From positions 50,344,001 to 50,408,000 of the forward strand of contig NC_073386.1 in assembly GCF_028641065.1 (NCBI RefSeq): a DNA stretch of 64,000 nucleotides, given 5' to 3'. Every line of letters begins with the position of its first letter. The first letter of the stretch is position 1. The notes beneath the pieces were generated by a model. The model did not search any database and had not been told where the DNA came from. It was given only the letters and a program-made list of their open reading frames with translations. The position numbers were made by a program, and so were the translations under genes. Source of the stretch: Leucoraja erinacea (taxonomy: Eukaryota). Below, piece after piece: positions 1-64,000 of this stretch.

Positions 1-960
1 GCTGAAGAGCTCTCCTCTCTGCCTCTGTGCAGCTGAGATACCACACAGAGATGCCATACGTTAATATGCTCTCTGTGGTGCAGCGGTAGAAGGTTGTCAG
101 CAGCTGTTGGGGCAGACCAGTCTTTTTTAATGCCCTCAGGAAGAACAGTCATTGCTGCGCCTTCTTGACCAGGTGGACCATGTGAGGTCCTCTGAAATGT
201 GAGTGCCCAGAAACTTAAAGCTGAACACACTCTCCACACTTTCCCCGTAGATGGAGATTGGGGCGTATTCTCCATTATGGGACCTCCTGAAGTCAATAAT
301 CAGCTCCTTGGTCTTGGAGGTGTTTAATGACAAGTTGTTACATGCGCACCAGTCCGCCAGGTTCTGCACCTCCGCTCTGTATTTTGTTTCATCACCGTCG
401 GTGATCAGCCCAATCACTGTTGTGTCGTCTGCAAACTTCACGATGGTGTTGGTGTCGAATGCAGGAACACATTCGTGAGTGAAGAGGGAGTAGAGCATGG
501 GGCTTAGTACACAGCCCTGTGGTGTGCCGGTGCTCAGGGTGATAGTGGAGGACAGGTGCGGGCCCAGTCTCACTGCCTGTGGTCGCTCCGTCAGAAAGTT
601 CAGGATCCAATCGCATATCTGCGAGCTGAGGCCTAGCTGGTGGAGTTTGGTGGTGAGCTTGGTGGGGATGACCGTATTGAATGCAGAGCTATAGTTAATG
701 AAGAGCATCCTTACGTACGTGCCCTGTCTGTCCAGGTGAGTCAGGACAGTGTGAAGAGCCAGAGATGTTATCCTCTGTCGATCTATTTGCCCTGTATGCA
801 AATTGATGAGAGTCCAGTGAGGCAGGGATGCTGGATTTGATGTGGGAGAGGACCAGCCTTTCGAAGCATTTCATTGGTATTGTAGTTACGGCAACCGGGC
901 GGTAGTCATTCAGGTTGGTGACTTTAGACTTTTTTTGGCACTGGCACTATGGTAACTGTT
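1..960 (-). mobile_element. Rex1/Babar-type LINE fragment (RT domain)
   Basis: ORF 136-801: [47 protein letters not shown]; stops/frameshifts on both sides. Confidence 0.85.
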
Positions 961-1239
961 TCACACTCCATGTGATATGAATAAATGGCTGGTTATAGTG
1001 AAGGGGTGGGATCTGGCAATATCTTAGTTGCAGAACTGAAGCTGTGCTCTAGTACCAGCTGTATTTTCAGGGCCTTTAGGACACTAGTGTCAACACCTGG
1101 TAATGTGGAAATTTGTCCAGGTCTGTCCTGTTCCCAAATACATTTTCAGCTGTTCATCAATGACCTCCAGTCCTTCAAAGGTCAGAAGTGAGAATGTTTG
1201 TTGATGATTGCACAATGGGCTGATAAATGGCAAATAACA

Positions 1240-2360
1240 TGAGGTTTAGGTTTATTATTGTCACATGTACTGAGATACAGTGAAAGGCTTTTGTGTGCTA
1301 TCCAATCAAATCAGATAATATTAATCAAGCCAAACATGAGTAAGACAGGGAGAGTGAAGAGGAAGATATCAGAGTGCAGAATATCGTTTTTCTCAGTATT
1401 GTGGTAAACCAATTCCTCAGAAAATGTCTAATGTTCGCAATGGTAGATTGGAAAGATCAAGACTGTTCTTTAGCTTATGGAATGAGCATTCAGGAATCTG
1501 ATAACCGAGGGGAAGAAGCTGTTCCCGAGTCTGGTGGTGCGTGTCTTCAAGCTTTTGTATCTTCTGCCCAATGAAAGCAGAGAGAAGGAATGACTAGGGG
1601 TGGGAAAGATCCTTGATTGTGTAGGCTGCTTTTCCAAGGCAGCATGACATGTAGATGGAGTTAATGGTGGGGAGTCCCTGGTCTGTGTGCTGGTCTGGGC
1701 TACATCTACAATGTCTGTAACTTCTTGTTGTCTTGGACAGAGCTGTTCCCAATCCAAGCTGTGATCCAATCCAACAGTTTGCTTTCCGCGATGCATCTGT
1801 CGAAGTTGGCAAGTTGGAGACACGCCAAATTTCCTCAGTCTCCTAAGGAATAGGGATGTTGATTTGTCAGTAGCTTCAATGGGGTTGGTCCAGAACAGAC
1901 TGTTAATAATATTTACACCTCGGAACTAGAAGCTCTCAACCACTTGCATTTTATCACCATTGATGCTGATTGGGGCATGAACTGCATTACACTTGCTAAA
2001 GAAAACTTCCTAGAAAACCCCGGGCATCCCCTCCATGTAATTCTGGAGAGTCAAAAGAGCACTCGGAACAATATCCGGCTCCTCTCCCTGCGCTGTAGAA
2101 AAGAGCGGTTCAGGAGATCCTTCACCCCTCCAACTATTAGATTTTATAATGCGGACTGCTAGGCTGTAGGGGGATGCTTTTTGCATTTTTAATTGTTAAT
2201 TATTGGTCTTTTTAGTATTTATTGCTCTCCGGTATAATCCACATTGTATTTTATGTATTTTCTGTCTGCTTTCGCTCTGAATACGTGGGTTTGTTGGTTG
2301 GAGGCTTCTGGACATCTGAATTTCCCTGAGGGGATCAATAAAGTATTTATTATTATTAAA
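1240..2360. mobile_element. Degenerate Rex1-like LINE 3' fragments (minus ~1240-1940; plus ~1995-2358 with AATAAA and (TTA)n tail)
   Basis: HSFSLLSLGRRYKSLKTRTTRLGNSFFP and HPLH...RFRRSFTP C-terminal motifs. Confidence 0.6.
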
Positions 2361-4499
2361 GTCAGTAATTGTCTTGCTGAGATTATGGGGGAGGTTGCTA
2401 TCCTGACAGCTTGTCACTGAGATCTCTGCCCCCTTCCTGTACTCTGTCCCATCATTCTTCGAGATCCGGCCCCACAGTGGTATCATCTTCAAACTTACAC
2501 ATGCAGTTAACACAGTTGTGAGTGTAGAGGGCTACCATAGTACTCGGTATAGTAGTTATTGAGTATTGAAGGGTCAGCAACAACCATTTCCGACGAAAGA
2601 GTCTAACCGCTACCCTTGACAATCCAAGGCATTACCAAAGCCAGGTTCTTTACCGTCAAGATCCTATCAGTTACCTGCAGGTCATCATTGACCAGGAACT
2701 CAACTGGACCAGCCGCACAAATACCATCATTACAAGAGGCTGGGTATGCTGCAGCAAGCAAGTCTGCTCCTGCTCACTGTCTGGATGGATGCAGCACTGA
2801 GTCTCAAGCAGCTCAATAGCATTCAAGACAAAGCAACTCACTTGATAGGAACCTTATTAACCAGCCATATATTCACTCTCCAACATCCCACAGTGGCTGC
2901 TCTGTGTACGATCTACAAAATACACTGCAATTACTTGCTCAGGCTGCATTGCGAATATCTTCCAAATCTGCAATCTCTATCATCAAGACAGGCAAAGATA
3001 GATGGATGGGAATTATACTATCTTCAGATTTCCCTCTGTCACACATCATCCTTACTTGAAAGTTTATTGTGAGTCTTTGTCATAATTGGATCTAAATCCT
3101 ACAACTCCCTGCCCAAATACGGAATTTCTACCCCAGAAAGGGCTCATGACAGAAGCTCACACTGAAAGGCAATTGTGCTTTAAAATATGCTATAAATATT
3201 GGCCTTGTCAGAAAGTCCAGAGCCTGAAAGTTTTAAAAAAAAGTTGAGAGAAAGCAGGTTTTATATAATCCATATTATTTCTTCTCATAGATGTGTAGTT
3301 TGCCTTTTGATCTGTTCATCTATTTTTAGCCACATATTCCTAAATATCTTTCCATATTACTTCCCTATCTTTTAAACATCCATTTGCTTTTTCTTTGCTG
3401 GTTTGCGCACAAAACATTTTAAAATCTCACTTAGTTCAATATTGGTCAACTGATAAGCATCTTTGTTGGATACCGACACCTACTGTAATAAAAACTGGAA
3501 ACAGACGACGGGTGTGGAAATAGAAACAGTTAACATTTCAGGCTGAAGAATCTTCATTAGAAACGGACAAGACAGAAAACAAGTTTGTTTACATTGCAGG
3601 AAGGGATGGATAGGAAAAAACAGAAACTCTTTGATACGAGTAACCCATCAACTAAATAATCACGCTTCCAACATATCCACATGACAACCTTGACCTCACC
3701 TTAAGAGAAATACTCTTTGTCCATGCCATTCTCAACCACCTTCCACAATTGAAAACCAACTTCTGATGAAGCGCCCTCGATCTGAAACATTAACTCTGTT
3801 TTTCCTTTGATAGTTGCTGACCAACCATCTAAATATTTCCAGCAATTTTTATTTCAGAATTTCAATTTCAATATCTGCCTTTCTTTTTTTTCAATCTGCA
3901 TTTTAATTTTGTGTTCAGAAAGCCTTCTTCCCTCATACCACTGGTCACCTGTAACAGGTGTCAAAGATGGGCTGATGTTGGGGAAAGTGGAAAGTTATCT
4001 CTGGGGATCAGAGCAGAGCCTGAAGAAGTCAGGATGAATATTCTAAAGTTTATGGATCACTTTTGCGGATCGTCGAGATCTTCTGTATATTTTTTCTCCC
4101 AAGTGATTAAAAGGTAGGCAAGATTATAAAAGGGATTTGGAAAAGGAAAGTAAGTGTAATCTATAATAAATCCAATGATTGTGCATTTTTAGCTTGCTCT
4201 ACATTTTGTTTCTAATCACCACAAACAAAAAAAGACATGACAAGATAAAGGAGGAAAACATCATGCAAATATTCCTTCTTTAATCCTGCCTGATTGAATT
4301 TTTGTTTCCATTCCAGGAGGCAATGGAGAGTCATTAAAGACACATCAATTCTTTTGCCCAAGAATGAACAATTCTTTAATTGGCTGCAGTAGTTTAAACA
4401 CCTTGTTATAAAACCTGTAACTTTTCCTTATGAATGTAGTCTGCCGAGACCTTGAATCTCATCCTTTTGTCAACTACACAAGACTTTTGAAACATGATA

Positions 4500-4884
4500 A
4501 ATTAACTTTTATGTACATTATGATTGACATTTTTGAATAAAGCCTGTTAAAATTAATTTTGTAAGGCATAAGCAAATTTAAACATTATTAAAAAGAACCA
4601 AATATCACAACCAAATATTTTTCCCAGACTTCATTAGCAAATTATGAAATAAATATTTACAATTGGTAACAAATATGTTACATTAGACAGTGGAAAAGTA
4701 GAACAGAAAAATCACAACAGCCGCAATGCACAAATCCCAAAACCTGGTTTAATTGGTTTGGAGCTCTACAATGATTTTTTAAATAAATCAGTATAGTTCT
4801 TTGTAGTCTGGTTAGATTATCAGTGTTACACTGGTTGTTTAGTCTGAAGAGCCTTTCCGCATACCAAGTTATTAGTGAACAAAT
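4500..4884 (-). other. YIPF1: Candidate non-coding terminal (3' UTR) exon of YIPF1
   Basis: Strong minus-strand acceptor CCTTTTCTTTTTTCTAG at 4885 followed by AT-rich unique sequence; last coding exon has a donor 8 nt after the stop; 3' end not defined. Confidence 0.4.
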
Positions 4885-5080
4885 CTAGAAAAAAGAAAAG
4901 GGAACTTTACAAAAAGGATACAGAGATCTGACATTCTAAGTTTTCATGCCAACAAAGATGCCCCATCTACACTGGTCCTACCTGCCTAAAATTGGCCCAT
5001 ATTCCTCCAAACTTTTCCTATCCATGTATAGTTATAATGTTATAGTACCTGCCTCAACTACCTCCTCTGGTGGCTCATTC

Positions 5081-5232
5081 CCACTAAACCCCTCCCATCC
5101 CTCTAACCCCCCCGCCCACCACCACTCCCATCCCACTAAACCCCTCCCATCCCACTAAGCCCTCCCATCCCCCAAACACCCTCCCATCCCCCAAACCCCC
5201 CCCCCCCCCCCCCCCCATCCCACTAATCCCCT
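5081..5232. repeat. C-rich minisatellite (~19-bp CCACTAAACCCCTCCCATC units) with poly-C
   Basis: Repeated units visible directly. Confidence 0.8.
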
Positions 5233-5679
5233 CCGATCTTTGTACCTGACCATATGTCTTTTTAAATGCTGTTATACTACCAGCCTCAACTACCTCCTCT
5301 GGCAGTTCATTTTGTATACCCACTTCTGTGTGAAAAAGTGGCACCTCGGTTTACTGTCTTCCTAACTTTCCCCTCTTACCTTAAACCTATATACTCTGGT
5401 TCTTGATACCCCTATTCTTGGTAAAAAAACTCTGTCCATCTAACCTATCTATTCCCCTCATGATTTTGTGCATCTCTAAGATCACACCTCATACCCCAGG
5501 GAAATGTCCTAGACTGCTCAACCTCTCCCTATAGCTCAGACCCTCAAGTCCTGGCAATATCCTCGTAATAGCAGGGTGACCAAAACTTAAGACAGTACTC
5601 CAAATATGGCCTCACCAACATCTTGTACAACTGTGACATAACACCCCAACTTTGATATTCAATACCATGGCTGTTGAAG

Positions 5680-6612
5680 GCCAATATGTTGAAATTATTG
5701 TCTTTGGTCCCAAAAAAACAAGGCTAGAGGTGAGTGCTCAACTCGACTCAATTGCACTGAAAACCACAGACAAAGCCAGAAACCTTGGTGTAGTTATGGA
5801 CTCGGATTTGAATTTTAACAGCCATATAAAGACCATTACCAGATCTGCCTATTACCATCTAAAAAATATTGCAAGAATCAAGGGATTTCTGTCCAAAGAA
5901 GACACTGAAAAACTTGTTCATGCATATATTTTTAGTAGGTTAGATTATTGTAATGGCATCTTTACAGGTCTCAATAAAAATCAATTAAACAACTGCAGCT
6001 TATCCAAAATGCCACTGCCAGAGTCTTGACCTACACCAAGAAAATGGACCACATTACACCTGTCCTTAAATCTTTGCACTGGCTCCCTGTGTGTAAGAGG
6101 ATAGATTTTAAAATTATGTTACTGACCTACAAGGCACTGATTGGTCTAGGTCCAAAATACATCTCTGACCTACTTGTTGTACATGAGGTGCCTAGACTCC
6201 TCAGGTCTTCAGGGACAGGTTTACTCTGTGTTCCCAGGGTTAGAACTAAAAAGGCTGAAGCAGCATTCGGATTTTATGCTCCACACCTGTGGAACAAGCT
6301 CCCTGAACACCAGACGTGTGCACAGACTAAGCGCATTTAAATCAGGCCTAAAAACACTGTTGTTTACTATAGTCTGTCCATAACCCGACATGCAGGTAAT
6401 CTTAACCGTCTAATTTTAACCCTTTTATGTGCTCTTTAAAATTGTTTTATTGTTTCATTGACGTTGTTTTATTATTCATACATTTGTCATATTGCTTATT
6501 TTGCAATTTTTAATTATTGGCTGTTTTATTTTTGCTTTCCTGTAAAGCACCTTGAATTGCTGTTTGCACGAATGGTGCTATACAAATAAACTTGCCTTGC
6601 TTTGCCTTGCCT
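5680..6612 (+). mobile_element. L2-type LINE 3' end nested in CR1
   Basis: ARNLGVVMDSDLNF, HAYIFSRLDYCN, HITPVLKSLHWLPV; AATAAA plus (CTTGC)n tail at ~6586-6612. Confidence 0.85.
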
Positions 6613-7996
6613 TCAAAGCATTTTTAACCGTATACCTGTGACGCCACTTTCAAGGAACTATGTGCCTGCATACCTGAATAACTCTGCTCTACACGTCCCA
6701 AAGTCCTGCCATTCACCATGACGGACTTCCCAAAATCGAACACCTCACACTTATCTTCACTAAACTCCATTAACCATACCTCAGCCCACTTCCCCAACTA
6801 ATCAAGATCCTGTTGTTTTTTTCCAATAACCTTCCTCGCTATATCCTACACCATCCACTTTATGAAAAGTCAAAGATGAGTTAATAATTTAAAAGTTGGT
6901 TTCAATAAATAACTTGTTTTACATTGGAAGCGTAGCAGTCGAGGAAGGTGAACTCAAAGGGCATTGCAACAGAGTACACAGATTAGGTTAAAACATTGCC
7001 AGAGTGAACTGTAATCAGAGTTTATGGCAAGGGGGGGTCAAGAGTTTATGGTAAGGGGTCAAGAAAGCTATGGATCAAAATAAAATCGGTTTATTCAAGA
7101 AATGTTCTTTACAGTTCCCCATTTTTGTATATTATTTCAAAAATATTTAAAATACAATCTTTCTCACTATTTTATGCCAGAAAATGTTACTAAAAGAAAA
7201 AATAGCTTTACAATTGCTTAATGAAAGCGTCAATGATTGGAGAACTCATCACGTGCAAGAAGTATACATGCAGTGTAGAGGCCAGTTCCAGAGTGCAAAT
7301 TGTTGGAACTACTGCAAGTGGGGCAATGGTTGTTGTGGTTGCACTTCAGAGAAAAACTGTTGACTCGACAAATAAAACTTCGGCAGCAGTAAACCAAGCT
7401 AGAATTTGATGCGGGGAAATGACTGAAGTGTGACTGCGCATGAATTATGGACTTTTTTCCTCTCTGATATAATTCATAATGATGTAATGATGTGCAATAA
7501 GTGTGACAACTCTTGATGACTGGATTATTAATTAAATTATGATAGCTAGTTGGAAAGGATCATTTACAATTAGAATGATGACAGGCATTGCTGGGCAATG
7601 TGTTATTAATGCATCATATTGGAACTGGGAGGGAGGAGTGTTCCACAGTGGCAACATCTGCTACAAAGCTGATGAACACGAGCTGCAGACACGTCTGAGA
7701 GGGAAAATTACTTTGATACAGTAGTTAGTCCTTTGAAAATAGTCTGGTTAACTATTGTGGATTTGGTCAGTGGTCACAAGAACACAAGACCATAAGTGAT
7801 AGGAGCAGAATTAGGCCATTCAGCCCATTAGGTTTACTCCGCCATTCAATCATGACTGATCTATCCCTCCCTCCTAAGCTCATTCTCCTGCCTTATCATA
7901 ATAACCTCTGACACCCGTCAAGATGGAAGGTCAAAGAAAGAAAGGTGTGATTATGAACGAGGGAGATGCGAAATACAGAAAGTAGATTTGGAAGGG

Positions 7997-8357
7997 CAAT
8001 TATTTCAAAAAATTCAAAACCGGCCGCGACTAAAAAGAGGTTGCCGTTTTAAAAATCAGTGATTTTTTAGTCGAAGCTGGTTGCGATGCTAGTTGAAGGT
8101 GGTTGCTGGAGGTTGCAGGTGGTTGCAGGTAGTGGACGGCAAGACCTTCCACTACCTGCAACCTCCGGCAACCACCTTTTTAGTCGTGGCCAGTTTTGAA
8201 TTTTTTGAAATAATCGTTGGACATAGAAGAAGCGGAAACCACTTTCGACCATTAGGGAGACTGACAAAAATCTCCGGGAACCGCACGGAAACCTTGGGTG
8301 GGGCGCAAAGTCTCCAGAGGTTTCCGTTCAGGTTTCTTATGTGGGACAAGGGCATTA
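7997..8357. mobile_element. Partial palindromic MITE (same family as 57056-57270), Harbinger-like
   Basis: Internal inverted arms ~8000-8046 / ~8166-8217; right end ...GTGGGACAAGGGCA-TTA resembles the TIR of the 57 kb copy. Confidence 0.6.
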
Positions 8358-8625
8358 CAATGCTTGCAGCACCAGAGACCCTCGTTTGATCCCAACTATG
8401 GGTGCTGTCTGTACGTAGTTTGTACGTTCTCCCCCCTGACCGCGTGGGTTTTCTCCGAGATCTTCCGTTTCCTCCCACACTCCAAAGACATACAGATATG
8501 TAGGTTAATTGGTTTGGCATATGTGTAAAAAAAGGTCCATAGCATGTGTAGGATAGTGTTAATGTGTAAAGATCGCTGGTCGGTGTGGACCCGGTGGGCC
8601 GAACTGAATCTCTAAACTAAACTAC
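8358..8625 (+). mobile_element. tRNA-derived SINE
   Basis: B-box-like GTTTGATCCC, core TTCCTCCCACACTCCAAAGAC, (TAAAC)n tail; related copies at ~12810-13065(-), 25300-25495(-), 41830-41960, 51110-51295, 54560-55010(-), 63540-63680(-). Confidence 0.7.
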
Positions 8626-9353
8626 CAGGAAGCGAGAGGATTGGGTAGCTTTTACAAACCAACTAAAGGCAACTAAAAATGCAGTACAAGGTAAAAAGAT
8701 GAAATATGAAGGTAAAATATAAAATATAGCAAAAGTTTATTCAGATATAGAGTAAAAAAAAAGGCAAGAGTGGAATTTGGACCACTGGAAAATGGCGCTG
8801 GAGAATTAGTAAAGGGAGGGGGGAGGGGGGTTGGCATCATTTATCACATCAGCCAGATTAGGCAAGGCTGGCAGTAGTTTCTCCCAGTAGTCTCTCCCTA
8901 CAATTAGATTGTATGACAGTTCTGTGGATCATTTTTTGGTAGTAGCTTTTTTCTGTTATAGACTTATTTAAATTCTCGAATGTAAATTACCCAGCTACAA
9001 TGACAGGATTCAGAGTTATGTCTCTGGATCAATGATTCATACTTCTGACTGCAAAATAGGTAATTTAATTATACGAATGGTTACTCCTTTCAATCCTATT
9101 GAAATTCACTTACAGAAATTTGAACCAGGATTCAGATACATTTGCATCAACTTGTGGCAGGACCTGGGATTTTATATTCACCACAGATCAAAAGCACACA
9201 GGCTCTGATGATTAACTAATAGGACACAAACTTGTTTTTGGATTCCAAGGTAGATTAAAGGTAAAAACAATCCAGTCTAAAATGGAATATATGAAATTCT
9301 ATTTCTCCTCCCACTCCTTCCTTCCCAGGTCACGGAAATGCTGACCTGATAAG

Positions 9354-9455
9354 TTATGCACTATGGGTTGCCACAAGAGTTCCATTCCGATTTGGAGTAA
9401 TAGTTGGGGAGACAAGAAGAGGTTTGACTTTTTCTGGTGGATCAAAGAAATATGC
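9354..9455 (-). CDS. YIPF1: YIPF1 last coding exon (AYFFDPPEKV...THSA*)
   Basis: Acceptor TTCCACAG; phase 0; AYFFD matches the YIPF1 C-terminus; TAA at 9356-9354; donor after 9346. Confidence 0.9.
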   Translation of the reverse strand, partial: AYFFDPPEKVKPLLVSPTITPNRNGTLVATHSA

Positions 9456-9808
9456 CTGTGGAAAAAGAATAAAAATATTTTAATATCATGTCCAATGGTA
9501 TTTTTAAGTAAGTTCTTGCAAGAAAATACACACCTGATGTGTGCTCATAAAATGAAACTATAAAAAATGAAACTTTTTGGCTTCAGAATGAGGTTTACTA
9601 AAAGCATTCCTTTTAGCAAGCTATCATTGAGCAAAACCAAAAGAATATAAAGGATAATCCAAAAATACATGTAAAATCAGAAAATGCAAATTGAAAATAA
9701 TACAAACTATACAAAAAATCATCAACTGGATGAAACGTTATTCCAACAAGGTTTTTGTGCTTCACACCCAAGAATACTTGTAAATGAAGCCCAATAAATA
9801 AATTACAT

Positions 9809-10487
9809 GGTGTTTAAGAAGGAACTGCAGATGTTGGAAAATCGAAGGTACACAAAAAAGCTGGAGAAACTCAGCGGGTGCAACAACATCTATGGAGCGA
9901 AGGAAATAGGCAACGTTTCGGGCCGAAACCCTTCTTCAGACTGATCAGGGGTGGGGAGGGGGCGGGGACAAGAAAGGAAAAAGGAGGAGGAGCCCGAAGG
10001 CTGGGGGATGGGAGGAGACAGCAGGGGGACTGAGGAAGGGGAGAAGATAGCAAGGACTAACAAAATTGGGAGAATTCAATGTTCATGCCCCCAGGATGCA
10101 GACTCCCCAAGCGGAATATGAGGTGCTGTTCCTCCAATTTCCGGTGCTGCTCGCTGTGGTCATGGAGGAGACGGAGTGGGAGGGGGAGTTGAAGTGCTGA
10201 GCCACCGAGAGGTCAGCTTGGTTATTGCAGACTGAGCGGAGGTGTTCGGCGAAACGATCGCCCAACCTCCGCTTGGTCTCACCGATATAGATCTGCTGAC
10301 ATCTAGAGCAGCGGATGCAATAGATGAGGTTGGAGGAGATGCAGGTAAACCTCTGTCGCACCTGAAACGACTGCTTGGGTCCTTGAACGGAGTTGAGGGG
10401 GGAGGTAAAGGGACAAGCGTTGCATCTCTTGCGGTTGCAAGGGAAAGTGTCCGGGGAGGGGGTGGTACGAGAGGGAAGGGAAGAATG
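9809..10487 (-). mobile_element. Penelope-like element 3' fragment (GIY-YIG endonuclease plus terminal repeat)
   Basis: NLIYCIRCSRCQQIYIGETKRRLGDRFAEH; near-identical to 37060-37705. Confidence 0.9.
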
Positions 10488-10968
10488 TAAATAAATTACA
10501 TACTTGGTTAAATTAATGAAAAATATTACACTTTCAAAAGATGGAATGAGAATTTGAAAATTATTCCATGGTATATCAGGCATTCAGTTTCTCAATTACA
10601 GATCGCTCAATACTGGAATCAGCCTTTGCCTTTCTAAATCAATTCAAGAAAAATAAACAAATAAATAGATATATACAACTATCCAAATACATACATATTA
10701 TATTATAGAAATCTATAACTAAAATGAATCCCGATTTATTTTTCTTTCCTAACGTGGAATTCAGTGGAAGAAAATACAAAACAATAACTTAACTTTTGTA
10801 TAAAATCTTTAAAAAAATCAAAACATTATAGTAAGTTTAACAAAGTAAATTGTAAATAAAAACATAAATTGCTGAAAAAACTCAGCAGGTCAGAGAGTAT
10901 ATGTCAAAGAGAAACAGTGAACATTTCAGGCCGGGGACCCTTTATCAGAATTATAAACCCATATGCAC

Positions 10969-11151
10969 CTTACAGCCAACTGCAAGCAGGGCATGAAGGA
11001 TCAGAATAACTACGATAGTTGATACGGCAATTCTCCGGTTATCATCCCGGACAGCTGGCCAAAAGGTCATCACTAGCACGGTGCCCGAAAGGCACATGGC
11101 CAGTACTATTGTGAGCCAACGTACTATCTCACTTGGAATAATCCACAGCAT
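10969..11151 (-). CDS. YIPF1: YIPF1 coding exon 7 (MLWIIP...AVGCK)
   Basis: 183 nt, AG/GT flanked; MTFWPAVRDDNRR Yip1-domain motif. Confidence 0.95.
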
Positions 11152-13233
11152 CTGAAATGCAGAAACAAGGGAAGTCAAGACTAGCAAAAAGTGTTACATA
11201 CTTACAGAAGATCTATGCCATCATAGAGCCAAACAGCATGGAAACAGGCCCTTCAGCCCAACTTGCCCATGCTGACCAAGATACCCCATCTAAACTAGTC
11301 CCACCTGCGAGTCTTTGGCCCATATCCCTCTTAACCATTCTTATCAATATACCTGTTCAAATGCCTTTTAAATGGTGTTACAGTAGCTGCCTCAACTACC
11401 TCTTCTGGCGGCTCATTCCATATACCCACCACCTTCTGTGTGGAAAAATTTGCCCCTCGGGTTCCTATAGAATCATTTCCCTTACATCTCTGTCCATGTG
11501 GATTTTTTTTTCTCTATCTTTGCTTAAAATTAAAGGCTTATTAAAAAGTTTGCATACCTGTATACTACTTGGCTCCCCTAACCAGCTTTAAGCTCTGGAA
11601 TGCTTGTTTGGCTTGGTATCTGCCAATGCTATTTCCACTTTCAGACTCATCAGTGATTTATAAAACTGTCTTGATATTTAATCATCTTCATTTGCCTGAA
11701 CATACTAATTTTGAACATAACGGATTTAGAATTCCTTGGTTCCAGATTAATAGGTCACTGCGTAGTGCTAATAATTGGTCATAGGTCTATGCCAAGCATT
11801 TCAGTACTTCCGAAGACATTTGAAATGACCTTAAATACAGCATTCACATGCTGTTCCAACACAGCACGAAAAAACTCAGGGGGTTTGCGGTGGGATGGGG
11901 GACAATTTCCTTGTTTCCACATTCCTATTGCTTCTTCCATGGAAACAAAATGTAATGGAGAAATAATTAGATCTCTTTCATCCATGCAGTTTCAGCAGTT
12001 TTATTCTAGCTATTATATTGTTTCATTTAAGGAGGAAGTGATATGAATGCAGAGAAAATTAGATGGTATGTTTAATGGGAGCTTGATGCGTCTCACAGAC
12101 TCCGTGGGCTAAAAGGTCTGTTTCCATGCTGATAATGATACGACTCCAAGAACCTCTGACATGAAGAATTGCTCAATAACACAAATCCAATACTTTGAAA
12201 TTTCTGATTCAGAAAAATATTGACTACATGTGCTGAGAAACACTTCTTTCATGTAACTTAATAACTTAAATAAGTGAATTTTTTGCCAATATGTCTCAGA
12301 AGTGTGATGTTGCACAAGAGATTTTCACTGCGATTCCTCAGTGTATTATTGCTCGCTCATTGTTGGCAACAACCTTGCAGTGCATCCCACATCTTGTCAG
12401 GCTCCTCTTCTTGCATTACGTATGTTATTTTGTCCACAGCTGGCATTAACATAATGATCCATTTCACTTTCCTTTTTTCCTACAACATTTACAAATAGCC
12501 TGGTTCAACTCTCCAGACTGAGACAAACACGCTTGTTTGGAATTTGAATCATCTATCTACTGTACCGAAAGACCGCAAGCAGCATCCAAACCATGAAAGT
12601 AGTTGGTTGGTGAAATGTCTCTGGGACCATCTAATCCCTGCTCTAACTCCAATTAACTCTCCAAATTTTTCTTCTGCATCTCCTTCACATTTTTGTTGCA
12701 GCACCTCTGAGACAGGTCATATACAGCTTCAACAAAGAACATCACACCTGGATCCAAGAGACCGTACTTCTTCATAGATACAAAACCATAAAGCTAACAA
12801 TCTTTGCTGCTTTACTTAATTTAGAGATACAGCAGGGAAACAGGCCCTTCAGCCCACCAAGTCCGTGCTGACCAGCGATCACTCTTACACACTAGTTCTA
12901 TCCTACATACTAGTGTCATTTCCACCAAAGCCAATTAGCCTCCAAATCTGCACATCTTTGGGATGTGGGAGGAAACCAGAGCACCCGGAGAAACCCCATA
13001 TGGTTACAGGGAGAATGTGCAATCTCCGCACAATCAGGCGCTATGAGGCAGCTGCACCACTGTGCCATGGATGTTGATATTGTAACTAATGTTTCTCTAA
13101 GCAGTTCTATTTCTCCTAAATTCCAAATGTATATTTTACACATATTTTCCTCCAGTACTTGTGAGTTATGAGTTATCACACCACCCCAATGAACTTAAAC
13201 TAACACTAACTCCAGGATCAAGGTCATACTTAC

Positions 13234-13400
13234 TGCAGTAGGAATATAAATAAACAGTGAGTATCCATAGACACACACTATCTCCAGGAACGAATAGGAG
13301 ACAATGTTCATCACTTTATTGTTTCGCCACATCAGAAAGCCCCATAGTCCAAGAGGAATGAGCCAAGCATAGGTGTAAATTGCTGTGGCTGCTATCGAAA
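13234..13400 (-). CDS. YIPF1: YIPF1 coding exon 6 (VSIAATAIYTYAWLIP...YIPTA)
   Basis: 167 nt, AG/GT flanked, frame-consistent; SFLEIVCVYGYSLFIYIP. Confidence 0.95.
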
Positions 13401-14175
13401 CTACAAATTAAAACAAAATTATGCTCCAATATCTATTATAAATTCATTTTGAAAACATAAATACAAAGGTTTTAAGCAATAAACATAGAAATAATTATAA
13501 TACTGCCATTGGATCTGTTATGCTTCTTCTAAATAGTGGATATGCACATCTCAAATTACAGTTGCATGATTTGGTCCTAAACATAATCAGGAATAAATAT
13601 TAAAAGTACCAAAAATACCATTTTAAACTTTACGAATAAGAGCAAAATTTCTTCCAATGAACCATTTGTGGCACTAAATACTGAGCCACAATTTGGTGCC
13701 CAGTCTCACACATCTAGGCTAGATGTGGCAGGATCATCTGCACCCACAAGACCGTTTGCTGTTTGGATCTCACTGCTGCCCTTGAGCAGTGTTGTGCAAG
13801 GTCAAAAGGCAAAGCCGAGAGAAGCCCCAGTCAATACTGTCAGGTCCATATGTTGGAAGATGGGCAAACCTAGGAATTGCCAGAAAAAGAACCGAGACAG
13901 AGCAAATACAGTTTTAATAGATTATTACTAGTGCATTGGCATATATTATTGTGAAGAAAATAGGTGAGGTAGCAGATTTTTTGCTGCATAGAAGAGGGAC
14001 AAAGTACCAAGTCCATACGTACTAGTTTTCAACTACTCCTTTGCTGTTCTACAAATCATTTTCAGATATTATCTATAGCACATGTAAAAGCGATTTAGAT
14101 TTTGTTTCCCCGTTATAGCATTCTACATCCAAACAACAATTTGCACATCATGATTTTAAATCTATTCTTTCTAGT

Positions 14176-15700
14176 CAAGAGAGACAAGAAAGTTTAATCA
14201 TCATATGTAACAATACGGAACAATTAAACTCTCTCTTGTAGCAGCACAAGAGGTTTGTATGTACAGTACTTAATAGATAACATGACAAGTAAACTAGCTC
14301 AAAAAGCTCAATAAATAAAATAACCCAACATATTGCAAAATTAAAGTCCCAAGTGCAACCAAGACAATTCATAGTTTGAAGTTGTGTTAGTGTTTGTAGT
14401 CATAGTCAGAGTCATACAGCACGGAAACAGGCCTTTCGGCTCAACTTGCCTATGCCGAAGAGGCCCCATCTACTCTTGCATTACCCGCCCGCATTTGGCC
14501 CATATCCCTCCAAATATTTCCTATCCATCTATCTGTCCAAATGTTTTTTAAATTTTGTTGTAGTACCTCAACTACCTTCTCTGGCAACTTGTTCCATATC
14601 GCCCTCAGTGTGAAAAAAGTCCCCCTCAGGTTGCAATTAATTCTTTCCCCTCTCACATTAAACTTCTGTTCCCTGGTTCCCAATTCCAATGTGTTCAGTA
14701 GTCTGACGGTTGTTGGGAAGAAGCTGTTCCTGAACCTGGACATCAGGGTTTTCAGACTCATTTTCCTTCATCCTGATGACAGGAGTGAAATGAGAGCATG
14801 GCCAAGGTGGTGTGCATCCTTGATGATGTTGGCTGCAATTTTGAGGCAGCACCTCCTAAGGATCTCTTCGATGGTGGGAAGTTGTGATGGACTGTGCACT
14901 GTCCACCACTTTTTGTGATCTCCTTCAATCCTAGGCATTCAAGTTGCCGAACCAGGCCGTGATGTAACCAGTCAATATGCTTTTCACTGTACACCTGTTA
15001 GTGTTCGAGATAATTTGTCGATGTATCGAATCTCCCCAATTTTCTAAAGAAGTAGAGGCATTGATGGGCTTCTTCATGTTTGCATCAATATGCTGGGCTC
15101 ATTACAAAATTTCAGAAATATGCACGCCAAGGAACTTGAAGCTGTTGACTCTCTTGACGAAGACAGGTTTGTGGCTCTTCAGTCTTCCCCTTCTAAAGTC
15201 AATAATCAGCTCGTTGATCTTACTGGCGCTAAACATTGTACTGGCACCATTCAATCAGACATCGATCTCCTCCCTGTAGAATGACTCATCATTATCTGTA
15301 ATTCATGCAAGAACCATGGTGTCATCTGCAAATTTAAAGATGGGGTCGCAATAGACAAATAGTGTCTATAGGTTCTTGCTGAGGTTGGAGTGGATATGTG
15401 CCATAACTAACCTCTCAAAACACTCCATCACCATGGACATTAGTGCCACTGGTCAGTAGTTATTGAAGCAGGTCATCTTACACTTTTTGGACATTGGTAT
15501 TATTGAAGTCCTATTAAAACAGGTGCTAACCTCAGACCTCAGTTATGAGGCTAAAAATGCCCATAAAAACTTCAGCCAGTTTGTTCACACAGATTTGGAA
15601 AACCTGACCAGCTAAACCATCGTCCAGATGCTTTCAGAGGGTTCACTCTATCAAAGGATCTTCTGATATCAGACTTGGTGACTGAGATTGCAATACCATT
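14176..15700 (-). mobile_element. Degenerate Rex1-like LINE with nested CR1 3' fragment (~14400-14690)
   Basis: SRFRNSFFPTTVRLLN joined to WNKLPEKVVE; RT remnant near 15320. Confidence 0.65.
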
Positions 15701-16172
15701 GGGGGGGGGGGGGGGGGGGGCTATGGGGTCCCCAAGAATATAACTACTTTCCAATTTAATTCACCCCCCCCCCCATCAAAACCCTCTCTCTATTGCTATC
15801 AATATCAGTGCCATTAACGCCTTTTGTTTTACAGTAGATTCCTGAATTATGCAAGGAAATAGACCTAGTTTCTTACAGTAATCAGATTCCATCTGCAAAT
15901 GACAGCGTGTCCAAGAAACAGTTTATTGACCTGTGCCAATTCCGTTGAGAGTATATTACTGAGAAATGTACATAATGCACCTGGCAATGTCAGTCGTGCT
16001 GCAAATTAATATGCAGCATGTCATAGTGGAGGCTGTCAAAGCAAAGGAGTGAAGAACAATTTCTCATTATTCAATAGGATAACAGTGTGATATGCAACAT
16101 TGTGCTGTGCCACCTAAAGAATATGCTTTAGCTAAAACTTATTTCTATACCAAATAAGTATTTCCCTCTTAC

Positions 16173-16289
16173 CCTTATGGAACTCAGGAACATAACGATA
16201 ACCATGCTGGCCACGATGAGTCAAGAAATTGGCAAGGTTTCCACTTATTGCTATTGCAAAAACTAGAGTGGCACAGATCCAAAAGGGAC
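16173..16289 (-). CDS. YIPF1: YIPF1 coding exon 5 (GPFWICATLVFAIAISGNL...VPEFHK)
   Basis: 117 nt, AG/GT flanked, phase 1-1. Confidence 0.95.
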
Positions 16290-16404
16290 CTGAAAACAAC
16301 AAATGTTCAAAAATAGTCTTACTTTCTTCTAAATAATAATTAACACTAACACATCTGTAGATTCAAATATGGCCTTGCATCTTCATAAATATTACAGAAC
16401 AATT

Positions 16405-17190
16405 ATTCAGACACAAGGAACTGCAGATGCTGCAATCGTGAGTGAAACAAAGTGCTGGAGTAATTCAGTGGGTCAGGCATCATCTCTGGAGGAAAGGTCT
16501 GGCAAGTGATAGGGGTTGGAGTGCCAAATGGGTGGAGTAAGTGACAAAGGCTAGAGAGAAAAAAAAGAAACAAAGGGATGTCAGATAAGGAGAGTAAAGG
16601 AGTGAAATGTAAAACCAGGGGAAAGAATACAAGAGGGGACAGGGAGAGAAAGAGGGGGGAGAGGAGTGGGATAGTGGGGAAAAAGGGGGCCAGGGTGTTA
16701 CTTAAAATTTGAGAATTCAATGGTCATCCCATTGGGTTGTAAGTTACCCAAGTTTGCCTGTGACCTCACTCTAGCAATGGAGGAGGCCAAAGACACAGGT
16801 CAATATGGGAATGTGAAGGGGAATGTGAATGGCACCAGGAGATCCAGCAGACCTTGGTGGACCAAGCACAAGTGTTCGGCGAAACAGTAGCCTAGTCTAG
16901 ACTTGGTCTCTCTGAAGTAAAGGAGGCAACATCGGAGCACCAAATGCAATAGATGAGGTTAGAAGAGATGCATGTGAACTCGTTTCATCTGGAAGGGCTG
17001 CTGGGGTCTATGGAAGAGGGTGAAATACAACATGAAATACAACATATATATCTCCTGTGGTTGCAGGAGAAAGTAGCTGGGGAGGAGGCAATTTGGGCGG
17101 GAAGGGATGAGTGAACCAAGATGTGACTGGGGGGTAGGATCACGTTGAAAGTGGCCAAAATGCCAGAGAATTAAGTTTTCGATGTGGAGG
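16405..17190 (-). mobile_element. Old Penelope-like 3' fragment
   Basis: Diverged match to the endonuclease region and terminal repeat of the young copy at 37000-37705; another plus-strand remnant at ~18095-18670. Confidence 0.65.
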
Positions 17191-18890
17191 CTGGCAAGAT
17201 AAGATTAAGGAGAATCCAAAGATATTTTGAGTTTATTGGGAAAGAGTAATTATAGGGTTCCTCAGAAACCAAAGACACGAATACTAGGGAACGTGGAAAG
17301 TTAATAACGATGTCTTAAGCATAGTCCTTATCATCATTGAGGAAGTGCTGAATGTGCTTTTCCTAATCTCTTACCTCGACAGAGATGCGATTTTTTCCCA
17401 TATCGTACCTCTGTCTGCACTGCGGCCTAACATCGAGTATTTGGCGGCCTTTGCTGGAGACAGATTTCGAGAGCTACACTGTGGGTGCCTATGGGACTTT
17501 AACATCGCGGAGCCTGCGATCCCTTTGCCAGGGATCGACCTCAGAGCTACAACCGTGAGTGCTTGCGGACTTTAACATCACGGAACCCGTAGTCTCTGGT
17601 TAACTCCAAGCCGCGGGAGTTTCGACCGCCCCAAGAATAAAGAGGAAGAAGTTTGGACTTTTTTGCGGTCCATCACAGTGAGGAATCCCTGTGGTGGATG
17701 TTTATGTTAACTTTTGTGTAGTTGTGCGGCTTGTTGCTTTTTTTTTTCGTATGGCTATATGGTAATTTGCATATCACTGTACCTTAATTGGTACATGTGA
17801 CAATAAAATACCTTTGAAACCTTGGTTAGGGATAGTCAGCATGGTTTTGTGTCACGGATTTGATTGTTGTTTTGAAAAAGTAAGTTGATATGGGCAAGGC
17901 CATCGACATAATCAACATGGACTTCAGCAAGGCCCTTAATAAGGAACTGCATCGTAATTTAGGTTACATGGGATCCAGAGAGAAGTAGCTAACTGGAAAC
18001 AAAATTTGCTTAATGGTTAGAAGGAGAGGATTGTTGTGTTTAGTTGTTTCCAAGACTGAGTGGTGACGAATGGTGTGCCTAAGGGAGGGATAACCCTCTA
18101 TTGCCAGACTCTGAAGTCATGTGCAAACTGGAAGACCAGCACCTCATGTTTTGTTTGGATAGCCTACAGTCCAATGGTATGAATATTGAGTTCCCCAATT
18201 TCAAGTAATACACCCATATTCTCATCACCCTGAAACCCCCCATCCAACCCTCACCCTGGTGTGCATTTTTCCCCAAGTATCTCCCACAACCCTGCTCCTT
18301 TCAACCTCCTTTGTATGCTCATCTCCCATTCCCATGTTCCAGTTTCCTTTTCATCCCCCTTCTTATCCACCCACTCCCACCCATATCCCTTCCTCTGGCT
18401 TTCCACTTCACTCCACCTCTTCCCCTTTCTGGCATCCTTTTGCTCTTCACATAGACTTTATCACTTACTCCACCTATCTGCTAATCAACCCTCCCGCAAC
18501 TGTGTCCACCTAACATTTGCCAGACTTTGTCCAACCCAACCTCTTTTTTCCCCCAGTTTTCTCTCCCCTAATTCAATCAGACCAAACAAAGATCCGAATC
18601 CAAACAGTCGCCTGTCCATTTCCGCCACAGATGCTGTCTGATCTACTGAGTTCATCAGCACTTCGTTTTGTTTTTTTTTTACTCAGGGCGCTAGGAGAAT
18701 TCTTGTTTTTACTTTTGAGAATTGCATCCTTGCTTCCAGGTTTCAATTTTATTTCCATAAGGTACAGTATGCAAATTATTTTTTTCCAAATACTTTATTT
18801 CAGTCAAAAACAGTGATTTTTAAATAATGTATATTAATATGGGTGGATGTGTACAATTTAAAAAGGAAAAAATATATATATTTGCGTTTA

Positions 18891-19031
<141 letters not shown>

Positions 19032-19591
19032 CTATTAGGCAGAGAAGAAAATTAAATATCAATTTAAATATTGTTCTATATCAAAATGCTCAACATTTAA
19101 ATGTATTAGCAAGATCTAAAACAAATCTGATTCCTCAAATGCTGAGATAGATTACTTCAGGCACAATGGAAACTGGGTTATCAGGTTTGAATATAGCAGC
19201 TTGTGCATTCCTTATCAATGAGTATTTGAACATTCATGTTGCCTGCAAGAGATTTAAAAAAGGACAAGGTTCGGATATCTGTGATGTGCAAATTTCTGCT
19301 GTGACTTACTTCTATAAATCTCAAATAAGGAATGGTAATTTAGGATGTTGGAGTTTTGGGTAGGCATATCAGAAAATTGGCATCCCATAGAAGCAAACCA
19401 TAATGCAAGTCAATATTAGAATAAAAATAGAAAGGGTAGATTAAAAATATATAATATTAAATGCACTTGCCAGGCTTTCGCGAGCCCACCTCCCTTCCAG
19501 CTTTGTAAATCAGCATCTGCACTTCCTTTTGTCCCTATTACTAAATGTTACTGTTTTTATTACTGTAGAAGGAAGTAAATTCTGTACTCAC

Positions 19592-19672
19592 CTGAAAGGT
19601 GTCAACATCAAAAAATGTTTGATAATATTCAAAAGTCCAAAAGGGAGCACTCTTCTTTTGTCCTGCAAGTAA
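19592..19672 (-). CDS. YIPF1: YIPF1 coding exon 3 (LLAGQKKSAPFWTFEYYQTFFDVDTFQ)
   Basis: 81 nt, phase 0-0, AG/GT flanked. Confidence 0.95.
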
Positions 19673-20943
19673 CTAAGGAGAACAAATGTTAACCATAAAC
19701 TTGATTAAAAATATTCTAATTGTTATTGGCCGTGTGCGCGACTTTGGCACCTTTGAGCGGGGAGGGGTGCAGGATTAAAATGCCGTTATCTCCTGCCTGT
19801 CGGAGTCGAACTTTCTCAGGCTGCTAAGCTGCTGCAGAAAAATCGCTCCGACATCCGTTCTCGGAAGTTTAAAAAAAAAGCTAGACAATTTATTTGTTGG
19901 AGTAAAATAAAAATCTACTTCTAACGCCGTCAACGGGACGGATCTCACGTAGGGGGCAAAACGTAAGGCAAGTCGTTTATTTTACATATAAACTTGCTTC
20001 TTAGGATTACTTTCATCCAAATTTCATCGGCGAAAATGTGATTATGGCCTCATACGAACCGGCAGTGTTTTTCCTGCCGATATGCGGTTCAAATTCACTG
20101 CAACCGCAACGTTCCAATCGATCGCGTTCCACAAAATCTCACTCGCAAGATGATTTAAATGCTCATTAATTTACGGGAATTAAACACTAAATTCCTTCCA
20201 TTGGGCCTATAAATTCATGAGAATGAGATTTAAAAATCATGTTATATTGTGAATTCTTGTGTGAATGTTATTCGGACAGGCTATTTAAAAATGTTAACCT
20301 TTTAAGAAAAGGATAGATGTTTAGATCTAGTAATTTAATTTTGTAATTAGCTACAATTAGGTAACTAACTAACTAATTATATGCTTTAATTTCAGGTCAT
20401 CCAAGTAAGATTGTTTCATATTTGTTTCAGAATGTTTCAATCTATAATAACTGAAAATTTCATTCAGTTCTCTTAATTCTTAAGAAAGTTATGGGCTTTT
20501 GACTGTCTTCGATCACAGCTTTTGAGTTAAGTCAATGGAAAAGCAATAGGGAACAAGATGCTAATTTCAGAGTATGAAAATGGCCGTAGCTTTTTTAATA
20601 CTGAAGATATGAAAGTGAATTAGGTGTCAAATTAAACTTATTTTTACGCTTTATCTAATGGGATAAATTGCAGAATCTCAACATGTTCTTAAAATCTCAA
20701 AATGTTGTAACATTGCTACAATATTACAATCTTCCTATATTTTTCCTACTTAAACAAACAAACAGATCCACCACATTTTTGCAGTGTAACAATACAGAAA
20801 AGAACACCAAGAACCAAATGAAGAGGTAAACCGTTGGAAGATCACAAATGTTTCAAAGCAATTAGATGCTTTTCCAGAATGGAATTTCACTGAAGATTTG
20901 ATTGTTAAGACTGTAATAGTTAATAATGTAATCCCCATTACTA

Positions 20944-22592
20944 GTCATGGAGTGATACTGTGTAGAAACAGTCTCTTCGGCCCAACTTGCCCACACCGAC
21001 CAACAATGTCCCAGCTACACTAGTCCCACTTGCCTGTGCTTGGTCCAGATCCCTCCAAACCTGTTCTATCCATGCACCTGTCTAACTGTTACTTAAATGA
21101 TGCGATAGTCCCAGCCTCAACTACCTCCTCTGGCAGCTTGTTCCATACACCCACCACCCTTTGTGTGAAAAAGTCACCCCCTCAGATTCCTATTAAATCT
21201 TTTCCCCATTACCCTGAACCTATGCCCTCTGGTCCCCGATTCCCCTACTCTGGGCAAGAGACTCCGTGCATATACCCAATCTATTCCTCTCATGATTTTG
21301 CATACCTCTATAAGATTACTCCTCATCCTCCTGCGCTCCATGGAATAGACCCAGCTTGCACCCTCTAGTCCTGGCAACATCTTCGTAAATCTTTTCTGAA
21401 TCCTTTCAAGCTTGACAATATCTTTCCTATAACATGGTGCACAAAACTGAACACAATATTCTAAATGCTATCTCACCAACGTCTTATACAACTGCAACAT
21501 GACCTCCAAACTTCTATACTCAATACTCCGACTGATGAAGGCCAAAGCCTTATCCATCTGCGACTCGACCTTCAAGGAACCATGCACTTGTACTCCTAGA
21601 ACCCTCTGCTCTACAACACTACCCAGAGGCCTACCATGTATTGAGCAGGTCCTGCCCTTCTACGACGTCCAAAAATACAATACCTCATACTTTTTTGTTT
21701 TAAATTCCATCAACCGTTCCTCCATCCACATGGCCAATCGATCCAGATCGTGCTGCAATCTTTCACAACCATCTTCACTATCTGCAAAACCACTCACTTT
21801 TGTATCATCAGAAAACTTGCTAACCTTGCCCTGTATGTTCTCATCCAAATCATTGATGTAGATGGCAAATAGTAGCTGGCCCGCCCAGCACCGAACCCCG
21901 AGGCACACCACTAGTCACAGGTCTCCAGTCCAAGAAGCAACCTTCCACCATCACCCTCTGCTTCCTTCCATGAAGCCAATTTGCTATCCATTCAGCTATC
22001 TCTCCTAGGATCCCATGCGATCTAACCTTCCAGAGCAGCCTACCATGCGAAACCTTGTCGAATGCCTACTGAAATTCATGTACACATCTACAACTCTGCC
22101 CTCATCGACCTTTTTGGTCACGTCTTCAAAAAAAATCAATCAGATTTGTGAGACATGACCTCCCACAAACAAAACCATGCTGACTATCCCTAATCAGCCC
22201 ATGCCCATCCAAATGCCTGCATAACCTATCCCTCAGAAGACTCTCTAGTAACTTTCCAACTACAGATGTTAAGCTCACCGACCTAGTTCCCAGCATTTTC
22301 CCTGCAGCCCTTCTTGAAAAGAGGCACATTTGCCACCCTCCTGTCTTCTGGCACCTCACCTGTATGTAAGGACAAATCGTAAATTTCAACCAAGGCTCCC
22401 AGATATCTGATCAGGCTCTGGAGATTTGTCCACCTTCATACACGACAGTACCTTCAGTACTTCTTCGATGGTAACACTGACTGCTCTCAAGCCATTTCCA
22501 TTGACTGCCCCAAGTTCCTCAGTCCTACGGTCTTTCTCCTCGGTAAATACAGAGGAGAAATAATCATTGAGGACCTTGCCATCTCCTGTGGC
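20944..22592 (-). mobile_element. CR1-type LINE, decayed RT and 3' end
   Basis: SLTSVVGKLLES, SQHGFVCGRSCLTNL, YINDLD..VSKFSDDTK; frameshifted. Confidence 0.9.
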
Positions 22593-22704
22593 TAATATTT
22601 TACATATTATTGAAATATCATAATTATATACTTTTTTTATGGCAGGGGTGGGGGAGTAACATAAATTGATCGTATTGCTCAATTCCCATTACAAAATTGC
22701 TTAC

Positions 22705-22869
22705 CTCAGCCTTTGTCAGAGTCTTCGTTTCCCAGCAAATCTTCATCCTCATCTCTTCCTACCCCAGCTGATGGACCTCTCTGATTTTTAGGTTTATCAT
22801 TAGGATCTGTGATGCTTATTGTCGTGGCATCAGGATTTGCTGCCAACAGGTTTGTAGCATCATCAAACT
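22705..22869 (-). CDS. YIPF1: YIPF1 coding exon 2 (EFDDATNLLAANPDATT...NEDSDK), with an apparent +1 frameshift at its 3' end
   Basis: AG/GT flanked; ANPDATT and LLGN.DSDK match YIPF1; 165 nt where 164 is needed to keep frame. Confidence 0.9.
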
Positions 22870-22995
22870 CTACATTAAACACACATGAAGATAATAGTAT
22901 CAACGTATTATATATAAATCAACTGGACACTCGTGCTGCTGCTGGAAAATTCATTGATATTGATGCTGTATAAATGGATGCTGTTGTGCCAATTA

Positions 22996-24865
22996 ATAGA
23001 CAATAGGTGCGGTAGTAGGCCATTCGGCCCTTCGAGACAGCATCGCCATTCAATGTGATCATGGCTGATCATCCCCAATCAGTACCCCGTTCCTGCCTTC
23101 TCCCCATATCCCCTGACTCTGCTATTTTTACGAGTCCTATCTAGCTCTCTGTTGAAAGCATCCAGAGAACCTGCCTCCACCACCCTCTGAGGCAGAGAAT
23201 TCCACAGACTCAGCACTCTCTGTGAGAATAAGTGTTTCCTCATCTCTATTCTAAATGGCCTACTCCTTATTCTTAAACTATGGCCCTTGGTTCTGGACTC
23301 CCCCAACATCGGGAACATGTTTCCTGCCTCTAACGTGTCTAAGCCCTTAACAATCTTATATGTTTCAATGAGGAACCCTCTCATCCTTCTAAACTCCAGA
23401 GTGTACAAGCCCAGCTGCTCCATTCTCTCAGCATATGACAGTCCGCCATCCCGGGAATTAACCTTGTAAACCTACGCTGCACTCCCTCAATAACAAGAAT
23501 GTCCTTCCTCAAATTAGGGGACCAAAACTGCACACAATTCTCCAGGTGTGGTCTCACTAGAGCTCTTTACAACGGCAGAAGGACCTCTTTGCTCCTATAT
23601 TCAATTCCTCTTGTTATAAAGGCCAACATGCCATTCGCTTTCTTCACTGCCGGCTGTACCTGCTTCCTTACTTTCATAGACTGATGTACAAGGACCCCCA
23701 GATCCCGTTGTACTTCCCCTTTTCCCAACTTGACGCCATTTAGATAGTAATCCGCCTTCCTGTTTTTGCTACCAAAGTGCATAACCTTACATTTATCCGC
23801 ATTAAACTTCATCTGCCAGCATCTGCCCACTCCCCCAACCTGTCCAAGTCACCCTGCATTCTCATAGCATCCTCCTCACAGTTCACACTGCCACCCAGCT
23901 TTGTGTCATCTGCAAATTTGCTGATGTTACTTTGAATCCCTTCATCTAAATCATTGATGTATATTGTAAATAGCTGCGGTCCCAGCACCGAGCCCTGCGG
24001 TACCCCACTAGTCACTGCCTGCCATTCTGAAAGGGACCTGTTAATCCCTACTCTTTGTTTCCTGTCTGCCAACCACTTCTCTATCCATGTCAGAACTCTA
24101 CCCCCAATACCATGTGCCCTAATTTTGGCCACTAATCTCCTATGTGGGATCTTATCAAATGCTTTCTGAAAGTCCAGGTACACTACATCCACTGGCTCTC
24201 CCTTGTCCATTTTCCTAGTTACATCTTCAAAAAATTTAAGCATGATTTCCCCTTCGTTTATCCATGCTGACTCGGACCGATCCTGTTACTGCTATCCAAT
24301 CTTTTATAATTGACTCCAGCATCTTCCCCACCACCGATGTCAGGCTAACTGGTCTATAATTCCCTGTTTTCTGTCTCCCGGCTTTCTTAAAAAGTGGGAT
24401 AACATTAGCTACCCTCCAATCCACAGGAATTGATCCTGAGTCTATAGAACATTGGAAAATTATCACCAATGCATCCACGATTTCCAGAGCTACTTCCTTA
24501 AGTACCCTGGGATGTAGACCATCAGGCCCTGGGAATTTATCAGCCTTCAGTCCCATCAGTCTATCCAACACCATTTCCTGCCTAATGTGGATTTCCTTCA
24601 GTTCCTCTGTCACCCCAGATCCTCTGGCCACTACTATATCAGGAAGATTGTTTGTGTCGTCCTTAGTGCAGACAGATCCAAAGTACCTATTCAACTCATC
24701 TGCCATTTCATTGTTTCCCATAATAAATTCACCTTTTTCGGTCTTCAAGGGTCCAACTTTGGTCTTAACTATTTTTTTCCTCTTCACATACCTAAAGAAG
24801 CTTTTACTATCCTGCTTTATATTCTTGGCGAGCTTACCTTTGTACCTCATCTCTTCTCCCCGTAT
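22996..24865 (-). mobile_element. Young 5'-truncated CR1 LINE
   Basis: GNYRPVSLTSVVGKMLE, YLDFQKAFDK, GVPQGSVLGP, KFADDTKL, C-terminus GYGEKAGTGY*; few frameshifts. Confidence 0.92.
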
Positions 24866-25783
24866 CGTAGCAGATCATTAAATTAATAAAGGGAGCCATG
24901 GGCTATATAAAAATAATTAATTGTGACAGCCATTAATTTATTAAATCTATCTATTCTGTCATTGTTCCTCCCTCAACAAACACAAACTATTTTCATCAGA
25001 TGGCTTCAAGCATTTCGTGCATTTATCAACGTTAAATAATTTCACTCTTTGAAGTAGATATTTTTCAACTTGCTACATCATCTAAATATTGAGTAATTGT
25101 ACAGTATAATAAACTTAAATATGGGTTGCAAATCAGCTCAGAGGAGAGGGAGGGAGAGAAAGCAATAAGTATATAGAGTTTTGAACCAATGAACCAAAAA
25201 TCAAGTGGCCACAAATGGTAACGGTGTGGAAACATCAGGCCAATGTTTGCTTTTAAAAAGGTAGGTATATCTGGATCACTCATGTCACCTGTGGGGTTTT
25301 CCCATGCTAAAATACATTGTGTGGAAGCTCTACACAAGTATTCCGACGCAACAGGGATCCAAAGGACCTAGAGGAAATCAAGACAGTCATTGGGAGAATT
25401 GCAAACCTCTCCACATTAGGGGTCAGAATTGAAGGCCGGTTTCTGAAGCTGGGAGGCACCAGTTCTAATGATTGCACCACCAATGCTCCCCACAAATCGA
25501 GAGCTACTGTGAAAATTGTTCTTTAATACGACTGTGGAATTAACCATTAATTTAAGTTTTCAAAGAGGATGAAGATTGTATTGATGAGATCATCTTTTTA
25601 AGGCGATAAAGGTTTCAACCAATAATACTTCAGAATTAGCAGACAGCAATGTTTTCCAAGAGAAACAATCAAAACGAATTTGATTAATAATTTTACAGAG
25701 TACTTTCAAACCATTTGAGTGGGAACTCAAGAGCTACTGTGCAAATATCACTGTATTAGAAAATAGATCACAAATAAAATTAC

Positions 25784-25814
25784 CTTGAAACTGTAAATCA
25801 TCTGCAGATGCCAT
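25784..25814 (-). CDS. YIPF1: YIPF1 first coding exon (MASADDLQFQ); exon spans 25784-25860
   Basis: ATG at 25814; matches the YIPF1 N-terminus MAAVDDLQF; donor GTAATT; acceptor TTTATAG at 25861. Confidence 0.9.
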
Positions 25815-26911
25815 TTGCTTGATTGTAAGAGCTGTCAATTTATGAACAGATCTTTAGTTTCTATAAAATAAAACTGCTGTCATATAAGAAATAGATTCAG
25901 CTTTCTGAGAGTAGATGCTTCATTCAAATTAAGGCTTTGCCACAAAGCAATGTATTTACATCAAAACAAAACACAAACCGCTGGAGGAATTCAGTGGTCC
26001 GGCAGTGTCTGCAGGGGGAATGGACAGATGACATTTCGGGTCAGGATACTTCTTCAGTTATTCACTTCAATACAATTACAATGTTTCAACAGCAATTGTT
26101 CAAAGGAAAAATCACTAAAGTTAATATAAAAAATTAACTGTGATATAAATTAGTACGAGACACTTGTGTTTTAATGTTAACACCATGAACACCACCCCAG
26201 TCCACTGTCCCACCCTGTCTGAAGTCCTCCACCATAGTCCCCTTGCCCAAAAAAACCAACATCTCCAGCCTCAACGACTACCGGCCAGTCGCACTCACAC
26301 CAGTGGTGATGAAGTGTTTTGAAAAACTGGTCCGGGGTCATATCACATCACTTCTGCCCCGAAGCTTTGACCCCCACCAGTTTGCGTACAGAGCAAATAG
26401 ATCTACAGAGGACGCTGTAGCCACAGCTCTCCATGCTGCACTGTCTCACCTGGAGCAGCGGGGAAGCTACGTGCGGATGCTCTTTGTGGACTACAGCTCT
26501 GCTTTTAATACCATCCTTCCCCACAAACTGGTGGACAAACTGGGGGACTTGCACACTCCACCTGTACGTGGATAAATAGCTTCCTGTCGGGTCGCAGCCA
26601 GAGAGTCAGAGTGGGCCATCATACATCCACGGCCCTCAGCCTCAGTACCGGCTCTCCACAGGGCTGCGTACTGAGCCCCCTGCTCTACACCATCTACACA
26701 CATGACTGCACCCCCGCCCACCACAGCAACACCATTGTCAAATTTGCGGATGACACTACGGTGGTGGGACTCATCTCCGGGGGGGACGAGTACGCCTACC
26801 GGGATGAGGTGGAGCAGCAGACAGTGTGGTGTGAAGAAAATAACCTGCTCCTCAACACCTTAAAGACAAAGGAAGTAATAATAGACTTCAGGAAGAACAA
26901 AACGGACATGG

Positions 26912-29697
26912 TGTAGTGCGTGGGTCTCAAATGAGGCAAGTAGTCCGCAGTTTGAGAAGCACTATACTTTATTTCCTCCCGGTTCAGGGGAAGACGAAAC
27001 CAGGGAAAGATGGCACCCAAACCCTGCCTTTTATACCCTCCGGCTAAGGACCGCCTCCGGACTGCACCACTCCTGTGCCGAGGGGTTCGGCAGTATAATG
27101 GGACGACCCTTAGGAGCCGCCACAGGACCCCCCCCCCAGAACCAGAGGCACAAAACGCACCGGCGGGCGCACGACCCGGCCGGCACGCGTGCGGAAGACA
27201 GCAGATCCCGGGGCTTGCGGGGGCGTAGGTGGAGGGACAGGTCGAGGGGCCGGCGGGAGGACAGGTGGAGTGACAGGTGGAGGGAGTCGTGAGGGGGGAC
27301 GCCCTCGGGGCCGAGGTTGAGCAACCAGCACCGGCTGGTCAATGTCCAGGTGCGCCGGCTTTAAACGGTCAATCGACACGGCCTCCGGCCGGCCCCCCAT
27401 GTCCAGGACAAAAGTCGACTGCCCGTGTTCCAGCACCCGGAACGGGCCCTCGTACGGCCTCTGAAGTGGCGTCCGGTGGGCATCACGGCGCAGGAAGACG
27501 TATGGGCAGTCCGTGAGGGCCATTGGCACGTGTGGGCGAAATGACCCATGGCGGGATGTCGGGACGGGTGCGAGCCTGCCAACTCGCTCGCGAAGGCGTT
27601 GAAGGGTGGAGGAGGGCGTTTCCTGCTGCTCCGGCGCCGACGGCACGAACTCCCCGGGCACTGTGAGTGTCGACCCGTACACCAGCTCCGCCGATGATGA
27701 GGCCAAGTCCTCTTTGGGAGCGGTCCGGATGCCCAGCATGACCCACGGCAACTCGTCCATCCAGTCCGGGCCGGTGAGCCGTGCCTTCAATGCCGCCTTC
27801 AGCTGCCGGTGGAACCTCTCCACCAGACCGTTAGCCTGCGGGTGGTAAGCCGTGGTGTGGTGCAGCTGCACCCCCAGCAAGCGAGCCATGGCTGACCACA
27901 GCTCGGAGGTGAACTGTGGCCCCCGGTCGGAGGAGATGTGCGCCGGCACCCCGAAGCGAGCAATCCAGTGCGCGGACAACGCACGAGCACACGTAGCCGA
28001 TGAGGTGTCAGCCAACGGAATGGCCTCCGGCCACCGCGTGAAGCGGTCCACCATGGTCAAAAGGTGGGTGATGCCCCGGGACGGTGGAAGGGGCCCCACA
28101 ATGTCCACGTGGAGATGGTCGAACCGCCGGTGAGGTAGACCGAACTCCTGGAGAGGTGCGCGGACATGGCGCTGGATCTTTGCTGTCTGGCACGGGATGC
28201 AGGTGCGAGCCCAATGGGCAACTTGCTTGCGCAGACCGTGCCACATGAAGCGAGCTGCCACCAGTGCCGTTGTCGCCCGGATTGATGGGTGAGCCAGTCC
28301 GTGGATGACCTCGAACACTCTCCGGCGCCAGGTGGCAGGGACGATGGGGCGCGGCTGACCGGACGACACATCGCACAGGATTGTCACACCCCCAGGACCG
28401 AGAGGGACATCCTCAAGACGGAGGCCGGAGATGGCAGTCCGGTAGGTGGGCACCTCGTCGTCCGTGAGCTGTGCCGCCGCCAGAGCAGAATAGTCCAATC
28501 CGGGCGCCACCTCGAACACGGCATTTATAGCAGGGCGGGACAAGGCGTCGGCCACCCGGTTCTCTTTCCCCTTGACGTAGCGGATGGCTGTGGTGTACTC
28601 GGAGATGTAAGCCAACTGCCGCTGCTGACGTGCGGACCAGGGGTCGGAAACCTTCTGCAGGGCGAAAGTGAGCGGCTTATGGTCGGTGTAGGCGGTGAAC
28701 GGGCGGCCCTCCAGGAAGTAACGAAAATGGCGCACAGCCAGGTACAGAGCCAGGAGCTCACGATCGAACGCACTGTACTTGGTCTGCGCGCGGTTGAGGT
28801 GCCGACTGAAGAAGGCCAGAGGCCGCCAAACTCCGCCCGTCAGCTGCTCCAGTACAGCACCAACTGCCGACTCCGAGGCATCCACAGTGAGAGCAGTCGG
28901 GGCATCTTCCCGCGGGTGCACCAGCAGCACGGCCCGAGCAAGGGCCTCCTTCGCGCCGTCGAAAGCTGCCTCCGCCTCGTGGGTCCACTCAACGCTCTTC
29001 TGCTGCCCACCCGCCAGAAGTTGATACAGGGGCCGCATGATGTGGGCCGCGGATGGCACAAAACGATGGTAGAATGCCACCATCTCCTTTAGGAGGGTAG
29101 ATGGCCGCCGGTCGCCCAGGCCACCCATATGCAGGATCCTACCTGCCCGCTCCATCCTACTTAGTCCGTAAATTTGGAGCAGGAGTTGTTTCAGGCCGAG
29201 ATATTTATCATTGTCCGGGGGGGCTGCGAGGAAGTCCGATACTTCTTCCACCGCATCCTGGTCGAGGGCTCCCACCAGGTAATAGAAGCGGGTGGCATCG
29301 ACCGTGATGCCCCGCAGGTTGAACTGGGCCTCCGCCTGCTGGAACCAGATGTGCGGCCGTGTGGTCCAGAAGCTGGGCAGTTTCACGGAGACCGCGTCCA
29401 GAGATAGGGTCGGGCTGGCGTGTGCGGAGGTAGGGCTTTGTTCGGTCTCCATCATGATGCCAATGGAGCGTCGGGGGTCACCAATGTAGTGCGTGGGTCT
29501 CAAATGAGGCAAGTAGTCCGCAGTTTGAGAAGCACTATACTTTATTTCCTCCCGGTTCAGGGGAAGACGAAACCAGGGAAAGATGGCACCCAAACCCTGC
29601 CTTTTATACCCTCCGGCTAAGGACCGCCTCCGGACTGCACCACTCCTGTGCCGAGGGGTTCGGCAGTATAATGGGACGACCCTTAGGAGCCGCCACA
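26912..29697 (-). mobile_element. Gypsy/Ty3 LTR retrotransposon, internally deleted
   Basis: Identical 213-bp TG..CA LTRs (26912-27124, 29485-29697); 4-bp TSD ATGG (26908-26911, 29698-29701); PBS TGGTGACCCCCGACG resembling the tRNA-Trp complement with one extra C; G-rich PPT next to 27125; TATAAAA and AATAAA in the LTR (minus). Confidence 0.97.
27110..29455 (-). CDS. Gag N-terminus fused to RT C-terminus/RNase H/integrase (781 aa), lacking protease and RT core
   Basis: VKLPSFW..WFQQAEAQF gag; VDASE..YSAFDRELLA..TDHKPL RNase H; HGLAH..CIPCQ; HVDIVGP..SDRG..NGLVERFH integrase; YEGPF. Confidence 0.9.
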   Translation of the reverse strand: MMETEQSPTSAHASPTLSLDAVSVKLPSFWTTRPHIWFQQAEAQFNLRGITVDATRFYYLVGALDQDAVEEVSDFLAAPPDNDKYLGLKQLLLQIYGLSRMERAGRILHMGGLGDRRPSTLLKEMVAFYHRFVPSAAHIMRPLYQLLAGGQQKSVEWTHEAEAAFDGAKEALARAVLLVHPREDAPTALTVDASESAVGAVLEQLTGGVWRPLAFFSRHLNRAQTKYSAFDRELLALYLAVRHFRYFLEGRPFTAYTDHKPLTFALQKVSDPWSARQQRQLAYISEYTTAIRYVKGKENRVADALSRPAINAVFEVAPGLDYSALAAAQLTDDEVPTYRTAISGLRLEDVPLGPGGVTILCDVSSGQPRPIVPATWRRRVFEVIHGLAHPSIRATTALVAARFMWHGLRKQVAHWARTCIPCQTAKIQRHVRAPLQEFGLPHRRFDHLHVDIVGPLPPSRGITHLLTMVDRFTRWPEAIPLADTSSATCARALSAHWIARFGVPAHISSDRGPQFTSELWSAMARLLGVQLHHTTAYHPQANGLVERFHRQLKAALKARLTGPDWMDELPWVMLGIRTAPKEDLASSSAELVYGSTLTVPGEFVPSAPEQQETPSSTLQRLRERVGRLAPVPTSRHGSFRPHVPMALTDCPYVFLRRDAHRTPLQRPYEGPFRVLEHGQSTFVLDMGGRPEAVSIDRLKPAHLDIDQPVLVAQPRPRGRPPSRLPPPVTPPVLPPAPRPVPPPTPPQAPGSAVFRTRAGRVVRPPVRFVPLVLGGGSCGGS

Positions 29698-30469
29698 ATG
29701 GTACCATTGACTATCAGAGGGGACTGTGTAGAGAGGGTGGCGGATTTCCGCTTCCTGGGAATCCATATTGAGGAGGACCTGACGTGGAGCGTGAACACCA
29801 CTGCGCTGCTGAAAAAGGTCCAGCAGAGACTGCACTTCCTGAGGGTGCTCAGGAAGAATAACATCACTCAGAGACTGCTGCTGTCCTTTTATCGGTGCTC
29901 CATTGAGAGCATACTAACATACTGTGTATGCGTGTGGTACACCAGCTGCACAGCGGCTCAGAGGAAAGCGCTCCAGAGGGCCATTGACAACGCCCAGAGG
30001 ATTGTCGGCTGCCCTCTCCTTACCTTGGAGGACTTACACAGTTCCCGCTGCACCAAAAAATCCCAGAATATCATAAAGGACATTTCCCACCCCGGACACT
30101 CCCTGTTTGAACTGTTGCCGTCAGGCAGACGGTACAGATCTACAAGGACAAGGACAAATAGACTAAAAAACAGTTTTTACCCCACTGCTATAAAAGCACT
30201 AAATGTAGCCGCCAAGGAACGCAGGGGCGATACAGACTAAGGGACTGTGGTAACTGTGGAATCGACAGAAGGATGGAGGGTTGGGTGTGTATGCGTGCTT
30301 TGTCCGTGATATTTATTTAGTTGTTTATCTTTAATATTTTACCTTGTATGTATCATTAGCTTTTAGAAATGTTTGAATGCTGCACTGACTGGCTGACATT
30401 TTAAATTTCGTTGTACATGGTTCATGTTACAATGACAATAAAGAAACTATTCTATTCTATGTGCCTATG

Positions 30470-31260
30470 TCATAGTCATACAGCACAGAAACAGGCCTTT
30501 TGGCCCAACTCGAACATGCTAACCTAGATGCCCAAACTAAGCTAATTCCATTTGCCCACAATCCTCTGAACTTTTCCAATCTACGTACATGTCCAAGTGT
30601 CTTTTAAATGCTGTTATAGTATCTGCATCAACTAATCCTCTGGCAGCTCATTACACAAGAGAAGAGTCAATAGTATTTTGTTGTCATATATCCCAAAACA
30701 GAACAAAATACGTTCTTGCAGCAGCACAACAGATTGTAAACATAGTACTCTGTAAAGACCATATATAAACAAACATGCACCACCCTCCGAGTGAAAAAGT
30801 TGCCCATCAGCTTTGCATTAAATCTTGTCCCTCTCACCTTAAACATGCATCCTCTTGTTTTTGATGTCTCCACCCTGGGTAAAAGATTCTATGCATTCAC
30901 CCTATTGATTCCCTTCATGATTTTATAGACCTGAATAAGATCACCCTTCAGCCTCCTGCACTCCATGGAAAAAAGTCCATCCCTGCCCAACCTCTCTCTA
31001 TAGCTCAGGGCCTCAAGCCCTGGCAACATTCTCAAAAATGTTCTCTGCTTAATGACATTCTTACTATAGCAGAGTGAATAAAACTGAACACAGTATTCTA
31101 AGTGTGGCTTCACCAACGTCTTGTACAACTGCAACAAGATGTCCCAACTTCTATATTCAATACCCCGACTAATGAAGACCAGTGTATCAAAAGCCTTCTT
31201 GGACACCCCTATCTAACCGTGACACCACTTTCAGAGAACTATGTGCCTGTATACCTATCT
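30470..31260 (-). mobile_element. CR1 3' fragment with a short nested LINE tail
   Basis: [30 protein letters not shown]. Confidence 0.8.
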
Positions 31261-31986
31261 GGTATATTATTACAACTCTAGCTTGCTGTAACATCAGGTA
31301 AACAGACTGGTTACCCACACCAATTTTATATGCAGACGATTTTCACACAATAATAAGACTGTAGCAAATAGATTCTAAACGTTAGTGTCTGCGCCTCATT
31401 TGTGTTAGGTAAACCAATCTTTGCTGGACAGAAAGGGGGGTCTTGATAACGAGAAGGGAAAATGCCTTGGTTCCTGCCTCAAAATGCCTCATTTCACAAA
31501 GCTTGCTAGAAATTGAGAGGGGGAGGGCATTTGATGAGGGCAAGTTTCTGCGCCACTGTGATGCCTTCACAGTTTTGACAGGCTCCTTGTAAAACAGTCT
31601 GATTGCCCACGAAGAGGAACCGTAGATAAATAGCGACCACGAAACAATCGGGATGAGGGGTGGGTGCCACAGGTTCCCACTGACCCTAATGTAAAACCCT
31701 CTGTCCAGGAGGGGTAATATAGCAAATGATGTCAACTTGTACCATAGTGATAGCCCGGAGAAGGGGGGGTAACCATGGCGACCACTAAACCCCTAATAAA
31801 CGCCCCCCTTTTGCCAGGGAGTGCGGACCTGCCTCACGGCGGACAGGAGCTCACTCACTCACGTCCAGTCCCTGCTAGCAGCCGGCCGCGTCGTTGTTCA
31901 CCCCCCTTGCCTGTGGCCCGAGGTCCGGGGGTCGAGCCTGATCTGGGTCGGGCCTGGTCTGGTCTGGTCTGGTCGGGCTCCCTCAC

Positions 31987-32050
31987 CGTACAGGCCGCGT
32001 CTGGACTCGGCCGCAGCGACTCGTCACTGCCAGCTCCCCGTTAAAGGCAT
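31987..32050 (-). other. YIPF1: YIPF1 non-coding exon 1 (5' end approximate)
   Basis: CpG-rich segment ending in the donor ACG|GTGAGG at 31987/31986. Confidence 0.6.
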
Positions 32051-32500
32051 CGTCCCCACGTGGACTTTAATACGCCGACAAATATATGTGCCTGCAAGCT
32101 CCAGACCCGAATCGTCACCGCATGTTCCCCAGAGCCGATGCCCGACCCGCTGAGTTACTCCAGCCGTATTGTGTCTTTAAAATATATATATATATATATT
32201 CCCCACCTTTGCACTTAATGTCAGCTGGCGTACTATGCAAACGACGGATTAGCTGACGATAAATTCAAGACGAATAACAATATAACTACTTTATTTGGGT
32301 TCTACTGCTTTACATTTATACCGATCAAGTTGTACCAGAGATTCCACATTCGTTAATCTTCAATACATTCATTTCGATAGGTAGAATATTGTGAAATCCA
32401 CGATTCGTTCAATGCTTTCGCCGAATCAGGTCTCACGGATATGATGCGTTTATTGGACTGGCAAAAGACATATAAATACTTTGGATGGGCAGTTCAGTGT
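32050..32500. promoter_or_regulatory. Divergent YIPF1/DIO1 promoter; reverse CCAAT (32452-32456), TATAAATA (32471-32478), Inr-like TCAGT (32494-32498)
   Basis: Motifs suitably placed upstream of the DIO1 ATG at 32534; CpG-enriched. Confidence 0.65.
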
Positions 32501-32533
32501 TCCATATAGGGGAGTTTGGGCTGTTTCGTTGAC

Positions 32534-32864
32534 ATGGGGAAATTAATCGTGTACCTGGAGACTTTGTTTCTCATGGTCGTTGTTTGTCTAAGTACGTTAT
32601 TTGGTAAATTTATGAGTCTTCTTTTTCCTCAAACTCTGAGGAAGATTGTGTTGAAAGCTGGTTTGAAAAGCACCATGACTCAAAATCCAAAATTCAAATA
32701 TGAAGATTGGGGACCAACAATTTTCACTTTGGAGTTCGTGAAGACCGTGTTTAAACATCTATTAGTGAATATGGGAGACGAGGCTTTCAAGGGCGCCTTT
32801 GCTCCCAATACACGAGTCATTGACTTCGACAACAAAGAACATAACGTGCTTGATTTCTTGAAGG
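32534..32864 (+). CDS. DIO1: Type 1 iodothyronine deiodinase exon 1
   Basis: N-terminal hydrophobic segment, MTQNPKFKYEDWGPT, DEAFKG.FAPN; donor G|GTATGT; 331 nt. Confidence 0.95.
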
Positions 32865-35819
32865 GTATGTATGAATTACACGTAACTGCATCAAGAGTAA
32901 ACACGTTCATGTTTCCTTTGAAATTCAACAAATGTATTTAAACTATCGAATTCGTAATTTAAAAAAAAACGAATTATTTGATGGTGCAGGTAAAAAATAA
33001 ATCGAACTTTTTTAAAACACCAGTCAGTGCTAATAACGTTTATTCAAAGGCAAACATTACATTATATTTCGGAGGGTCAAACAAGAATTAACATTGCCAT
33101 GTTTTGGGGCATATTGACAAGCTGGAAGGAAAACAACCCTTGCGTTTTGGTGATTCTAAATGCGTGCAATGTTTCATATTCGAGATAAGAATTCAGCCTT
33201 GTGCAGGCATTACATAACTGACGAAGTGACACCACCCACTGTGTTTTATGTAATAAACTGCTGTTCGAGAAACGAATATTGTATCTGTTGACAGCAACCA
33301 CCATTTAATGTAATTCTGGCAAACCCACCGATAAAATACAAAAGCAGAATGTAGTTTTGCTGCTTTTAAACAGTGGAGTTATCTGTGTAGAACACGTTTT
33401 AAAATGAGGGCACACTAGCAATTAGGCGATAGAGCAAGAAAGGTCGTCGCGGAATTTCAAAGTTTAGATCTTTAAACTGGGATAAGGGCTGGAGAAGAAC
33501 AGAGAAACGGGGAGTTGGAGCTAGTGGTTTCATTCAAAGTTGTGAAACTAGTTCTGTTAAAGTAAATGTGCTCCCAGTTTACATAAAATGCAATTTGTAC
33601 TAGGATTCAGACCCCAGGCTAATGGGTTCACAGCACGGAAACTGTCTTTTTAGCCGAATTTGGCCAATCTGCACGTGTTTTGCCAATACCCTTTCCATAT
33701 ACCAAACACCCTCTTTGTGGAAAAGGTGCCCCTCAGTTTCCTATTAAATCTTTCCCTTCTCACCTAAAAGACTCCATCCATCTATCCTGTCTATTCTGCT
33801 CATTCCTTCTCTCCCGAGATGCTGCCTGTCCCGCTGAGTTACTTCAGCTTTTTGTGTCTATCTTCGGTTTAAACCAGCATCTGCAGTTCATTCTTACATA
33901 TTCCGCTCATGATCTTGTCTACCTCTGTAAGATCACCCCTTATCCTCTGCACTCTAAGGAGTAAATCTTAGCATGCCCAACATCTCCCTATAGCTCAGAC
34001 CCTCAAGTCCTGGCAAAATCCTGGTAAATCCTCTGCACTCTTTCCAGTTTAACAACATCTTTCCGACAGCAAGGTGACCAAAACTGAAGACAATACTCCA
34101 AATGTGGCTTCACCAACATCACAACTATAACATAACATCCCAACTTCTGTATTCAATATATTATGTTTAAGAGGGAACTGCAGATGCTGGAGAATCGAAG
34201 GTTACACAGAAAATCTGGAGAAAAACTCAGCGGGTGCAGCAGCATCTATGGAGCGAAGGAAATAGGCAACGTTTCGGGCCGAAACCCTTCTTCAGACTGA
34301 TCGGGGGTGGGGGTGGGTGGGGACAAGAAAGGGAAAAGGAGGAGTAGCCAGAAGGCTGGAGGGTGGGAGGAGACAGCAGGGGAGCTGAGGAAGGGGAGGA
34401 GACAGCAAGGACTAACAGAATTGGGAGAATTCGATGTTCATGCCCCGGGGGTGTAGACTCCCCAAACGGAATATGAGGTGCTGTTCCTCCAATTTCCGGT
34501 GCTGCTCGCTGTGGCCATGGAGGAGACCCAGGACAGAGAGGTCGGAGGCGGAGTGGGAGGGGGAGTTGAAGTGCTGAGCCACCGGGAGGTCAGCTTGGTT
34601 ATTGCGGACCGAGCGGAGGTGTTCGGCGAAACGATCGCCCAACCTCTGCTTGGTCTCACCGATATAGATCTGCTGGCATCTAGAGCAGCGGACGCAATAG
34701 ATGAGGTTGGAAGAGATGCAGATAAACCTCTGTCGCACCTGGAACGACTGCTTGGGTCCTTGGACGGAGTCGAGGGGGGAGGCAAAGGGACAAGTGTTGC
34801 ATCTCCTGCGGCCGCAAGGGAAAGTGCCCGGGGAGGGGGTGGACCGAGAGGGAAGGGAAGAATTGACAAGGGAGTTATGGAGGGAGCGGTCTTTGCGGAA
34901 GGCAGATATGGGGGGAGATGGGAAGATGTGGCGAGTAGTGGGGTCACGTTGGAGGTGGCGAAACTGACGGAGGATTATTTTTTGTATGTGACGGCTGGTG
35001 GGGTGAAAGGTGAGGACTAGGGGGACTCGGCCCTTGTTGCGAGTGCGGGGATGGGGAGAGAGAGCAGTGTTGCGGGGTATGGAAGAGACCCTGGTGCGAG
35101 CCTCATTTATGGTGGAGGAGGGGAACCCCCGTTCCCTGAATAGTGAGGACATTTCAGATGTCCTGGTGTGGAACGCCTCATCCGTGGAGCAGATGCGGCG
35201 TAGACGGAGGAATTGGGAGTAGGGGATGGAGTCCTTACAGGAAGCAGGGTGGGAAGAAGTGTAGTCCAGATAGCCATGGGAGTCAGTGGGTTTTATAGTG
35301 TATGTCGGTTAGAAGTCTATCACCTGCAATGGAGATGGTGAGGTCAAGGAATGGTAGGGAAGTGTCGGAAATGGTCCAGGTGTATTTCAGTGCCGGATGG
35401 AAATTAGTGGTGAAGTGGATGAAGTCAGTCAGTTGTGTGCGGGTGCAGGAGGTGGCACCAAAGCAGTCGTCGATGTAGCGGAGGTAGAGGTTGGGGATGG
35501 GGCCCTGGTATGTATTGAACAAGGATTGCTCGACGTAACCTACAAATAGGCAGGCATAGCTGGGGCCCATGCGTGTGCCCATAGCTACACCTTGTATTTG
35601 GAGGAAGTGGGAGGAGTCGAACGCGAAGTTATTGAGGGTAAGGACCAGCTCCGCTAGGCGGAGGAGAGTGTCAGTGGCTGGGTATGGGTTGCTTCTCTGG
35701 TCGAGGAAGAACCGGAGGGCTGTGAGACCATCGTGGTGGGGGATGGAGGTGTATAGTGATTGGACGTCCTGGTGGCCTGGTGCTCGTCAGTGGGGTCATG
35801 GTCCAGGGGTAAGTAGGAG

Positions 35820-37496
35820 GAGCACCAGGCCACCATCTCCAGCACCATCACCAACTTCATCCACTCCAATGCCCTACCCGACCGAGCCTCCAACCTCATC
35901 GTTCCCCAGCCCCGCACAGCCCGATTTTACCTTCTCCCTAAAATCCACAAACCTGATTGTCCCGGAAGACCCATTGTCTCCGCCTGTTCGTGCCCCACCG
36001 AACTCATTTCCAAATACCTTGACTCCATCCTATCACCCTTGGTTAAATCCCTCCCTACCTATGTCCAAGACACCTCACACACTCTCCGTCGTCTCCGCGC
36101 ATTCAATTCTCTAGGCCCTCACCCCCTCATCTTCACCATGGACGTCCAATCACTATACACCTCCATCCCCCACCACGATGGTCTCACAGCCCTCCGGTTC
36201 TTCCTCGACCAGAGAAGCAACCCATACCCAGCCACTGACACTCTCCTCCGCCTAGCGGAGCTGGTCCTTACCCTCAATAACTTCGCGTTCGACTCCTCCC
36301 ACTTCCTCCAAATACAAGGCGTAGCTATGGGCACACGCATGGGCCCCAGCTATGCCTGCCTATTTGTAGGTTACGTCGAGCAATCCTTGTTCAATACATA
36401 CCAGGGCCCCATCCCCAACCTCTACCTCCGCTACATCGACGACTGCTTTGGTGCCACCTCCTGCACCCGCACACAACTGACTGACTTCATCCACTTCACC
36501 ACTAATTTCCATCCGGCACTGAAATACACCTGGACCATTTCCGACACTTCCCTACCATTCCTTGACCTCACCATCTCCATTGCAGGTGATAGACTTCTAA
36601 CCGACATACACTATAAACCCACTGACTCCCATGGCTATCTGGACTACACTTCTTCCCACCCTGCTTCCTGTAAGGACTCCATCCCCTACTCCCAATTCCT
36701 CCGTCTACGCCGCATCTGCTCCACGGATGAGGCGTTCCACACCAGGACATCTGAAATGTCCTCACTATTCAGGGAACGGGGGTTCCCCTCCTCCACCATA
36801 AATGAGGCTCGCACCAGGGTCTCTTCCATACCCCGCAACACTGCTCTCTCTCCCCATCCCCGCACTCGCAACAAGGGCCGAGTCCCCCTAGTCCTCACCT
36901 TTCACCCCACCAGCCGTCACATACAAAAAATAATCCTCCGTCAGTTTCGCCACCTCCAACGTGACCCCACTACTCGCCACATCTTCCCATCTCCCCCCAT
37001 ATCTGCCTTCCGCAAAGACCGCTCCCTCCATAACTCCCTTGTCAATTCTTCCCTTCCCTCTCGGTCCACCCCCTCCCCGGGCACTTTCCCTTGCGGCCGC
37101 AGGAGATGCAACACTTGTCCCTTTGCCTCCCCCCTCGACTCCGTCCAAGGACCCAAGCAGTCGTTCCAGGTGCGACAGAGGTTTACCTGCATCTCTTCCA
37201 ACCTCATCTATTGCGTCCGCTGCTCTAGATGCCAGCAGATCTATATCGGTGAGACCAAGCGGAGGTTGGGCGATCGTTTCGCCGAACACCTCCGCTCGGT
37301 CCGCAATAACCAAGCTGACCTCCCGGTGGCTCAGCACTTCAACTCCCCCTCCCACTCCGCCTCCGACCTCTCTGTCCTGGGTCTCCTCCATGGCCACAGC
37401 GAGCAGCACCGGAAATTGGAGGAACAGCACCTCATATTCCGTTTGGGGAGTCTACACCCCCGGGGCATGAACATCGAATTCTCCCAATTCTGTTAG
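35820..37496 (+). CDS. 5'-truncated but uninterrupted Penelope RT plus GIY-YIG endonuclease ORF
   Basis: FYLLPKIHK, GRPIVS, MDVQSLYTSIP, QGVAMG, RYIDD, NLIY..YIGET. Confidence 0.9.
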   Translation, partial: EHQATISSTITNFIHSNALPDRASNLIVPQPRTARFYLLPKIHKPDCPGRPIVSACSCPTELISKYLDSILSPLVKSLPTYVQDTSHTLRRLRAFNSLGPHPLIFTMDVQSLYTSIPHHDGLTALRFFLDQRSNPYPATDTLLRLAELVLTLNNFAFDSSHFLQIQGVAMGTRMGPSYACLFVGYVEQSLFNTYQGPIPNLYLRYIDDCFGATSCTRTQLTDFIHFTTNFHPALKYTWTISDTSLPFLDLTISIAGDRLLTDIHYKPTDSHGYLDYTSSHPASCKDSIPYSQFLRLRRICSTDEAFHTRTSEMSSLFRERGFPSSTINEARTRVSSIPRNTALSPHPRTRNKGRVPLVLTFHPTSRHIQKIILRQFRHLQRDPTTRHIFPSPPISAFRKDRSLHNSLVNSSLPSRSTPSPGTFPCGRRRCNTCPFASPLDSVQGPKQSFQVRQRFTCISSNLIYCVRCSRCQQIYIGETKRRLGDRFAEHLRSVRNNQADLPVAQHFNSPSHSASDLSVLGLLHGHSEQHRKLEEQHLIFRLGSLHPRGMNIEFSQFC

Positions 37497-37605
37497 TCCT
37501 TGCTGTCTCCTCCCCTTCCTCAGCTCCCCTGCTGTCTCCTCCCACCCTCCAGCCTTCTGGCTACTCCTCCTTTTCCCTTTCTTGTCCCCACCCACCCCCA
37601 CCCCC

Positions 37606-37646
37606 GATCAGTCTGAAGAAGGGTTTCGGCCCGAAACGTTGCCTAT
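37606..37646 (+). ncRNA. Minimal hammerhead-ribozyme-like motif in the Penelope terminal repeat (mirror copy 34268-34295 minus; also 9912-9939 minus)
   Basis: CTGAAGA-A-GGG-TTTCGG-CCC-GAAA-CGTT: core boxes, stem II and a palindromic minimal stem III; stem I weak. Confidence 0.55.
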
Positions 37647-38376
37647 TTCCTTCGCTCCATAGATGCTGCTGCACCCGCTGAGTTTCTCCAGCTTTTCTGT
37701 GTAACCTTCTGTATTCATTACCCTGACTGATGAAGGTCAGTGTGCCGAAAGCCTTCTGGACCACCCTATTTACCTGAGATGCCATTTTTGAGGAACTATG
37801 TACCTGCAATCCTGGATCCCTCTGCTTTACTACACCTTGGCGTCTGAATAGTGTTTTTTGAGTTTCTTTCCCATGCCTAACTATATATCTTCTTTGTATT
37901 CATGGAATCAGAGCACATTTGCCTCTGTCTTGTATTACCTCTTAAAATAAGTTAATTTATTAACTATCTTCCTCCATAACAGTCCTGTCTGGGTTTTACA
38001 TAAATAAGCAACCCCACCCAGCATACGTTTTATCTAACAAAATCCTGTTTGTGAGATGAATTGTATGTGTTGTCCTCAATTGCTGCTTCATGTAATTTAG
38101 GCAAATTCACTCAAAATATATAGATGTTACCAAGCTGAAATTTGCTGGCCTTGAGCAATGGATAAGTTACTAATGAATCTACTGTCATCACCCTTTTCTT
38201 CTACGTCTACTAGAACAAGTCAACTCGTTATGCAAAAGATAAATATATTTGTTTTTTGATTACAATCTTATCATGCATTATTTTCAGTGTGCATCCAATT
38301 TTATCTGCTTTGGCAGATAATAAACTTGAATTGTGTGTCCACTTCTCTCTTTCTAATATATTCAATTTTTTTCCAG

Positions 38377-38520
38377 ATAACCGACCACTGGTATTGAGTT
38401 TTGGAAGCTGCTCCTGACCTCCATTTCTTTTCAAGTTTGACGAGTTCAAAACACTCGTCAAAGACTTCAACTCTGTAGCTGATTTCCTCATTGTCTATAT
38501 TCAGGAGGCACATGCCACGG
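38377..38520 (+). CDS. DIO1: DIO1 exon 2 with the selenocysteine codon TGA at 38415-38417 (Sec124)
   Basis: [16 protein letters not shown]...[14 protein letters not shown]; 144 nt, phase 1-1, AG/GT. Confidence 0.97.
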
Positions 38521-38599
38521 GTACAAATACATTCTCAGCAACGGGAAACCTTTCTGTGTTTGTTAAGTTCCCATTATATCATTTAAAAACAGTATATTC

Positions 38600-39075
38600 A
38601 ATGTGTATGGAGGTATATAGGGCAGTGAAGAAAGCTTTTGGCATGCTTGCATGAATCATCAGGGAATTGAGTATAGAAGAAAGGATGTTGTGTTTCAGTG
38701 TAAAATACTTTGGTGTGGCCCCTCCTGGAGTATTGTATTTGGCTCTAGTCACCCTGCTATAAGAAAGATGCTATTAAGTTGAAAAGGGTGAAGAGAAGAT
38801 TTACAAGGCCAGGCCAGGTCTTGTAGGCCTGAGTATAGGGAGAGAGTGGGCAAGTTAGGACTTTATTTCTTGGGAGTGCTGGAGGCTGAGGGGTCACTTA
38901 CAGAGGCCCATAAAATCAAAAGGGAAGGCAAAAAATAATTTGCCCAGTGATAGGGGAATCAAGACAATGCGCCTAGATTTAAGGTGAGAGGGGAAAGATT
39001 TAATGTGGACCTGAGAGACATCTTTTTCTCACAAAGTCTGTTGGCGTTACCAGCTGTAGAAGAAGTAGTTGAAGT
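38600..39075 (+). mobile_element. Degenerate CR1 fragment
   Basis: Similarity to the CR1 3' ORF2 seen elsewhere in the window. Confidence 0.65.
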
Positions 39076-39551
39076 AGTTGTAATCCATTCCACCTTTTTT
39101 GTTTTTTTTTTGATATTTGTAACTCTTTATTCTCTCTTTCTCTCTTTTTCTATATTAAAAAAAAACACTAGAAGCAGAAGTAATCGACAATTGAAAATTT
39201 TAATAATGTATGTGCTGTAATTGTATGACTGATGTATATGAAAAGTTTTTTTTTTACTATAATATGTAACTATACTTTATAGTATGTCTACTAATAAAAA
39301 TATTATTTAAAAAAAAAAGTAGTTGAGGCAAGTACAATAACAATATTTATAAGCCATTTGCGTAAGTACATGCATCGGAAAATCTAGCGAGAGAAATGCT
39401 GGGAAATGGGCCAAAACATAGATCAAATTACATGGATTTTCTCTGGGTTCACCCAGATCCCAAAGACGGGTGTGCAGGTCATTTGGCCTCTGTAAATTGT
39501 CCCCAAGTGTCATTTACATTGTTTGCTTAATTTTATTGCTATTTGTTCCAG

Positions 39552-39751
39552 ATGGCTGGGCTTTCAAAAACAACATGGATATTAAAAAACATCAAACACT
39601 AAGTGATCGTTTCAATGCTGCAAGGATGTTACTGAAAGAGGAGCCACCCTGTCCAGTGGTTGTAGATTCTATGGATAATATGACCAGTGCTAAATATGGA
39701 GCAATGCCAGAGAGACTATATGTGGTGCTCAATGGCAAAATTATTTACAAG
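39552..39751 (+). CDS. DIO1: DIO1 exon 3
   Basis: [35 protein letters not shown]; 200 nt. Confidence 0.97.
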
Positions 39752-40611
39752 GTAACTAAATATCCTGACATTTAGAGATTACTTGCAGGCTAAATTAATT
39801 TTTACTTGAAAATATTAACTTCACTGCTAGACTTTTATCTGATATTTTGCTTCTATCCAAGTACAAAAGAAGACTAAATCGTCCAAAATTTACACCATTC
39901 ATCCACACTCACCTGTTCCTGAAGACTGTAATCTAATATTGATTAGCTAAGTTATAATTTCACACTCATAAGTCTGTTAATTATCCAGTGCATCAATGCT
40001 ATCATTGGCTCTGGTCTGAATATTTTGTCCACTTTCCTTAAACAAAAATATGCTTTCAACTCTCTTGCTCTGAGGAGGGAAAATAGCCGGGCCATGGCTG
40101 CTCCATAGACAAATATCAGCCATTCAAACTAGTTAGATTAGACTGTAGATTAGATTTCTGTACATGCACAGAAAAAAAACTTACTAGACTTTGATTAAAG
40201 CTGCTATTTCCATATTGACAGTCTTTTTAATCCAAGACAAAAGGTGCCTGAATGAATATAACAGTTTACTGGTTCCTGTACATCAATCTAGTTTAATTTT
40301 TCTTAGAGATGCCAGTATGTCATACCAATGTTTACCGCCACAAAAAAGTATTGCATATTAATAATATGAATCGCTGTCTTTGCCATTAAAAAAAATTCTT
40401 ATGAAAGGAAACTTGAACTAAAAAAGATTGTGGTTTAAAGGGAATAATTTATGCTTGCAGCAATAATAATCATCAATTCAATGTTATTGATAGAAAGAAT
40501 CGTATTTGGTTAGCTATGGGTCTAAGACGTGGTGAATCAATGCACTTTCAGTCTTTTTCAAGAGATAATGTTTAATTTATCACTGTACCTCTATATTTTT
40601 GTACATTCCAG

Positions 40612-40677
40612 GGTGACAGGGGACCTTGGGGATACAATCCAGAAAAAGTACGATTAATATTGCAAAACCAAAGTTAA
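40612..40677 (+). CDS. DIO1: DIO1 exon 4 coding part (GDRGPWGYNPEKVRLILQNQS*); total CDS 741 nt, 246 aa
   Basis: Acceptor TTCCAG; GPWGYNPE motif; TAA. Confidence 0.95.
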   Translation, partial: GDRGPWGYNPEKVRLILQNQS

Positions 40678-40775
40678 GCCACTTGCTGGCAGAATGTCGT
40701 ACTGTTGTATTTACAGAGGAAGATTCTGTGGAATACGTGAACAAATGTAACCATGAACAAGTCAGACTAACTTCC

Positions 40776-40850
40776 TTTTCCATATTTTTGATGATTTTCT
40801 CAGTTTTTAAATTGTTACGACTGGGAGCTGAAAAATTGAAATATGGAGGA
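40776..40850 (+). promoter_or_regulatory. Proximal SECIS element candidate (canonical core, form-1-like)
   Basis: Helix I TCCATATTT/AAATATGGA (13 bp with GU); ATGA 40791-40794 opposite TGAA 40829-40832; helix II TTCTCAGTT/GACTGGGAG; apical AAA 40809-40811. Confidence 0.7.
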
Positions 40851-41129
40851 AAAATGACTTGGTATTTGGTTAATGTTCAGGTTTCAATACAGATGGTGCC
40901 ACTTGTATGTTTAACCTGTGAAAAAACTTCTGTTGTGCTTGAGGGATGGGAATCTGGTGGTGGGATGTACTTCATTAACAATTGTGACTACACTAACATT
41001 TTCATAGAATGGGACTTGTTTCCTGAAATTACATTTGATTTGTGTATCCCTGCATTCCCATTGCTGAACTAGGGTACTGTTCGAGTCCAAGAAAATAAGA
41101 GCCAGAACGCGAGAACCCTAGAAAAAACT

Positions 41130-41815
41130 AAGTCATGCAGCCCTTTGAATCGGCTCCTTCATTCAATACAATTGTGGCTGATCCATTATCGCAAAAGTTC
41201 TCATCCTCTCCCTATATCTTTTGCTGCCTTCTGCATCCAGAAATATATGCGTCCTCCTTGCATATAATCAAGTGATTTGGCCTCTACTGTCCTCTATCAT
41301 AACAAAATTCACAGATTCATCACCCTCAAATTTCTCCTCGTCACAATCCTACGTTTTACCCTGTATCTAAGACAGCGACCCACTGAATCAAAACACCCCA
41401 GCCAGGGGAATGATTCTTCCCACATCCAATTTGTCTAATCCTAACGATTCCCTTGCATTCTTCTTTAACTCCAATGACTACAGGCCTAATAACCTAATTG
41501 TTCTTAACACAAAGATGTGCCTATCTGAAATCAGTCTGGTGAACCTTCACTGCACTCATTTATGGCAAGGATATCCTTTCTTAGATATGGAGACCAAAAT
41601 GGAGACCAAAAATTAGATACAATACCTTGGTGTGGTCTCACCCAGGCCTGGTATAATTGCAACAAGATATCCTTGCTCTTTAAATCTTTTCTTAAGAAGC
41701 TCCTTAAATCTTCCTGCCTAAGGCTGTAACTACTTGCTGCATCTGCATTTTTGCTTTTGATAACTAGAATACAAGAACACTCCCGTCTCTTTGTACAATA
41801 ACACTTCCAAATCCA
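41130..41815 (-). mobile_element. Old CR1 fragment inside the presumed DIO1 3' UTR
   Basis: KDILLQLYQAWVRPH..FWSPYLRKDILA. Confidence 0.7.
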
Positions 41816-42383
41816 ACACAATTTAAATAATTGGGTGGTACAGTGGCACAGCGATAGAGTTGCTGCCTTGCAGCGGAAGAGACCTGGGTTCAATAATGAC
41901 TGTAGGCACTGTCCAGATGGAGTTTGTACATTTTCCCTGGGACCACATGGGTTTTCCTACCGTGCTGTCTGTTAACCAATTTTCAACCTATGCCATTACT
42001 CTCATTATGATGCTCTTTCATTTTACACAAACCTTCAACTTTATGAAAGGCTTACTGAAATTCTATGCACAGTGCATCCACAGCTTTCTATTTTCTACTG
42101 CAGTTTATTTTGAGGATGTAACTCATGTTTGTCAAATATAATTTTCTTTCCAGAAATTCATGTAAACTTTGTCTAATTGTGTTGATATTTTCCAAATGTT
42201 GTAGCATTTTACCTGATTCTGATGTTAAGCTAACTGAACCCTACTTTCATATTTGTTGTCTCTATCTTTTTTTCCAATTTTTTGTATTGTCCATCATTTA
42301 TCAGCCAAGATTATTCTGCTTCACTTGACATTTAATTGTAATTAAGAAATGTAGAATGTCAGCCACTGCAAGTACAATGAATT

Positions 42384-42451
42384 TAGCTGTACTGTTTATG
42401 AAGATTACAGCCAAAATTCTAACTGTAATCTAATGTTTTGAAGTGTAGCTA
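42384..42451 (+). promoter_or_regulatory. Distal SECIS-like element with non-canonical core (TAAT instead of TGAT)
   Basis: Helix I TAGCTGTAC/GTGTAGCTA; TGTTT-ATGA; helix II GATTACAG/CTGTAATC; CC-AAAA 11 nt after ATGA. Confidence 0.7.
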
Positions 42452-42609
42452 GGAGCATTTACTTTGGTGGTTGTTTTTTTAAATTCTCAACAATTATTCA
42501 ACTGTAGTTTTGTACATAGTCATTGTACCAAACAGAACATTTAAAGTTATGAAATGTTTAATACATTTTATCCAAACTCTGTTTCAGATTTGGTTTTAAG
42601 CAAATTTAA

Positions 42610-42718
42610 AATAAATGTCTTCAATTTTGAAATGTTGTGAAATCTTATTCAGATTTTGATCATTCTTTCCAGAGCCTCCAATGAAGATTGCAATGTTGCA
42701 AAGAAAAAATAATTTATT
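42610..42718. terminator. Convergent polyA signals: DIO1 AATAAA 42610-42615 (+), IFT25 AATAAA 42718-42713 (-)
   Basis: Hexamers positioned after the distal SECIS and about 90 nt after the IFT25 stop. Confidence 0.55.
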
Positions 42719-42809
42719 CACAAGAATAATTACAATAATTTTTTACATTTATAAATTCGAAAAATTGAACTGTGAAGGCCAATTTTGTTAACAGTTGTGC
42801 TCTGTTGCC

Positions 42810-42917
42810 TTAAGTGAGTTCCTCTGTACCTTCTATTGTCACCTTGTGCACTGACACAAAATGGTCGAAACCTGATTTAATAACAAATCGTAGATGTGTT
42901 GCCCTTGTTCCATCTAG
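42810..42917 (-). CDS. IFT25: IFT25/HSPB11 exon 5 (LDGTRATHLRFVIKSGFDHFVSVHKVTIEGTEELT*); total 426 nt, 141 aa
   Basis: Acceptor TCTCTGCAG; LRF.I.S.FDHF.SVH motif; TAA. Confidence 0.93.
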   Translation of the reverse strand, partial: LDGTRATHLRFVIKSGFDHFVSVHKVTIEGTEELT

Positions 42918-43809
42918 CTGCAGAGAAAATATATAAATAAATCAGTTTTTTAAGACGAAAAGCTACTGCTACAGAAGTAGCTTAGCTCAGAGCACTGACC
43001 CAAGTGGAGTAAACTACATATTCGACTCCTAGTCATTTAGTTTATTAAAACTAATATGACCAAAGAAACAAAATTTGGTTTGATGTCTGCGTTAGGTACA
43101 AGCAGCCAAGAGTTTTTGTTCATGCAATGAACTCCACTGGAAAATTCTTGTGCAGAATAAAAACAGGCTAGACCTCAGATTTGTCTGCAGCCAAGATTAT
43201 GGAATAATTACAGAAGCAAGATTCTGAATGCTGATGCGCAGCAAAGCCTACTTTTCCATATAAGGTACTAAAAACAAACTGGCTTTGTAAATGAAATAAT
43301 GAAATGATACCATTCATATTAATATATAAAAAAACACTTAAAAACATTGTACAGGTCATCACCACTTTCCATGAGGTGGTTACTATTCTATAAAATGCTC
43401 TGCATCGCCACTGCTTGCATCAAGTAAGTGAGTTGAAAAATAATTTATGAATGCTTCCCCCACAAATTCTGTAAGACCAAATTTTATGTTTTCACTCATT
43501 AGCTTCTCATATTTTCTTGAAATAGATTAATAGATTTCATTCAGCTCACAAATCTACAATATCAGAGCATTCCGATTAATCTCATTCTCCACTTTTCCTA
43601 CAATCTCTTTTACATGCCTATCAACCCGCCACCCCTAACTCATAGCTTGCCCCAACAGTACTTTATAGATCATGAATGGTTGTGGCTAAAGGGCAATTAT
43701 AGTCAGTCATTCATAACCTGTATTTTGCTTATTACTTCTCTATTGAATGCCCTACCTCTAATCATTCCATATTGAGCAATACAATATTTGAGATAAAATA
43801 TGTACTTAC

Positions 43810-43853
43810 TGTAAATTCTTCCAACTGAAGCTGTTCCTCAGAGCGCTCAAGTT
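43810..43853 (-). CDS. IFT25: IFT25 exon 4 (ELERSEEQLQLEEFT)
   Basis: 44 nt, AG/GT, frame-consistent; QLQ.EE. Confidence 0.88.
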
Positions 43854-43953
43854 CTGTTTAGATAAAAGATATCACCAGAAGATGAAACCTACCACATAAC
43901 TTTTCTGTAGAAAGTCCAATGAGTTAATTCAAAAGTTTACTGAAAATTCTTAC

Positions 43954-44022
43954 CGCTCTTAGCTAAAGGTTCAAAGTCCACGGGATCTTTTTCTGTACTT
44001 TTCTCAATACTAAGTCTGCGGA
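43954..44022 (-). CDS. IFT25: IFT25 exon 3 (VRRLSIEKSTEKDPVDFEPLAKS)
   Basis: 69 nt, AG/GT; IEKST.K.PVDFE. Confidence 0.92.
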
Positions 44023-44276
44023 CTAGAATAACAAATCAATTTGAAATTTACTATTTTGTACGATCTGAGATTGTTTTAATCTGTTTTGCAAGTTAATTTG
44101 TTACATGCTCACCAATAGTGAGATATGGATCATATCCATCTCAATATCAATTGTTTATTCACCATTCCATAAATTAAAAATACAAGTAAAGTTAATTATT
44201 AATTAACTTTAATAATTAAAGTTAAACAATGTTCTCTGGTCTTCTCACCATCCCCCTTTGCTTCGGTAAAATAGGC

Positions 44277-47200
44277 AGATGGTGAGGCAAGCAGATGGCT
44301 GCCTAATCTCGAGCTCCTGATGGCAAGTTTAAAACTAGCCTCCCTTAATTCACTAATTGCCACATAATTCGCTGTAGTCTGTATTGGAATGAGTGGGGAA
44401 GTGACAACTAGAAGTCAAAAGAAACGTGACGGATGAGAAAGAAAGAATTCACCAGAGATGTACAAAGCTCAAAGCTCAAACGATGACTCGACAGAAACCA
44501 TGCGCTCAATGTTCCACAGTATCAGTAAGGAAATACGTGACTTCAGGGCTGAATATAAAGTGGACTTACATAAACTTAAAGAAGGCTCAAAGAAGACATG
44601 AAAGCCGATCTCAAAGATCTGAAACAAGAAATTTACCATAAACTTCCTGCTAACTCCAAACAAATCAATGCCCACGAAACTAGACTAAACAAAGCAGAGG
44701 CACGAATCGAAGTGGCTGAGACAATTGGCATGGTGATGAAAAATGTGCTGATTAAATCTATGAAAAAACATAAAGTCATGCAAGAAAAACTGACTGATTT
44801 GGAAGGACGGTCTAGACGATATAACATTCGCAACTATAGCGTACCCGAAGAGAGAGAAGGCAAATCCATGTCTGAATTTGTGGAGCAATTTTGAAAAAAC
44901 TGAACTCGCAATAACAACGGACACCAACATACGGATCCAGCACGCGCACAGAGTTTTGGCTCGCATACTGGAACACAATGCACCACCTAGGTCTATAGTG
45001 GTAAATTTCCTGCAGTTTAATACCAAAGAAATGGTGTTGGAAAAGGCCTGGGGAAAGAAGATAAAGATTGACGGGCGACGTCTATCATTTGACCACGACT
45101 ATGCAACGATGGTTGGCCAGAAGCGCAAGGCATATAAGGGAATAAAGAGGGCCCTGAAGGAGAGAGGTGTCCGCTTTCAGACCCCGCTGGACAAGATGCG
45201 CATTCACTGGGACTCAGGAACATGCACATATCATAGTGCACAAGACGTTGCGCATGAGCTGAGGAGGAGAGGCTACTCCGTGGAGACAACAGATTAAAGT
45301 GCTGAGGAGCCGGCGGACCCAGAGATGGAGCGTCTTCTCCAGGCTATGATTTGGCAGAGAGTTGGAAAGAGGAGCGAAGACGGGAGTGAGACAGCAAGAG
45401 AGCGACTACAGAAGTCTGAACAGACCCCATCCAACTAGCTTTTATTGTGTCATCACTTCTTTTGGACTGGAAAATAAGTGCTATCGGATGACGTTGGACG
45501 ATACTAGGATGCGTGAAATGGAGTGTTTCAAGAGGGGCCCTCTGGGAGGAGGTTTTCCCCTCTACCTGCCAACGGGGACTCAGGGTGGCAAAGAATCACC
45601 ATTACTTGGAAGTTAACTGTTTCCCCTTTTTTTTTCATTTTCTTTATTTGGCACATGTTGTCCAGGTGTTCAGACCTGCACAGTTCCGAGTTATCTGGAG
45701 ATTTATGAATGCAATACAGGATTAGGTAAATTAAATGTCACATAATACTATTAAATTGGTGTCACTCAATGTAAATAGGATGAATAATCCAGTTAAAAGG
45801 AGCAAGGTCCTGGCTTAACTGAAAAAAAAGGCTCAGGTACTATTTTTACAAGAAGCCCACATGCCTCAACAAGAATATGATAAATTAAACGCTTTTAGAA
45901 AGGCATTTTATAGTTCCTACAAAACTAGCCAAAAGAGGGGAGTGGCTATCCTTATCACAAATGCAGTCCAATTTGAATGTCATAAAGAAGGGACAAGGAG
46001 GGAAGGTATGTATTATTTAAAGGAAAGCTGGAAAACAAAGTAGTGACACTGATCAATGTATATGCCCCCCCCAGAGAGTACCAAATGTTTTTTCAAACCT
46101 CTGTTTGACATTATTGCTTTAGAGACTGAAGGTATTGGAGGGGACTTCAATGTGGTCATGAATCATAATTTGGATACAACAAGCCTAAAAAAAACCTAAG
46201 ATGCATCTGACCAAGTTTATTAACACATCAGTGCAGGAAATGGGCCTAATTGATGTTTGGAGAGAACTTCACCCTTTAGAAAGGGACTACACACACTATT
46301 CAGTACCTCACTCAGTCTACTCCAGGATTGTCTACTTTTTAATGAATACGGGTGAAAGTCACAGGATCACAGTGTAATATTGGGGTTGCAGATATATCTG
46401 ATCACAGTGCGATCAGCTTGACAGTACACCTGAATAGTAGAAAAATAAATACTGTTTGGAGGCTCAGTGTGGATATTTTGAATGGTAAGGCAAATGTGGA
46501 ACAAATAAGGGAAGAGATAAAAAGGTACATAGAAGAGAATGATAATGGGGATGTGGATCCTGTAAACTGTGGGATGCTATGAAGACAGTTATATGTGGAA
46601 AGCTGATCGCCCTGACATCATCACAAAAAAAGGCCCCGCTAGCTACATATGAACATAAAGTAAAAAAATTTAAAGAATTGGAGAAAAAACATAAAAACAC
46701 ACAGGATCAATTGGTACTAAAACAGATTAAGGAAATAAGGGGGGTGATAGATGAGACCCTCAGGGGAGATATCGAAAAAAGGGCAAGACTTGTAAAGCAG
46801 ACCTATTATGAAGCAGGTCCAAAAACAACTCGACTCCTGGCCAGACGCCTGTGCAAACAGCAGACCTCTAATACAATTCAGAAAATAAAAGATCCTAAAA
46901 CCAATCAATTATCACATGAGCCAGATGAGATAGAAAGAATATTTGAAGAGTACTATAAGAAACTCTATTCCAAACCACCATCAACTGACGAAAGGACAAT
47001 GAGAAGTTTTCTTAACTCACTCGACCTGCCATCCATTGGTGAGATACAAAATAATACCATTACGTCACATTTTACGGTTAAGGAGCTGGAATCAGTAGAC
47101 TTAAGTCTAGTAAATCACCAGGCAGCGATGGGTTTGCACCAGAATGGTACAAGGCCTTTAAGAAAGAGCTAACACCTCTGCTCCTGTCTTGCTTTAACTG

Positions 47201-49209
47201 GACCCTTAAAGAGGGCAGGGCTCTCCCATCATGGAAGGAAGCAATTATTACCATTTTACCTAAGGAAGGCAAAGACAAAGAGCAATGTAAAAATTTCAGG
47301 CCACTCTCAATTTTAAATGTAGACTACAAACTATTTACCTCAATCATTTGCAAAAGACTAGAGACTTTTGTACCAGATCTGATTAATGAAGACCAAACTG
47401 GATTTATTAGGGGGCTTCAAACACAGGACAATATTAGACGAACCCTCCACATTGTGGATAATGCTCATAAAAAGGATACAAATATGGTCCTGGTCAGTTT
47501 AGAAGCAGAAAAAGCCTCTGATGGTGTTAGTTGGGTATTTTTACATGAAGTACTAAGGAGAGTTGGTTTCAATGAAGATGCAATTCGGTGTATTAAAACA
47601 ATATATCAGGAGCCTACAGCTAGGATTAAGGTAAATGGAAACCTATCAAAAAGGATCCAGTTAGAGAGGGGCACAAGACAAGGATGCTGTCTTTCTCCTA
47701 CTCTCTTCATTTTGTATGTTGAACCCTTAGCACAAGCAATAAAGCAGAGAAAAGACCTGCAGGAGTTCAAAATAGGGGGGAAAGAACATATAATTGGTCA
47801 TTTCGCTGACGATGTCATTATTTTTCTTGAACGACCAGATATATGTCTCACAAATCTAATTAACCTATTTGAAACATATGGATACTACTGAGGGTATAAA
47901 CTGAATATAACAAAAACACAAATTCTTTCATTCAATTATTCTCCATCCCAACAAATCAGAGATGCATATAATCTGAAATGGAATTCAAAAACGATGCAGT
48001 ATCTTGGTGTAACTATAACCAAAACACTTTCCAACATGTTTGAAACTAATTATAACAAAATTGAAGAAAACATCAAAAAGGATGTTGAAAATGTCCACCC
48101 TTCCTCTTGACTTCAGTGCCAGAATACCAATGGTAAAAATGAATATCCTACCTAAACTACTATATTTATTCCAATCTCTCCCAATTAATGTTCCCCGGGA
48201 CAAATTCAGCCTGGGATAAGATGATCTCTTGATTCATTTGGAATAGCAAAAAAACAAGAATAAAACTAACAATCAATCAACTGCCGAAAAGCAAGGGTGG
48301 AATGGCTTTACCAAATCTGAGGAAATACTTTTATGTAGCTCAGCTCAGACCTCTGGCTTGTTGGTGTCGACCTGATTATGAGTCTCGATGGAAAGATATG
48401 GAAAGGGAGATACAGGGTTACCAGACCCAGATTTTGGTGAGAGACAAATATCTGAGAGGGGCTTTGAGACATGCTATGGATCCAATAGTAGCATTTACGT
48501 TAGAAATATGCAATGTTATAGTGGAAAAATACAAATTAAAAAGAGGGGTTCACGCATTGAAGTGGTTTGCATATGACTTTCAAAGTTTAAGCCAGAGGTG
48601 TATGTTTCAAAATTCAAAGAATGGGCACAAAAAGGCATAACGGCAATGTATACAGTTTCAGAAAATGTCGAGTTTATGAGCTTCCAAGATTTAAAGTCAA
48701 AGTATGGTCTCGAAAACAAAGTCTTTTTTAGATACTTGCAATTAAGAGACTACTTTACAAAAGGGATATGGCCAGAACTAGATGAAATTTCAAATAATGT
48801 GATCAAGGTGATTGTGCGAAACATCTTTACTATGGGGAAACTGACAGATTTCTTGAGTCAAGGAGAATTCATTTGGGAAGATCTGGGAAAAATGGACCGT
48901 TTATTTGAGCCATGACACCAACTAGATAAATGCCGAGCTAGATATGGGAAGACTGTGTTATATAGAACTAGATGGTATTTTTGTGCAAATATTGAAATAT
49001 CTCCAGATAACTAATCAAAGTATTTTTTTTATTTTATTTGGTAAATGAGCCACAATTTTTTAATCCAACTTTTTAATTTATTTACTTCCCCCCCCCCCCT
49101 ATTTATTGTTTTATTTATTTTGATTGTTGTTTTTCTTATTTTGTTTTATTTATGGTGATGGTGTTTTGTATATATATCTGTGAAAAATCAATAAAAACTT
49201 AAGTGAAAA
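44277..49209 (+). mobile_element. Near full-length decayed L1-clade LINE (ORF1 ~44400-45297, ORF2 ~45735-48915)
   Basis: ORF1 LTDLEGRSRRYNIR, PRSIVVNFL; APE remnants; [16 protein letters not shown]; AATAAA plus poly-A; TSD AAAATAGGC (44268-44276, 49210-49218). Confidence 0.92.
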
Positions 49210-49267
49210 AAAATAGGCCTTCCATTGCAAATCCTTAATTATATAAAGTGACAAATAAAGATCTTAC

Positions 49268-49374
49268 CATTATAACAGTGAATTTTCACACAACTTATTT
49301 TTATGAGCTCAGGAAAACGTAAAATAAATTCTTGTGGGAACATTCCTGTTGTGATCCAAAATGTTTCTGTATTC
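49268..49374 (-). CDS. IFT25: IFT25 exon 2 (NTETFWITTGMFPQEFILRFPELIKISCVKIHCYN)
   Basis: 107 nt, AG/GT; ETFW.TTGMFPQEFI. Confidence 0.95.
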
Positions 49375-49444
49375 CTGTGAGTAAAAATATGAGAAATCAT
49401 ATCTATTCTAAAAATCAGGGTTTTTGTTTGCAGTTTCCTTTGTT

Positions 49445-52330
49445 AGAACAGTACAGCACAGGAACAAGCCACTTGGCCGACAATGTTTGTGCCAAGTTAA
49501 ACTGATCTTATATAGCTCCACATGATCCATATCCCTCTATTTAGTTTATTGTCACATGTACATAGAAACAGTGAAAAACTTTTTGATGCATGTTAACCAG
49601 TCAGCAGAACAGAGTTGATCGTGAGCAGGTTGAGTTGATGGAGTCATCATTGCAGGAGCAAGGTGACAGGGGGCTATTACTTGAAATTGGAGAATTCAAA
49701 GTTTGTGCATTCCCAGCAAGTGTGAGATGTTGCACTTTGGGAGATCAAATGTTAATGGCAATAATGCTAACATCTCCCAAGAGATGTGGCAACACAAGTA
49801 GATAGAGTGGTAAAGAAGGCATATGATATGCTTGCTGTCGTAGGTCGGGGCAATGAGTGCGAGAGGCAGGACGTCATGATGCAGCTTTATAGGCCTTTGG
49901 TTAGGCCGCAGTTGGAGTCGTGTGTGCAGCTTTGGTTGCCCCCTTACAGGAAGGATGTAGAAGGTTTGGAAAGGGTGCTTAGGAGATGTTTACCAGAATT
50001 ATGACTGGATTAGTAGGGGTATTAGGTATGGGGAGAGGTTGGACAGACTGGGATTGTTTTCTCTGGAACACTGGAGGCTGAGAGGAAACCTGATCGACAA
50101 ATATAAAAATTATGAGGCATAGATAGGATAGACAGTCAGAACCTTTTTCCCAGGACAGAAAATCAAATACTGGATGGCATAGCTTGTAGGTGTGAAGGGC
50201 AAAGTTTAAAGGAAATGTGCAGGGCAATTTTTTTTTTACACGGAGGATGGTGAGTCAGTACGGGCTGCAGGGGGTGGTGGTCGAGGCAGATATGATAGTG
50301 GCATTTAAGAGACTTTTGAATATATATATATATATGAATATGTAGGGAATTAAGTGATATGGATTATGTGCAGGTAGATAAGAGATGATCATGTTTGGCA
50401 GGGCCTGTTCTTGTGTTGCATTGTGCTTTGTTCCATTTTCTGATGAACATTGACAAACACCAGGCCAACATCTCCCAAACCATCATCAACCTTTTCAACT
50501 CAAGCAGTCTACCCACCACAGCCTTCAACTTTATCTAAAGTTCTCTAAACCCATGCTGCCCATTTCTATCCCTTGCCCAAAATCCACATGCAGGACTGTC
50601 CTGGTAGGCTCATTGTCTCTGACATCTACTTCATATCTACTGACAGCCATAACTACCTTAACTTCACCACCTCCCACCCTGCTATCCTTTACTCTCAGAG
50701 AATCCACATCCTCCATATCTGCTCTCATGCTTGCACCTCAGGACATCCGGGATTAATTTTTCTTCATGTAACGTGGGTTCCCCACTGCTGTTGTGGATGG
50801 AGTTCTCACTTGTGTCTCCTCTGTATCCTGCAGTTCAGCTCTCGTTCTCCCTTCCTCAAGACAGAACATGGATAGAATTTATCTGGTTCTAACCTTTGAC
50901 CCCACCAGCCTCCACATCCAACACATCATTCTCTGACAGTTCTGTCACCTTCAATGTAATTCACCACCACTCACAAGTTTCTGTCCCCATCCCTTTCCAT
51001 TTTTGATGGCGACTACTCGCTCCACAACTCCTTGGCTTGGCTCTCCCCTTCCCTTTGTACCCGTGTCCTCCTCAGGCACTTACTTTTGCAACCACCAAAG
51101 ACGCAACATGCATGGGTTTCTCTGAGAACTTCCTCCCACAGTCCAAAGACATGTCGGTTTGTAAGATAATTGGCTTGGTATAAATGTTAACATTGTCTCT
51201 AGTGTAGGATAGTGTTAATGTGCAGAAATCGCTGGTCAGTGCAGTCTCGGCTTGCAGGGCCTGTTCACGTGCTGTATCTCTAAACTAAACTAAAATAAAC
51301 TCCCGTTCCCACTCTAACGTAGCCAAAAATGCTGGAGAAACTCAGCGGGTGAGGTAGCATATGTGCAGCGAAGGAATAAGTGACCCTTCTTCAGACTGAT
51401 GTGGGGGTGGGGAGAAGAAGAAAGGAAGAAAGAAAGGAAGAGGCGGAGACAGTAGGCTGTGGGAGAGCTGGGAAGGGGAGGGGAAGGAGGGAGAAAGCAA
51501 GGATTACCTGAATTTGGAGAAGCCAATGTTCATACCGCTGGGGTGTAAACTGCCCAAGCGAAATATGAGGCGCTGCTCCTCCAATTTGCGGTGGGGCTCA
51601 GTCTGACCATGGAAAAGAAAGGTCGGATTCGGAATGGGAGGGGGTGTTGAAGTGTTAAGCCACTGGGAGATCAGGTTGGATAATGTGAACTGAGCGGAGG
51701 TGTTGGGCGAAGCGATCGCCAAGCCTGCGCTTGGTCTCACTGATGTAGAGCAGTTGAGACACCTAGAGCAGCGGATGCAATAGATGAGGTTGGAGGAGGT
51801 GCAGGTGAACCTCTGTCGCACCTGGAACGACTGCTTGTGTTCTTCAATGGAGTCAAAGGGGGGGGGGGGGGGGGGGGGACCCGACTAGTGTAGTATTTCC
51901 TGCGGTTGCAAGGGAAAGTGCCAGGAGAGGGGGGGGGGGGGGGGGGGGGGGTTGGGAAGGAAGGGACGAATTGACCATGAAGTTACGGAGGGAGCGGGCT
52001 CTGCGGAAAGCCGACAGGGGAGGAGATGGGAAGATGTGGCCAGTGGTGGGGTCCCGTTGGAGGTGACGAAAATGTCCGAGGATTATCTGTTGTTGGTGAT
52101 GAATTGGTGACGTTTTGGGTCCAGACCGTCGACAGATTCTCAGTCTGAAGGGTCTCAACCAAAACGTTGCCCATTCCTTATCTCTAGAGAACAGCTGCCT
52201 GTCCCGCTGTTACGCCAGCATTTTGTGTCTATCTATCACCTGGCAGGCTTTGCGCCTCCACCTCTTTTCCAGCTTTCTCTCCCCTTTACTAAAACCAGTC
52301 CGAAGAAGGGCCCCAACGCGAACCGTCGCC
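49445..52330. mobile_element. Cluster of CR1 (+, ~49710-50430), old Penelope (+, ~50450-51110), SINE and Penelope (-, ~51315-52095) fragments
   Basis: QVDRVVKKAY..LYRPLVRPQLE; PKIH..CPGR; RQRFTCTSSNLIYCIRCSRC. Confidence 0.75.
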
Positions 52331-52433
52331 AGTCCACGGCTTCCACTGTGTTTTTGCTCGCGGTTTGCAGCTTGGCAGCAGCCCCCTGAGTTTCCACTCT
52401 CCCTCCCGGGGCCCGATCACGGCCGTTTCTCAC

Positions 52434-52531
52434 CCATCCACAATGTTCTCCGGTGGGTGTTTCTCGTCGCCCGAGGTAGCGAGCACCAGCTCGGTCCCCG
52501 CCGCCGCCGCCGAACCAAAGTCCCGCTTCAT
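52434..52531 (-). CDS. IFT25: IFT25/HSPB11 exon 1 (MKRDFGSAAAAGTELVLATSGDEKHPPENIVDG)
   Basis: LATS.DEKHPPENI.DG; 98 nt; donor GG|GTGAG; GCCATG context. Confidence 0.95.
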
Positions 52532-52543
52532 GGCCTGTCCGCC

Positions 52544-52557
52544 GTTACCACAACAAC
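52544..52557 (-). promoter_or_regulatory. RFX X-box candidate GTTGTTGTGGTAAC
   Basis: 13/14 match to the X-box consensus RTHNYYWTRRNRAC; immediately upstream of the IFT25 ATG. Confidence 0.6.
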
Positions 52558-52659
52558 GCCTCCCTTCCGGTCCTCCCCAGAACCTTTCCCCAGCAGCGAC
52601 CAACGTGCGGGGAGCAACTCCGTGGACATCAAAGATCTTTGGTAGTAGACACAACAAGC

Positions 52660-52735
52660 TATTTGAGCCGACTAATGTGTGAGCCCCCCACTCAGTTTCA
52701 CAGGGAGATATCCGAGGGCGAGTGGCGTCTGCAAG
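52660..52735 (+). other. LRRC42: LRRC42 candidate non-coding exon 1 (head-to-head with IFT25)
   Basis: CpG-rich region; donor AAG|GTGAG at 52735; start approximate. Confidence 0.55.
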
Positions 52736-52879
52736 GTGAGAAATTAAAAAAAAACAAAAACAGAATGGTCTCTTCATACTCAATTCTGGTGTCTCCTTCC
52801 AGAGTGTGACTGCGAGCCGTGGCTCTGCTCGCAATGGCCGTCCCCAGCTCCCAGTCACAGGCGAGGTCCACTCGCATGG

Positions 52880-53292
52880 ACCCTTTCCTTTTCCCTTTCC
52901 CCGTCCCACTCCTCTCGCTTTCCTATTCCTCTCCCCTTCCCACTTCTCTCCCCTTCCCACTCCCTTTCCTTCCAATTCCTCTTTCCTTTCCCCTTCCCAC
53001 CTCTTTCCCTTCCCATTCCTCTTCCCTTCCCACTCCCTTTCCCCTTCCCACCCCCTTTCCCCTTTCCTCTTCCTTTCCTTTCCCCTTCCCACTCCCTTTC
53101 TCCTTCCCACTCCCTTTCTCCTTCCCACTCCCTTTCCCCTTCCTTTTCCCTTTCCCTTTCCTTTCCCCTTCCCATTCCTCTCCCCTGTCCTCTTCCCACT
53201 CCCTTTCCTTCCCATACCTCTTCCCTTTCCCCTTCCCACTCCCTTTCCCCTTCCAATTCCTCCTCCCTTTCCATTCCTCTTCCCATTCCTCA
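52880..53292. repeat. Polypyrimidine/polypurine low-complexity tract (CCCTTT/CTTCCCA units)
   Basis: ~410 nt of almost pure C/T on the plus strand. Confidence 0.9.
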
Positions 53293-55157
53293 CAAACCAA
53301 TGACATGAAGGTTGAATTTTCTAGTTTCAATTAATGCCTTTTATTTTTGGTTATTTTTATCTCTCCTCATCCACCACTGGTCCTCCCATTTTGATTTGCT
53401 TTCCCAGGCCCCCCTCCCCCCAATCACCTATTTTCGGCTCCCTCCTGCTTCCATCCGCCTCGTACCCACACAGTTTTCCCACCAGTTTCCCCTCTTTCGT
53501 TTGGTTCCAGCTGACATTCATCTCGCCCTTAAATGATTCCCATTCTCATCCGAGGACACAAAGTGCTGGAGGAACTCAGCATTTCTGGAGAACATGGATA
53601 GGGGACGACTCGGGTTGAGATTCTTCCTCAGCCTCATTTTTATGAACACCCTCCTCCTCCTCCTCCATAACAACATCCACCTCCCCTCTCCACTCTCAGT
53701 CCTGATTAACGTTCTTGACCTGAAACACAAACACTTATTTTCCCTTCCATAACAGAGGACTTTCTGATTCTCAGGTTGTTTCCCTGGGACACATTTAGAG
53801 ACGGACATCAAGTGCTGCTTGATTTCATTAACATTTATCCTTTGCTTTCCTGCAACTTGTTGATCTTCCAGCACAATGTGATGTCCGTCAGGGACTGTTG
53901 GTGACACACATTCAACACTGCAGGAGTATGTGCTGACGGATACACTGAAACGTGTGCAGCCAACTGCAAAGCCTTTGCAAATCTAACGTTCTTCCTCTGG
54001 CAAGGGAAGGGATATCACCCGAGGGTACCACATGAATGGCAAGGGTGTTTTCTTTAAAGATAGGTTTGAACACTACCGAATATGACACTGCTGAATGAAT
54101 GTATAGATACTGAGAATGTATGAAGTTTTTTTGCAGTTTTTGATTTATATATATAATTATATATATATAATTTTATTCTCAATAACGTTTATTTTTTAAA
54201 TTGAGAAAGTTATTTTCCGTTCATAAATATTGTTGATCCGCGGAGTTTCTCTGTAATTTTTTGCTTCAGATTACAGCATCTGGTTTCTTGTGCAGCCATG
54301 AAACATAGTTGGATGCTTTGCAGTCAGCTAGTCAATGAGTCAATTAGTAGTGGCGTGGGAGATGCCATGGCAGCAAATAATTCACAGAGGTTTCAAATTC
54401 ACTCATCAGATGATGATTGACCTGGCTTGACCAATTTATCCAGGATATTGTGAGCAGTTGGACCTTGCCCCCTAGGAGTCAGTGACAATGCTTAATCTCT
54501 TGAGATGTTGCTTGACCTATCATAATTTCAAAGTTTGATTTTCCTCTGCATCACAAACAGTTTAGTTTTGAGATACGGCATGGACACAGGCCCTTTGGCC
54601 CAACGATCCCCATACAGCAGCACTAGCCTACATATTCAACACTATCCTACACAAATTAATCTACAAACCTGTACATCTTTGGAGTTTGGGAGGAAACTGG
54701 AGCACCCGGGAAAAACCCACGCGGTCACGGTTAAAACGTACAAACTCTATGGACAGCACCCTAGTCAGGATGGAACTCGAGTCTCTGCCGTCGTAAGTCA
54801 AGTCAACTTTATTTGTCACATACACATACAAGATGTGCAGTGAAATGAAAGTGGCAATGCCTGCGGATTGTTCAAAAACTACAGAACAGAATAGAACAGA
54901 ATCAGTATTTACATGTTAGAAAATAATTTTTTACAAAAGACACAACACAGTAGTAAATTAGTTCAGTAAATTAGTAAGGCAGCAACTCCACTGCTGTGCC
55001 ACCGTGCCATCCCTGAATTGACTTCTCAGTTCTTGATTTGATTTGGCCATGAGACATAGCCTATGGGAGAAGTTCTTGTGCAGTACTCCACAAATCTTAC
55101 GCCATAGTGTTTAGTATAGGCTGCATAGAATGTTGGTTCATTTTCTCACGGTTGCAG

Positions 55158-55263
55158 GTGACCACTGGAAAATCCAAGTCGGTGCAACTATTTCAGAAAG
55201 GATTCACAGTAAATCTGTGCATGAAGATGGGGAATTGCCAAATACTTGTAGGACTGATCGCAT
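55158..55263 (+). pseudogene. Partial duplicate of LRRC42 coding exon (source 55882-55988)
   Basis: VTTGKSKSVQLFQKGFTVNLC versus VTTGKPKSMRLFQKGFTVNLC; 1-nt deletion after LC. Confidence 0.85.
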
Positions 55264-55779
55264 GGAACAACCAGATGGGATCAAATTCACCAGAGAATAT
55301 TATTCTTAAAAGCTTGCCTTGAAATTTGGTTACCAATTTTTTTGAGTTTTGTGCTTGAATGCCAAATTTAACAAAATTAACAAGCTTGGAAATACCCAAT
55401 AAAGTGCTGCTAGTGCATTTGTACAGCATGTAGTGCAATTGTCTTACAGCTCCAGCAACCTAGGTTTAAATTTTACCCCTATTGGTGTGGAGCTTGCACA
55501 TTCTATTTGTGATTACATAGATTTTGTTAAATGTCCGATGACATGCTGATTGGTAAGTTAATTGGCTATTTTAAAATTTCTGCTGGGAGAGTGAGAGAGG
55601 AGTTATCGGGTATGTTGTGGCAGAACAGATTGCAGGGGAATAAGTGGCAGAATGGAACTGAAGGGATTACTTTGAGAGCCAGCATAAACTCAATGAGCTG
55701 AATAGCCGTTTGTTTATTAAGTAAATATATAACATGTTCTAATAGATTTTTGTCTCTTGCTTTTTCAGATTAAATTCCA

Positions 55780-56246
55780 ATGTCTTTACTCACCAATGCA
55801 AGTACTGCACTTGAAGCTGGACCCATCTATGTACGTGAACAGGGTCAACTGCATCTTTTAAATGGTGCTTCAAGCTTGAAAGTGACCACTGGAAAACCCA
55901 AGTCGATGCGACTGTTTCAGAAAGGATTCACAGTAAATCTGTGCATTGAAGATGGGGACAAGCCAAGTACTTGCAGGACTGATCACATTGTCTTCACTTA
56001 CACAAAAGAAGGAAATCTTCGCTACTCTCCAAAGTCACTTTTTGACGTGGTGCTTGCTTTTATAGCTGACAATATTCAGCATGTTGATTCGCTCATTGGC
56101 TTCCCAGAGCAGATTGCAGAGAAACTTTTCACTGCGGTAGAAGCAAGAAAGAAATTTATTGACCCCAGCACCAGCACCATGGCTCTAATTACATTCGGCA
56201 AGGCCTACGGAAGTCTTGTACTTCAGTCCTTGTGTTTACGGGAAAG
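55780..56246 (+). CDS. LRRC42: LRRC42 first coding exon (exon starts 55769)
   Basis: GPIYVRE.GQLH, FTYTKEGNLRYS.KSLF, DSLIGFPEQIAEKLF, YGSLVL.SLCLR; donor AG|GTACAA. Confidence 0.95.
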
Positions 56247-57055
56247 GTACAATCTCTTCTATCTGATCTGATGTAGAACGACATTCTACATTTCCTTATC
56301 GTCTGCTTTGATCTGTCATTTTCACACCTTGCCCTTCTATATCTCTAGACTCCCTCTCCCCTGACAGAGTGAAGAATGGTCTTGACCTGAAACGTCACCC
56401 ATTCCTTCTCTCCAGAGAGGCTGCCTACCCTGCTGACTTTCTCCAGCATTTTGTGTCTATCTTCGGTGTAAACTAGCATCTGCAGTTCCTTCTCACACCT
56501 TGCATGTGATTCTGTCCAGCCCATGGAAACAGTCTGACCATTAATTATTGACCTGTATATGTATTCAATCCACAGATGTTGGGTAACCTACTTTGATCCA
56601 ACATGTTCTGTCTGCTAGTTTTGCTGAAATTAGTCATGGGATGGGGAGAAATGAGCTGGAAGCATTCCAGTGATGATGCTGAGCGCTGCCCTGGAATTTA
56701 TCTAATTTGAGAATATTTGACTGTAATTTGACAACCCTGGTCAAATAATCTGATGATACCCAATGTCTGATGCGTAAAGAATAACAATCTCACCATCCCT
56801 TCATTTGAAAATTCACCTTCAAATATTCAAGTTGATTAGAGTAAAGATGTTTCCTTGTAGTTTAAATGCTCCTTTATGTACTCCTTTATATTCTCTTGTT
56901 GTCCAGTGGTTATTATACAAACAAGTTGGTCTGGAAGTTTATTGTTTACCAATAACAACTTCCACGCATACCCTTTCTCTTGTCCACTCCATTTGCTTTC
57001 TCTCAGAAAGAGCTCTCCTAACACCTAAAAGGGCAGGTGGTTAATCTACCTCTTA

Positions 57056-57270
57056 TGCCGTTGTCCACTTAGGAAACCTGAACGGAAACCTCTGGAGACT
57101 TTGCGCCCCACCCAAGGTTTCCGTGCGGTTCCCGAAGGTTTTTGTCAGTCTCCCTACTTGCTTCCACTACCTGCAACCTCCAGCAACCACCTGCAACCGC
57201 CGGGAACTGCACGGAAACCTTGGGTGGGGCGCAAGGTCTCCGTTCAGGTTTCCTAAGTGGGATAGGGGCA
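57056..57270. mobile_element. MITE with long terminal inverted repeats, PIF/Harbinger-like
   Basis: TGCC..TCCACTTAGGAAACCTGAACGGA / TCCGTTCAGGTTTCCTAAGTGGGA..GGCA; flanked by TTA and TAA. Confidence 0.75.
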
Positions 57271-58295
57271 TAAGTTTGTCAGTTACCGAGTTGTTGGGGC
57301 GCACATGCAAATTTCATGGTGGCTCGAAATTGACACAAAATGCTGGAGTAACTCAGCGGGACAGGCAGCATCTCTGGAAAGACGGAATGAGCGATGTTTC
57401 GGGTCGAGACTCTTCTTCAGACATGTCATGGTGGCTCCTTTTGAAGCAAAATGTAAGCTTGACGTCTCCCTGTCATGATTTGGGTAAGACTAAGGATGCA
57501 TTCAGGCCTGTCTCTTTCTGCCTCTTTGGTGTCATTCTAGTTTGGTTCCCATCACTGAAGATTGGAATACAAGTTGTACCAATGTTCTCTGCAAGTGCTT
57601 AGAATCTGAAAGATTGTATGACCTGGTTGTAGGTACTGTTATACTGCACCTGAAGCCAATGTCCAAATCCTTAATACTGATGAATTTCCTTATTTCATTT
57701 CAAATATATACTTTATTCATAATGTATATAATTAATACAAATTGGTACATAATATTTGCTCTCTATTAGAGGTGTGTGTGAAGTGGTTTTGAGCAGCCTT
57801 CCCTCCACACCTCAATTCCATCCATGTAAAGTCATATTGAGTTTATTGTCATATGCATACATGAGGTACAGGTACAATGAAATTCTTGCTTGCAGCAGTA
57901 TTACAAGCACATAGTTTCAAACAAAACACAAAAATATAAATTAAACGTTAACTACACATAAATTCTACAAGATAACCGAGAAATATGCAAAAGCAAGACA
58001 CAAGTGCAAAGTGCGATTAAAAAATGAGTCCTTGGTAGTGCAAGAGGTGTTCCATTGCCCAGGAAAGATCAGGGTGATGCAGGTTAGGTCAAGAACCATG
58101 TGCGCCCATTCTCTTTGTTTTACTTCTCCATTTTGCCTCACTTCCATTGCACTGTGAGGAGCTCCACTGCTTGTAATTGAAAGAAAATCTGCAGTAACAA
58201 TTTCTTAAAGTAACAATGTCCCAATTATGTGAATCTTCTTGTGATTCCTGATTTGCCATAAAGCACAATGAAAATGGGTGAAATCCAATCCCTAG

Positions 58296-58296
<1 letters not shown>

Positions 58297-58331
<35 letters not shown>

Positions 58332-60300
58332 CTTTATTTCAGAGTCAAGGTCCACCAGACAAGGGACAACATTACAAAAATATATTGCATATAAAAACAT
58401 CATAAAATACATATAAAATCTTAGTATGTCACTTATAAAAGCATCGTAAATTATATATTTAAAAAAACCCATAATACATGATTTAAATACAGAATAAAAA
58501 AGAAAAATCAGTGTCCTACAACGAGACAGTGAAACCAGTGTCTCTTCAACTGGGATTCGTAGCGTGTAGTGCTAAACCTGATGTTTGACAAGGCCACGGT
58601 ATAATTACATTTTTGGAGTCATTTATCCTGCAAATGAATGTATACATATGATTTCTTAGGATAGCTTCTAGAGTGCTGACTCCTGCAGCCACAAACATGT
58701 TACTAGCACTACATAATCTAGGTTTTCTTAGCAGTGTTCTCATGGCATCATTATAGGCCACCTTTAGTCTCTGCAACCTTGTCTTTCCATAGTTCGACCA
58801 CAGGTGCGCAGTATAGAGTGGCGTGCAATATGCTCTAAACAGCGACATCTTCACCACATCTGTACACGCACCAAACTTACGCAAGAGAATATTCGCCTGT
58901 ACATACAGCATACATCGTTGCCTATAAATATCCTCATCATTTGTTCTGTGATAAAATGCCCATGATATTTTACCTTATTACAGACACTAAGATTATTGTC
59001 AGATTTTAAAATCAGGAAATTTTAAACTTTATCCTCTGGTTCTACAGATCATAACAGCACTCTTACAAGCATTATATATAATATCATGTTCCTCGCCATA
59101 CACAGAACATATAGTAAGGAGCTGCTAGAGACCAGCGCTAGATGGACTAAAGACCACAAGATCATCTGCATACATAATATGTTCACTAAAATATTATCAA
59201 TCATGCACCCAGTATTACAGGCTAATTGTTTGGACAGATCATCAATACAAAGATTAAAAAGGACTGGGGCCAAAATCCCCCCTTGTCTAGCACCATTGCT
59301 AACCCAAATGGGGCTGAGACTATTGCCACATTTTATTTGCATAGTCTGGTGGGCATACCAGTAAGCCAGAATTCTCACAGTGTATATAGGCACCCCTCTT
59401 TGACTCATTTTAATAAACAACTTTCTGTGATTAACACGATCAAAGGCTTTGGAACCATCAATAAAGCACATAAGAATTGAAGATTTTTTGCCTCTATATT
59501 TGTTTACAAAATCATTGAAGGCATATATTGACGTCAGTGCCATGTTTAGCTTGAAAACCAAACTGGTTTTCTGTGGAGTTAACAAACTCATTTACTCTAT
59601 CCAGCAGAACTGTTTCTAATACTTTAGATAATATGCTGGCTAAAGCTATGGGCCTGTAATTATTTAGGCTGCCTAGTTTACCAGCTTTGTCCTTAATGGC
59701 CACACTAGTAGAACAGAAAACATTTATGCTGGTAACAAGCCATGAGTCATAAAGCCAGTAAAATAAATAGCAAGAAGAGGAGCTATCCTCATACTCGCAT
59801 ACTTAAGATGTTCTGCAGAAATATGATCCAAGCCACTTGCTTTATTGTTGGACAGCTTGTTCATGGCATGATACACCTCATGTGACATGATCACCATTGA
59901 GTCATTACTCTCAATATTGTCCACCCTATACAAATCACCTTGGACACAGTTGAATAAAGTGTTATAATGTTGTCGCCATAACTCCGCGATAGCTGTTCCG
60001 GAGATTCCATCTACAGTGCAAGAGATGTTTTGCAACTGTTATGAGCTCTCACTTCTTTCCAAAAATCAGTAGCATTGTTACTTAGCAGCTTCTTAGCCAT
60101 GGAATCAGCCCTCATAGCTTGCTCATCTTTACAGATGAAGCGAACAACATACTTATATATTGCATTAGTGCTCAAACACAGGCCCCTGTCTGGGTGTACC
60201 TGCCATAGCCCATGATTTAGTAGCTTCTCAGGCTTCAGCACGATACTTGGCTACATACTTATTCCAGCCAGGCCTGATGTTATGTGTTTTATTTTTAGGG
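58297..60300 (-). mobile_element. Decayed non-LTR retrotransposon with (TAT)n tail (clade uncertain, RTEX/L2-group-like)
   Basis: KASGLDHISAEHLK, NYRPIALASILSKVLE, SKAFDRVNH, GARQGGILAP; (TAA)n at 58298-58329 on the plus strand. Confidence 0.8.
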
Positions 60301-60692
60301 TGTCCCAAAGAGTTTGTGTTCCATTCCTCAATACTGCCAGTCTCAGACAGAGCTAATTAAACTTAGAAAAAAAAAGAATAATACCATTACAATAAGTTGC
60401 TTGGGTTTAATTTACAAACCGCAACTGGGAATGTTTTGATAAATGTTTATGCATTTCCTGATGAACTTTAGTGAAAATGAATCCAAAGAATTAAACACGT
60501 AGCCAATCTTTGCCTTAATTCAAAGTAAGTAAATTGTGAAATGTTACCATGAAATCTGTATTGCAGCTGACCATCAAACGTTTAATAATTGCATGGTGCT
60601 GGAAAGCTATAATTTGAACCACGGAAGGTGCACAGATCTCTTGCGTTTCTAGAATGTGCAACATTTTACAAGTTGCCTTATTTTCCTTGCAG

Positions 60693-60824
60693 AGTTACGT
60701 TGGCATCAGAAAGGTTGAAGGAAATCCAATCTTTTTGTGGTTTGAAGTGTCTGGATCTGTCGAGCTGCAAACTGGGTGATGACCATGAGCTGTTGAGGCA
60801 CTTGACATCTGAATCCCTCATGAG
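60693..60824 (+). CDS. LRRC42: LRRC42 coding exon 2
   Basis: 132 nt, phase 2-2; LKCLDLSSCKLGDDHELL. Confidence 0.93.
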
Positions 60825-61027
60825 GTAGAGTATGTGTTAATTGCATTTATTGTAAGTAATTATCAGCAATTCCATGCAAAATATTTTCGTTCATAGAGAG
60901 CTATAGCATGGAAATGGATCGTTGGGTCCATGGAGTCAATAACGATCACCACCAATCCTGCTTTAATCCCATTTTTTTTACTCTGTAGTTTTCAGTGTTT
61001 GTTTTCCTATGTCATGAACCTTGTCAT

Positions 61028-61633
61028 TGGTAGGGAGGTTCTACTGCAGTTGTACAGGGTCTTGGTGAGACCACACCTGGAGTATTGCATACAGTTTTGG
61101 TCTCCAAATCTGAGGAAGGACATTATTGCCATAGAGGGAGTGCAGAGAAGGTTCACCAGACTGATTCCTGGGATGTCAGGACTTTCTTATGAAGAAAGAC
61201 TGGATAGACTCAGATTGTACTCGCTAGAATTTAGGAGATTGAGGGGGGATCTAATAGAAACTTACAAAATTCTTAAGGGATTGGACAGGCTAGATGCAGG
61301 AAGATTGTTCCCGATGTTGGGGAAGTCCAGGACAAGGGGTCACAGCTTAAGGATAGAGGGGAAATCCTTTAGAACCGAGATGAGGAAAACATTTTTCATG
61401 CAGAGAGTGGTGAATCTCTGGAACTCTCTGCCACAGAAGGTAGTTGAGGCCAGTTTGTTGGCTATATTTAAGAGGGAGTTAGATGTGGCCCTTGTGGCTA
61501 AAGGGATCAGGGCGTATGGAGAGAAGGCAGGTACGGGATACTGAGTTGGATGATCAGCCATGATCATATTGAATGGCGGTGCAGGCTCGAAGGGCCGAAT
61601 AGCCTACTCCTGCACCTATTTTCTATGTTTCTA
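61028..61633 (+). mobile_element. Young 5'-truncated CR1
   Basis: LYRVLVRPHLEYCIQFWSP...YGEKAGTGY*; TTCTATG-type tail. Confidence 0.92.
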
Positions 61634-62713
61634 GGTCATAGTAGTCCCTAAGATAAGATAACTTGGCAGCAAATTCTACTACTCAGTCACAAGGTCTCTG
61701 GTGCAATAGTTGCTTGCCATATTTATATACAACACAAGACCATTTGGTGCATCGAGTGTATGCTGGCTCTTCGAACATTCTCATCAGTCACATTCTCCCA
61801 CTTGATTCCTTTAATCTCTCCCACAGCCATCGTTGGCCATTGATAAAGGGTAATGTTGCAGCATTATTAATCACATGAATAAACCTTCAGTCAGCAGTTA
61901 ACTGTCAATAGAAGTTGCATTAGCTGTCTATGATGTATCCTGAGTAGATTCAATACTTTGGAAGCATACTTAAATGGTACCTGAATCCTCAGGGCTCCTA
62001 GCATGGAAGCAGTGCTTCAAAGAGTGATCTTATTGATGGACAAATATTGAGCATAATTGAGGGAATGTGCTTTACTAGAAATTACTCCCCAGTTCTCTGA
62101 ATGATTTATTTTTACAGAAGTTCAGCAACTGAGGCATAAAACAAGCCTCAAGCAGTATTGAAATTGACGTGTATTTCATGCCAACAGGAGATTCTTGCTT
62201 TGATGTGTTTTATTTAACTAACAATTTATGCTTCCAAGGCCTTTAAGTTTACTTAAAATATAACTTTCTGCAATGATTTTTAAACCTAGGTACAACCTGT
62301 CGCATCCACTATCTAGAATGTACGTCATGAAGTGCTTATTTTTCATGTTTAAATTCAATTCCCATCGGTCTTGCTGATGCAGTCAGACTTGAAATTCGTG
62401 GCTCGTTTCTGGTCCATAAAATCAAAGTAGTTACATTTCTATATTTGTCATTTGCCGGAGATGATACAAAATGCAAATTCAGAGCTTACAACCCTTGCTT
62501 CGCCCAACTTGAAAATCCATTTTTCCTTTGTAAATGCCAATTATCAATTATTTTTGTGTAGGAAAGAACTGCAGATGCTGGTTTAAATCGAAGGTAGACG
62601 TTTTGTGCCTGCTATCAATTCTTTTTGGTGGGATGTTCACAAGTTATTAAATGGTATCTTGTTTACTTTCCTTTTCTTCTCCATGCTAACTTTCAATCTA
62701 CTTCTTCTCCCAG

Positions 62714-62832
62714 TCTCACCACCTTGTACCTCGGGGATAATGGCCTGTCTGACTGTGGGCTACAGAAAATGACAGCACCTGTACGAGTGTTGAGGAGGGG
62801 TTTAGGAAATTTGGAAGTACTGGATCTGTCTG
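62714..62832 (+). CDS. LRRC42: LRRC42 coding exon 3 (gene continues beyond the window)
   Basis: 119 nt; L.DNGLSD.G..KMTAPVRVLRRGL.NL..LDLS; donor GTAAGT. Confidence 0.93.
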
Positions 62833-62887
62833 GTAAGTTTATGGCCAGTCCTCATAATTGACATCTCGTATTATAAACTAACATATA

Positions 62888-63067
62888 AGCCAGGGATTAC
62901 TTACTTAAAGCACTGGAGAAATATCATCACCACTGTCTTTGCAAAATCCTCAAAATCTGCCAGGAGTCTGTATTTCATCGTATTTCAAGCCCTGGCAGAT
63001 TTTGAGGATTTTGCAGAGACAGTGGTGATGATATTTCTCCAGTGCTTTAAGTGAGTAATCCCTGGCT
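62888..63067. repeat. Inverted repeat, 77-bp arms with a 26-nt spacer
   Basis: 62888-62964 versus 62991-63067; two differences only. Confidence 0.95.
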
Positions 63068-64000
63068 CGGAAGATTACAAGGGGCTACAAGTATTGCCGT
63101 TTTGCACTGTACCACAACTGTGCTAGGTATGAATTCTTAATTTTAAAACAATTTTATCCCAGACTGCCAAAGCTTTTGCAGGTGCACCAATAAAAATTAT
63201 GAATTTCATTTTCAATAGCTCCTGAGATATGGGAAGTGGTTCATGTTTTTCAGGGATTTATACTTTTAGGCAGTATTGTGCGACAGTGTGAGTTGTTAAG
63301 GACCATTCTCTCATATGTTTCAGTTAAAGAACAGATGACGATGTGCAGCTTGGCCTCAACATATGCAGATTTAAGCTGAAGTGACCTTGGTTCTGGAATG
63401 GTGGTTACAAAGGTTGAAGAGTTTCCTCTAGCTCCATTCTGATAGCAATCTTGTTGAAAGTGTGCTGCAGTATTTCAGTGAGAAAGACAGGTATTAGGGT
63501 GATTACACGGTTCACTAGTCTGCATTAAAATTGGGTCTGTTATTTAGTTTAGTTTGCTTTAGAGATACTGACCATTGATCATCTCTACCATAGTTTTATG
63601 TTATTCCACTTTTGCATCCTACACACTAGCATCAATTTACAGAATCCAATTAACCTCCAAACTTGCATGTCTTTGGAATGTCTCTCTTGGGTGCAATACC
63701 ACCGAACAAAGACTGACTTCAAGACAGGTTGATACAGTTGCTTTTATCTATATAAGGGAATCAACATATTGTGAATCAATAATCTGGTCGAAGTGATAAG
63801 ATTTTTTGGATGGTGCGGTAGAAAATTGTACCGCACACAATGATAATGAAATTCTCTGGTCATCTCTGGCCTGGGATTACTTTCAACATCATAATCCCAA
63901 CAAAACTAATTTCCAAACTCCTGGACCAAAAGTCAAAGTCAATTTTATTTGTAACATGCACCCGAAGGTGCAGTGAAATGAATTTGCCAGCAGCGATGCA

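What the first reader, a model, noticed from the sequence alone, without database searches (positions are those of the whole stretch)
40776..42451. DIO1 3' UTR appears to carry two SECIS elements, suggesting SECIS turnover or switchable Sec recoding
Seen: a hairpin ~100 nt after the stop has a 13-bp helix I, a canonical AUGA/UGA core, helix II and apical AAA (14 nt from AUGA, slightly long). A second SECIS-shaped hairpin lies ~1.6 kb further on, ~160 nt before an AATAAA. CR1 and SINE remnants sit between them. Known: vertebrate single-Sec selenoprotein mRNAs normally have one SECIS; SELENOP is the classic two-SECIS case. The distal element resembles the mammalian DIO1 SECIS as I recall it (TGTTTATGA..ACAGCC.AAA..CTGT). 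Inference: a new or duplicated proximal SECIS may have taken over from the ancestral one, or alternative polyadenylation may select one or both to tune deiodinase output.
Basis: partly seen in the sequence, partly recalled or inferred. Interest (0 to 1): 0.85.

Follow-up and report, generated by a model that had tools for sequence, protein, structure and literature searches.

The report
Two SECIS-like hairpins in DIO1 UTR
The tail of a thyroid-hormone deiodinase mRNA carries its usual selenocysteine signal with one damaged key base, plus a second, intact-looking signal near the stop codon, so the signal may have been replaced in evolution, though this is unproven.

Summary

**Distal hairpin (42383-42452).** This is the Rfam-recognisable type I SECIS (17.4 bits, below the gathering score of 35). 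Its 3' core reads UAAU, with A at 42432 where the GA is reported as invariable (PMC2647825).

**Proximal hairpin (40772-40851).**
- For a SECIS: it has a complete A-UGAU/UGAA core and good stems. It is the best of 18 loose SECIS-pattern hits in 128 kb, and 0 of 1500 UTR shuffles match it.
- Against: it gets no Rfam SECIS hit, has a mismatch just above the core, and changes as fast as its flanks in a relative about 6% diverged.

The two hairpins are not duplicates of each other. Alternative polyadenylation is not supported: there is no AATAAA or ATTAAA between them, and RNA contigs run through.

My odds:
- Hand-over to the proximal element: 0.40
- Distal still works non-canonically: 0.25
- Both work: 0.15
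- Neither works, or a rare allele: 0.15

I could not obtain cross-species sequence of the distal core. A separate first-reader note on this window had already flagged the broken distal core.

The parts
38415..38417 (+). In-frame TGA (Sec codon) in exon 2 (about 38377-38520) of the DIO1-like gene, within SFGSCS-U-PPF
39552..39751 (+). Exon 3 ([11 protein letters not shown]...GKIIYK)
   Evidence: ORF. The splice joint 39749/51 to 40610/12 (GT..AG) is seen in RNA contigs of X2 and X10. Deiodinase matches in PDB: type III 47 bits, type II 27.3 bits.
40612..40677 (+). Coding part of exon 4 (GDRGPWGYNPEKVRLILQNQS, stop TAA at 40675-40677)
   Evidence: Read. P0001, a relative's post-Sec ORF, ends in the same way.
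40678..42621 (+). 3' UTR, one continuous transcribed stretch holding both hairpins
   Evidence: X2 contig 40610-41815 and 41886-42428; X1 contig 40831-42621; X10 spliced contig to 41869 and contig 41840-42914.
40772..40851 (+). Proximal SECIS-like hairpin: A-TGAT at 40791-40795, helix II 40797-40805/40819-40827, AAA at 40809-40811, TGAA at 40829-40832, helix I 40779-40788/40838-40847 (+40772-75/40848-51)
   Evidence: No Rfam SECIS hit.
41436..41960 (.). Repeat remnants between the hairpins: repeat at 41436-41556, LINE ORF fragment on the minus strand (about 41600-41690), SINE-like element at about 41830-41960
   Evidence: Depth spikes and loose ends.
42383..42452 (+). Distal type I SECIS-like hairpin: A-TGAA at 42398-42402, helix II 42403-42410/42423-42430, AAAA at 42413-42416, 3' core TAAT at 42431-42434, helix I 42383-42393/42442-42452
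   Evidence: Rfam SECIS_1 17.4 bits.
42432..42432 (+). A at the position of the invariant G of the 3' GA (k-turn position 2n)
   Evidence: alignment (consensus CUGAUg against CUAAUG).
42610..42621 (+). AATAAA (42610-42615) and the end of the X1 RNA contig (42621): likely polyA site

Best explanation
SECIS hand-over. The DIO1-like mRNA keeps its ancestral type I SECIS about 190 nt before the polyA site. In this genome, that element has lost the invariant G of the 3' GA (A at 42432), so it probably binds SBP2 poorly or not at all.

A second, unrelated AU-rich hairpin lies 95 nt after the stop codon. It has everything the SECIS core needs: an unpaired A, UGAU on the 5' side, UGAA on the 3' side, a U.U pair on top of the tandem G.A/A.G, a 9-bp helix II, AAA in a 13-nt apical loop, and a long helix I. 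I infer that this element now recruits SBP2 and eEFSec/Sec-tRNA to decode the UGA 482 nt upstream in the mRNA.

**Shown:** both structures exist, their core letters are as stated, they lie on one transcript, and the gene is spliced and expressed with an intact frame.

**Inferred:** that the proximal hairpin works, that the distal one is disabled, and the order of events.
For: **Distal core is broken.**
- The distal 3' core reads UAAU.
- UGA/GA is the only invariable part in 286 curated SECIS, with one GGA exception on the 5' side (PMC2647825, whole text).
- The tandem GA pairs are required for SBP2 and L30 binding (PMC2761289, passages).
- SBP2 SELEX recovered the G of the A.G pair in all selected RNAs (PMC1874613, passages).
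- SECISearch3 discards candidates without GA-AG (PMC3753652, section 10).

**The gene is still in use.** The frame is intact and the mRNA is spliced and expressed in three organism labels.

**The proximal hairpin fits the SECIS description.**
- It fits UGAN/KGAW, has U at -4, and its helix 2 is within the 11-16 bp range (PMC2647825).
- In SECIS form it folds at -20.3 kcal/mol, against -17.3 for the distal one.
- It is the best of 18 loose-pattern hits in 128 kb.
- 0 of 1500 UTR shuffles reach its stem sum, and 3 of 1500 reach helix II >=9 with helix I >=10.

**Conservation in organism C (about 6% diverged).** ATGA, AAA, TGA and helix II are unchanged. Of the 5 substitutions inside the hairpin, 4 lie in loops, and 2 of those would break the rival non-SECIS minimum-energy fold.
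Against: **Weaknesses of the proximal hairpin as a SECIS.**
- It gets no Rfam SECIS_1 hit, even in a 151-nt scan whose weakest listed match scored 11.9 bits.
- A U x C mismatch sits where SBP2 prefers a purine-pyrimidine pair and where G-Y is over-represented (PMC1874613; PMC2647825).
- Its AAA lies 14 nt after AUGA, against 11 nt in the distal element.
- 3 of the 9 helix II pairs are G.U.
- Its substitution rate against organism C is 5 of 80 (6.2%), the same as the flanks (29 of 431, 6.7%). It is therefore not a conservation island. No compensatory change was seen.

**Precedent for an inert look-alike.** Human Sep15 has an upstream SECIS-like structure reported as nonfunctional (PMC2874816, passage).

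**The distal element may still be constrained.** It is otherwise perfect, which also fits continuing constraint. A natural k-turn with A at 2n folds and binds L7Ae (PMC3985660, abstract).

**Gaps in my evidence.**
- I could not see the letter at 42432 in any other species.
- That the X1 contig carries A there is only a soft inference: 4 of its 5 differences were listed, and none is at that place.
Confidence: 0.4

Rival explanations
1. The distal element is still the working SECIS, as a non-canonical one with an A.A pair at k-turn position 2b.2n. The proximal hairpin is a fortuitous AU-rich hairpin with no role in Sec decoding.
For: - The distal element is the only Rfam SECIS_1 hit in the UTR, and SECIS_1 is the top family in a 96-nt scan (17.4 bits, E 0.31).
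- It is type I, as DI1 elements are in all species but zebrafish (PMC2647825).
- It has a G-C pair above the quartet and U at -4, matching the consensus.
- Every other feature is intact.
- Kt-23 of Thelohania solenopsae has A at 2n and binds L7Ae in a standard k-turn (PMC3985660, abstract). A Thermus Kt-23 also departs from consensus at the bulge-distal pair (PMC2790904, abstract start in the listing).
- The proximal element fails Rfam and is no more conserved than its flanks.
Against: - The 3' GA is invariable in curated SECIS sets, and the G was selected in SBP2 SELEX.
- If the A were well tolerated, it should have been seen before.
- This reading needs the proximal hairpin to be a coincidence, at roughly 0.002 by shuffles or under 0.015 by the real window.
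Confidence: 0.25
2. Both hairpins act as SECIS elements on the same mRNA. The weakened distal one and the proximal one add up or back each other up.
For: - Both lie on one transcript.
- Both have SECIS-form stability.
- SELENOP shows that two SECIS on one UTR can both work (PMC2761289, section 10; PMC3316567, passage).
Against: - Each hairpin has a defect that argues against function on its own.
- There is a single Sec codon, so no known need for two.
- Nothing points to a switch by polyadenylation.
Confidence: 0.15
3. Neither hairpin supports efficient Sec insertion. Either the A at 42432 is a rare null allele or base error of the assembled individual, or DIO1 is in early decay in this lineage. 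The proximal hairpin is then a coincidence.
For: - Only one assembly letter was read directly.
- The X2 contig stops at 42428, before the site.
- Organism C's letters in the distal hairpin were among the 133 rows not shown.
- From recall, not from a call: mice lacking Dio1 are viable with a mild phenotype, so relaxed constraint is conceivable.
Against: - The reading frame, splice sites and Sec codon are intact.
- The mRNA is present in runs of three organism labels, although a UGA read as stop in exon 2 of 4 should expose it to nonsense-mediated decay (the decay rule is general knowledge).
- The X1 contig from another study covers the site, and none of its 4 listed differences (of 5) is there.
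- The same coincidence cost for the proximal hairpin applies.
Confidence: 0.15

Closest known systems
Vertebrate DIO1 (DI1) type I SECIS element
   Same: The distal hairpin is a type I form with AAAA in a 12-nt apical loop. It has AUGA with an unpaired A, a G-C pair above the quartet, and U at -4. It lies near the 3' end of the UTR and is the only Rfam SECIS_1 hit (PMC2647825).
   Different: Its 3' core is UAAU instead of UGAU. It scores below Rfam's gathering score (17.4 against 35). Sequence homology to other species' DIO1 SECIS was not tested here.
SELENOP 3' UTR with two functional SECIS elements
   Same: Two SECIS-shaped hairpins lie in one last exon and one UTR.
   Different: SELENOP has many Sec codons, and its two elements lie on average 334 nt apart (PMC3316567, passage). 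Here there is one Sec codon, the hairpins are 1.6 kb apart with transposon remnants between them, and neither is shown to work.
Human Sep15 (SELENOF) upstream SECIS-like structure; Ciona SelW1 with two predicted SECIS
   Same: These are single-Sec genes with a second, upstream SECIS-like hairpin in the 3' UTR (PMC2874816, passages).
   Different: In Sep15 the downstream element is canonical, and the upstream one was reported nonfunctional. Here the downstream element carries the core defect.
Kt-23 k-turn of Thelohania solenopsae (A at position 2n)
   Same: The substitution is of the same kind and at the same k-turn position as the distal element: A in place of the G of the bulge-distal A.G pair. 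That k-turn is still bound by an L7Ae-family protein (PMC3985660, abstract).
   Different: It is a ribosomal RNA k-turn bound by archaeal L7Ae in a crystal, not a SECIS bound by SBP2. That the SECIS 3' G equals position 2n is my own mapping of the two nomenclatures.

Membership tests
Eukaryotic SECIS element: proximal hairpin | 5' unpaired A followed by UGAN | tested here: met
   A-TGAT at 40791-40795.
Eukaryotic SECIS element: proximal hairpin | 3' KGAW forming the tandem G.A/A.G with the 5' UGA | tested here: met
   T-G-A-A at 40829-40832. The U.U pair sits on the helix II side of the tandem.
Eukaryotic SECIS element: proximal hairpin | Helix 2 of 11-16 bp, then unpaired AAR in the apical loop (PMC2647825) | tested here: inconclusive
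   There are 14 levels: the quartet, one U x C mismatch and 9 bp. AAA starts 3 nt into a 13-nt loop, 14 nt after AUGA. This is within the published helix range but longer than the distal element's 11 nt. The exact filters are in supplements I could not see.
Eukaryotic SECIS element: proximal hairpin | Match to a SECIS covariance model | tested here: not met
   No RF00031 match at E<=10 in 2301-nt and 151-nt scans. SECISearch3's own model could not be run.
Eukaryotic SECIS element: proximal hairpin | Conservation or covariation across species | tested here: inconclusive
   Only one relative was available, about 6% diverged. The core and helix II are unchanged, but there are 5 substitutions in 80 nt against 29 in 431 for the region, and no compensatory pair.
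Eukaryotic SECIS element: proximal hairpin | SBP2 binding and UGA recoding | not testable with these tools
   Needs reporter and binding assays.
Eukaryotic SECIS element: distal hairpin | 5' unpaired A followed by UGAN | tested here: met
   A-TGAA at 42398-42402.
Eukaryotic SECIS element: distal hairpin | 3' KGAW (invariable GA) | tested here: not met
   T-A-A-T at 42431-42434. The Rfam alignment places consensus CUGAUg against CUAAUG.
Eukaryotic SECIS element: distal hairpin | Helix 2 length and AAR placement | tested here: met
   The quartet plus 8 bp gives 12 levels. AAAA lies 11 nt after AUGA in a 12-nt loop, the type I form.
Eukaryotic SECIS element: distal hairpin | Match to a SECIS covariance model | tested here: inconclusive
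   RF00031 scores 17.4 bits against a gathering score of 35. E is 7.4 in 2.3 kb and 0.31 in 96 nt, where SECIS_1 is the top family. There were no matches at gathering score anywhere in the window.
Eukaryotic SECIS element: both hairpins | Located in the 3' UTR of an mRNA with an in-frame UGA | tested here: met
   Sec TGA at 38415-38417. Spliced RNA contigs run into and through the UTR.
Type 1 iodothyronine deiodinase (DIO1) gene | Deiodinase fold with Sec in the active site, and paralogue identity | tested here: inconclusive
   Deiodinase is confirmed: Pfam PF00837 is precomputed for P0001, and PDB matches are type III 47 bits and type II 27.3 bits, with no type I chain matched. Assignment to DIO1 rests on the multi-exon structure and on C-terminal resemblance that I recall. 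No tree was built.

The most novel reading that the evidence does not exclude
A vertebrate single-Sec gene has replaced its ancient SECIS. A hairpin born de novo near the stop codon now decodes the DIO1 UGA, and the 400-million-year-old distal element has just begun to decay with a single hit in the invariant GA. This would be the first caught-in-the-act case of SECIS turnover.
Probability: 0.4. Interest if true: 0.8.

Novelty: new variant of a known kind. Interest (0 to 1): 0.62.

Why it matters
SECIS elements are treated as fixed, one per single-Sec gene, with an invariable GA in the core. Gene finders such as SECISearch3 discard anything else. Most outcomes here would be new.

- If the proximal hairpin works, SECIS elements can arise de novo and replace old ones. 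Selenoprotein annotation that looks only for the conserved element would then miss real signals.
- If the distal element works with A.A, the 'invariable' core rule has a natural exception, and SBP2 recognition is more plastic than SELEX suggested.

All three are directly testable with two short RNA elements in a standard UGA reporter.

Tried and rejected
**Rfam.**
- Whole window at gathering score: 0 matches.
- No third SECIS in 42560-44000.
- The weak miRNA, snoRNA and other matches over the proximal hairpin (11.9-21 bits against gathering scores of 37-83) are taken as noise.

**Duplication of the distal element.** Rejected: there is no in-register alignment, and the proximal 5' arm is unique in the window at up to 3 mismatches.

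**Alternative polyadenylation.** There is no AATAAA or ATTAAA between 40601 and 42609, and no molecule ends are listed there (table 6: none). X21 had only about 0-2 reads of depth over the UTR, so the raw-read evidence is thin. In organism C, the contig over the distal UTR has half the word depth of the proximal one (67.2 against 136.4), which I cannot explain.

**Cross-species sequence.**
- I looked for spurious UTR ORFs of relatives in the protein collection. This gave 3 proteins, all from near-identical organisms, and then none.
- A metagenome scan found 0 stretches.
- Read laying listed only 40 of 173 difference rows. For organism C, the proximal hairpin appears fully listed but the distal hairpin is not.

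**Papers.**
- 19 papers held the terms and 15 were listed. None describes two SECIS in a DIO1 UTR, judged by title or abstract start.
- 12 of 2,049 papers were listed, and none of those 12 holds the word SECIS.
- These are shallow searches, not proof that nothing is in print.
- Supplements were not requested, being closed. SECISearch3's S1 and S4 (patterns, filters, grades) and SECISaln's Supplementary Table 1 would sharpen the geometry tests.
- SECISearch3 itself could not be run.

**Spliced model.** Exon 3 was searched alone.

**Taxon.** That the window comes from a skate or other cartilaginous fish was not verified, because run organisms were coded.
Full report
**What is there**

The window holds a deiodinase gene on the + strand. 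I read four coding exons from the ORF table and translations:
- Exon 1: about 32534-32864.
- Exon 2: about 38377-38520, with TGA at 38415-38417 inside SFGSCS-U-PPF.
- Exon 3: 39552-39751.
- Exon 4: from 40612, with stop TAA at 40675-40677.

The exon 3 to exon 4 joint (GT..AG, skipping 860 bases) is present in contigs of runs X2 and X10. These runs therefore hold spliced RNA of this gene.

Exon 3 alone matches type III (47 bits) and type II (27.3 bits) deiodinase chains in the PDB. No type I chain was matched. Calling the gene DIO1 rests on its multi-exon structure and on a C-terminal resemblance that I recall. I built no tree.

**The two hairpins**

Proximal hairpin (40772-40851):
- Unpaired A, then UGAU at 40791-40795.
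- Helix II of 9 bp (40797-40805 with 40819-40827), 3 of them G.U.
- A 13-nt apical loop with AAA at 40809-40811.
- UGAA at 40829-40832.
- Helix I of 10 bp plus 4 bp.

Distal hairpin (42383-42452):
- Unpaired A, then UGAA at 42398-42402.
- Helix II of 8 bp.
- A 12-nt loop with AAAA at 42413-42416.
- A 3' core reading UAAU at 42431-42434.
- Helix I of 11 bp.

Folding results:

| Measure | Proximal | Distal |
|---|---|---|
| Free MFE of the segment folded for the shuffle test, kcal/mol (z-score) | -22.2 (z -2.54) | -21.9 (z -2.77) |
| Shuffles folding as well | 5 of 200 | 2 of 200 |
| Free MFE of the segment used for the constrained fold, kcal/mol | -22.2 | -19.1 |
| Quartet and A-run forced unpaired, kcal/mol | -20.3 | -17.3 |
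| Upper stem-loop alone, kcal/mol | -7.8 | -6.5 |

The free fold of the proximal hairpin is not the SECIS form. It pairs the GA and UGA letters in a shifted register.

**Covariance model**

- Rfam at gathering score finds nothing in the window.
- At E<=10, the distal hairpin is the only SECIS_1 match in 40500-42800: 17.4 bits against a gathering score of 35, E 7.4.
- In a 96-nt scan, SECIS_1 is the top family for the distal hairpin, with E 0.31.
- The alignment puts the consensus CUGAUg against CUAAUG. One letter, A at 42432, separates this hairpin from a textbook core.
- The proximal hairpin gets no SECIS_1 match, even in a 151-nt scan whose weakest listed match scored 11.9 bits.
- No further SECIS match lies in 42560-44000.

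**Chance**

I wrote a loose SECIS descriptor. It requires:
- R-TGA, then 10-14 nt, then AA.
- A 3' GA.
- At least 7 pairs in helix II and at least 6 in helix I, each with at most one mismatch.

The upper spacing limit of 14 was set knowing the candidate.

- It finds 18 places in the window on both strands. The proximal hairpin is the best (10 + 13 pairs), and the next best sums to 19.
- Of 1500 dinucleotide shuffles of the UTR, 230 had any hit. 3 had helix II >=9 with helix I >=10, 5 reached a sum of 20, and none reached 23.
- With AA allowed in place of GA, the distal hairpin scores 9 + 13, the same class as the proximal.

The proximal hairpin is therefore not what AU-rich sequence gives by itself. 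Shuffles do understate how many hairpins real DNA holds.

**One transcript, one end**

- The only AATAAA or ATTAAA between the stop and 42900 is at 42610.
- X1 (organism A): one 1791-nt contig spans 40831-42621 and stops 6 nt after that signal.
- X2 (organism B): contigs span 40610-41815 and 41886-42428.
- X10 (organism C): a spliced contig reaches 41869, and a second spans 41840-42914.
- The breaks fall at a very high-copy SINE-like element. Word depth there is 20970 in X10, and 144/149 reads in X21.
- X21 (stranded polyA RNA reads): depth over the UTR is only about 0-2, all with the first mate on the minus strand. Reads at 42767-43008 have the first mate on the plus strand, so they belong to a transcript of the other strand.
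- No molecule ends were listed anywhere.

Nothing supports a short isoform that ends between the hairpins. One observation is left open: in organism C, the distal contig's word depth (67.2) is half the proximal contig's (136.4).

**The relative**

Organism C differs from the window at 29 of 431 places in 40678-41108 (6.7%). Substitution density by segment:

| Segment | Substitutions |
|---|---|
| Stop to hairpin | 3 of 94 |
| Proximal hairpin | 5 of 80 |
| Next 129 nt | 8 of 129 |
| Following 128 nt | 13 of 128 |

- The five changes in the hairpin are 40779 (helix I), 40814 and 40815 (apical loop), and 40835 and 40836 (3' internal loop).
- ATGA, AAA, TGA and helix II are untouched.
- The pair at 40835/36 would break two pairs of the rival non-SECIS fold and none of the SECIS fold.
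- This is compatible with a maintained SECIS form, but it is weak. At 6% divergence the core would often escape by chance, and two of the changes are adjacent doublets.
- For the distal hairpin, organism C's letters were among the 133 difference rows not shown. I know only that no bases are deleted there, because the bin depths are accounted for by the 12-nt deletion at 42511.
- X2's contig ends at 42428, four bases short of the critical site.
- X1's contig covers the site. 4 of its 5 differences were listed, and none is at 42432. That is a soft indication of A in a second data set.

**What the literature says**

- UGA/GA of the quartet is the only invariable part among 62 type I and 224 type II curated SECIS. 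DI1 is type I in all species but zebrafish. Helix 2 ranges from 11 to 16 bp. G and Y are over-represented just above the quartet, and U at -4 in type I (PMC2647825, whole text).
- The tandem GA pairs are needed for SBP2 and L30 binding (PMC2761289, passages and section 10).
- SBP2 SELEX recovered UGAU and the G of the A.G pair in all selected RNAs. [quoted passage not shown]
- SECISearch3 discards candidates with no GA-AG in the core (PMC3753652, sections 3 and 10).
- By these rules, the distal hairpin fails on the one invariable letter and passes everything else. The proximal hairpin passes the core, including U.U, but has U x C where a purine-pyrimidine pair is preferred.
- Against a quick dismissal of the distal element: a natural k-turn with A in place of G at position 2n folds normally on L7Ae (PMC3985660, abstract). 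That the SECIS 3' G is position 2n is my own mapping.
- Against quick acceptance of the proximal element: human Sep15 has an upstream SECIS-like structure reported as nonfunctional, and Ciona SelW1 has two predicted elements of unknown function (PMC2874816, passages).

**Weighing**

A new SECIS is simply a chance hairpin that happens to work. The question is therefore whether this particular hairpin works.

- If it does, loss of the old element is neutral and expected sooner or later.
- If it does not, a hit in the invariable G of the only SECIS of an expressed, intact gene must be explained in one of three ways, each of them rare: tolerance of A.A, a rare allele in the reference, or early gene decay.
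- The conjunction of a top-ranked, complete-core hairpin with a one-letter defect in the old element therefore tilts me to hand-over (0.40).
- Next come a still-working non-canonical distal element (0.25), both working (0.15), and neither working or a rare allele (0.15).

**Limits**

- There was no cross-species view of the distal core.
- The conservation test rests on one relative.
- My descriptor is home-made.
- SECISearch3 was not run and supplements were not seen.
- The taxon was not verified.

An earlier first-reader note on this same window (s1-909097) also flagged the AUGA...UAAU core. I had read it before that look-up, and I confirm it.

Noticed in passing
window 34412-35582 (-) and 36039-37496 (+): Two near-identical, inverted copies of a retroelement ORF lie in intron 1 of the deiodinase gene. 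The ORF has reverse-transcriptase-like and GIY-YIG-like parts. It looks like a Penelope-like element pair.
   Followed up: no
window 42766-43008: RNA reads of X21 here have the opposite mate orientation to those on the DIO1 UTR. Short contigs of X1 and X2 fit only 42766/42849-42917. A transcript from the minus strand seems to end just downstream of the DIO1 polyA site. No obvious ORF appears in the minus-strand frames.
   Followed up: partly
window 41830-41960 and 41436-41556: Very high-copy repeats lie inside the 3' UTR. At the first, word depth is 20970 in X10 and reads are 144/149 in X21. At the second, word depth is 10925 in X10. Both are shared with organism C, so they were inserted before that split.
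   Followed up: partly
window 41840-42914 against 40610-41869 in run X10: In organism C, the contig over the distal UTR has half the word depth of the contig over the proximal UTR (67.2 against 136.4). It also runs past the AATAAA at 42610 to 42914. Possible causes are uneven coverage, shorter isoforms, or a merge with the convergent transcript.
   Followed up: no
window 40626-41072 (+): A 148-codon open frame overlaps the end of the coding sequence and the proximal hairpin. Gene callers predicted it on RNA contigs of near-identical organisms (P0002-P0004). No Pfam domain is on record for them, so it is most likely spurious.
   Followed up: partly
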